Shown here piece after piece: positions 1-32,000 of a stretch of DNA of 32,000 nt. This stretch comes from Candidatus Woesearchaeota archaeon. Its GTDB lineage: Archaea > Nanobdellota > Nanobdellia > Woesearchaeales > GW2011-AR9. The stretch is taken from positions 599,847 to 631,846 of the forward strand of contig JACPIK010000002.1 in NCBI GenBank assembly GCA_016188115.1. Direction: 5' to 3'. Made by a program: the position numbers and the translations under genes. The first letter of the stretch is position 1; every line of letters starts with the position of its first letter. The notes under the pieces were generated by a model. That model was given only the letters and a program-made list of their open reading frames with translations. It ran no database searches and was not told the origin of the DNA.

Positions 1-20
1 GCAAAGGAGTACTTAATGCC

Positions 21-320
21 ATGGATCAAGTAGAGGTGTATCTTGAAAGTGGCCCAGAACCAGAACCGACACCAGAATACCTTGCTGCAGAACGCATTGG
101 TAAATTTATTGTCTTCGGATTTCTTTTCATCATCGTGGGTATTTTCATTACAATAAAAATGGTATGGCGTAATCATGCTCCTCGTAAATGGAAAGACAAT
201 GATTACTTTAACGCGGCACTAGGCGCAGTATTACTAGGAGGCCGACGCGGAGGAAGTGGCGGCTTTGGTGGATTCGGAGGAGGAGGATTCGGCGGGGGCG
301 GCGGCGGAGGAAGCTGGTAA
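21..320 (+). CDS. small single-pass membrane protein with a Gly-rich C-terminal tail, like the tail of TPM/YgcG-type partners of LemA
   Basis: 99-aa ORF with AAGGAG about 11 nt upstream. Hydrophobic helix FIVFGFLFIIVGIFITI. Tail is GGRRGGSGGFGGFGGGGFGGGGGGGSW. No TPM domain is present. Confidence 0.5.
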   Translation: MDQVEVYLESGPEPEPTPEYLAAERIGKFIVFGFLFIIVGIFITIKMVWRNHAPRKWKDNDYFNAALGAVLLGGRRGGSGGFGGFGGGGFGGGGGGGSW

Positions 321-357
321 ATTAGTTAGAATAAGTAACAAAACGGAGGTTAATATC

Positions 358-528
358 ATGATCACTGAAAAAACATTCATGTGCCCACGTTGTAGCGTTG
401 GCATGAAAAAAATAAAAAGAGACAACGTCATCTTAGATATTTGTACTAAATGCGGCGGAATGTGGTTAGATCACGATGAAATTCCTAAATTAGCAGAAAT
501 TGCTAATGCTAAATTCAAAAAAGGATAG
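358..528 (+). CDS. zinc-ribbon protein (TFIIB-type zinc finger, PF13453-like)
   Basis: GGAGG lies 7 nt upstream of the ATG at 358. Motif is CPRC..x17..CTKCGGMWLDHDEI. The longer ORF starting at 256 is an out-of-frame reading of the Gly-rich tail of the previous gene. Confidence 0.6.
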   Translation: MITEKTFMCPRCSVGMKKIKRDNVILDICTKCGGMWLDHDEIPKLAEIANAKFKKG

Positions 529-584
529 GTCCTACAAAATGAACAATAAACAGGAATCAAAATAAGAAAAAATAGGAGGAAACC

Positions 585-1166
585 ATGACATTAAAAACAA
601 GCCATAAAATACTTATCGGCGTTGGCATCTTCATTGTACTCGTTGCATTTTGGGCAATGATTAGTTACAACGGACTCGTCAGTGCTGATGAAACTGTAAA
701 CGAAAAATGGGCAAACGTACAAACAGCCTATCAGCGACGTGCGGATCTTATCCCCAATTTAGTAGCAACAGTACAACAATATACAAATTATGAGGGTGAA
801 GTGCTTACCGAAATTACCCAAGCTCGGGCATCTATTGGTAAAGCAACAACTCCTCAAGATCTCGCAGCAGCAGGTCAACAAATGGATAGCGCGTTGTCAC
901 GTCTTTTAGTAGTTGCAGAAAACTATCCTGATCTTAAAGCCAATGAGAATTATCTTTCGCTTCAAGATGAATTAGCAGGAACGGAAAATCGTGTTAAAGT
1001 AGAACGTGACCTCTTTAACAAAGCTGTCAAAGAATTTAATATTAAAGTACGTCGCTTCCCAACTTCAATTATGGCAAGCTGGGGCGGATTTGAAACTAAA
1101 CAAAGTTTTGAAGCGCAAGCAGGGACGCAAAATGCGCCTGATGTAAATACCCTCTTTGAAGAATAA
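585..1166 (+). CDS. lemA: LemA family protein
   Basis: N-terminal TM helix followed by the typical LemA core (NGLV..DE.V.EKWANVQTAYQRRADLIPNLV..., ENYPDLKANENYLSLQDELAGTENRV). TAGGAGG SD upstream. Confidence 0.85.
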   Translation: MTLKTSHKILIGVGIFIVLVAFWAMISYNGLVSADETVNEKWANVQTAYQRRADLIPNLVATVQQYTNYEGEVLTEITQARASIGKATTPQDLAAAGQQMDSALSRLLVVAENYPDLKANENYLSLQDELAGTENRVKVERDLFNKAVKEFNIKVRRFPTSIMASWGGFETKQSFEAQAGTQNAPDVNTLFEE

Positions 1167-1316
1167 GATTGTTCTTTTTTTCTCTCTTTTTTTAATTATT
1201 GTTTTGATGAATTGAAATTTTGTTAAAAAGGTAGGTTGTAGCATTGTAAGTCGAGCTATAAGTCCACCACCTTACACACACCTAAAAGACAAAATTAGTC
1301 ACTTTTAAGTAATAAA

Positions 1317-1326
1317 TTTATAAAAA
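1317..1326 (+). promoter_or_regulatory. TATA box (TTTATAAAAA) for kinase gene 1
   Basis: The box starts 30 nt upstream of the ATG at 1347. Several other genes in this window show the same spacing. Confidence 0.5.
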
Positions 1327-1346
1327 ACAGCTAATTCTATCTCCTC

Positions 1347-2441
1347 ATGCTTGACCTTGATAAAACACCAATAACGCCGTACCGATTTAAACAACCTGTC
1401 TTTGGAGAGATGATCTCACAAGAGGCTCTACTTGGAAGAGGAGGAATGGGAGAAGTATATCGTATTGTAAAAGACCGACAAGGATTCGCTGTAAAAGTAG
1501 TTCGACCGGATCTACTTGAAACAAACCCAGATCATTTCCAATCTTTAGCGCTCGCCGAAGCACGTATTGCCTATGCTGCAGGGCAAGTAAGTGATGCATT
1601 ACCCAAAGTATATGAGTACGATTCTATTCCGGATTATGCTCCAAACTCAAAAAGACATTTAAGAAATGTTGCCATCAGAATGGATTTAATTGGAGGAACG
1701 AATGTAGATCAATTGCTTCAAGATCAGAAATCACCACCAGATATAAGAGATTTACTCAAAGTATTTTATGATACCCTTCAATGCCAACAAGCACTCATCA
1801 GAGAGATTGGAATAGTTCACCCAGATTATAAGCCAGGTAATGTAGTCTACGAAACAAAAGAAAAACCAGGGCTTGGTAAAGCAGTATTGCTAGATTTAGG
1901 AGTGACAAAACTTTTAGAATGGTCACCTTTACGATATAGTGTACCTCAACATATAATTGATATTTTAGATGCCCATTCCGGCGGAACTATGGAATACACT
2001 TCTCCAGAAGAGTTAAGAGGTAAAAATCCTAAGCGTGAAGAACTTCTTGTACCCATTGCGACATTTAAAGCTGGACTAGTGGGATATGAACTTCTCACAG
2101 CAAAATCACTCTATAACGAAGCTGCCCAAAAAATGGGAATACTAGATTTTCGGATGAAAAATCATATAATTATGATGTCCATCATGCATACAGCTATCCA
2201 ACGTGGAGTTCTGCATACAGCGTTAGATGACGGTCAAGACCAAGTAACATCAAATCTAGAAACGAGAATGGGAAAATCAACACCATATCAAGATATAAAA
2301 GACCTGTTTAAAGTTCTCCATCAAAGTATAGAATACCACGCAAGAAAACGACCTTCCTTATCACAGTTGCAAGATGCCACACAAGTACTTTTAGAGGATT
2401 TAATACTTTTCGAAGGAGAACTGCCATTGCGAAGATTATGA
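1347..2441 (+). CDS. eukaryotic-like Ser/Thr protein kinase, non-RD type
   Basis: Gly loop GRGGMGEVY, beta3 Lys in FAVKV, catalytic loop HPDYKPGN (D-x-K-P-x-N kept, HRD Arg absent), DLG in place of DFG, GTMEYTSPEE (APE-like), and a late RPSLSQL. Confidence 0.75.
   Translation: MLDLDKTPITPYRFKQPVFGEMISQEALLGRGGMGEVYRIVKDRQGFAVKVVRPDLLETNPDHFQSLALAEARIAYAAGQVSDALPKVYEYDSIPDYAPNSKRHLRNVAIRMDLIGGTNVDQLLQDQKSPPDIRDLLKVFYDTLQCQQALIREIGIVHPDYKPGNVVYETKEKPGLGKAVLLDLGVTKLLEWSPLRYSVPQHIIDILDAHSGGTMEYTSPEELRGKNPKREELLVPIATFKAGLVGYELLTAKSLYNEAAQKMGILDFRMKNHIIMMSIMHTAIQRGVLHTALDDGQDQVTSNLETRMGKSTPYQDIKDLFKVLHQSIEYHARKRPSLSQLQDATQVLLEDLILFEGELPLRRL
1429..1467 (+). repeat. 39-nt exact repeat, copy A (partner at 2672-2710)
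   Basis: TACTTGGAAGAGGAGGAATGGGAGAAGTATATCGTATTG is identical in both kinase genes and encodes the Gly loop LLGRGGMGEVYRI. Confidence 0.9.
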
Positions 2442-2589
2442 GAATAATCACAAAGAAACAATAATCATCAAAATAAAGCAACTATACCTCTTCTGTTCTT
2501 TTACATCCACACTCACTTCACCAAGTTAATTCCCCCCCACGGAGAAAGATGAGATTAAGTGAGTAGGTGCTAGTTCTAACATAATTATA

Positions 2590-3780
2590 ATGACATACAC
2601 ACCTGCTCTAGAACCTGATGGCTATCGGTTTACTCACCCTGTCTTTGGACAAAGAATCTTACACAACCAATTACTTGGAAGAGGAGGAATGGGAGAAGTA
2701 TATCGTATTGAAGAAAATGGAACACCATACGCGCTCAAAGTAACTCAACCTCAATTTCTTGCACGAAACGAGCAATTCTATCAAGCACTCGCCATCGCTG
2801 AAGCGCGTATTACCAGAGCAGCGCATAGTATTAGCGATTGTTTTCCGGAAATATCAGACGTAGCCTACGTTAAAGACTCTTCGCAAGGTCACCCCGTAAC
2901 CAACGTAGCAATAAAAATGGAATATATTGCTGGAGAAAATTTGGATAATAGAACAATAACAACACCCTCTCTTGAGATCTCAGACATACTTAAAGCATTT
3001 TACGACAGTCTTGTGGGACAACGCCTTCTCGCTCAGGAATTAGGAATTATTAATGCAGATTACAAACCCTCAAATATTATGTATACTTCCTCTAACACAG
3101 CAGGTTTAGGAAGAGGTAGAGTTATTGACTTAGGAATTGCTAAACTTCTTCATTCTTCTCGACTGCGACCCTCCATTCCTGATCTTGCTCTAAAAGCACT
3201 CGATTCCCATTCTTATGGCACAATAGAATATAGCAGCCCAAAAGAATTAGCCCAACAAGAAGAACCAGGAGAACCAATATTACAATTTAAAGCAGGATTA
3301 GTAGGATATGAGCTCATCACAGATCAATTATTTTACGATGCCCTTGCACAAGAACATGGAGGAAAATTTTCCCAACTGCCATTTCTTGATAAAGCGAAAG
3401 CGTTGTTCTATATTGGAAATGATTTTGTAGGTATTAACAAAGTGATGAATGCCGCTGCCGAACAATATATCCAACAAAATGCGCTCTCAGCTCACGCAGC
3501 GCAAGCGTTGCGAGACCAGTTCAGCGTACTCACGCAAGCGCTTCATCCTGATCCTGTAAAACGACCAGGACTCTTAGTCATTGAAAACACCACGCTTACA
3601 ACACTTCATGCTTTCTTGCAAATGCCCTATCAATCAAGTCAACCAGAACACATCCAGAAAGAAAATACTCCTACTCTCTCATTAAATTCAGCAGACCTTA
3701 CATTACCACCCACTCAACCATTAGATGATTTAGTAGCAACTATCCCATTAACCTCTGAGCAAATGACTTTTTTAAATTAG
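2590..3780 (+). CDS. eukaryotic-like Ser/Thr protein kinase paralog, non-RD, with a P/T/Q-rich C-terminal tail
   Basis: Same motif set as the upstream gene: GRGGMGEVY, YALKV, INADYKPSN, IDLGIAK, GTIEYSSPKE, KRPGL. Collinear with gene 1 from the N-terminal YRF.xPVFG motif. Confidence 0.75.
   Translation: MTYTPALEPDGYRFTHPVFGQRILHNQLLGRGGMGEVYRIEENGTPYALKVTQPQFLARNEQFYQALAIAEARITRAAHSISDCFPEISDVAYVKDSSQGHPVTNVAIKMEYIAGENLDNRTITTPSLEISDILKAFYDSLVGQRLLAQELGIINADYKPSNIMYTSSNTAGLGRGRVIDLGIAKLLHSSRLRPSIPDLALKALDSHSYGTIEYSSPKELAQQEEPGEPILQFKAGLVGYELITDQLFYDALAQEHGGKFSQLPFLDKAKALFYIGNDFVGINKVMNAAAEQYIQQNALSAHAAQALRDQFSVLTQALHPDPVKRPGLLVIENTTLTTLHAFLQMPYQSSQPEHIQKENTPTLSLNSADLTLPPTQPLDDLVATIPLTSEQMTFLN
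2672..2710 (+). repeat. 39-nt exact repeat, copy B (partner at 1429-1467)
   Basis: Identical to copy A at every position, including synonymous sites. Confidence 0.9.
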
Positions 3781-3887
3781 ATTCCAAATTAGAATTTAAT
3801 CAAAACCCGAAAACATTAAATTTCAAAAAATATCCTGAAAGCCAATTTACCCTAAAATTTATAACTAATTCCCTTTCTGCCATTTCT

Positions 3888-3992
3888 ATGAAGCATGATC
3901 AGACTCCCCTGTACCGTTTTGATAAACCAGATTTAAATGATTCAAATCCAAACCACAAATGGACATCTAAACAGCCACAAGGCAACGCATAA
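3888..3992 (+). pseudogene. 34-codon ORF, possibly a relic N-terminus of a third kinase paralog
   Basis: MKHDQTPLYRFDKPDL... resembles the kinase N-termini (DKTPITPYRFKQPVFG and EPDGYRFTHPVFG). TATA-like AATTTATAAC lies about 27 nt upstream. No kinase domain follows. Confidence 0.25.
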
Positions 3993-4074
3993 ATTTATGT
4001 GTAGCAATCATTTCTTAGAGTTAAAACTATAAGACACAGATTAAATATCCCCGTTTCAGAACACAACATCAACC

Positions 4075-5661
4075 ATGATTCCTCTTAACACTCTTCCACA
4101 AGACCCTGGTGTCTACCAATTCAAAGATAAAGACAATAAAATTATTTATATTGGTAAAGCAAAGAATTTACGCAAACGGGTCTCGCAATATTTCCAAAAT
4201 CCAGAACGACACGCTATCAAAACACAAGTATTAGTACGACAAATCGAAAACATTGAAGTAATTATTGTAGATAATGAAGTGGAAGCCCTCCTGCTCGAAA
4301 ATCGCCTCATCAAAAAACACAGCCCAAAATATAATATCAATCTCAAAGACTCTAAAACCTATGCATACATCACGTTAACTCAAGAGCCCTACCCTCGTCT
4401 TACCACCACTCGCAATAACAATGCCAAAGGGAAATTATTTGGACCGTATACAGATGGCAGTGCCCGTCGGGAAGTCTTTGATCTTGCACAAAAACTTTTC
4501 AAATTACGGGTTTGCCGTACCATGCCTAAACGCGCCTGCCTTAACTATCACTTAAATTTGTGCACTGCACCATGCATCCTTAACGTCAACAAAGAACAGT
4601 ATCAAGAACAGGTCAATGATGCTACCAAATTTCTCAAAGGAGATATCAGTCAAAGTGTAGAAAAATTAGAACAGGAAATGAAAGAAGCTTCACAAGAGAA
4701 GAAGTACGAAGTAGCATTAGAGAAACGTCGACAAAAAGACGCATTGCTTCATCTCACGCAAAAACAAAAAGTAGATCTTATCAAAAACATCGACCAGGAC
4801 TTTATTGTCTACACCACTCAAGAAAATCGGTCTAGTATTGAAATTTTTTCAGTAGTGCGTGGAGTGATTTCAGGTAAAAAGAATTTTCGATTTGAAACAC
4901 AAGAAGACCTCTTCGAAGAGTTTATTACACTCTATTACTCTCAAAATCCCCCTCCCCATGAACTTGTGGTCAATACTGTCTTTTGGCAAAACGAACCAGA
5001 ACGAGAGACTATAGAATTATATCTCTCCAAAATAAAAGGAAGCACAGTTAAAATTACGTATCCTCAACGCGGAGAGAAAAAAGAATTGCTCATGCTTGCG
5101 GAAAAAAATGCTCAATATGGGCTTGAAAACGCGACTCTTAAAGAAATTCAGGAAAAACTCTGCCTTCCTCATCTCCCATTAGTAATCGAATGCTTTGATA
5201 TCTCCAATCTAGGGCGAGAGCATGTAGTTGCCGGCATGACCCAATGGGTCAACGGTAAACCAAACAAATCAGAATACCGACGTTTCGAAATCCAAACCGT
5301 GCAAGGTCGACAAGATGATTTTGCTGCCATGTATGAAGTTATACAACGCCGCTACAAACGCCTGCGTGATGAATCTAAGCCATTTCCGGACTTAATCATT
5401 ATTGATGGAGGAAAAGGACAATTAGGCATGGCCTGCAAAGCACTTGAAGAATTAGGACTCCAAATTCCCCTCTTTGGTCTAGCAAAAAGAGAAGAAGAGA
5501 TTTATCTGCCTCGTGAAGAAAATCCACACCTCTTTAACACCAATAGCCCCATGATGCTTTTTATTCGTAGTGTGCGCGACAGTGTGCATAACTACGTGTT
5601 GTCATACAACAAAAAGAAACGCCAAATGAAATTCAAAAAACAGACAAAAGAAGTGGACTAA
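4075..5661 (+). CDS. uvrC: excinuclease ABC subunit C (UvrC), lacking the C-terminal (HhH)2 domain
   Basis: GIY-YIG N-terminus (GVYQFKDKDNKIIYIGKAKNLRKRV), Cys cluster CRTMPKRACLNYHLNLCTAPC, UVR-like coiled segment, RNase H-like endonuclease domain (ECFDISN, IIIDGGKGQL, VRDSVHNY). The protein ends about 10 aa after that domain. Confidence 0.9.
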   Translation: MIPLNTLPQDPGVYQFKDKDNKIIYIGKAKNLRKRVSQYFQNPERHAIKTQVLVRQIENIEVIIVDNEVEALLLENRLIKKHSPKYNINLKDSKTYAYITLTQEPYPRLTTTRNNNAKGKLFGPYTDGSARREVFDLAQKLFKLRVCRTMPKRACLNYHLNLCTAPCILNVNKEQYQEQVNDATKFLKGDISQSVEKLEQEMKEASQEKKYEVALEKRRQKDALLHLTQKQKVDLIKNIDQDFIVYTTQENRSSIEIFSVVRGVISGKKNFRFETQEDLFEEFITLYYSQNPPPHELVVNTVFWQNEPERETIELYLSKIKGSTVKITYPQRGEKKELLMLAEKNAQYGLENATLKEIQEKLCLPHLPLVIECFDISNLGREHVVAGMTQWVNGKPNKSEYRRFEIQTVQGRQDDFAAMYEVIQRRYKRLRDESKPFPDLIIIDGGKGQLGMACKALEELGLQIPLFGLAKREEEIYLPREENPHLFNTNSPMMLFIRSVRDSVHNYVLSYNKKKRQMKFKKQTKEVD

Positions 5662-5747
5662 CATTACATCAGACTTATCTCATTCAGCCCCAAAACAAAT
5701 TTAAACCCCCCCTCCCTTTCACTTGGTAGATGTTAACAAAAGAGGAG

Positions 5748-5876
5748 ATGGACGAGCTATTTTTAGATATTGTAGATATCACTATTAAACCTATTTCAGA
5801 TAAAGCGATAACCAGCTGCTGCAAATCATACCTAACCACGAAAGGACGTTGCTACACCTGCCCACAAGACTACTAA
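5748..5876 (+). CDS. 42-aa Cys-containing small ORF (speculative)
   Basis: MDELFLDIVDITIKPISDKAITSCCKSYLTTKGRCYTCPQDY. GAGGAG lies directly upstream. Its stop is 2 nt before the next ATG. Confidence 0.25.
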   Translation: MDELFLDIVDITIKPISDKAITSCCKSYLTTKGRCYTCPQDY

Positions 5877-5878
5877 AA

Positions 5879-6076
5879 ATGAAACCACGCCTCTGTCCAA
5901 AATGTGGATCCCCCCAAGTTGAAGTATATGACGTTGGATTTCTACGTTGTAGACAATGTGGTTATGATGAGTTAGAACCAGAACCATTAGGTTATGATCC
6001 TCGTAAAAATCAGAAAGCAAAAACAGAATTTACACCATATAAAACTGGCGGCGCAAAAAGAACTATAAAAAAATAA
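5879..6076 (+). CDS. small zinc-ribbon protein with a basic C-terminal tail
   Basis: MKPRLCPKCGSP..x13..CRQCGY (CPxC/CxxC ribbon). The ATG at 5879 is preferred over the TTG at 5849. Confidence 0.5.
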   Translation: MKPRLCPKCGSPQVEVYDVGFLRCRQCGYDELEPEPLGYDPRKNQKAKTEFTPYKTGGAKRTIKK

Positions 6077-6082
6077 AAAGAT

Positions 6083-6637
6083 TTAAAGACGAGTAACCTG
6101 ATCAGGTGTTTGTTCACCAACGATGTTCTTAGGCTCTTGATTTTTTCGTAATTCTTCTGCAACAACTCGCACAAGATCACCACAAAGCATAACAGCTCGT
6201 TCACCCTCGCGAGTATCAAAGCTAAAATTCTTCACTTCAGGTGCTGCGTGAATCATATAAGAAGCAGTTCCAATCATATCGCCAGGCATAGGATTAGCAA
6301 ATCCATCAATACCTCGATCTTGACAAGTTGTTAAAATCCCTTTGTCATTAACAGATAAGATAAAGTAATCAAATGGTCTAAAACCTGCTTTTTCTCCTTC
6401 TGCTCCTACTGCAGGAACATAGCGTAAGCCTACGTTACCCATATCTGCAAAGTTTGGCAAGACTACATGATATCCTTGAAGAGCAGTGCCTTGTAACAAT
6501 GCAACAGGTTCTTTATTTCCATTATCGCGGGCATATTGCGCAAGTTCGAAGCGATCACTTCGAGGAGTTGGTTCTGCTGCTTGAGCAGGCATAGCTAGAG
6601 TTCCAGCCACCATAATTGGTAATGCGTATTGTTTCAT
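6083..6637 (-). CDS. secreted hypothetical protein
   Basis: Sec-type signal MKQYALPIMVAGTLAMPAQA|AEP. SD-like GAGGGTGAT lies 5 nt upstream of the ATG. GC is somewhat higher than in neighbouring genes. Confidence 0.6.
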   Translation of the reverse strand: MKQYALPIMVAGTLAMPAQAAEPTPRSDRFELAQYARDNGNKEPVALLQGTALQGYHVVLPNFADMGNVGLRYVPAVGAEGEKAGFRPFDYFILSVNDKGILTTCQDRGIDGFANPMPGDMIGTASYMIHAAPEVKNFSFDTREGERAVMLCGDLVRVVAEELRKNQEPKNIVGEQTPDQVTRL

Positions 6638-6768
6638 TTTTAATCACCCTCATTTAGTAATAACATCAAGAATGAGGCCTAGTTTATAAACTTTTTGTTA
6701 AATTGTCACTATCAAGTGACTAATTATGTAACAAAACGATTAAATAATCGCCCCCCTCACGTATCATC

Positions 6769-7533
6769 ATGAAAATAATATCGTGGAACGTCAATGGCAT
6801 TCGAGCCTGTCTTAAAAAAAAATGTCTCGATCCAATCTGGCACGACGTAAAACCAGATATATTTTGCATCCAAGAAACCAAAGCTCATCCCGATCAAGTT
6901 GACCTTATTCTCAAAGAGTATGAACATCACTTTTGGAATTCGTCAGTACGTCCAGGCTATGCAGGTACAGCCATCTTTAGTAAAATTAAACCAAAAAGCG
7001 TTACCTATGGAATCAACATAAAAGAACACGATCAAGAAGGTCGAGTGATAACGGTCGAATTTGATACATTCTATCTAGTCAATGTCTACGTCCCAAACTC
7101 CGGTCGTGGATTACCCCGTCTTACCTATCGCAGCGAATGGGACAAAGATTTCCTCCACTACCTTAAACAGCTTGAGAAAACTAAACCAGTTATCATCTGC
7201 GGCGATCTTAATGTTGCGCACAAAGAAATCGATCTTGCCAACCCTAAAAGTAACTATAACAAAACTGCGGGCTTTACTCAAATAGAAATTGATGGCATGA
7301 ATAATTTCATCAACGCAGGCTTTATCGATTCATTTCGCGAATTCCACAAAGAAGGCAACCATTACACCTACTGGGGCGCCTGGAACGGTTTACGCGAACG
7401 CAACATTGGTTGGCGTATTGACTACTTTTTAATCTCACCTTCACTACGTAAACGCATTCAGGACTCATTTATTTTGCCAAAAATAACCGGCTCAGACCAT
7501 TGTCCCGTGGGAATTATCCTTGAAGAAAAGTGA
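6769..7533 (+). CDS. xth: exodeoxyribonuclease III (AP endonuclease, EEP fold)
   Basis: MKIISWNVNGIRA..., FCIQETK, YVPNSG, ICGDLNVAH..IDL, WRIDYFL.S, GSDHCPV. Confidence 0.9.
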   Translation: MKIISWNVNGIRACLKKKCLDPIWHDVKPDIFCIQETKAHPDQVDLILKEYEHHFWNSSVRPGYAGTAIFSKIKPKSVTYGINIKEHDQEGRVITVEFDTFYLVNVYVPNSGRGLPRLTYRSEWDKDFLHYLKQLEKTKPVIICGDLNVAHKEIDLANPKSNYNKTAGFTQIEIDGMNNFINAGFIDSFREFHKEGNHYTYWGAWNGLRERNIGWRIDYFLISPSLRKRIQDSFILPKITGSDHCPVGIILEEK

Positions 7534-7617
7534 ATTGAATCGCAAAATAGAGAACTAAATCCAAACTCTTAAATATCACATCTTAACTTTCAATTTTTAA
7601 AAAGAGAGAAAAAAGAG

Positions 7618-8784
7618 ATGATAGCTGCTGATCCCCTCCTGATCTATTTTGTAATAGGTTCACTAGTTGTACTAGGTGTTGGCCTAATTATGAGCTACTT
7701 CAAGCAACCAGTTGCTATTGCATACATTCTCGCAGGAATTCTCTTTGGACCATCCGTATTTAGCTTCTTTGGAAATAAAGATATGATTAGCAGTCTAGGA
7801 AATATTGGTGTCGTCATGCTTTTGTTTTTCATTGGCATGGAAATCTCACTGCCAAAACTCATCGCCAAATGGCGTATTGCCATTTTTGGGATTTTAGTGC
7901 AAGGGATCCTAAGTTTCGCCGCCATGTTTATGGTAGGGCTCTGGTTAGGCTGGCCAATTGGAGGAGTAGTACTAATGAGTTTTGTCATAGTAAATGGAAG
8001 TACTGCCATTCTCATTAAAATTTTACAAGACAAGAGACAAATAGATACAAAGCTAGGACAAAACCTCCTTGCAATCTTACTTGTTCAAGACATTGCCGTT
8101 GTGCCCATGATGATCATTCTTTCTTTTTTTAGCGAAGATAAAGTCAGTGCAACCACTGTCCTACTCCAAATCATCGGAGCAGCCATCCTCTTTTCCATTT
8201 TATATTATACATTCACAAAGGGTAGTATTCGCCTTCCTTTTACTTCCCATATCAAAGGCAACCATGAAATCCAAGTTTTTGGCGCATTTGTATTATGTTT
8301 TGGTCTAGCCACAATTAGTAGCCTCTTTAATCTCTCCGCAGGTATTGGTGCATTTATCGCAGGAATTCTCGTATCCTATGCTAAAGAAACACCGTGGGTC
8401 AAAGATAGCCTTGAATCATTTCGTATTGTGTTCGTTGCACTCTTTTTCGTTTCTATTGGTATGCTTATTAACATTGACTTTCTCAAACAAAACGTGGGTC
8501 TCATCATGCTCTTAGTAGCAATCGTTTTCATTCTTAACACATTCATCAACGCTGGCTTCTTTCGACTCTTGGGAGACAGCTGGCGTGAAAGTTTGTATTC
8601 CGGTGCACTTCTCTCCCACATTGGCGAATTTAGTTTCGTCTTAAGTGCCGTGGGATTACATTCCGGTATTATCACCCAATTTGGTCATGAATTAACCGTT
8701 TCAATTATCGCCGGCACCATGTTACTTGGACCTATCTGGGTGCATTTCTTTGAGAAATTGTTATTGACAAGGATTAAGATTTGA
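7618..8784 (+). CDS. cation:proton antiporter (CPA2/Kef-type) without an RCK domain
   Basis: About 11-12 predicted TM helices. N-terminal KQPVAIAYILAGILFGPSV is typical of Kef/CPA2 transporters. Confidence 0.8.
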   Translation: MIAADPLLIYFVIGSLVVLGVGLIMSYFKQPVAIAYILAGILFGPSVFSFFGNKDMISSLGNIGVVMLLFFIGMEISLPKLIAKWRIAIFGILVQGILSFAAMFMVGLWLGWPIGGVVLMSFVIVNGSTAILIKILQDKRQIDTKLGQNLLAILLVQDIAVVPMMIILSFFSEDKVSATTVLLQIIGAAILFSILYYTFTKGSIRLPFTSHIKGNHEIQVFGAFVLCFGLATISSLFNLSAGIGAFIAGILVSYAKETPWVKDSLESFRIVFVALFFVSIGMLINIDFLKQNVGLIMLLVAIVFILNTFINAGFFRLLGDSWRESLYSGALLSHIGEFSFVLSAVGLHSGIITQFGHELTVSIIAGTMLLGPIWVHFFEKLLLTRIKI

Positions 8785-8857
8785 GTTTATTATTGGAGTT
8801 ATATCAAGTAGCCCTACATCGAAAAAGTATAAATAAAAGATCAACCACACAGATTCC

Positions 8858-9172
8858 ATGCCTAAAAAAGAACTCGCCACAGGCGTAGTCCATGAAGTTC
8901 CCGCTGACATGCGAAAAGCACTAACTTCATCTTCAGAAATACAAGACGCCTGGAATGATCTTACCCCGCTTGCCCGCAACGAATGGATTTGTTGGGTTAC
9001 ATCAGTCCAGAAACAGGAAACACACAAAGAGCATATCGATAGATTACGTGAAGATCTTCTCAAAGGCAAGCGTCGGCCATGCTGCTGGATGGGCTGTGTT
9101 CACCGAAAGGATAAATCAATAAGTCCCTCACAGAGATTCATACTTGGGAGAAAAACTAAATCTAATAATTGA
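8858..9172 (+). CDS. YdeI/OmdA-family (DUF1801-related) small protein
   Basis: VPADMRKAL...AWNDLTPLARNEWICWVTSVQKQETHKEHIDRLREDLLKGKRRPCCW fits the YdeI C-terminal pattern. Confidence 0.6.
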   Translation: MPKKELATGVVHEVPADMRKALTSSSEIQDAWNDLTPLARNEWICWVTSVQKQETHKEHIDRLREDLLKGKRRPCCWMGCVHRKDKSISPSQRFILGRKTKSNN

Positions 9173-9232
9173 GATATTCTCTAAAACCTAAGTACCTTTG
9201 TCAAGAAAAATGAGAAACTCTTATTTGCGTAA

Positions 9233-9310
9233 CAAAAACTCACCTGCTTGGAGCTATCCACGGACTAAAGTCCGTGGCTTTACGCCCCTCGCTACAATGA
9301 TGAGTTTTTG
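9233..9310 (+). other. 78-nt stem-enclosed structured element of unknown function
   Basis: A 10-bp outer stem (CAAAAACTCA 9233-9242 with TGAGTTTTTG 9301-9310) encloses a GC-rich 8-bp hairpin (CCACGGAC-TAAA-GTCCGTGG, 9258-9277). It lies in a convergent intergenic region and ends in T5. Confidence 0.3.
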
Positions 9311-9314
9311 GAAC

Positions 9315-9380
9315 AGAAAATCAGCGCTAAATTGCGATTCATCCTCGATCTAAAGATCGAGGCTTTCTCGCTGATTTTCT
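9315..9380. terminator. long imperfect hairpin spanning the stop codon of the DUF2200 gene
   Basis: A 12-bp outer inverted repeat (AGAAAATCAGCG 9315-9326 with CGCTGATTTTCT 9369-9380) flanks an inner hairpin (CCTCGATC-TAAA-GATCGAGG, 9343-9362). Confidence 0.35.
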
Positions 9381-9739
9381 TGTAAGATATTCTCCATGGC
9401 TTTACCCTTTGCTAACTCATCGATTAACTTATCCAAGTAGCGAATTTCTCGCATAGTTGACTCTTCAATGTCTTCGATTCGAACTCCGCAAATCACCCCT
9501 TTGATCGCAACTCGTGAAGGATTAAGATGAGGAGCTTGAGCAATAAACATCTCAAAATTGATCTTTTTTTCAAGTTGGACCTCTAGTTCTTTTTGACTGT
9601 ACCCCGTCAACCAACGAATAATTTCATCGACTTCTATCTTTGTGCGTCCTTTTTTCTGAGCCTTAGCGACATAAAGCGGATAAACACTGGCAAAACTGAT
9701 TATATAAATTCGAGGCTTCTCCTTTTCTTTGTTATGCAT
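9350..9739 (-). CDS. DUF2200 domain protein
   Basis: [43 protein letters not shown]...[21 protein letters not shown] matches the DUF2200 family pattern as I remember it. Own TATA lies about 28 nt upstream. Confidence 0.7.
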
Positions 9740-9791
9740 ACAAAAAAACTACTCATAAAAACTTATTAAATTTTTCTTATGTAGAAACACC

Positions 9792-10394
9792 CTAAAGTTC
9801 CTGCAAGACCGTAAACATCTCATCTGCCCTGACCGGATCTTCTTGTTTAATCAAATTATGAAATGCCCGTGCCATGGTAATACTAGATGGACAACGTGAG
9901 CTGCATGGAAAATGAGATAACAGCACACAGTCAGAAGACCTTTTCGACAAATTCGTCCAAGGGTTAAGTGCTGCATGTTGCGGATTAGGATTTTTAGCAG
10001 AAAAGCTTGCACAGAAAAACTCCACACAACATTCCGGATACCCCAACAAAAGACCAAGTTGTTTTTGATCGTTCATCAATTCATAATACGAAGCAAGATA
10101 CGCTTTCTCATCATCTTTGGAGATATAAACAAAATACATCCCATCACGAGAATCCTCAGCAGGAACACGAACCCCTTTATTTGAATACGCTTGTGCATCA
10201 GCAAGAAGCACTTTAAATGTTGACTTAACCAAAGTTAATTTATGAGCTGCACAAAAATCTTCTACTCTCTCAAGTTGTTCTTCATAAAAACCATGCCGCA
10301 CAACCTCTTTGACATCTTTGAGAAGAAATAAAATCTCCTGCGCTTTAGAATAGGACCCAAACGTACGAGTCAAGTCATACAATAACGAAGGCAT
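9792..10394 (-). CDS. hypothetical protein with a conserved-looking Cys cluster
   Basis: 200-aa ORF with motifs LLGYPECCVEFFCASF and SHFPCSSRCPSS. TATA-like ACTATAAATA lies about 27 nt upstream of the ATG at 10394. Confidence 0.6.
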   Translation of the reverse strand: MPSLLYDLTRTFGSYSKAQEILFLLKDVKEVVRHGFYEEQLERVEDFCAAHKLTLVKSTFKVLLADAQAYSNKGVRVPAEDSRDGMYFVYISKDDEKAYLASYYELMNDQKQLGLLLGYPECCVEFFCASFSAKNPNPQHAALNPWTNLSKRSSDCVLLSHFPCSSRCPSSITMARAFHNLIKQEDPVRADEMFTVLQEL

Positions 10395-10542
10395 ACGACC
10401 AAAAAGAATGAGGTGATATTTATAGTTATATGGTGTTGAGCAGAGACAGAATATTTGACTCCTAAATCGAAAAGTAAACGATAACTACTTTCTAGGGACT
10501 AAATAAGCAAAATTTATAAAAAACATAATAGAATTTGAAAAC

Positions 10543-11265
10543 ATGCTTGAAAAAATCTTGAGTGCAACAATAATTAGCACAGTAATGGCTTGTTCTAGCG
10601 CAAACACAGTCGATTCATTTCGATCATCAATAGCGCAAAAAGTAGTTGATGGCTCACAAGACAAAAGAACAGTGTTAATAGGAGAATTTCATTATATCAC
10701 AGAAGATAATATTATTTTCCGTAAAAATATCTTACCTGCGCTTGCAAAAGAAGGATACACACATTTAGTATTAGAAGTTGATTCAGCGTTACAACCTTTA
10801 GCAGATACGTTACCGCAATCCATTCCAGAACTACAAAAAGCTGTTGCAAGATATTCTGACCCAAGTCAACTAATAGAAACAATTCAAGAAGCCCATAAAT
10901 TAGGATATCAAGTTCACTTTGTAGATGATTTTAGCTACCAAAAAAGAGGAGACCATACTGGTCGCAATAAACAAATCGCAGAAAATATCCATCAAAGAAT
11001 TTATTCTCACAACCCATTAGCAAAGATAGTAGGGTTTTTGGGTGCTGCACATGTGCCCACAAAACCATTCTGGCGACCTGATGTAAATACTGTTTTACCG
11101 TTAGGATATTTCATCTCACAAGCAAGAGGAGAAGAACCTTACACCATGGCAATTCTACCAGAGTATAAAGTACCACAGTATAACGAATTTGAAGGAAAAG
11201 ATCAATCAGTAGAAATAATTTCATTGACTAGTTCTTATCTACGTGTTGCTCAAGATCAAAAATAA
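10543..11265 (+). CDS. putative lipoprotein of the ChaN/Tiki-like superfamily
   Basis: Lipobox-like signal ...TVMAC|SS. VLIGEFHY...LVLEV...Q and later IVGFLGAAHV resemble the GExH/GxxH motifs of ChaN, TraB and erythromycin-esterase-like proteins. TATA lies 30 nt upstream. Confidence 0.5.
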   Translation: MLEKILSATIISTVMACSSANTVDSFRSSIAQKVVDGSQDKRTVLIGEFHYITEDNIIFRKNILPALAKEGYTHLVLEVDSALQPLADTLPQSIPELQKAVARYSDPSQLIETIQEAHKLGYQVHFVDDFSYQKRGDHTGRNKQIAENIHQRIYSHNPLAKIVGFLGAAHVPTKPFWRPDVNTVLPLGYFISQARGEEPYTMAILPEYKVPQYNEFEGKDQSVEIISLTSSYLRVAQDQK

Positions 11266-11272
11266 TAAGAGA

Positions 11273-12142
11273 TTACGCAATCAAAATCCCCAACCCATCT
11301 TCGATGATCTCTTCATACACACCCCATGCATTCTTCCCTGATTTTATTCCACGTAAAACTATTTCAAAGCCTTTATCATGCACACCATTAAGAGCAGGTA
11401 ACTCTGTCACCAACGCATTACCCAAACCAGCAATATTGAATTCTTTAATCACATCCATCCAAGCAAATGAGAAAGCATAGGCTTTGGCTTCTTCAACTGC
11501 TTTATCTTTCAACGAATGACTCAACACATGTCCGATTTCATGTCCCACCGTTAACAACACCCTACCTAACGAGCCTTCCAGTACAAAAATTTCCGACACC
11601 ATCCCACTTTTATGACGATTAAACGACAAACCAATTACTCCTTTGTGAGGAGCTAGTTTTCGAAACTCTGTCTCATCACAAACCGTCAAACGAATGTCTG
11701 TAGGAAAAGGCGTTTCCATCAGATTCTCAAACGCCTCTTCCACAAAAGAACGAATCTCTTGTGCGTTTCCTACAAAACCACCCTCTTTTCCCCTCTCTAA
11801 AAACTGTTCAGGTTGAAAATGATATTCATTGTGTGGCGTGAATAATTCATAGTGAGTTTTTGTAGATGCGGAATATGAACTCTCAGAGCAAGAAGCAGCA
11901 GCCATATTGTACCGCACAGACGGTTCAGACGAATGAGATAATTCTTTCATAGAGATTGGCGACATAGGCATGATGCGAGGAAAATGTACATAGCTGCCCG
12001 CATGATCACCAGATACCAGAGCAGACGCAGAATAAGCAATTCTCTCCAACCCAGACGATCCACCAGTAGGAGAATGAGATAACGCAGAGAAGTATCTAGA
12101 CGACGAATGTGACCCACCATAGCTACTGCGACAACCGTACAT
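11273..12142 (-). CDS. putative zinc metalloprotease (HExxH) with a Ser-rich low-complexity N-terminal region
   Basis: LLTVGHEIGHVLSH motif in the C-terminal half. The first roughly 100 aa are S/G/A/Y-rich. The ATG at 12142 is preferred (TATA about 30 nt upstream) over the TTG at 12151. Confidence 0.6.
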   Translation of the reverse strand: MYGCRSSYGGSHSSSRYFSALSHSPTGGSSGLERIAYSASALVSGDHAGSYVHFPRIMPMSPISMKELSHSSEPSVRYNMAAASCSESSYSASTKTHYELFTPHNEYHFQPEQFLERGKEGGFVGNAQEIRSFVEEAFENLMETPFPTDIRLTVCDETEFRKLAPHKGVIGLSFNRHKSGMVSEIFVLEGSLGRVLLTVGHEIGHVLSHSLKDKAVEEAKAYAFSFAWMDVIKEFNIAGLGNALVTELPALNGVHDKGFEIVLRGIKSGKNAWGVYEEIIEDGLGILIA

Positions 12143-12264
12143 AGTAATCAAAGAATAAGACGTTAAAGAATATTAATCTTATGAGAAAAGTGCGACATAA
12201 AAGTCAGAAAACTGAGAGATTAGTCATTGATAGATTTTAAAAATACATCAAAAAGAGAATAAGC

Positions 12265-12657
12265 ATGAGATTAACCCTAGAAATAGTCTATCGTGCATTA
12301 AATTACCATGAATGGAGAATAGGTAAAGAAATAAAGTATGAAATTGCATTTAATCACGGATTATCTACTACAGCACGAGGCGATGACAATAGGATCCAAG
12401 AGTATCTTAGTCAACACTTCCCCGAGATAGACATCCAGATTTCTTTTTTCTTCTTACCATTACTCATTGCCCAAGACCTCGCTCAATCCAGAATCAGACC
12501 CCCCACCTCAGAAGAAGTTGAAAGATACACACAAAGAGGATTGGATAAAAGATCTGGTTTATGGAAGGGGAGAAACGAATATCTCAAAAAACCCAATGGA
12601 AGAATTGCACCACAAAGACAGAGACTTTCTGGATTAGAATCGTTAGTACCTGCATAA
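12265..12657 (+). CDS. hypothetical protein
   Basis: 130-aa ORF with TATA-like GATTTTAAAAATA about 28 nt upstream. I recognise no motifs. Confidence 0.5.
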   Translation: MRLTLEIVYRALNYHEWRIGKEIKYEIAFNHGLSTTARGDDNRIQEYLSQHFPEIDIQISFFFLPLLIAQDLAQSRIRPPTSEEVERYTQRGLDKRSGLWKGRNEYLKKPNGRIAPQRQRLSGLESLVPA

Positions 12658-12698
12658 AATGATTAAAATCACAACAAGAAAATTTTAATTCTTTAAGA

Positions 12699-13100
12699 TC
12701 ACATTGATTTCTTAATCGCAGCAACCAAATTATCCATATAATCTTTAATGGCATCAAAGCTTTCTACTTTCAGAATCTGGGAAGCCATGCCTTCGACCAT
12801 CAATGGCAATTTGGATTGACCTGTTGTCAAAATCAATACACGACGTTTCATACCACAAGCATAACCTATCTCAGCACCACAATTTGCCGTAAACCCATCA
12901 GCAACAGCAACAACTATTTTACAACCCTGCAACGCCTGCATATCCGCTGTTTGCACCTGCAAACGCATATTAAATTGATTAGCATCGCGTTGAGCTAAAT
13001 GACATGAAAGACCCTTCGCTTCCAGAGCCCGACTTAAACGAGGAGCAAATTGACGCGACCAATCAGTCGTATTTGCCACAGAGAGATATACATCAGCCAT
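12699..13100 (-). CDS. nucleoside 2-deoxyribosyltransferase-like protein
   Basis: VYLS...KIVVAVADGFTANCGAEIGYACGMKRRVLILT resembles the D-G-x-x-E-x-G-x-A core of PF05014-type proteins. The ATG at 13100 has TTTTTAAAT about 25 nt upstream. Confidence 0.5.
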   Translation of the reverse strand: MADVYLSVANTTDWSRQFAPRLSRALEAKGLSCHLAQRDANQFNMRLQVQTADMQALQGCKIVVAVADGFTANCGAEIGYACGMKRRVLILTTGQSKLPLMVEGMASQILKVESFDAIKDYMDNLVAAIKKSM

Positions 13101-13155
13101 AATAGAAAACAAGCTTACCCGATTTAAAAATCTTCACTGTCACGAATCAGTCTCG

Positions 13156-13170
13156 AAAAAAGCAAAAAAA
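13156..13170 (-). terminator. double oligo-T tract (T7 and T6 on the minus strand)
   Basis: The minus strand reads ATGTTTTTTTGCTTTTTTCG, an archaeal-style oligo-T termination signal upstream of the next promoter. Confidence 0.45.
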
Positions 13171-13257
13171 CATTCTCGCCCTCAGGTCTTGTAGATATTC
13201 CATGATGGAAGTACTCAGGAGTTCTTCATTGGGTCTCGAGGTTTGTAAATAATCAGT

Positions 13258-13262
13258 AAAAA
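13258..13262 (-). terminator. T5 tract immediately after tRNA-Arg
   Basis: On the minus strand the discriminator G is followed by TGTTTTT. Confidence 0.5.
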
Positions 13263-13264
13263 CA

Positions 13265-13433
13265 CGAGCCAGGGAGGACGTTCCCAATCTCTTGTTTCCA
13301 AAAGATTGTTTTGAACCCCCGAAGACAAGCTTACTTCTTCTCAAAAAGAGAATAGGAGGCTTGTGCCCTATGTACCCTTCAACTTTGACAATTTAGTTTG
13401 CCTAAAATGTTGTCCAGGCTAGGCGACTGGCTC
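13265..13433 (-). tRNA. tRNA-Arg (anticodon CCU) interrupted by three insertions or introns
   Basis: Minus strand: GAGCCAG-TC-GCCT-AGCCTGGACA-[~42 nt, 13369-13410, boundaries uncertain]-GGGC-A-CAAGC-CTCCTA-[21 nt, 13332-13352]-A-GCTTG-TCTTC-GGGGG-TTCAAA-[31 nt, 13279-13309]-T-CCTCC-CTGGCTC-G. All stems pair. U8, A14, G18G19, U33, A37, G53-C61 and the TTCAAAT loop are present. 75 nt of exon plus 94 nt of insertion equals 169 nt. Promoter and oligo-T terminator flank the gene. Confidence 0.7.
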
Positions 13434-13454
13434 GCAATAACACAAAACACTACG

Positions 13455-13466
13455 TATTTTTTAAAA
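13455..13466 (-). promoter_or_regulatory. TATA-like box for tRNA-Arg
   Basis: The minus strand reads TTTTAAAAAATA, centred about 27 nt upstream of the tRNA 5' end at 13433. Confidence 0.5.
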
Positions 13467-13484
13467 CCTTGTAAAAGAGAAAAT

Positions 13485-14960
13485 TTATCCCAAAAATCGT
13501 CTTATTCTTCCTGCTGCCAAAATCCCTTCATGTAATCCTGCATGATCATTCTTCTTAACGCAAGTCAAAATCCGATTTGACATCGCAGCATGTTCTTCAT
13601 TAACTTCATAATCAAAGAGAGTAAGCGCTTTTTTGACTGCTTTCTGAATCGGTTGAGGAAAATAAGACAAGTTATCTTTATTATAATATTGCAATGCGGT
13701 TTTGATATCATTATCTACATTATGATACGACTCACGCATCCGATCCAAATCTTTTCCTGATAATATTGAAACACCTAAAATGTCAGGTGGCAATCCCAGA
13801 GAATACAGCGAAGCGCAAAACGGAATTGCTCGAGGTAACGACGCACCATTTCCACGAGCATACCCAAACAACCCAATATGTAATTTACGTTTTCGCCGCT
13901 GTGGAATATGCACACTCATTTGATGAATCGTAGGAACAAGTAATTTGACTTGTTTTTGATACTCTGCTTCTAATTTTTCAATATACGGCAACGCCATTTT
14001 CTCATCTATTGGCATAGGAGCTGTGCGTGGAGCAGATTTGATCATATCAACAGCATTCGCTACATCACGCGCATCATAATCATATTTGAACGCAGACTGC
14101 ACAGTAAAGGTCTGCATACTTGGATACCCTGCAACCATCTTATGAGCATTAAGCGGTGTAAAATTTCCACGAAATGGCGCCGAGCCACAACCCAAAATCG
14201 GAAGAATTTCCACAGATGTTTTTCTTTCCAACTCTGCGAGTCGCTGCAAACCGATCTTAACCGAGAGAACTGTTGCAGTTGAGCCATAGGTAAGTGCAGG
14301 ATCACTACGTGCAAACCACACCCGTTGTTGCTCTTTGATTTTTTCGTGTTTCATGTATTTTTCAACATAACTATGCGCATTGAGAATTGCTTCTTTCGTT
14401 TCAAACAAAGGAGTCACTCGTATATCAGTAGGATGAAGAGGACCAACCCATTCTTTAAGAGTAATATCGTCATCATACAATTTACGGTCTTGACTTTTAA
14501 TCACAAATTGTTTGTAATATTCATGTATCCGAATTAGACTTTTCTCAGATGAACACATAGGCAATACTGCTTCAAAAACAGGTGCAATAGGTTTACCGTA
14601 AAACAAATTTCCTAAATCAAAATTACGTGGCAACGAGTGGAGAGATTCAAGTAAAATTTTCCCATCATTCTTCTCTACATCAGGATTAGGTACACGAAAC
14701 GTCAAAAATTTATCTTGACCCAGCACATTCTTGCGAAAATAATCTTCATAGCGAGAAAGTAACTTCTTAACTACAAACGCATCTACTTCTTTACCTTCTG
14801 CGTCCCAAAGTTGTTCATCAACACCTAAATTAGAAAATGAGTAATAGGCTTCTTTGACTTCATCCTCGCCTTCCATAACTGACTTTTCTGAAAAGAAAGG
14901 AATTGTCACATTATCAGGGTGTTGCGTCGACATCACCCGAGGAATTTTCATCACCGTCAT
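13485..14960 (-). CDS. ppcA: archaeal-type phosphoenolpyruvate carboxylase
   Basis: N-terminus MKIPRVMSTQHPDNV and a length of about 490 aa are characteristic of archaeal PepcA. The start could be 14963 (TTG), 14960 (ATG) or 14951 (ATG). Confidence 0.85.
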   Translation of the reverse strand: MTVMKIPRVMSTQHPDNVTIPFFSEKSVMEGEDEVKEAYYSFSNLGVDEQLWDAEGKEVDAFVVKKLLSRYEDYFRKNVLGQDKFLTFRVPNPDVEKNDGKILLESLHSLPRNFDLGNLFYGKPIAPVFEAVLPMCSSEKSLIRIHEYYKQFVIKSQDRKLYDDDITLKEWVGPLHPTDIRVTPLFETKEAILNAHSYVEKYMKHEKIKEQQRVWFARSDPALTYGSTATVLSVKIGLQRLAELERKTSVEILPILGCGSAPFRGNFTPLNAHKMVAGYPSMQTFTVQSAFKYDYDARDVANAVDMIKSAPRTAPMPIDEKMALPYIEKLEAEYQKQVKLLVPTIHQMSVHIPQRRKRKLHIGLFGYARGNGASLPRAIPFCASLYSLGLPPDILGVSILSGKDLDRMRESYHNVDNDIKTALQYYNKDNLSYFPQPIQKAVKKALTLFDYEVNEEHAAMSNRILTCVKKNDHAGLHEGILAAGRIRRFLG

Positions 14961-15007
14961 CAAAGTATATGAAAGAAAAATGGAATTAATAAAGGTATCT
15001 TTTGGTG

Positions 15008-15745
15008 TTATTTTCTGATTACCAATTCTGGTCGTATCTTCTCTACTTTTCCCACTTCCAATCGTCCCAACTCCAACATCCCAATCCGCACTCGTACTAA
15101 CCGCAATACTTTATACCCAAAGAATGCAAACATGTTACGCACCTGTCGATTGCGACCTTCCTGCAAAATAATTGACCAACCATCTGTTTTCTTGCGAATC
15201 ACGCATGGCAAGGTTCTTTCCCCATCCAAAACGATTCCTTTCTCTAACTGCTTGCGATCATACTCTGCTAACTCATGATCTAACCAAACTAAATACTCTT
15301 TTTCAACATGAGAATCAGGATCTAATAATCCCTGTGACCATGGCCCATCATTGGTCAACAACAACAGTCCTTCAGAGTCTTTATCTAATCGACCAACAGC
15401 AAAGAGCCATTGATCTTTCAACGCAGCAGGAAATAAATCATAGATTGTCTGCTTACCTTGTTCATCATCGCGTGTCGTGACATATCCCTTCGGTTTGTGA
15501 AACGCATAATATACTTTTTGAGAAGCATTCAAAGCCATGGATACCGGTTTTTTTAATGCATCTCCTTCTTTTTTAGCAATACCACCCTGAATTGTGATCT
15601 TGTCTTTCTCCATATCCACCCAAACTAAAGGACCAGTTGCCACAATCCCATTGATACGAATTTTACCGTCTTTGATTAATGGCACAGCCTGTGCACGAGA
15701 ACAGAAACCTAATTTTGAAAGAGCTCGGTGAAGTTGGGTGCGCAT
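15008..15745 (-). CDS. RsuA/RluB-family rRNA pseudouridine synthase with an N-terminal S4 domain
   Basis: LHRALSKLGFCSRAQA (S4-like), catalytic motif GRLDKDSEGLLLLTNDG, and C-terminal EGRNRQVRNMF. Confidence 0.85.
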   Translation of the reverse strand: MRTQLHRALSKLGFCSRAQAVPLIKDGKIRINGIVATGPLVWVDMEKDKITIQGGIAKKEGDALKKPVSMALNASQKVYYAFHKPKGYVTTRDDEQGKQTIYDLFPAALKDQWLFAVGRLDKDSEGLLLLTNDGPWSQGLLDPDSHVEKEYLVWLDHELAEYDRKQLEKGIVLDGERTLPCVIRKKTDGWSIILQEGRNRQVRNMFAFFGYKVLRLVRVRIGMLELGRLEVGKVEKIRPELVIRK

Positions 15746-15776
15746 AGGAGAGATAAAACGGCTCAGACTTTTAAAT

Positions 15777-16229
15777 CTACGTTCGATGAATCACAATTAA
15801 GCTCTGTGTCTTCTCAATTCCTTCAACAAGTTGCAATTTACCTAAAAGCACTTCATCAAATTCTTTAACATCATGAACCCTAATCAACGCTACAATATCT
15901 GTACCACCAGAAACAATATCTGCTCTCTCAATAAAGGGCATTTTTTTCAATTCTTTCGCCACATCATGCTGTGTTTTTTTCTTTTCTTTAAGCAGATGCA
16001 AATTCACAGAGATCAAAACATATGCTCGAAAGTTTTCCCCTAATTTTTCATAATCTAATTTCACACTATACTTACGAATAATTCCCTCAGTTTGTAATTT
16101 CTTAATTCTGTTGTGCACTGTTGTAATCGGCAATAACGTCTTCTTTGCAATAATACGGGTCGTATATTCTGCATGATCTTTCAAAATCTCGATGATTTTA
16201 CGATCTTTTTCGTCGATTTCATATACCAT
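15777..16229 (-). CDS. Lrp/AsnC family transcriptional regulator
   Basis: DEKDRKIIEILKDHAEYTTRIIAKKTLLPITTVHNRIKKLQTEGIIRKY (HTH) followed by a RAM-like C-terminal domain. Confidence 0.85.
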   Translation of the reverse strand: MVYEIDEKDRKIIEILKDHAEYTTRIIAKKTLLPITTVHNRIKKLQTEGIIRKYSVKLDYEKLGENFRAYVLISVNLHLLKEKKKTQHDVAKELKKMPFIERADIVSGGTDIVALIRVHDVKEFDEVLLGKLQLVEGIEKTQSLIVIHRT

Positions 16230-16230
16230 T

Positions 16231-16248
16231 ATGGAACAAATGTTCCAT
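16231..16248. promoter_or_regulatory. 18-bp palindrome, candidate Lrp operator
   Basis: ATGGAACA-AA-TGTTCCAT has perfect 8-bp arms. It sits between the shared TATA box and the Lrp start codon (16229), over the expected transcription start. Confidence 0.4.
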
Positions 16249-16260
16249 TTTTATATAAAT
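16248..16260. promoter_or_regulatory. near-palindromic TATA element shared by divergent genes
   Basis: TTTTTATATAAAT lies about 25 nt from the Lrp ATG (16229, minus strand) and about 35-40 nt from the ATG at 16294 (plus strand). Confidence 0.45.
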
Positions 16261-16293
16261 TTGATGTTTTTTCCGCATTTTTTACCATAATTA

Positions 16294-16881
16294 ATGAAAT
16301 ATCTTTTAATAGCAGAACCAGTAATGAACTCAATGAAGAGCAAGAGGAAGGGTACAGAAATGCAATTACATCCAGAACAAGAATATGTCTACCGCCATGC
16401 AGCGGATTTAGGAATTCAACCTAGATTTTACATTCACGAAACCGCCACTGAAGGAAAAACCAAAGTACGAACTCTTCCCGAAGGAATCACTGTTGTCTGT
16501 GCGTACTATTTTGGTCTTGAAGGACGATTTATTGGCGTCGTAACAGCGTGTGAACCACGACGTCTCTCCCAACGAGACTTATTTTCGCAAGTATTAGGAA
16601 TTTCAAGAGCGCAAGGAAAGCGGTATGATCTACGTGCTGGAACTCCTAAAGGCATGGATCGAGAAACCTGTACCCCATGGATGTACCACTCATCAGCAGA
16701 ACACGAAATTCAAGCACTCATTATTGATGAGGGTCTTGATGCGCTTGCCAGTGTAGATATTTCCATTGGAGGAAGTGGTGAAGAAGCACAGCGAACCTCG
16801 ATGCATTTGAGAGGAGAAGGAGTATACACTATTTTACAGCGTGAATTCGGAACGGAACGGATCAGAAAACACCCACCCTAA
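16294..16881 (+). CDS. hypothetical protein, possibly with a YbaK/ProX-like aminoacyl-tRNA deacylase fold
   Basis: 195-aa ORF with GC higher than its neighbours. LGISRAQGKRYDLRAGTPKGMDRETCTPW...ALIIDEGL...VDISIGGSG...MHLRGEGVYTIL loosely follows the YbaK pattern. Lies directly upstream of asnS. Confidence 0.35.
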   Translation: MKYLLIAEPVMNSMKSKRKGTEMQLHPEQEYVYRHAADLGIQPRFYIHETATEGKTKVRTLPEGITVVCAYYFGLEGRFIGVVTACEPRRLSQRDLFSQVLGISRAQGKRYDLRAGTPKGMDRETCTPWMYHSSAEHEIQALIIDEGLDALASVDISIGGSGEEAQRTSMHLRGEGVYTILQREFGTERIRKHPP

Positions 16882-16922
16882 GAAGAAAAGGTTTTTATAA
16901 TGCCACACGAGGTTAGAAAAAT

Positions 16923-18230
16923 ATGACATCCACACCCCATTTCCTTTCCATTCAACAAGCCATTACACAAGGTCAAGGCACCGTCTCTATTCGCGGTTGG
17001 GTGCATCGCGAACGCGGCTCCAACAAGCTTAAATTTATTACATTAAGAGACTCTTCCAACATCATTCAATGTGTTCTTGATAGAAAAGATTTCGAAACTC
17101 GTTGGGACGAAATTGATCATGTCCAAGTCGAAGCGTGCATGACACTTACAGGTGAACTCAAAAAAGACGAACGCGCCCCTACCGGTTTTGAACTTCATGT
17201 CAAAGACTACTTGTTAGTTGGCAAATCTGAAAATTTTCCTATCACTAAAGATCAATCCGTTGAATTTCTTGCTGACAATAGGCACTTATGGTTACGTAGT
17301 CGTAAAATGACAGCAATGCTCAAGATTCGTTCCACCATCTTTGGTGCTATTGATGAATACTTCAAAGGCCAAGGTTTCTATGAATACCATTCACCTATCT
17401 TTCAAGCCGTTCAATGTGAAGGTGGCTCCGAACTCTTCGAAGTTAAATACTTTGATAAAAAAGATGTTTTTCTCTCTCAAAGTTGGCAACTCTACGCTGA
17501 ACCAGCAATCTTTGCACTTGAGAAAATCTACACGATCGCACCAAGCTTTCGCGCAGAACCATCTAAAACATCACGTCATCTTACTGAATATTGGCACGCT
17601 GAAATGGAAATGGCGTGGTCAGAATTTGCTGACATCCAAAACCATGGTGAAGCACTATTAAAACACATCCTCAAACGTGTTCTTGAAAAACATAGACCGG
17701 ACCTTGAAATCATGGGTCGTGATGTAACGAAACTTGAACCAGCACTTACAAAACCATTTCCCCGCATCACCTATACAGATGCCCTCAAAATTCTCAAAGA
17801 AAAATTCAAGATGGACATTGAATGGGGAAAAGACTTACGTACCATTGAAGAAGAGAATCTTACCACTCTCTACGACACACCAATCATTTGTACTAACTAT
17901 CCTAAAAAAGTCAAAGCGTTCTACATGAAAGAAGATCCAAAAGATCCTCGTACCGTACAAGGATGCGATTTTCTAGCACCTGAAGGCCATGGTGAAATTA
18001 TTGGGGGATCACAACGTGAAGAAGACTTAGACAAAATTAAAGAACGGCTTATTGCACAAGGCGAAGACCCAACTCAATACGAATTTTATTTAGACACCCG
18101 TCGCTATGGATCCGTACCACACGGCGGCTTTGGCATGGGCGTTGAACGTATCGTACGCTGGATTTGCGGATTGGATAATATTAAAGACGCAATTCCATTC
18201 CCAAGGAACATGGAACGGTATAAACCGTAA
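16923..18230 (+). CDS. asnS: asparagine--tRNA ligase (class IIb; AspRS not fully excluded)
   Basis: OB-fold N-terminus (IRGWVHRERGSNKLKFITLRDSSNIIQCVL), FRAEPSKTSRHLTEYWHAEMEMAW (AsnRS-like EFW..E.E.A motif), and GGFGMGVERIVRWICGLDNIKDAIPFPR. TATA lies 30 nt upstream. Confidence 0.75.
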   Translation: MTSTPHFLSIQQAITQGQGTVSIRGWVHRERGSNKLKFITLRDSSNIIQCVLDRKDFETRWDEIDHVQVEACMTLTGELKKDERAPTGFELHVKDYLLVGKSENFPITKDQSVEFLADNRHLWLRSRKMTAMLKIRSTIFGAIDEYFKGQGFYEYHSPIFQAVQCEGGSELFEVKYFDKKDVFLSQSWQLYAEPAIFALEKIYTIAPSFRAEPSKTSRHLTEYWHAEMEMAWSEFADIQNHGEALLKHILKRVLEKHRPDLEIMGRDVTKLEPALTKPFPRITYTDALKILKEKFKMDIEWGKDLRTIEEENLTTLYDTPIICTNYPKKVKAFYMKEDPKDPRTVQGCDFLAPEGHGEIIGGSQREEDLDKIKERLIAQGEDPTQYEFYLDTRRYGSVPHGGFGMGVERIVRWICGLDNIKDAIPFPRNMERYKP

Positions 18231-18282
18231 GAGAGTTGTTGAAAACGTATCTTTTATATTCTTTAATTATTTTCCTTCCTTC

Positions 18283-18819
18283 ATGTCAAAAAAAGACACC
18301 CTTGTCTGGCTCGATCTAGAAATGACTGGTCTTGACCCCGACGTTGACACGATTCTTGAAGCCAGCGTAATCATCACTGACAATCAATTTAATCACGTCG
18401 CACAATTAGGTCCGATCATTATTCATCACACAAAAGAGCAGCTCTCAAAAATGAACGATTGGTGCAAGCAACACCACAAAGCATCGGGACTCACCCAAGA
18501 AGCGCTCGATGCAACACTCACACTCAAACAAGCAGAATCACAACTACTCAATTTCATCAAAAAATACACTCAACCACAAAGCTCCCCACTTTGCGGCAAT
18601 TCTATCTGGCAGGATCGTAGTTTTGTGCGAAAATACATGCCCAGAGTAAATGACTATCTACATTATCGCGTTATTGATGTCAGCACCATTAAAGAGCTCA
18701 TTCAACGTAAACACGGCGAGCAAGCTATCCCAAAAAAGAAAGAAACACATCGATCTTTAGATGATATTAAAGAATCAATAGAAGAGATGAAGTATTACAC
18801 CATACATTATTTAAAATAA
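18283..18819 (+). CDS. orn: oligoribonuclease (DEDDh 3'-5' exonuclease)
   Basis: LVWLDLEMTGLDPDVDTILE, SPLCGNSIWQDRSFVRKYMPRVNDYLHYRVIDVSTIKEL are collinear with bacterial Orn and eukaryotic REXO2. The ATG at 18283 has TTTTATATT 31 nt upstream. The longer ORF from 18106 overlaps asnS. Confidence 0.85.
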   Translation: MSKKDTLVWLDLEMTGLDPDVDTILEASVIITDNQFNHVAQLGPIIIHHTKEQLSKMNDWCKQHHKASGLTQEALDATLTLKQAESQLLNFIKKYTQPQSSPLCGNSIWQDRSFVRKYMPRVNDYLHYRVIDVSTIKELIQRKHGEQAIPKKKETHRSLDDIKESIEEMKYYTIHYLK

Positions 18820-18921
18820 AAAACATATAAGAACATTTTCCAATACCGCCCAAACCATATATTCTTGATAATAACAAAGTATAAAAAGCAGTCTTACGCA
18901 ACAATACCACGGTGATAGGTA

Positions 18922-20823
18922 TTGAACTCTGAGGATTTACAAATCCATACACTCCAGGCAATTTCTCCCATAGATGGACGGCACCATATTTTTACAAAAC
19001 CCCTTTCACAATTTTTCTCTGAATTCGCACTCCATAGATTCCGAGTGTTTGTTGAAGTAGAATATCTCATCGCGTTAAGTCAAACTCCTGCGTTTATTCA
19101 ACTACGTCAATTTACACCCCAAGAAAAAGAATTCTTACGTTCAATTTTTAGCTCTTTTAGTCTAAATGATGCAATACATATTCAAAACATAGACCATTTT
19201 GGTACGTCAACAATTTCAGCAACACATCATGATGTCAAAGCAGTAGAATATTTCATTAAAGAAAAAATACAAACCTCAACATTAAAAGATATTGAAGAAT
19301 TTGTCCATTTTGGATTAACCTCAGAAGATGTAAATAACATTGCCCATAATCTTATGATCAGAGAAGGGCTTAGAACTTTTTTCATTCCTGAATTAGTAAA
19401 TATTCTCGATTCACTTTCCATACTTTCCCTTCAAGAAAAAGAGAGCATAATGCTCGCAAAAACCCATGGTCAGCCCGCTGTACCGACCACATTTGGCAAA
19501 GAGGTTGCCAATTTTCTTGAACGACTCCGCAAAGATCTGACACGGTTAACAGAATATAAACTACCTGCAAAATTAAATGGTGCTGTAGGAACATTTGCTG
19601 CTATGCAATATAGCGCCGCACCAGTTGATTGGATCGCATTCTCTGAAAATTTTATTACTTCATTAGGTTTTAGTCCAAATCTTCTCACCACACAAATCGA
19701 ACCCCATGACGGCATAGTAGAATTATGCAGCATTATTCTGAGTATTAATAATATTATTTGTGATCTGTGCATCGATTTGTGGATGTATATCTCCCAAGGG
19801 CTTCTTGTTCAAAAAAATATAACCAGCGAAATAGGTTCTTCCACAATGCCGCAAAAAATTAACCCCTGGAGATTAGAAGTAGCCGAAGGCAGTACTCGAG
19901 AAGCAAATGCAAAATTAATAGGGTTTATGAACAAAATTCAAATGTCAAGATTGCAACGCGATCTCTCTGATCACGAGGCATTGCGGGGAATCGGTGAAGC
20001 CATCGCCCATTCTTTTGTTGCGCTAACGCATTTAGGACAAGAGATTGGAAGAATTACACCTAACCGCACATTAATGAAAGACGAAGTGTATTCCAACGCT
20101 GTTATTCTTAGTGAAGCAATTCAAAGTGTATTACGAGTAGAAGGATACCCTAAACCCTATGAAATGGTAAAAGATCTTTCCAAGGGAAAAATGTATACAT
20201 TAGAAGAATTGCAACAACACATTACACAACTCCCCATAACCACAGAAACAAAACGACGTCTTACTAACCTGAGTTTTGAATCCTATCTAGGTCTTTGTAC
20301 AAGATTAGTGGATATTGCGCTAGAACGGTGGAACAATTTTCGTGAAAAATATCACTCACCAAATGTGCCAATTACAACTATCATCCTAAATTTCCCTCAC
20401 TGTTTTAAAGCAACCACTAACTCGCAAAATAACGTACCCGATTCAATAAATAATGATTTACCAGAGCTTAAAATTATAGAAATGTTAGAAAAAAGAGGAC
20501 TGGAAATAAGAGGAATAGACGTCCCCTACTGGTTGCAAAAAAGATTTTCAAAAGTGTATACTTCACAAGAAGTAAATCAAATTATAATAGACAAAAATCA
20601 AACAGCCATCATTGTAGGAAAAAACACAGATCAAGATCAGAATGTATTTAATCAAAGCAACCAAAATACAGCCATAAAATATGTTGCATTGCAAGAACCA
20701 CTGGCACAAACCCCTTATCATATCAATCAATTATCTGAATTAATACCTCTTGTAGAATATTTCTCACAAGTTAACATCCCGTTCACAGCCGTTACCAACA
20801 TATCATCAACAGAGAAGAACTAA
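18922..20823 (+). CDS. purB: adenylosuccinate lyase with a C-terminal extension of about 165 aa
   Basis: LQAISPIDGRH, FRVFVEVEYL, GLTSEDVNN, GSSTMPQKINPWRLE signature. The core ends near residue 470 and residues 470-633 lie beyond a normal PurB. TTG start at 18922. Confidence 0.85.
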   Translation: MNSEDLQIHTLQAISPIDGRHHIFTKPLSQFFSEFALHRFRVFVEVEYLIALSQTPAFIQLRQFTPQEKEFLRSIFSSFSLNDAIHIQNIDHFGTSTISATHHDVKAVEYFIKEKIQTSTLKDIEEFVHFGLTSEDVNNIAHNLMIREGLRTFFIPELVNILDSLSILSLQEKESIMLAKTHGQPAVPTTFGKEVANFLERLRKDLTRLTEYKLPAKLNGAVGTFAAMQYSAAPVDWIAFSENFITSLGFSPNLLTTQIEPHDGIVELCSIILSINNIICDLCIDLWMYISQGLLVQKNITSEIGSSTMPQKINPWRLEVAEGSTREANAKLIGFMNKIQMSRLQRDLSDHEALRGIGEAIAHSFVALTHLGQEIGRITPNRTLMKDEVYSNAVILSEAIQSVLRVEGYPKPYEMVKDLSKGKMYTLEELQQHITQLPITTETKRRLTNLSFESYLGLCTRLVDIALERWNNFREKYHSPNVPITTIILNFPHCFKATTNSQNNVPDSINNDLPELKIIEMLEKRGLEIRGIDVPYWLQKRFSKVYTSQEVNQIIIDKNQTAIIVGKNTDQDQNVFNQSNQNTAIKYVALQEPLAQTPYHINQLSELIPLVEYFSQVNIPFTAVTNISSTEKN

Positions 20824-20824
20824 G

Positions 20825-23197
<2,373 letters not shown>

Positions 23198-23264
23198 AGA
23201 CAATCCAGTCAGAGAAAAAGAAAAAAAGCGACTATTTACTTTATTCATCCTAATTTTATTCATT

Positions 23265-24704
23265 TTACTCGCTGGTCTTCATTCCGCTACTTTTACTTTC
23301 TTCCCAACCAGCACCAGTAATTTGAATAAATTCTGCATTTTCCTGCATCTCTTTGATTGTATGAGCACCGCAGTAACTCAACCCACTTTTAAGACCATGT
23401 ACGAGACTGCTTACGACCTCACTCACTGGACCTTTATAATCAACCAATGAAGAAACACCCTCAACAAAGATATCAAGACGTTCTTTGACTTGTTTTCCTA
23501 ACTTCGTTTCTGTTCGAGTGTGATTACTTTCATACGATGCGCTTCCATGATACTTTTTGTACCGTTTTCCATCTTTAAGAATAATCATCCCAGGAGATTC
23601 ATCAGTTCCCGCAAATAAAGTGCCTGAAAATACACTACTTGCTCCGGCAGCTAATGCTTTTGTTACATCACCCGGATATTTTAACCCGCCATCTGCAGTA
23701 ACAGGAACATTATACTCCTGCGCAACACGTGCAACATCTAAAACAGCAGTAAGTTGAGGAATACCTGCCCCTGCGATAATTCTGGTTGTGCACACCGGAG
23801 AAGGACCGATACCTACTTTTAACCCATCTGCGCCAGCTTCAATTAAATCACGGGCAGCCTGCGCAGTAGCAATATTACCAACCATAATATCTACTGGGAG
23901 ATTTCGTTTAAGTGATTTGACCTGTTCTATAACTAAATCTGAATGAGCATGTGCTACATCAAGAACAATACAATCACACCCTGCATCAACAAGCGCTTTT
24001 GCGCGCTCAAGCGTATCTTTTACTCCCACCGCAGCAGCAACGCGAAGACGACCTTTCTCATCACGTGTAGCATGAGGCCAAAACTCTAACCGATGCAGGT
24101 CTTTTGTAGTAATTAATCCAAATACTTTTCCTTCACGCAAAATAGGAAGCTTTTCAATTCGATGTTCGTGTAAAATTCGTTTTGCCTCTTCTAATGGCAC
24201 ACCATATTGGGCAATAATTAAGCGATTACGCGGTGTCATCACATCCTGAACTTTGCGAGATTGATCTGTCTCAAATAAATAATCGCGAGAAGTGAAAATT
24301 CCTACCAGTTCATCCGAGCTTGTAACCAATAAGCTCGTAACACCTTTTTCTTTCATGATATAAACTGCATCCGCAATAGTAATGTAAGGCGAACAGCACA
24401 CAGGATTATCAATAATATAACTTGTACTTCGTTTTACTTTACGTACTTCTTCAACCTGTTCGACAATAGTATTAAACTGATGGATTGTGCCAATTCCCCC
24501 CTCTCGAGCCAACGCAATCGCCATTTTATGTTCAGTAACAGTTGCCATATTTGCGCTTGCCAAAGGCGTAGCCAGAACAATATTTTTAGTAAATCGAGAA
24601 GTAACATCTGCCTCAGCACGTGAAGAAAGAGGAGTTCGTTTTGGAACTAAAAGCACATCAGCATACGTTAAACCGAGTCGTAGATTAGATAATGGATTCA
24701 TCAT
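23265..24704 (-). CDS. guaB: IMP dehydrogenase with a CBS pair
   Basis: LTYADVLLVP, catalytic loop GIGPSPVCTTRIIAGAGIPQ, a CBS-type insert, and GGLKYPGDVTKALAAGASSV. Confidence 0.9.
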   Translation of the reverse strand: MMNPLSNLRLGLTYADVLLVPKRTPLSSRAEADVTSRFTKNIVLATPLASANMATVTEHKMAIALAREGGIGTIHQFNTIVEQVEEVRKVKRSTSYIIDNPVCCSPYITIADAVYIMKEKGVTSLLVTSSDELVGIFTSRDYLFETDQSRKVQDVMTPRNRLIIAQYGVPLEEAKRILHEHRIEKLPILREGKVFGLITTKDLHRLEFWPHATRDEKGRLRVAAAVGVKDTLERAKALVDAGCDCIVLDVAHAHSDLVIEQVKSLKRNLPVDIMVGNIATAQAARDLIEAGADGLKVGIGPSPVCTTRIIAGAGIPQLTAVLDVARVAQEYNVPVTADGGLKYPGDVTKALAAGASSVFSGTLFAGTDESPGMIILKDGKRYKKYHGSASYESNHTRTETKLGKQVKERLDIFVEGVSSLVDYKGPVSEVVSSLVHGLKSGLSYCGAHTIKEMQENAEFIQITGAGWEESKSSGMKTSE

Positions 24705-24873
24705 ATCACCCGGTAATTTCCCTACACAGTCATGCCTTATATAGATTATGGTAATAGAAACACAACACGACTAAAAAGAATAAAATAACCAAATACACTT
24801 TGTAATTGATATGAATTACAGATATGACCCTAAAATACAAAAACATTAAAAATACACCTCATCCCTCCTCATT

Positions 24874-25524
24874 ATGCAAAAATACATTCCTTTTCTTACT
24901 CTCGCTGCCGTTCTAGGATGTGATGATAACCATTCTAGGACGGAAATTAACACTAGGTTTGAAAGTGAAGATATACACACAAGTTTATCATACAATACAA
25001 ACTCTGATGAGAAAGCGCCATCATTATTGAAATACGCCCGTTGGGAAAAAGTAGTTGATGACCGTACCGTAGAATATAATCTCAATTTCATAGATTTTAA
25101 AGAAAAAGAACTTCGACAAACCAGCTGTGACCCAAAAACCAGAAAGCTAATTCTTGAAGAGGGAATAGAAAATAGAGAGGGAGAATTAACGTATGTTCTT
25201 TTATTTCAGCCTACTAGTGACCCAACCACCCAAGAATATCTTGGCTTTGGCTGCAGACTAACAAACCCCTCTTATCAAGGGTATCCCCAAGACTATCTTT
25301 CTATCACAAAAGGTAGTATTCTCCCTGAAGAAAAATGTCTTGACCTCTATCTCCGATCTCAAGGTGTTGATCCTGCAACACTAGCTCCTGCGTATGGATT
25401 GCAAACCAATTTTGCTGTACGAGATTTACTCGAACAACGACGACTTAATTTGATAGGCCAGATGGCTTCGATAGAAGAGCAATTAAAAGCAGAACTCAAT
25501 AAGCCCAAACCAGATGCACAATAA
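24874..25524 (+). CDS. putative lipoprotein, function unknown
   Basis: Signal plus lipobox MQKYIPFLTLAAVLGC|DD. TATA-like ATTAAAAATA lies about 27 nt upstream. Confidence 0.55.
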   Translation: MQKYIPFLTLAAVLGCDDNHSRTEINTRFESEDIHTSLSYNTNSDEKAPSLLKYARWEKVVDDRTVEYNLNFIDFKEKELRQTSCDPKTRKLILEEGIENREGELTYVLLFQPTSDPTTQEYLGFGCRLTNPSYQGYPQDYLSITKGSILPEEKCLDLYLRSQGVDPATLAPAYGLQTNFAVRDLLEQRRLNLIGQMASIEEQLKAELNKPKPDAQ

Positions 25525-25556
25525 GATTTCTCATATCTCTTCGCCCCACCACAATA

Positions 25557-25566
25557 TTTATAAATA
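25557..25566 (+). promoter_or_regulatory. TATA box for rps17e
   Basis: TTTATAAATA starts 30 nt upstream of the ATG at 25587. Confidence 0.5.
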
Positions 25567-25586
25567 ACCTACTCTCCAAACCAATT

Positions 25587-25775
25587 ATGGGACGTATTAA
25601 AACTACACGTATCAAACGAAAAACCAAAGAACTCCTCAAAATGCACGGAGAAAAATTCTCTGCAGATTTTACTCAAAATAAGCTTCTTACCAACAAATTT
25701 ACCACGGTACAAGGCAAAAAATTGCGAAATATCATTGCAGGATACATGACTCGCCTTAAAAAACGCGAAGCATAG
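25587..25775 (+). CDS. rps17e: 30S ribosomal protein S17e
   Basis: MGRIKTTRIKRKTKELL...KLRNIIAGYMTRL is the typical archaeal S17e pattern. The antisense ORF at 25569-25814 is rejected. Confidence 0.85.
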   Translation: MGRIKTTRIKRKTKELLKMHGEKFSADFTQNKLLTNKFTTVQGKKLRNIIAGYMTRLKKREA

Positions 25776-25933
25776 ATTTTCTATTTCTTTCTTTAACTGT
25801 TTACTAATTAACATAACACACTAAAAGTAACACGAAGAACTCTGGAATGAACAGCCATCCCTCCATAATTTTGTAAAAAAAAGAATCATCATTACCGCTT
25901 GTTTTCTAAACGTACTCTCTTACAAGAGCAGAG

Positions 25934-25943
25934 TTTATAAATA
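25934..25943 (+). promoter_or_regulatory. TATA box for the aIF2-gamma gene
   Basis: TTTATAAATA starts 32 nt upstream of the ATG at 25966. Confidence 0.5.
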
Positions 25944-25965
25944 AACTCCTGTTCACACCACCCAG

Positions 25966-27222
25966 ATGACTCAAGCCAAGAAAAGTGTTGAAAAAAAAGA
26001 ACACATACATACTCAACCAGAAATAAATATCGCATTAGTAGGTCATGTTGATCACGGAAAAACCACTCTTACCGAACGTCTAAGTGGGAAATGGACAGAC
26101 ACACATTCTGAAGAACTCAAACGCGGTATTACCATTCGTTTAGGCTACGCTGATTTTGATATTTATCTTGACGAAGAAAATAATTTTTACACCACAAAAG
26201 AAAAAAGTTTCAAAACCAATAAACCTACTAAACACTTACGCAAAATTTCATTAGTAGATGCGCCCGGTCACGAATCCCTTATGGCAACCATGCTCTCGGG
26301 AGCAGCAATTGTTGATGGAGCACTTTTACTTGTCGCTGCAAATGAAAAATGCCCTCAACCTCAAACCAAAGAACATCTCATGGCGCTCCAAATCACGGGA
26401 ATTAAGAACGTAATTGTTATCCAAAATAAAATTGATCTTGTCAGTAAAGAAGAAGCATTACAAAACTACCAAGAAATCAGAGAATTCCTTTCCAATACGC
26501 CTTTTAAAGACGCCCCTATCATCCCTATTTCTGCTCGAGCTAATGTCAATATTGATATGTTACTTGAAGCCATCCAAACCTATATTGCTACACCAACTCG
26601 TAATACCAAAGATCTTCCCAGCATGCTCATTGCGAGATCATTTGATATTAACAAACCAGGAATTAAACCTGCCCAGCTCACCGGAGGAGTTCTAGGTGGA
26701 ACAGTCAAACAAGGAAGTTTTCATATTGGCGATGAAGTAGAAATTGCACCAGGATATATGGTTGAAGAAAAAAACAAAAAAATCTGGAAACCCCTCCATA
26801 CTAAAGTAGTGCAAATTTTCTCAGGGGGACAACCAGTAGAAGAGATTATGCCTGGTGGAAGTATGGCTCTCAAAACTGATCTTGATCCTTCTATCGTTAA
26901 ATCAGATGCTCTTACCGGATGCCTTGTAGGAAAGCCAGGAAAACTTCCCCCAGTCCATTATCAAATTGCGTTGGATACATTTTTACTCGAACGCGTTGTT
27001 GGAACGAAAGAAGAAACAGAAGTAAAACCCCTCGCCAAACAAGAAGTACTTATGCTTAATGTTAATTCTGCAGCAACCGTGGGCGTTGTTGTTGATCCTT
27101 CTAAAAAGAATACAACCTGTGTTCTCAAAAAACCAATTTGCGCAAGTGTTGGCGATCGTATCACTATCTCTCGTCGAGTAGGAGATCGATTTAGATTGAT
27201 TGGGTACGGAATTTTAAAATAA
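25966..27222 (+). CDS. eif2g: translation initiation factor aIF2 gamma subunit
   Basis: QPEINIALVGHVDHGKTTLTERLSGKWTDTHSEELKRGITIRLGYA, DAPGHE, NKIDL, and domains II/III ending GDRFRLIGYGIL. The usual Cys4 knuckle is absent. Confidence 0.9.
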   Translation: MTQAKKSVEKKEHIHTQPEINIALVGHVDHGKTTLTERLSGKWTDTHSEELKRGITIRLGYADFDIYLDEENNFYTTKEKSFKTNKPTKHLRKISLVDAPGHESLMATMLSGAAIVDGALLLVAANEKCPQPQTKEHLMALQITGIKNVIVIQNKIDLVSKEEALQNYQEIREFLSNTPFKDAPIIPISARANVNIDMLLEAIQTYIATPTRNTKDLPSMLIARSFDINKPGIKPAQLTGGVLGGTVKQGSFHIGDEVEIAPGYMVEEKNKKIWKPLHTKVVQIFSGGQPVEEIMPGGSMALKTDLDPSIVKSDALTGCLVGKPGKLPPVHYQIALDTFLLERVVGTKEETEVKPLAKQEVLMLNVNSAATVGVVVDPSKKNTTCVLKKPICASVGDRITISRRVGDRFRLIGYGILK

Positions 27223-27292
27223 GCACTAAGAGAATAAGAGAGTACAACCCGTGAGTAGATTTATTAACTTCTTTTATTTAATTAGATAATAC

Positions 27293-27979
27293 ATGCGATC
27301 TCATTTAATCACTAATTTTCCTAAAAACTACCCCTTCTACAAAAAAATTATTCCCAACATAATCTATTTTGTAACCGGAATAGTAATACAGAAACGAAGC
27401 AATTTACTCACAAGAAAAGATCAAATTCAAACTCGCTTCCATCTTCGTCGAGGAGATATCCTGCTCTTAGGCAACCTGCATGAGCTTTCTGCCCCCGTAA
27501 TTGGTGGAGCATTGACACATGCAACACTCTATATCGGCAGAAAAAAATGCATTGAAGCAGTAGGAACAGGAGTTCGCTACTCTACATTAGATCATATTTT
27601 CACAACCTACGATACGCTTGTCATTCTACGCCTTCCAAAAAAAACAAAACATAAACGGTACCTTGTACGTCATGCTATCAAATTTGCGAAAGCTCAACTT
27701 GGCAAAGCATACGATTGGGACTTTAGCCAAACCAAACAAGGTTATTTTTGCAGCAAGTTAGTCAACGAATCATATCGTGCTGCCGGCTATAAAACAAAAT
27801 TAACTTCCTCTACTAAACCACGGTCATTTTTTCAAAAAATAGTGTACACACTATCTCATTCCATAACTGCGCTGCGACCAGAACATTTTATTTATGGAAA
27901 TTTTGAATTAATATTTATGTCACATAACCTTACTCGCAAAGGCAAAAAGATATTATTAAAAGACCAAAAAAGTAACTAA
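27293..27979 (+). CDS. YiiX/YaeF-like permuted papain-fold (NlpC/P60-related, C92-type) hydrolase
   Basis: GDILLLGN...THATLYIG...IEAVGTGV...LVILRL...GKAYDWDF...YFCSKLVNESY. His precedes Cys, as in the permuted family. An N-terminal hydrophobic segment is present. Confidence 0.65.
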   Translation: MRSHLITNFPKNYPFYKKIIPNIIYFVTGIVIQKRSNLLTRKDQIQTRFHLRRGDILLLGNLHELSAPVIGGALTHATLYIGRKKCIEAVGTGVRYSTLDHIFTTYDTLVILRLPKKTKHKRYLVRHAIKFAKAQLGKAYDWDFSQTKQGYFCSKLVNESYRAAGYKTKLTSSTKPRSFFQKIVYTLSHSITALRPEHFIYGNFELIFMSHNLTRKGKKILLKDQKSN

Positions 27980-28010
27980 CCAGTACTAACGCAAGTTTAT
28001 ATATCATTTT

Positions 28011-28799
28011 TTGTACCATCATATTGTGGTTCGATTAATTTCCTATAATATTGAATATTGTGAAGGAATGGAAGGAATATGGTACCAATATCTCTACTTT
28101 TGGCGTATTTTCTTTCCTCCAAAAAAAATAAATCAAGAAATAGTTGAAGAACTTAAAAAAATCAAACCAGATATTCTTACTCTTATTGAAGTTGACACTG
28201 GGTCTTTTCGAAACCATGGAAAAGATGAAGTTCGGTTTGTTGAGGAAAGTCTTCATCTAAAAAGTTTTGTTGAACGAGTAAAATATCCCTTACAAGGATG
28301 GTTGAAATTATTCCACCATGTTCCAGTACTTAACAAACAAGCAAATGCGATCATCTCTAAGTACCCTATAATCAGTCATAAATACCATGTTTTGCATGAA
28401 GGCACAAAACGCGTTGTGATTGAAGCAACCCTTAAATGCCCGCATAAAGTGACTCTACTCGCTGCTCACTTAGCCCTTGGAAAAGAAACACGCATGCTCC
28501 AAATTAAAGAATTAATCAATATAGTAAACTCAATCAAAAATCCCGTCATCCTAATGGGAGATTTTAATACATTTAACGGAGAAGAAGAGATAGCTGAATT
28601 GCTCAAACGAACACATCTGAGTGATAAAATCAAATTAGATAAAGAATCTATACCATTTACTGAACCAGCTTGGCACCCCACACGAAGATTGGATTATATT
28701 CTTACATCAAAACAAATCAATGTCAAGAGATATTCCGTTCTTCATTTCGCGTTTTCAGATCATTTGCCACTGATGATCGATTTTACATTTAAAAAATAA
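28011..28799 (+). CDS. endonuclease/exonuclease/phosphatase (EEP) family protein
   Basis: RLISYNIEY, DILTLIEVD, LLAAHLALG, VILMGDFNT, RLDYILTS, FSDHLPLMIDF. The start is uncertain: TTG at 28011 or GTG at 28026, the latter about 25 nt after TTTATATA. Confidence 0.7.
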   Translation: MYHHIVVRLISYNIEYCEGMEGIWYQYLYFWRIFFPPKKINQEIVEELKKIKPDILTLIEVDTGSFRNHGKDEVRFVEESLHLKSFVERVKYPLQGWLKLFHHVPVLNKQANAIISKYPIISHKYHVLHEGTKRVVIEATLKCPHKVTLLAAHLALGKETRMLQIKELINIVNSIKNPVILMGDFNTFNGEEEIAELLKRTHLSDKIKLDKESIPFTEPAWHPTRRLDYILTSKQINVKRYSVLHFAFSDHLPLMIDFTFKK

Positions 28800-28829
28800 A
28801 CACAGAAATTTTTAGACAAAGAAAGTAAA

Positions 28830-28856
28830 GATGAATACTAAATGACTATATTCATC
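28830..28856. terminator. hairpin between convergent genes
   Basis: GATGAATA-(11 nt)-TATTCATC has an 8-bp stem. It lies between the EEP stop (28799) and the DedA stop (28890). Confidence 0.3.
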
Positions 28857-28889
28857 TGATTTAAAACTTAACCAACAACAAAATTAAGC

Positions 28890-29618
28890 TCAAACAATAC
28901 GTTTCTTTTTATGGTTATAACGAATAGTTTTCTCAAAAGCATGTAATTCTTTGAAAAACAACATCTTGAGTTTACGTCGAAATATAACTGTAAAAAGCAG
29001 TGCTGCACCTCCCGCCAAGAACAACACGGAATACATTGAAAAACCAACCTGAAACGTGTCACCAACACCATTCAAAATTAAATAACGAGGAATATGTCCC
29101 CCGATAAGAATAAACAAAAAAGTCCTAAATGAGATAGGTGTAAGACCCAAAAGAAGAGTTACCGTGTCGCTAGGAAAGATGGGGATAATGTAAGAAATAA
29201 GCGCAGCCGCAGGACCGCGTCGTGCAAAAATATGATTGAAATGAGCAATATGATGCGCATCAACGAGCTTTTCAAGAAGAGGTTTACCATACCGCCGTAC
29301 CAAGAAAAATATTGTGCATGAACCTATTACCAAACCAACAAGAGCTAGTAGCGTTCCAAAAAAAAGACCATAAACATATCCTCCCGCAAGAGCAATAGGC
29401 GTACTTGGAATTGGTAAAATGATAGAAACACCCATTAACACAACAAATAATACAATACCCCATCCCCCACTTGTAATCAAGAAATTACGAACAAGATCAG
29501 GGGTTGAGAGAAGGGTTAAGAAAGAAGCAGGAGAATGAACTATCAGAACAGGAATGATATTTATTAAAATAATAAAGACTAAGAGCAGATACACAAACAT
29601 ACGATGTTTTGTTTTCAC
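28890..29618 (-). CDS. DedA/TVP38-TMEM64 family membrane protein
   Basis: Multi-pass membrane protein with VRRYGKPLLEKL and IIPIFPSDTVTLLLGLT motifs. The start is GTG at 29618 or ATG at 29600. Confidence 0.8.
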   Translation of the reverse strand: MKTKHRMFVYLLLVFIILINIIPVLIVHSPASFLTLLSTPDLVRNFLITSGGWGIVLFVVLMGVSIILPIPSTPIALAGGYVYGLFFGTLLALVGLVIGSCTIFFLVRRYGKPLLEKLVDAHHIAHFNHIFARRGPAAALISYIIPIFPSDTVTLLLGLTPISFRTFLFILIGGHIPRYLILNGVGDTFQVGFSMYSVLFLAGGAALLFTVIFRRKLKMLFFKELHAFEKTIRYNHKKKRIV

Positions 29619-29667
29619 TCATCTTAGAAGAAAAAAATAGTATAAAAAAGTATGGAAATTAAAAGAA

Positions 29668-29843
29668 TGGCCCCGGCGAGACTTTCAATCAGCAACCTGC
29701 TGGGCTAAGCGAAGCACATGCCCGCTTTTTTCCCAGGTTTTCTTAAAAGCTGTGTTTGAACTCGCCACCACCGGCTTGCTTAAACAAGCGCATGGAACGC
29801 TGCCATATAAGACCGGCGCTCCACCAGGCTAAGCTACGGGGCC
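29668..29843 (-). tRNA. tRNA-Ile (anticodon UAU) with two introns, at 37/38 and in the T-loop at 59/60
   Basis: Minus strand: GGCCCCG-TA-GCTT-AGCCTGGTG-GAGC-G-CCGGT-CTTATA-[29 nt, 29777-29805]-A-GCCGG-TGGTG-GCGAG-TTCAAA-[73 nt, 29682-29754]-T-CTCGC-CGGGGCC-A. 74 nt of exon plus 102 nt of intron equals 176 nt. Both introns form 3-nt bulge / 4-bp helix / 3-nt bulge motifs. No CCA is encoded. Confidence 0.8.
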
Positions 29844-29865
29844 ACATTTTCTAGAAAAAGACCTG

Positions 29866-29874
29866 CTTTAAAAG
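29866..29874 (-). promoter_or_regulatory. TATA-like box for tRNA-Ile
   Basis: The minus strand reads CTTTTAAAG, centred about 27 nt upstream of the tRNA 5' end at 29843. Confidence 0.45.
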
Positions 29875-29949
29875 ATTTCCTACACAGATGAAGCAGAAAA
29901 ACAATGAGCCAACAAGCATAGCTACAATCCAAGTACATTTATAAAAACA

Positions 29950-30501
29950 ATGCTAGCACCAGATTTAATGAACACTCACTTCGCTAGTATAGCTCTATTT
30001 GCCGCAGGCACAATCGCGACAACACCCAGTTGCGCCACATATCAGATTAATTATACTTCCGATCTAGAAAAAACACCACTCATTGCAGATTACCAAACCC
30101 CAAACCAGAACAGAAAATCCCCCAAATATAATATTGAGGATACCCAACCTTTACAAATAGTTCTTGCCGTTTATGCTTCCAAAACTGCCCCATTTCGAGA
30201 TGGTTCCACCTGCGTGTATGACTCTCAAAAAGAGATAAGTATTGATGAATATCTCCTAATGCAAAAAGAACAGCCCGCCACAATTCGCCTCCCACTTCCC
30301 AAATTAATATATTGTCTTGATAAAGATCACGACCAAGAGATAACTCTTTGGGAAGCAGTGACTGAACAGATAAATTTATGTGGATTTACCAGTAATTCCA
30401 CTCTAAACCAGATTATTACAAGAGCCAATCCGCAACTCCCTCCTATAGATATTACCAGAAATTATTGGACTTGTTTAGAAGAACAAAAAAGAGCAAAATA
30501 A
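29950..30501 (+). CDS. hypothetical secreted or lipid-anchored protein
   Basis: Hydrophobic N-terminus FASIALFAAGTIATTPSC. TTTATAAAAA starts at 29937, so the ATG at 29968 (MNTHF...) is the more likely leaderless start. Confidence 0.5.
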   Translation: MLAPDLMNTHFASIALFAAGTIATTPSCATYQINYTSDLEKTPLIADYQTPNQNRKSPKYNIEDTQPLQIVLAVYASKTAPFRDGSTCVYDSQKEISIDEYLLMQKEQPATIRLPLPKLIYCLDKDHDQEITLWEAVTEQINLCGFTSNSTLNQIITRANPQLPPIDITRNYWTCLEEQKRAK

Positions 30502-30585
30502 GACTTTGAAATTTACACTACTTTTAGATTACAATAAAGATATATAAAAGAAAAAATAGGTATTTGTAGCATAAAGAGGCGTTCC

Positions 30586-31455
30586 ATGAACATTAACCAG
30601 CTACGTAAATTAATGGATCGTAAAAAAACTTCTCATAAAGGAGAAAACGGTCACGTTTTAATCATTGGCGGTTCAGAAGAGTACGTCGGAGCAGTTGTTC
30701 TTGCTGGTCTTGCAGCGTTGCGTTCTGGATGCGATCTTGTAACCGTTGCTTCACCAGAAAAAGTCGCTTGGGCAATTAATCGTTATTCACCAGATCTACT
30801 CACACAAAAAATCAAAGTCGCGTTCACTGTAAAACTTGCAAAAGACATGGTCAAACAAGTTGAAAAATATGATGCAATACTTATTGGTAACGGGATAACC
30901 AAACATGCAGATAAGTTCTGTCAATATTTTATCCGTAAATCCCCAAAGTTAAAAGTAATAGACGCAGATGCTCTAAAAGGACTCTCATTTAAAGAATTTA
31001 GTAACTCTATTCTTACCCCACATGAAAAGGAACTCGAACAAATGTTGATTAATAGTAACAAAGAGTTTCTTTTACCAAAATTACGTGAAGCAAATCCAAA
31101 AGAGAAAGCAGAAATTCTCCAAGGCAACCTTCGTTATTTCTTACAAAACGACAATGTTTTGCTCGTAAAAGGACCAACAGACATTATTATCTCGAAGAAC
31201 AAAATCGCATTTAATAGAACCGGAAATCAAGGCATGACTAAAGCAGGAACAGGTGATGTGCTTGCAGGTATTTGCGCAGGATTTCTCGCGAAAAGCGGAG
31301 ATCTTTTCAAAAGCGCAGTTGCCGCATCCTACATTAATGGATATGTTGCGGACATCTTGTTAAAAAACAAAAAAGGATATAGTTTTATTGCCTCTGACAT
31401 TGTTGAAGACCTAGGAAAAGTTCTCGCAATGGATAAAAAAGTAAAGAAACCGTAA
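30586..31455 (+). CDS. nnrD: ADP-dependent NAD(P)H-hydrate dehydratase (YjeF C-terminal / carbohydrate-kinase fold)
   Basis: HKGENGHVLIIGGSEEYVGAVVLAGLAALRSGCDLVTVASP and GTGDVLAGICAGFLA. Confidence 0.85.
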   Translation: MNINQLRKLMDRKKTSHKGENGHVLIIGGSEEYVGAVVLAGLAALRSGCDLVTVASPEKVAWAINRYSPDLLTQKIKVAFTVKLAKDMVKQVEKYDAILIGNGITKHADKFCQYFIRKSPKLKVIDADALKGLSFKEFSNSILTPHEKELEQMLINSNKEFLLPKLREANPKEKAEILQGNLRYFLQNDNVLLVKGPTDIIISKNKIAFNRTGNQGMTKAGTGDVLAGICAGFLAKSGDLFKSAVAASYINGYVADILLKNKKGYSFIASDIVEDLGKVLAMDKKVKKP

Positions 31456-31522
31456 AGATAGGGTTAGATACAGAAGCAGATTAAATCATGTAAGAGTTAG
31501 ATTTCTGTAGGATCAAAGAAAA

Positions 31523-31930
31523 TTACAATAGCCACACCAGACTTAATCCAACTATACCACTAAAGACGTGCATCAACAAAACCAATAGCCAAACACCTTC
31601 TCGTTGAAGAATATTTTTATGAACAAAATACATTGTTTCAATAGTAATGAAGAACCGCAATAGTACTGCAATCAATACGTAACTCCATAAAACCCCTGTA
31701 GAGATATACAACCAAGAACATAACGCCCACAATGTTACTAACAGAATAATATCTAGAATAAATAATGTGCGAACAACTCGCACAGTGAGATTATAAAGTC
31801 GCACAAAGAGAAATGCAATCGCAATTTCAAGAACTAAGAGCAACGGAATAAGACGTACAAACCAAATCCATTCCTCTCTCTCAAAAAAAGAAGTTGTAGA
31901 AGAAAGATTTGCAACCCCCTCTTTTTGCAA
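31523..31930 (-). CDS. hypothetical membrane protein (about 4 TM helices)
   Basis: The ORF is strongly hydrophobic throughout. The start is uncertain: TTG at 31930, with no early ATG. Confidence 0.45.
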   Translation of the reverse strand: MQKEGVANLSSTTSFFEREEWIWFVRLIPLLLVLEIAIAFLFVRLYNLTVRVVRTLFILDIILLVTLWALCSWLYISTGVLWSYVLIAVLLRFFITIETMYFVHKNILQREGVWLLVLLMHVFSGIVGLSLVWLL

Positions 31931-32000
31931 AGAAAGGCGAAATGTCCCTCTCGTAGAAAACGATACTTCTTTTGAGATAAAAAGATGAGATAATTCCGGA

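Follow-up and report, generated by a model that had tools for sequence, protein, structure and literature searches.

Archaeal tRNA genes interrupted by several introns have been described foremost in the Thermoproteales (Pyrobaculum, Thermofilum, Caldivirga). In the accounts of Sugahara et al. 2007/2008 drawn on here (PMC4033280, PMC8450103), a single gene may hold as many as three BHB-type introns, in loops and at both canonical and non-canonical sites, with relaxed BHB motifs, and ordinary tRNA finders miss these genes; similar introns found at different sites are suggestive of intron transposition. The locus described here, a predicted tRNA-Arg(CCU) gene with three introns, resembles the Thermoproteales genes in each of these respects. 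It differs in its host, which is not a hyperthermophilic crenarchaeote but a DPANN archaeon, AT-rich and mesophile-like, in its endonuclease, predicted from the literature to be of the alpha4 type with an L3 loop (PMC5829648) rather than the (alpha-beta)2 enzyme with the crenarchaeal loop, and in that the paralogous introns lie within the same gene, in its D-loop and T-loop.

Closer to the host are ARMAN/Micrarchaeota and other DPANN archaea, which share with the present case non-canonical and multiple introns and tRNA sets that standard predictors leave incomplete (PMC3239211, PMC5829648); the genomes studied by Fujishima et al. 2011 (PMC3239211) and Hirata et al. 2018 (PMC5829648) are other than the one considered here. 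In DPANN lineages endowed with an L3-loop alpha4 EndA, disrupted tRNA genes are more frequent and the tRNA sets predicted are incomplete (PMC5829648). A preliminary description of the locus had stated that three interruptions in one tRNA gene are known mainly from Thermoproteales and a few ARMAN-type genomes; three-intron tRNAs of DPANN archaea are in any case not unprecedented in kind (PMC5829648). The gene is thus a further case of the already known multi-intron tRNAs, with unusual evolutionary detail.

Two other systems bear on a small RNA found next to the tRNA gene. A box C/D RNA encoded in the intron of euryarchaeal pre-tRNA-Trp was reported by Clouet d'Orval et al. 2001 and Singh et al. 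2004, as these are presented in PMC7994747 and PMC11408192, and dicistronic units of a tRNA and a C/D box sRNA were reported in archaea by Tripp et al. 2017, as presented in PMC7994747. A limited literature search returned no prior description of the gene family, the intron series or the small-RNA cassette reported below.

A tRNA-Arg(CCU) gene with three predicted introns

The window (the whole 32,000-nt stretch of DNA that was analysed) contains a 372-nt spacer, 13113-13484, without a credible ORF. It is indeed the longest such stretch, as had been proposed, the nominally larger gaps at 5662-6082 and 25525-25965 holding a plausible zinc-ribbon protein gene and a plausible ribosomal protein S17e gene, respectively. 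Its characterization as apparently empty did not hold up: a second candidate RNA gene, overlooked in the preliminary description, also sits there. Read on the minus strand from 13433 to 13265, the letters match the earlier reading exactly and the arithmetic closes at 169 nt, made up, in that earlier register, of exons of 23, 16, 22 and 14 nt (75 nt) and inserts of 42, 21 and 31 nt (94 nt). The features of the gene, with the first intron placed as argued below, are the following.

13458-13465, minus strand: TATA-like box, TTTAAAAA, at -32 to -25 from tRNA position 1
13265-13433, minus strand: complete predicted tRNA-Arg(CCU) gene, 169 nt, three introns, mature form 75 nt
13414-13433, minus strand: exon 1, acceptor 5' strand, U8, C9, D-stem 5' strand and D-loop through G19
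13372-13413, minus strand: intron 1, D-loop, 42 nt, most likely at position 19/20 (13410-13369 in the earlier register)
13353-13371, minus strand: exon 2, AUA of the D-loop, D-stem 3' strand, A26, anticodon-stem 5' strand and CUCCUA
13332-13352, minus strand: intron 2, 21 nt, canonical position 37/38, relaxed BHB
13310-13331, minus strand: exon 3, A38, anticodon-stem 3' strand, variable loop UCUUC, T-stem 5' strand and T-loop UUCAAA
13279-13309, minus strand: intron 3, T-loop, 31 nt, position 59/60
13265-13278, minus strand: exon 4, U60, T-stem 3' strand, acceptor 3' strand and discriminator G73
13258-13262, minus strand: run of five T, starting two bases past the discriminator

Spliced in silico, the 75-mer is called by ARAGORN as tRNA-Arg(cct) with a normal cloverleaf. 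Its acceptor, D, anticodon and T stems comprise 7, 4, 5 and 5 bp with correct spacers, and the conserved nucleotides listed in the preliminary description (U8, A14, G18G19, U33, A37, G53-C61 and the T-loop UUCAAAU) are all there, such that stems as well as loop and tertiary nucleotides are those of a canonical class I elongator tRNA. A20, an arginine identity element in tRNAs, is also present. The mature form ends in the discriminator G (13265), CCA not being encoded. With introns at 19/20 (or 21/22), 37/38 and 59/60, at least one of them non-canonical, the locus has the make-up of a multiple-intron archaeal tRNA gene. The earlier assignment to tRNA-Arg(CCU) agrees with the ARAGORN call, with a shuffle control and with seven orthologues, and we put at about 0.9 the probability that this Woesearchaeota-type DPANN archaeon has, at 13433-13265 on the minus strand, a functional tRNA-Arg(CCU) gene with three BHB introns of the endonuclease type.

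Intron positions and splicing motifs

The orthologous genes form a series with one intron (L037 and L007), two introns (L005, L035 and L023) or three (L010, the close relative L001 and the window), and all eight mature forms are 75 nt long. The archaeal BHB motif consists of two 3-nt bulges separated by a 4-bp helix, is cut after the second nucleotide of each bulge and exists in hBHBh' or relaxed forms. This geometry is found in the window, introns 1 and 2 being relaxed rather than strict. Motif scores were compared with those of random position pairs; unconstrained scoring gives many chance high scorers in an AT-rich pre-tRNA and was not used alone to place splice sites. Owing to this high background, BHB evidence taken alone is weak for introns 1 and 2.

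For the D-loop intron, 19/20 (13413-13372) is the most likely position, fitting the splicing motif and all orthologues better; this boundary is 3 nt 5' of the 21/22 position given in the preliminary description, which ran exon 1 on to 13411. The three interruptions reported there, in the D-loop, at 37/38 and at 59/60, are thus retained with this one boundary moved. At 19/20 the central helix GCCU:GGGU is fully paired (4/4, including two G-U), with an outer helix of 4 bp and an offset inner helix, for a score of 12 (P ~5e-3) vs 10 in the earlier register. Splicing at 19/20 yields the D-loop AGCCUGGAUA and the 21/22 cut yields AGCCUGGACA; L007 and L037, which are devoid of a D-loop intron, read GGAUAGGGC. 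In this register the central helix has 4/4 pairs in the window, L001, L005, L023 and L035, and 3/4 in L010. Exon 1 is identical in L001. The CUCCUA that ends exon 2 spans C32 to A37 and includes the anticodon CCU, and the 19-mer of this exon, ATAGGGCACAAGCCTCCTA, is identical in the window, L001, L007, L010, L023, L035 and L037.

Intron 2 has a central helix CUCC:GAAG with 3/4 pairs (one C-A mismatch), a 5-bp hairpin UUCUC/GAGAA and a score of 11 (P ~1e-2), one bulge being ambiguous between 2 and 3 nt. It measures 14 nt in L001, and its start (UUC) and end (AGAAGUA) are common to the 45-nt intron of L037. In intron 3 the T stem serves as the outer helix, followed by a central helix UUCA:GGAA (3/4 pairs), bulges AA|A and CG|U and a 6-bp inner helix CAAUCU:AGAUUG in which L001 shows a compensatory change from U-A to C-G; the score is 14 (background P ~4e-4), and the central helix reaches 4/4 pairs in L001 and L010. 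L005, L007, L023, L035 and L037 lack the T-loop intron and read GGTTCAAATCC contiguously. That orthologues without the T-loop or the D-loop intron read exactly as the splice product confirms the proposed exon junctions.

The departure of introns 1 and 2 from the strict 3-4-3 geometry might suggest that the tRNA is real and that at least one insert is removed by a route other than BHB cleavage, or retained as an expansion of an unusual mature tRNA. We consider this very unlikely: each of the three inserts occupies a loop site compatible with the 4-nt/3-nt/4-nt geometry, and both the central helix and the motif as a whole are perfect in orthologues (D-loop intron in L005, L023 and L035; T-loop intron in L001 and L010). 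Retained inserts would further have to accommodate lengths and sequences that vary freely, which is unexpected of structural expansions, and orthologues without inserts that are ordinary 75-nt tRNAs. Neither EndA nor RtcB was recovered by Pfam scans of 20 of the 38 window ORFs of at least 100 aa.

Conservation of the gene and of its flanking signals

The close relative L001, whose PEPcase is 86% identical to that of the window, has tRNA exons identical at 75/75 positions and introns of 33, 14 and 53 nt vs 42, 21 and 31 nt in the window, two of the three length differences not being multiples of three. Among the seven distinct spliced sequences, 147/147 cells are paired, a count favoured by the choice of splice registers that restore the cloverleaf in multi-intron orthologues, and at six pairs both bases have changed in a compensatory manner; 0 of 500 shuffles attain the observed level and slid controls yield 0-1 such pairs. 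The exon-1 20-mer occurs among GTDB species genomes only in the nzgw60 MAG, the same organism as L001/L002, and the exon-1 21-mer had no match in JGI metagenomes; of 31 metagenome matches to the exon-2 19-mer, most came from another, GC-rich archaeal lineage and were set aside. Tight synteny with the PEPcase gene is gone at 63-66% identity; the tRNA gene nonetheless lies within ~1-3 kb of it in L005, L007 and L010, and none was found in L006, L008, L009 and L011.

The TATA-like box announced upstream of the gene was found again at 13465-13458, preceded by a purine-rich BRE-like stretch. A TT(T/A)(A/T)(A/T)AAA box starts 30-33 nt upstream of position 1 in 8/8 orthologous genes, a near-constant distance. 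The run of five T said to follow the discriminator is likewise present, at 13262-13258, and is probably a terminator, possibly a leaky one. T-runs also follow the tRNA gene in L001, L005, L007, L010 and L035; L023 has none.

These data bear on a second alternative, namely that the locus is a tRNA pseudogene in decay, its loops disrupted by insertions, and is no longer spliced or used, AGG being read by another tRNA. AGG is very rare and in fact the rarest arginine codon in the window (4/264 arginine codons in 14 ORFs), two of the three BHB motifs are relaxed and the locus goes unrecognized by ARAGORN and Rfam. The gene may even be dispensable, since tRNA-Arg(UCU) could in principle read AGG, itself very rare. 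Decay is, however, difficult to reconcile with exons identical at 75/75 positions next to a PEPcase that differs at 14% of residues, while the inserts between them carry indels and substitutions. Across the seven orthologues stem changes are only compensatory, the promoter box is conserved, the insert positions are kept in several species, and the BHB-forming intron ends are conserved, with an inner helix that has undergone a compensatory change. We regard the pseudogene as highly improbable.

Visibility to tRNA finders

The expectation that standard tools overlook this gene proved correct for the two that were run. ARAGORN found no tRNA in the unspliced locus or anywhere in the whole 32-kb window, the Rfam tRNA model returned nothing at its gathering threshold in the unspliced window, and no tRNA emerged from Rfam at E<=10 over 13100-13500. 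Other Rfam hits at E<=10 in that interval (PA5194 thermometer, SNORD62 and flavivirus xrRNA) fall far under their thresholds and were dismissed as noise. The same tRNA model finds the one-intron orthologues full length (L007, 46.3 bits; L037, 40.9 bits; threshold 29), whose mature sequences are 85% identical to that of the window tRNA, and detects none of the two- or three-intron orthologues, which ARAGORN misses as well. A custom scanner requiring a cloverleaf and conserved tRNA nucleotides and allowing zero or one insert of 10-65 nt per loop matched the tRNA-Arg(CCU) locus alone on both strands of the window, and had no match in 250 dinucleotide shuffles of it. A chance match in non-coding spacer DNA or in the UTR of an adjacent gene, which could be invoked given that the three insert positions and lengths had been freely chosen and that 7-bp acceptor-like pairs are common (~470 per shuffled window), is already effectively refuted by the absence of any full match in the 250 shuffled windows, by the covariation and by Rfam matches to orthologues. 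Orthologous genes are present in seven or more further genomes or metagenomes, and ARAGORN and/or Rfam independently recognize two of them.

A box C/D-like small RNA downstream of the tRNA gene

The second candidate RNA gene of the spacer comprises the following features.

13168-13244, minus strand: box C/D-like small-RNA cassette in a BHB frame, assigned from its BHB score, conservation and homology
13223-13229, minus strand: box C-like AUGAAGA, one mismatch to RUGAUGA
13198-13210, minus strand: central hairpin UUCC-AUCAU-GGAA, occupying the expected D'/C' site
13182-13185, minus strand: box D, CUGA, kept in 6/7 copies (CGGA in L023)
13164-13170, minus strand: run of seven T, read from the sequence

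The BHB of the cassette has an outer helix AAAC:GUUU, a central helix CUCG:CGAG (4/4 pairs), bulges AGA and AAU and an inner helix CCC:GGG; it scores 15 (background P ~9e-5) and predicts an excised RNA of 62 nt (13234-13173, minus strand). The cassette is almost identical in L001, and its flanks align to the anticodon-arm exons of relatives. In four of these (L005, L007, L010 and L035), the canonical tRNA intron is 63-65 nt long and holds a box C/box D small RNA whose terminal stem is the inner helix of the splicing motif. A covariance model built from the intronic copies only matches 13172-13234 (minus strand) with 36.4 bits (E ~1e-7). By sequence, then, the putative downstream RNA is homologous to the small RNA in the long canonical intron of the relatives' tRNA-Arg(CCU) genes.

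The defining elements of a box C/D RNA, namely box C, box D and the potential of the terminal stem to support a K-turn, are all present, the boxes being kept in 6-7 homologues. The position of box C reads AUGACGA or AUGAUGA in relatives, and boxes C and D can form a K-turn made of the CCC/GGG stem, the AAU bulge and G-A, A-G, A-U and G-C pairs. The central hairpin shows a compensatory change from U-A to C-G in L001, and an equivalent hairpin, UCC(C/U)...GGGA, occurs in all intronic copies. No conserved CUGA/UGAUGA pair was found at the expected spacing for internal D'/C' boxes among the copies compared; a pairing of the first CUGA, in spacer 1, with UGAUCGA was rejected, the C'-like motif occurring only in L007 and L010 and the spacers measuring only 4-6 nt. 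Folding energy is no better than that of shuffles on either strand (z = 0.58, 0.33), so that the case for the small RNA rests on conservation and homology. In box C/D RNAs a guide of 10-12 nt pairs with its target, which is methylated at the nucleotide five positions upstream of box D or D'. The two spacers, of 12-13 nt, are ACUCCUGAGUAC and UAUCUACAAGAC. Their matches to the tRNA's own T-stem region are G-U-rich and extend over 8-9 bp only, and self-targeting of the tRNA by the small RNA was rejected on this ground; nor is there convincing complementarity to tRNA positions 34 or 39.

The relatives with an intronic C/D RNA thus recall pre-tRNA-Trp, with the difference that the host is tRNA-Arg(CCU) and that a hairpin replaces boxes C' and D'. 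The window departs from the pre-tRNA-Trp type, where a small RNA in the 37/38 intron guides methylation of C34/U39 of its host: here the 37/38 intron is just 21 nt long, and the small RNA is found downstream of the tRNA instead of within it. As in the dicistronic tRNA-sRNA units, it directly follows the tRNA gene, only 3 nt past it in L023. Unlike in those units, it is enclosed by a perfect BHB, which would stem from duplication of an anticodon arm, and a run of five T separates it from the tRNA in the window. The 3-nt interval of L023, without any T-run, implies co-transcription. An alternative role for the T5 run, as part of a small-RNA promoter (TTTTTAC), is unlikely, its distance to the cassette being 28 nt in the window vs 22 nt in L001 and the spacer being absent from L023. 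The run of seven T at 13164-13170 probably ends transcription, either of the small RNA by itself or of tRNA and sRNA as one unit.

Discussion

A processing pathway may be proposed for this locus in which the BRE/TATA promoter (about -32 to -25) would direct transcription from a start a few nucleotides upstream of position 1, and the precursor would fold into a strict or relaxed BHB at each pair of exon-intron junctions. EndA would then cut out introns of 42 nt (probably at 19/20), 21 nt (37/38) and 31 nt (59/60), and an RtcB-type ligase would join the four exons into the 75-nt tRNA, to which CCA would be added later. The downstream 62-nt RNA would probably be freed from a read-through tRNA-sRNA transcript by the same endonuclease.

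The T-loop intron of the window aligns with the D-loop intron of L001 over its full length with 26 matches, a score reached by none of 1000 shuffles; as judged from this alignment, the D-loop and T-loop introns are paralogues, and the T-loop intron may be a duplicated or transposed copy of the D-loop intron, or the D-loop intron one of the T-loop intron. The small RNA, in turn, would descend from one once housed in the canonical intron of the tRNA and would now reside in a duplicated pseudo-anticodon-arm BHB cassette. Its export may have proceeded by duplication of the anticodon arm together with its intron into a stand-alone pseudo-exon cassette whose BHB was perfected (CUCC/UA to CUCG/AGA), such that the endonuclease would excise, and the ligase probably circularize, a small RNA from a non-tRNA transcript. 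Whether one lineage has indeed witnessed two kinds of BHB-intron mobility, copying between the D-loop (19/20) and the T-loop (59/60) and export of the small RNA into a cassette, is a proposal to which we give even odds.

For its non-canonical-intron models, tRNAscan-SE 2.0 used training sets from Crenarchaeota/Euryarchaeota and Thaumarchaeota; DPANN archaea were not among them (PMC8450103). In 208 complete Nanobdellota genomes the median number of tRNAs is 35 and full sets for the 20 amino acids were found in only 96, a shortfall for which split tRNAs have been suggested as the cause (bioRxiv 10.64898/2026.05.13.725050). Hidden multi-intron genes offer a simpler, directly testable explanation for such incomplete sets; were the two intron mobilities true, genes with DPANN-specific introns would explain part of them. 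A DPANN intron model could be trained on the eight aligned orthologues. That a single orthologous gene carries one, two or three introns depending on the genome amounts to a compact natural experiment on the gain of endonuclease-type introns, of which the paralogous D-loop/T-loop intron pair is part. The small RNA, housed in an intron in some species and in a free-standing BHB cassette in others, belongs to it as well and bears on how intronic RNAs turn into genes of their own.

The interrupted tRNA-Arg(CCU) gene

The minus strand between window positions 13433 and 13265 very probably carries a functional tRNA-Arg(CCU) gene with three introns, a reading to which we assign a probability of about 0.9 on sequence evidence. 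The locus occupies a 372-nt gap between the PEP carboxylase (PEPcase) gene and a nucleoside 2-deoxyribosyltransferase-like gene (12699-13112), in a window of about 38% GC with archaeal gene content (eIF2-gamma, archaeal-type PEPcase, an Lrp/AsnC regulator and a class II aminoacyl-tRNA synthetase of the Asp/Lys/Asn family). Two nominally larger gaps contain plausible small genes, for a zinc-ribbon protein and ribosomal protein S17e, and the preliminary description was therefore right to call this the largest empty spacer.

Features of the locus
13485-14963, minus strand: PEPcase gene, product 100% identical to a protein labelled "Candidatus Woesearchaeota archaeon"
13465-13458, minus strand: TATA-like box TTTAAAAA, at -32 to -25 from tRNA position 1
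13433-13265, minus strand: tRNA-Arg(CCU) gene
13262-13258, minus strand: T5 run, beginning two bases past the discriminator
13244-13168, minus strand: small-RNA cassette downstream of the tRNA, nearly invariant between the window and its nearest relative, locus L001
13170-13164, minus strand: T7 run, probable end of the tRNA-small RNA unit

The minus-strand reading first proposed proved exact, with exons of 23, 16, 22 and 14 nt and inserts of 42, 21 and 31 nt (inserts 1, 2 and 3, in the D-loop, at the canonical position 37/38 and in the T-loop). As had been predicted of standard callers, ARAGORN reported no tRNA in the whole window or in the unspliced locus, and Rfam none in the window at the gathering threshold or in 13100-13500 at E<=10; the in-silico spliced 75-mer was called by ARAGORN as tRNA-Arg(cct) with a regular cloverleaf. 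A custom cloverleaf scanner, tolerating at most one insert (10-65 nt) per loop in the three loops and requiring a 7-bp acceptor, U8, A14, D-loop GG, U33, R37, G53-C61 and UUCRA, matched this locus alone on both window strands and gave no full match on 250 dinucleotide shuffles of the window, despite about 474 acceptor-like pairs per shuffle. These results and the orthologue series support the proposed three-intron identity.

The TATA-like box and the T5 run noted earlier are both present. In 8/8 genes an equivalent A/T box follows a purine-rich stretch and starts 30-33 nt before position 1, a placement that implies a predicted leader of only a few nucleotides, and a T-run lies at the same place in most orthologues, L023 being without one. 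AGG is by far the rarest Arg codon (4/264 Arg codons in the 14 window ORFs with Pfam support), so that demand for tRNA-Arg(CCU) is low and the three-intron tRNA serves a very rare codon; despite this low demand, constraint on its exons is evident.

Elsewhere in the window, a 790-aa ORF (20825-23197, plus strand) encodes adenylosuccinate synthetase fused to a C-terminal HAD-family hydrolase domain, and the adjoining adenylosuccinate lyase ORF (18922-20823; 633 aa) is also unusually long. The ORFs of the class II aminoacyl-tRNA synthetase (16923-18230) and an RNase T-like exonuclease (18106-18819), both on the plus strand, share about 125 nt at the coordinates given; their L001 homologues do not overlap, so the true start of the window exonuclease is probably further downstream.

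Orthologues and the intron series

L001 (equivalent to L002-L004, MAG nzgw60; PEPcase 86% identical) carries the same tRNA gene at L001:7536-7710, immediately downstream of PEPcase. Its four exons match those of the window at 75/75 positions, and its inserts of 33, 14 and 53 nt carry many substitutions, with the junction-proximal ends kept and one pair of the insert 3 inner helix changed from U-A to C-G. Relatives further removed, with PEPcases 63-64% identical, and contigs from JGI metagenomes yielded six more orthologues; the mature length is 75 nt in all eight genes.

Introns of the eight tRNA-Arg(CCU) genes (lengths in nt)
Gene; number of introns; D-loop (19/20); canonical (37/38); T-loop (59/60)
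L037; 1; none; 45; none
L007; 1; none; 63; none
L005; 2; 47; 65; none
L035; 2; 36; 63; none
L023; 2; 42; 47; none
L010; 3; 18; 64; 21
L001; 3; 33; 14; 53
Window; 3; 42; 21; 31

Genes without a T-loop insert have GGGGGTTCAAATCCTCC uninterrupted and those without a D-loop insert read CTGGATAGGGC; the spliced junctions therefore exist as uninterrupted DNA. Among the seven distinct spliced sequences stem pairing holds in 147/147 cells, a count favoured by the analyst's choice of splice registers in the multi-intron genes (L007 and L037 are independent of this choice). Double compensatory changes occur in six pairs, of which three lie in the acceptor, two in the anticodon and one in the T stem; 0/500 shuffles attained the observed pairing and covariation, and slid 3' partners gave 0-1 such pairs. 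ARAGORN called L007, and Rfam RF00005 matched L007 (46.3 bits) and L037 (40.9 bits; threshold 29) over their full length at exactly the coordinates assigned to them; none of the two- and three-intron orthologues was detected by either.

Directly 3' of the L037 tRNA (~1000-1150, plus strand) are two direct repeats of ~65 nt, each with the tRNA 3' end (AATCCCCTCGGGTCCGCATTTAATTC...), which look like attachment-site duplications from an element integrated into the tRNA gene. The exon-2 19-mer also occurs in a distinct, GC-rich archaeal lineage with acceptor GGGCGGG (L012, L014, L016, L017, L019-L022, L024-L028, L030-L034, L036, L038, L040, L042), whose tRNA-Arg(CCU) has a non-canonical insert after position 9 (UA|AGGAAAG...CCGAC|GCCUAG) and, on some contigs, a further insert within the 3' anticodon stem (AAGC|CGAACAUGAAGAGAG|CUUG). 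Related contigs L013, L015, L018, L029, L039 and L041 are without both inserts.

Splice motifs and the origin of the loop introns

In the bulge-helix-bulge (BHB) motif cut by the archaeal splicing endonuclease EndA, the central helix is made by the 4 nt on the 5' side of each 3-nt bulge, and the cut comes after the second bulge nucleotide. Insert 3 presents a near-perfect hBHBh', the strict form with flanking helices (T stem as outer helix, central UUCA:GGAA, bulges AA|A and CG|U, inner helix of 6 bp), with 3/4 central pairs in the window and 4/4 in L001 and L010. Insert 2 is relaxed, with a C-A mismatch in the central helix CUCC:GAAG, as in L001 and L037.

The existence of insert 1 was borne out, but its boundary is better placed 3 nt further 5' (19/20, intron 13413-13372) than at the 21/22 originally proposed. 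The latter gives 3/4 central pairs and an outer helix of 3 bp; 19/20 gives GCCU:GGGU, 4/4 with two G-U, and an outer helix of 4 bp. The 19/20 central helix pairs 4/4 in L001, L005, L023 and L035 and 3/4 in L010, and in L005 this motif is the best-scoring BHB of the entire precursor. The predicted window D-loop is AGCCUGGAUA under 19/20, rather than AGCCUGGACA, and the mature D-loop of all relatives is AGNCUGGAUA. On the pairing and the D-loop sequence together we prefer 19/20; the two candidate spliced products differ solely at position 20a.

BHB scores of junction pairs, with background from 400,000 random position pairs within the window
Junction pair; BHB score; background P
Insert 3; 14; ~4e-4
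Insert 1 at 19/20; 12; ~5e-3
Insert 1 at 21/22; 10; ~3e-2
Insert 2; 11; ~1e-2

When BHB scoring is run unconstrained on a precursor, many high scores arise by chance, and the BHB evidence for inserts 1 and 2 is supportive, not decisive.

The window T-loop intron (13279-13309) aligns end to end with the L001 D-loop intron (7556-7588) with 26 matches, a score attained in 0/1000 shuffles. CAAYNUUUU(A)GG(G/C)AAA is common to the D-loop and T-loop introns within L001 (7556-7588, 7644-7696) and likewise to those of the window (13372-13413, 13279-13309, minus strand). We infer that the D-loop and T-loop introns are paralogues; the shared sequence suggests that an intron was copied between two loops of one tRNA gene, the kind of event inferred in Thermoproteales (PMC4033280).

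A box C/D-like small RNA beside the gene

In the cassette, AUGAAGA resembles a box C and CUGA is a box D, and the two could form a K-turn beside a CCC/GGG stem. The cassette also has two 12-nt spacers and a central hairpin in which one pair differs in a compensatory way between the window and L001; the small RNA folds no better than shuffles, and no Rfam family matched it. In L005, L007, L010 and L035 the long canonical intron is built to the same plan, and the first spacer, CUCCUGAGUA, is nearly identical in the L007 and L010 copies. A covariance model trained solely on these four intronic copies matched window 13172-13234 (minus strand; 36.4 bits, E ~1e-7), L001 (34.1 bits) and a free-standing copy 3' of the L023 tRNA (54.3 bits), and gave 0 matches on 170 kb of unrelated loci. 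We regard the window small RNA as homologous to that of the same tRNA's canonical intron in relatives. The alignment reaches into the flanks, where tRNA ACAAGCCUCCUA corresponds to window ACAAACCUCGAG and L023 UCAAGCCUCAAG, and GAGUAAGCUUG to window GAGAAUGUUUU and L023 GAGUAUGCUUG, placing the free-standing small RNA in what we take to be a degenerate copy of the anticodon arm together with its intron.

The cassette frame is a perfect hBHBh' in 3/3 free-standing copies (window: AAAC:GUUU, CUCG:CGAG, bulges AGA and AAU, CCC:GGG, score 15, P ~9e-5; L023: outer helix of 5 bp). That it is more canonical than the intron-borne versions argues for its maintenance for endonuclease processing. The L023 cassette starts 3 nt past the tRNA with no T-run between, so the two must, on this layout, be co-transcribed; for the window cassette, the simplest route would be transcription continuing through the T5 run.

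Comparison of the spacers with the tRNA yielded no convincing target, only G-U-rich matches to its T-stem region. Fibrillarin and Nop5 genes adjoin PEPcase in a relative (L008:3002-4592, minus strand; PEPcase 64% identical), which indicates that the clade possesses box C/D RNP machinery. On both grounds we use the label "box C/D-like".

Relation to known systems

tRNA genes interrupted by as many as three BHB introns are already established in archaea, chiefly among Thermoproteales (PMC4033280, PMC8450103), in agreement with the preliminary description, and DPANN lineages are reported to have more disrupted tRNA genes and predicted tRNA sets that are incomplete (PMC5829648, PMC3239211); the window gene therefore belongs to a multi-intron type already known from archaea, including Thermoproteales. 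The known tRNA-intron box C/D RNA is that of tRNA-Trp (PMC7994747, PMC11408192), whereas in relatives of the window lineage the box C/D-like RNA lies in the tRNA-Arg intron. In the searchable literature we found no description of a tRNA-Arg intron that carries a box C/D-like RNA, of the relocation of such an RNA into a stand-alone BHB cassette or of D-loop/T-loop intron paralogy. We regard the locus as a clear and well-supported case of a hidden gene, with an informative evolutionary intron series, and it is relevant to the problem of missing tRNAs in genomes of Nanobdellota (bioRxiv 10.64898/2026.05.13.725050).

Follow-up and report, generated by a model that had tools for sequence, protein, structure and literature searches.

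A Predicted tRNA-Ile(UAU) Gene Split by Anticodon-Loop and T-Loop Introns in a Woesearchaeota-Like Archaeon

The window, that is, the whole 32-kb stretch of DNA analyzed here, carries a 176-nt tRNA-Ile(UAU) gene on its minus strand at 29668–29843. The minus-strand reading of this segment proposed in a first-pass annotation matches the sequence base for base. According to Pfam searches of the window ORFs, the neighbors are ordinary archaeal housekeeping genes, encoding aIF2-gamma, IMP dehydrogenase, an adenylosuccinate synthetase-HAD fusion, adenylosuccinate lyase, an Asp/Asn-type tRNA synthetase, PEP carboxylase, UvrC, a VTT/DedA membrane protein, and NAD(P)HX dehydratase. The tRNA gene consists of three exons and two introns, all on the minus strand. 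Exon 1 (29843–29806, 38 nt, tRNA positions 1–37), delimited from the sequence, ARAGORN, and covariation, contains the 5′ strand of the acceptor stem (GGCCCCG), the D-arm, the 5′ strand of the anticodon stem (CCGGU), and the loop residues CUUAUA, which include the anticodon U34-A35-U36. It is followed at the canonical 37/38 site by intron 1, UGGCAGCGUUCCAUGCGCUUGUUUAAGCA (29805–29777, 29 nt). Exon 2 (29776–29755, 22 nt, positions 38–59) comprises A38, the 3′ strand of the anticodon stem (GCCGG), the variable loop UGGUG, the 5′ strand of the T-stem (GCGAG), and the T-loop residues UUCAAA. Intron 2 (29754–29682) interrupts the T-loop between positions 59 and 60 and, with its 73 nt, compares with 74 nt for the spliced tRNA. 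Exon 3 (29681–29668, 14 nt, positions 60–73) supplies U60, the 3′ strands of the T-stem (CUCGC) and of the acceptor stem (CGGGGCC), and the discriminator A73, and encodes no CCA. The 29-nt canonical intron and the 73-nt T-loop intron announced in the earlier annotation are therefore both present, and its statement that more than half of the gene is intron agrees with our count of 102 of 176 nt (58%). The G+C content reaches 65% in the exons, about 50% in the introns, and 36–40% in the window.

An archaeal promoter is predicted from the sequence at 29866..29880 (minus strand). By eye, a TATA-like box, TTTTAAAG, is located at 29873–29866 (−30 to −23 relative to the 5′ end of the mature tRNA), and GGAAATC stands just before it, where a TFB-recognition element (BRE) would be expected. 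This TATA-type box may act as the promoter of the tRNA-Ile gene. Similarly, the T-rich tract TTCTTTTAATTT read directly 3′ of the discriminator (29656..29667, minus strand) is likely an archaeal oligo-T terminator. The same TATA-like box occurs upstream of the ortholog in the closest relative, described below. By eye, TATA-like boxes are found about 25–38 nt upstream of most orthologous tRNA-Ile(UAU) genes, and T-runs follow most of them.

Removal of the two introns in silico restores a canonical cloverleaf. The conserved tRNA residues U8, A14, G18-G19, U33, G53-C61, U54-U55-C56, and A58 are all found in the spliced sequence. ARAGORN calls the spliced 74-mer tRNA-Ile(tat), with the anticodon UAU, as the assignment to isoleucine in the first-pass annotation had anticipated, and none of 2,000 shuffles of the 74-mer was called a tRNA. 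The locus is base-identical in separate assemblies of the runs SRR12113422 and SRR12113421, which rules out an assembly artefact; run SRR12113419 also contains the organism. This agreement between two assemblies, together with the ARAGORN call, the result of the shuffling, and the compensatory changes in orthologs reported below, indicates that the spliced tRNA-Ile is not a chance pattern.

The unspliced gene is cryptic to standard tools. Default ARAGORN found no tRNA in the whole 32-kb window, and Rfam returned nothing at the gathering threshold in the window and nothing at E ≤ 10 around the unspliced tRNA-Ile locus. These misses are expected for a gene with two introns and thus provide no evidence against it. 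Using the full RF00005 model of Rfam, five orthologs with only the canonical intron score 54.8–62.9 bits, relative to a gathering score of 29, and an intron-free bacterial relative (L012) scores 79.3 bits. In a scan of splice combinations, ARAGORN tolerated 446 of 2,701 alternative junction pairs. The exact junctions therefore rest on the bulge-helix-bulge (BHB) geometry and on the orthologs without the intron.

At each intron, both splice sites fall within 3-nt bulges, and a 4-bp helix lies between the two bulges. At the 37/38 site, C32-U33-U34-A35 pairs with the intron sequence UAAG, and the bulges are U36-A37|U and C-A|A38, as the earlier description of a canonical BHB intron (CUUA/UAAG, UA|U and CA|A) had it. 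The outer helix of this hBHBh′ motif is the anticodon stem, and the inner helix is the intron hairpin GGCAGCG/GCGCUUGUU. The pairing at the 59/60 site, which had not been written out previously, gives an equivalent BHB. There, U54-U55-C56-A57 pairs with the intron sequence UGAA to form the 4-bp central helix, flanked by the bulges A58-A59|C and A-G|U60. The T-stem GCGAG/CUCGC constitutes the outer helix, and the inner helix (h′) is made of an A-U pair plus CAGC/GCUG with one bulged A, so that this motif is not a perfectly strict hBHBh′. Each splice site lies between the sixth and seventh nucleotides of a 7-nt loop closed by a 5-bp stem. According to this shared loop geometry, the 59/60 site is the T-arm counterpart of the canonical site. 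As both motifs keep the two bulges and the 4-bp helix, a broad-specificity endonuclease would not be strictly needed for their cleavage. When folding is constrained to the cloverleaf and the two BHB motifs, the precursor can adopt this structure, at −64.6 kcal/mol. Without constraints, the minimum free energy is −73.8 kcal/mol, and this difference of about 9 kcal/mol counts against the BHB fold.

Orthologs were collected by scanning one genome per species with the pattern GAGCGCCGGYCTTATAN{0,30}ARCCGGYGGT, which is able to match genes without a canonical intron as well. The 33 loci returned comprise 24 archaeal orthologs, mostly labeled Woesearchaeota, Nanoarchaeota, or Nanoarchaeia, and eight bacterial tRNA genes (from Gemmataceae and others), which share the UAU anticodon arm but have no intron. 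The remaining locus, L018, was rejected as a chance match to the pattern without a tRNA. Six contigs with a DPANN-type tRNA-Ile(UAU) (L003, L009, L013, L020, L030, and L033) are labeled “uncultured Methanosarcinales archaeon”, and L018 and L032 bear bacterial labels. The Methanosarcinales labels and the bacterial label of L032 probably reflect mistakes in binning or in taxonomic labeling.

The canonical intron is present in all 24 archaeal orthologs, with a length of 17–30 nt, and usually begins with UGGC or UGAC. Conversely, the T-loop intron varies both in presence and in length. Eleven of the 24 genes harbor a 59/60 intron, of 18, 27, 28, 30, 30, 32, 47, 73, 96, 97, and 124 nt, respectively. 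A twelfth gene with an intron at this site (L001) is ended by a contig edge. In L020, the T-arm intron, 30 nt long, is inserted at 53/54 and not at 59/60, and 11 of the 24 orthologs have no T-arm intron at all. The sequence TTCAAAT or TTCGAAT is contiguous in the 11–12 orthologs lacking a T-loop intron, which fixes the 59/60 splice junction. Six of the 24 (L005, L007, L019, L024, L025, and L026) carry, besides the introns at 37/38 and 59/60, a third intron of about 24–37 nt in the D-loop.

The cloverleaf and the two BHB motifs are conserved and covary among these genes. In the spliced cloverleaf, 99.8% of the cells are paired, compared with 27–57% for slid partners, and seven pairs have changed on both sides (20 distinct sequences). 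For the hBHBh′ motif at 59/60, the values are 91% and 32–53%, with eight covarying pairs in 12 genes. All four pairs of the inner helix covary there, though the intron sequences are otherwise unrelated, and in the central helix A57-U is replaced by G57-C in L019 and L024. For the motif at 37/38, 88% of the cells are paired, compared with 19–50% for slid partners, and two pairs have changed on both sides among 23 distinct orthologs, a covariation limited by construction since the scan pattern fixed the anticodon stem-loop on the exon side. These patterns of covariation support the cloverleaf and both BHB motifs.

The closest relative of the window locus is L011, from Woesearchaeota isolate nzgw60, in which the neighboring gene shows 78% nucleotide identity. 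The exons of the two tRNA genes are identical (74/74), the promoter region is near-identical, and intron 1 differs at 4 of 29 positions. However, the T-loop intron of L011 is an unrelated hairpin of 30 nt, as against 73 nt in the window. As judged from this sequence comparison, purifying selection has acted on the exons only. In the same way, L019 and L024 have near-identical exons and D-loop introns, whereas their T-loop introns measure 18 and 97 nt. Taken together, the two comparisons indicate that the inside of the 59/60 intron can vary freely, with the junction motif being maintained. A synteny walk via NAD(P)HX dehydratase homologs (96%, 90%, and 84% identity) revealed no closer relative of the 73-nt intron.

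A T-arm scan allowing for an insertion at 59/60 disclosed a second hidden gene in the window, a tRNA-Arg(CCU) gene of 169 nt with three introns (13433..13265, minus strand). Its introns are located in the D-loop (about 42–45 nt), at 37/38 (21 nt), and at 59/60 (31 nt). A TATA-like box at about −30 and a T-run accompany it. Default ARAGORN and Rfam both miss this gene, and every spliced version of 13433..13265 is called tRNA-Arg(cct) by ARAGORN.

The 5′ end of intron 2 of the tRNA-Ile gene contains a conserved 26-nt module, CAGCTTTTAAGAAAACCTGGGAAAAA (29727..29752, minus strand), which is TATA-like and may form a hairpin. It lies within the first 28 nt of the intron and is present in one copy in the 32-kb window. 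Its consensus is CAGCTTTT(T)AAGAAAA(A)CCTGGGAAAAA, that is, CAGC-T4/5-AAG-A4/5-CCTGGGAAAAA. By eye, the module looks like the TATA-type promoters of neighboring tRNA genes. A metagenome scan identified three further contexts for this module. In L034, it opens the 59/60 intron of a three-intron tRNA-Arg(CCU) gene (around 10395–10422). In L003/L035, it is free-standing, 55 nt downstream of tRNA-Ile(UAU) and before tRNA-Glu (5143–5170 in L003). Finally, in L036, it belongs to a 92-nt tandem array of 2.9 copies at a contig end (1–273). L034 is related to L003, with one protein 74% identical, so that the module has been seen in two lineages. The 59/60 introns of the window tRNA-Ile(UAU) gene and of the tRNA-Arg(CCU) gene of L034 thus offer one case of a 28-nt module shared between tRNA species, although the copies are too few and come from different genomes. 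We found no match to the module in the viral collection, no Rfam family at the module-bearing loci, and no structure that all copies have in common. Intron 2 was also considered as the host of a C/D-box small RNA, an idea rejected by inspection, as CUGA is present but a C box is missing.

The assignment to isoleucine has one competitor within the tRNA calls themselves. When only intron 2 is removed, ARAGORN in intron mode reports a tRNA-Ala(tgc) with a 29-nt intron, and 16 splice combinations yield Ala(tgc). The intron would then lie 3 nt further upstream (35/36 in ARAGORN), leaving the loop CUUGCAA of a tRNA-Ala(UGC). We regard this reading as extremely improbable. Alanine identity is defined by a G3-U70 pair, and the acceptor stem has C3-G70, which excludes it. 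Moreover, the register required has no BHB geometry, and the GCA from which its anticodon would be drawn is intron sequence that is not conserved, the introns of orthologs ending with GAG, GAC, GTG, GTA, and others. Conversely, the UAU register, with its anticodon loop CUUAUAA, gives a BHB in 24 of 24 orthologs. Alternatively, the locus could be a pseudogene in decay or a tRNA gene interrupted by an inserted element, in which case the 73-nt insert would remain unexcised and the locus would be non-functional. The failure of standard tRNA finders and Rfam to see the gene would be consistent with such a fate, as would the 28-nt module that the insert shares with sequences outside tRNA genes, like an inserted repeat, and the fold of intron 2 alone, which is not unusually stable (z = −0.89). 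However, decay is hard to reconcile with exons 100% identical to those of L011 around a wholly different insert, with stems that are all intact, with a promoter and a T-tract that have been kept, and with AUA codons in use. In addition, the insertion is exactly at the BHB site, and this BHB has been kept by compensatory changes in 12 genes with unrelated inserts of 18–124 nt. A non-functional locus is thus very unlikely.

A further reading concerns intron 2 only and is compatible with a functional tRNA-Ile(UAU) gene, to which it would add. Intron 2 might carry a mobile or functional RNA or DNA element, represented by the TATA-like, possibly hairpin-forming module. We consider this possible but rather doubtful. 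Occurrences of the module in the tRNA-Arg(CCU) intron of L034, free-standing in L003/L035, and arrayed in L036 hint at mobility, and similar introns in different tRNA species have been published as evidence for transposition in Thermoproteales (PMC4033280). The fast turnover of T-loop introns (73 nt in the window vs. 30 nt in L011, 18 nt in L019 vs. 97 nt in L024) points in the same direction. The window copy is shorter by one T and one A, which would preserve the possible hairpin, but such differences in the length of T- and A-runs may be simple slippage. Also against this reading, only four independent contexts have been seen, in two lineages, the window has a single copy, the viral collection and Rfam gave no match and no family, no structure is shared by all copies, and the likeness to promoters was judged by eye only. 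Under the more specific and unlikely proposal that the 73-nt intron is the vehicle of an element of about 28 nt moving between 59/60 sites (in Ile-UAU here and Arg-CCU in L034) and also found free-standing or arrayed, this element could be a mobile BHB intron, a stable (circular) small RNA released from the intron, or the relic internal promoter of a formerly split tRNA gene. If this were true, intron gain in DPANN tRNAs would be traceable to an identifiable element.

Taken as a whole, the evidence makes it very probable that this tRNA-Ile(UAU) gene is functional and spliced in cis, in an archaeon of the DPANN group (Woesearchaeota-like). Known archaeal tRNA biology, together with in vitro work on ARMAN-2 substrates (PMC3239211), allows us to propose the steps leading from transcription to the decoding of AUA. 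Transcription from the TATA-type promoter would produce a precursor of about 176 nt ending at the oligo-T tract. In this precursor, each intron is expected to form a BHB together with the adjoining arm, which is the anticodon stem for the 29-nt intron (37/38) and the T-stem for the 73-nt intron (59/60). The splicing endonuclease EndA would recognize each BHB independently and cut in both 3-nt bulges of each motif. An RtcB-type ligase would then join the three exons, the introns being released, and the CCA end would presumably be added after transcription because none is encoded. Most archaea possess an agmatidine-modified tRNA-Ile(CAU), in place of which the mature 74-nt tRNA would here read AUA. 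AUA accounts for 126 of the 701 isoleucine codons in the window ORFs and, as this codon is in use, a decoder for it is needed. Among the 30 window ORFs of at least 120 aa, in these 32 kb only, Pfam searches detected no match to EndA, RtcB, or TiaS. As no endonuclease or ligase gene is found in the window, the type of the host EndA was taken from the literature on other Woesearchaeota, which have been reported to possess an alpha4 EndA with an L3 insertion, linked to more tRNA gene disruption (PMC5829648).

Several features of this gene have precedents in other archaea. In the Thermoproteales, tRNA genes contain up to three introns, and intron transposition has been described (PMC4033280). Genes with multiple introns are reported for Pyrobaculum, Thermofilum, and Caldivirga (Sugahara et al. 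2008; Fujishima et al. 2010, both as presented in the review PMC4033280). As in these organisms, several BHB introns occupy canonical and non-canonical sites of one gene, and such genes are hidden from ordinary tRNA finders. Similar intron sequences are found there in different tRNA species, to which the module shared with L034 may be a parallel. However, the host here is a low-GC (~38%) DPANN archaeon and not a hyperthermophilic crenarchaeote. The alpha4 endonuclease with an L3 loop expected from the literature also differs from the (alpha-beta)2 enzyme with the crenarchaeal loop of the Thermoproteales (PMC5829648).

[quoted passage not shown] Its tRNA-Ile(UAU) and tRNA-Cys substrates are cleaved in vitro by the cognate endonuclease (PMC3239211). 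The strict hBHBh′ canonical intron in tRNA-Ile(UAU) and the 59/60 T-loop site are common to ARMAN-2 and the window archaeon, whereas here both introns are combined in one Ile(UAU) gene. Moreover, the T-loop intron has 73 nt and both bulges here, whereas that of the ARMAN-2 tRNA-Cys has 13 nt and a relaxed hBH form, and the ARMAN enzyme is of the epsilon2 type, unlike the alpha4 type expected here. In Nanoarchaeum, Korarchaeum, and ARMAN, reported without TiaS, a tRNA-Ile(UAU) replaces the agmatidine system (PMC3895270; PMC3239211). The gene in the window resembles these AUA decoders in having the anticodon UAU and not CAU. The 59/60 position is also known as a BHB processing junction from the circularly permuted tRNA genes of Thermofilum pendens (PMC3978253), unlike which the present gene is collinear, that is, cis-spliced.

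The occurrence of the canonical intron in 24 of 24 archaeal tRNA-Ile(UAU) genes recalls the obligatory intron of eukaryotic tRNA-Ile(UAU), which likewise combines this anticodon with a 37/38 intron pairing with the anticodon region. The intron of the eukaryotic nuclear gene is reportedly needed for the formation of pseudouridine at positions 34 and 36, a finding attributed to Szweykowska-Kulinska and colleagues in 1994. An intron-dependent modification in the window archaeon would, by analogy, be pure speculation. In eukaryotes, the endonuclease measures from the mature domain of the tRNA and would refuse a T-loop intron.

From DPANN (PMC3239211; PMC5829648) and from Thermoproteales, tRNAs with several introns, introns at 59/60, and tRNA-Ile(UAU) genes with introns are already known, and the current understanding of archaeal tRNA splicing is unchanged by this gene. 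Its main value is for annotation, with two tRNAs in a 32-kb window where default ARAGORN and Rfam see none. Parts of the tRNA set have often been reported as missing from DPANN genomes (PMC5829648), and cryptic multi-intron tRNA genes are a likely explanation. The ortholog set, with a canonical intron in every gene, a 59/60 intron in about half of them (18–124 nt), and a D-loop intron in a quarter, forms a natural series for the gain, loss, and resizing of T-loop introns and for the recognition requirements of DPANN endonucleases.

Some minor observations were made on the surroundings of the gene. The tRNA gene and its promoter are inverted relative to the NAD(P)HX dehydratase gene between the window (29755–29878 and 30514–31409) and L011 (4499–4623 and 4954–5849). 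A tRNA-Ile gene is not adjacent to the NAD(P)HX dehydratase homologs in L040 and L041 (96% and 84% protein identity, respectively). The tRNA-Ile(UAU) gene thus seems to sit at a rearrangement-prone spot. In its intron mode, ARAGORN also proposed a tRNA-Asp(atc) at c[18965,19289] on the minus strand, split by an intron of 234 nt, which we regard as a false positive because it falls inside the adenylosuccinate lyase ORF. Two GC-rich intergenic islands, near 290 and 9065, were considered as RNA genes and turned out to be protein-coding. Lastly, the adenylosuccinate synthetase encoded at 20825–23197 on the plus strand is fused at its C-terminus to a HAD-type hydrolase, through a long, low-complexity linker that includes a run of 14 asparagines.
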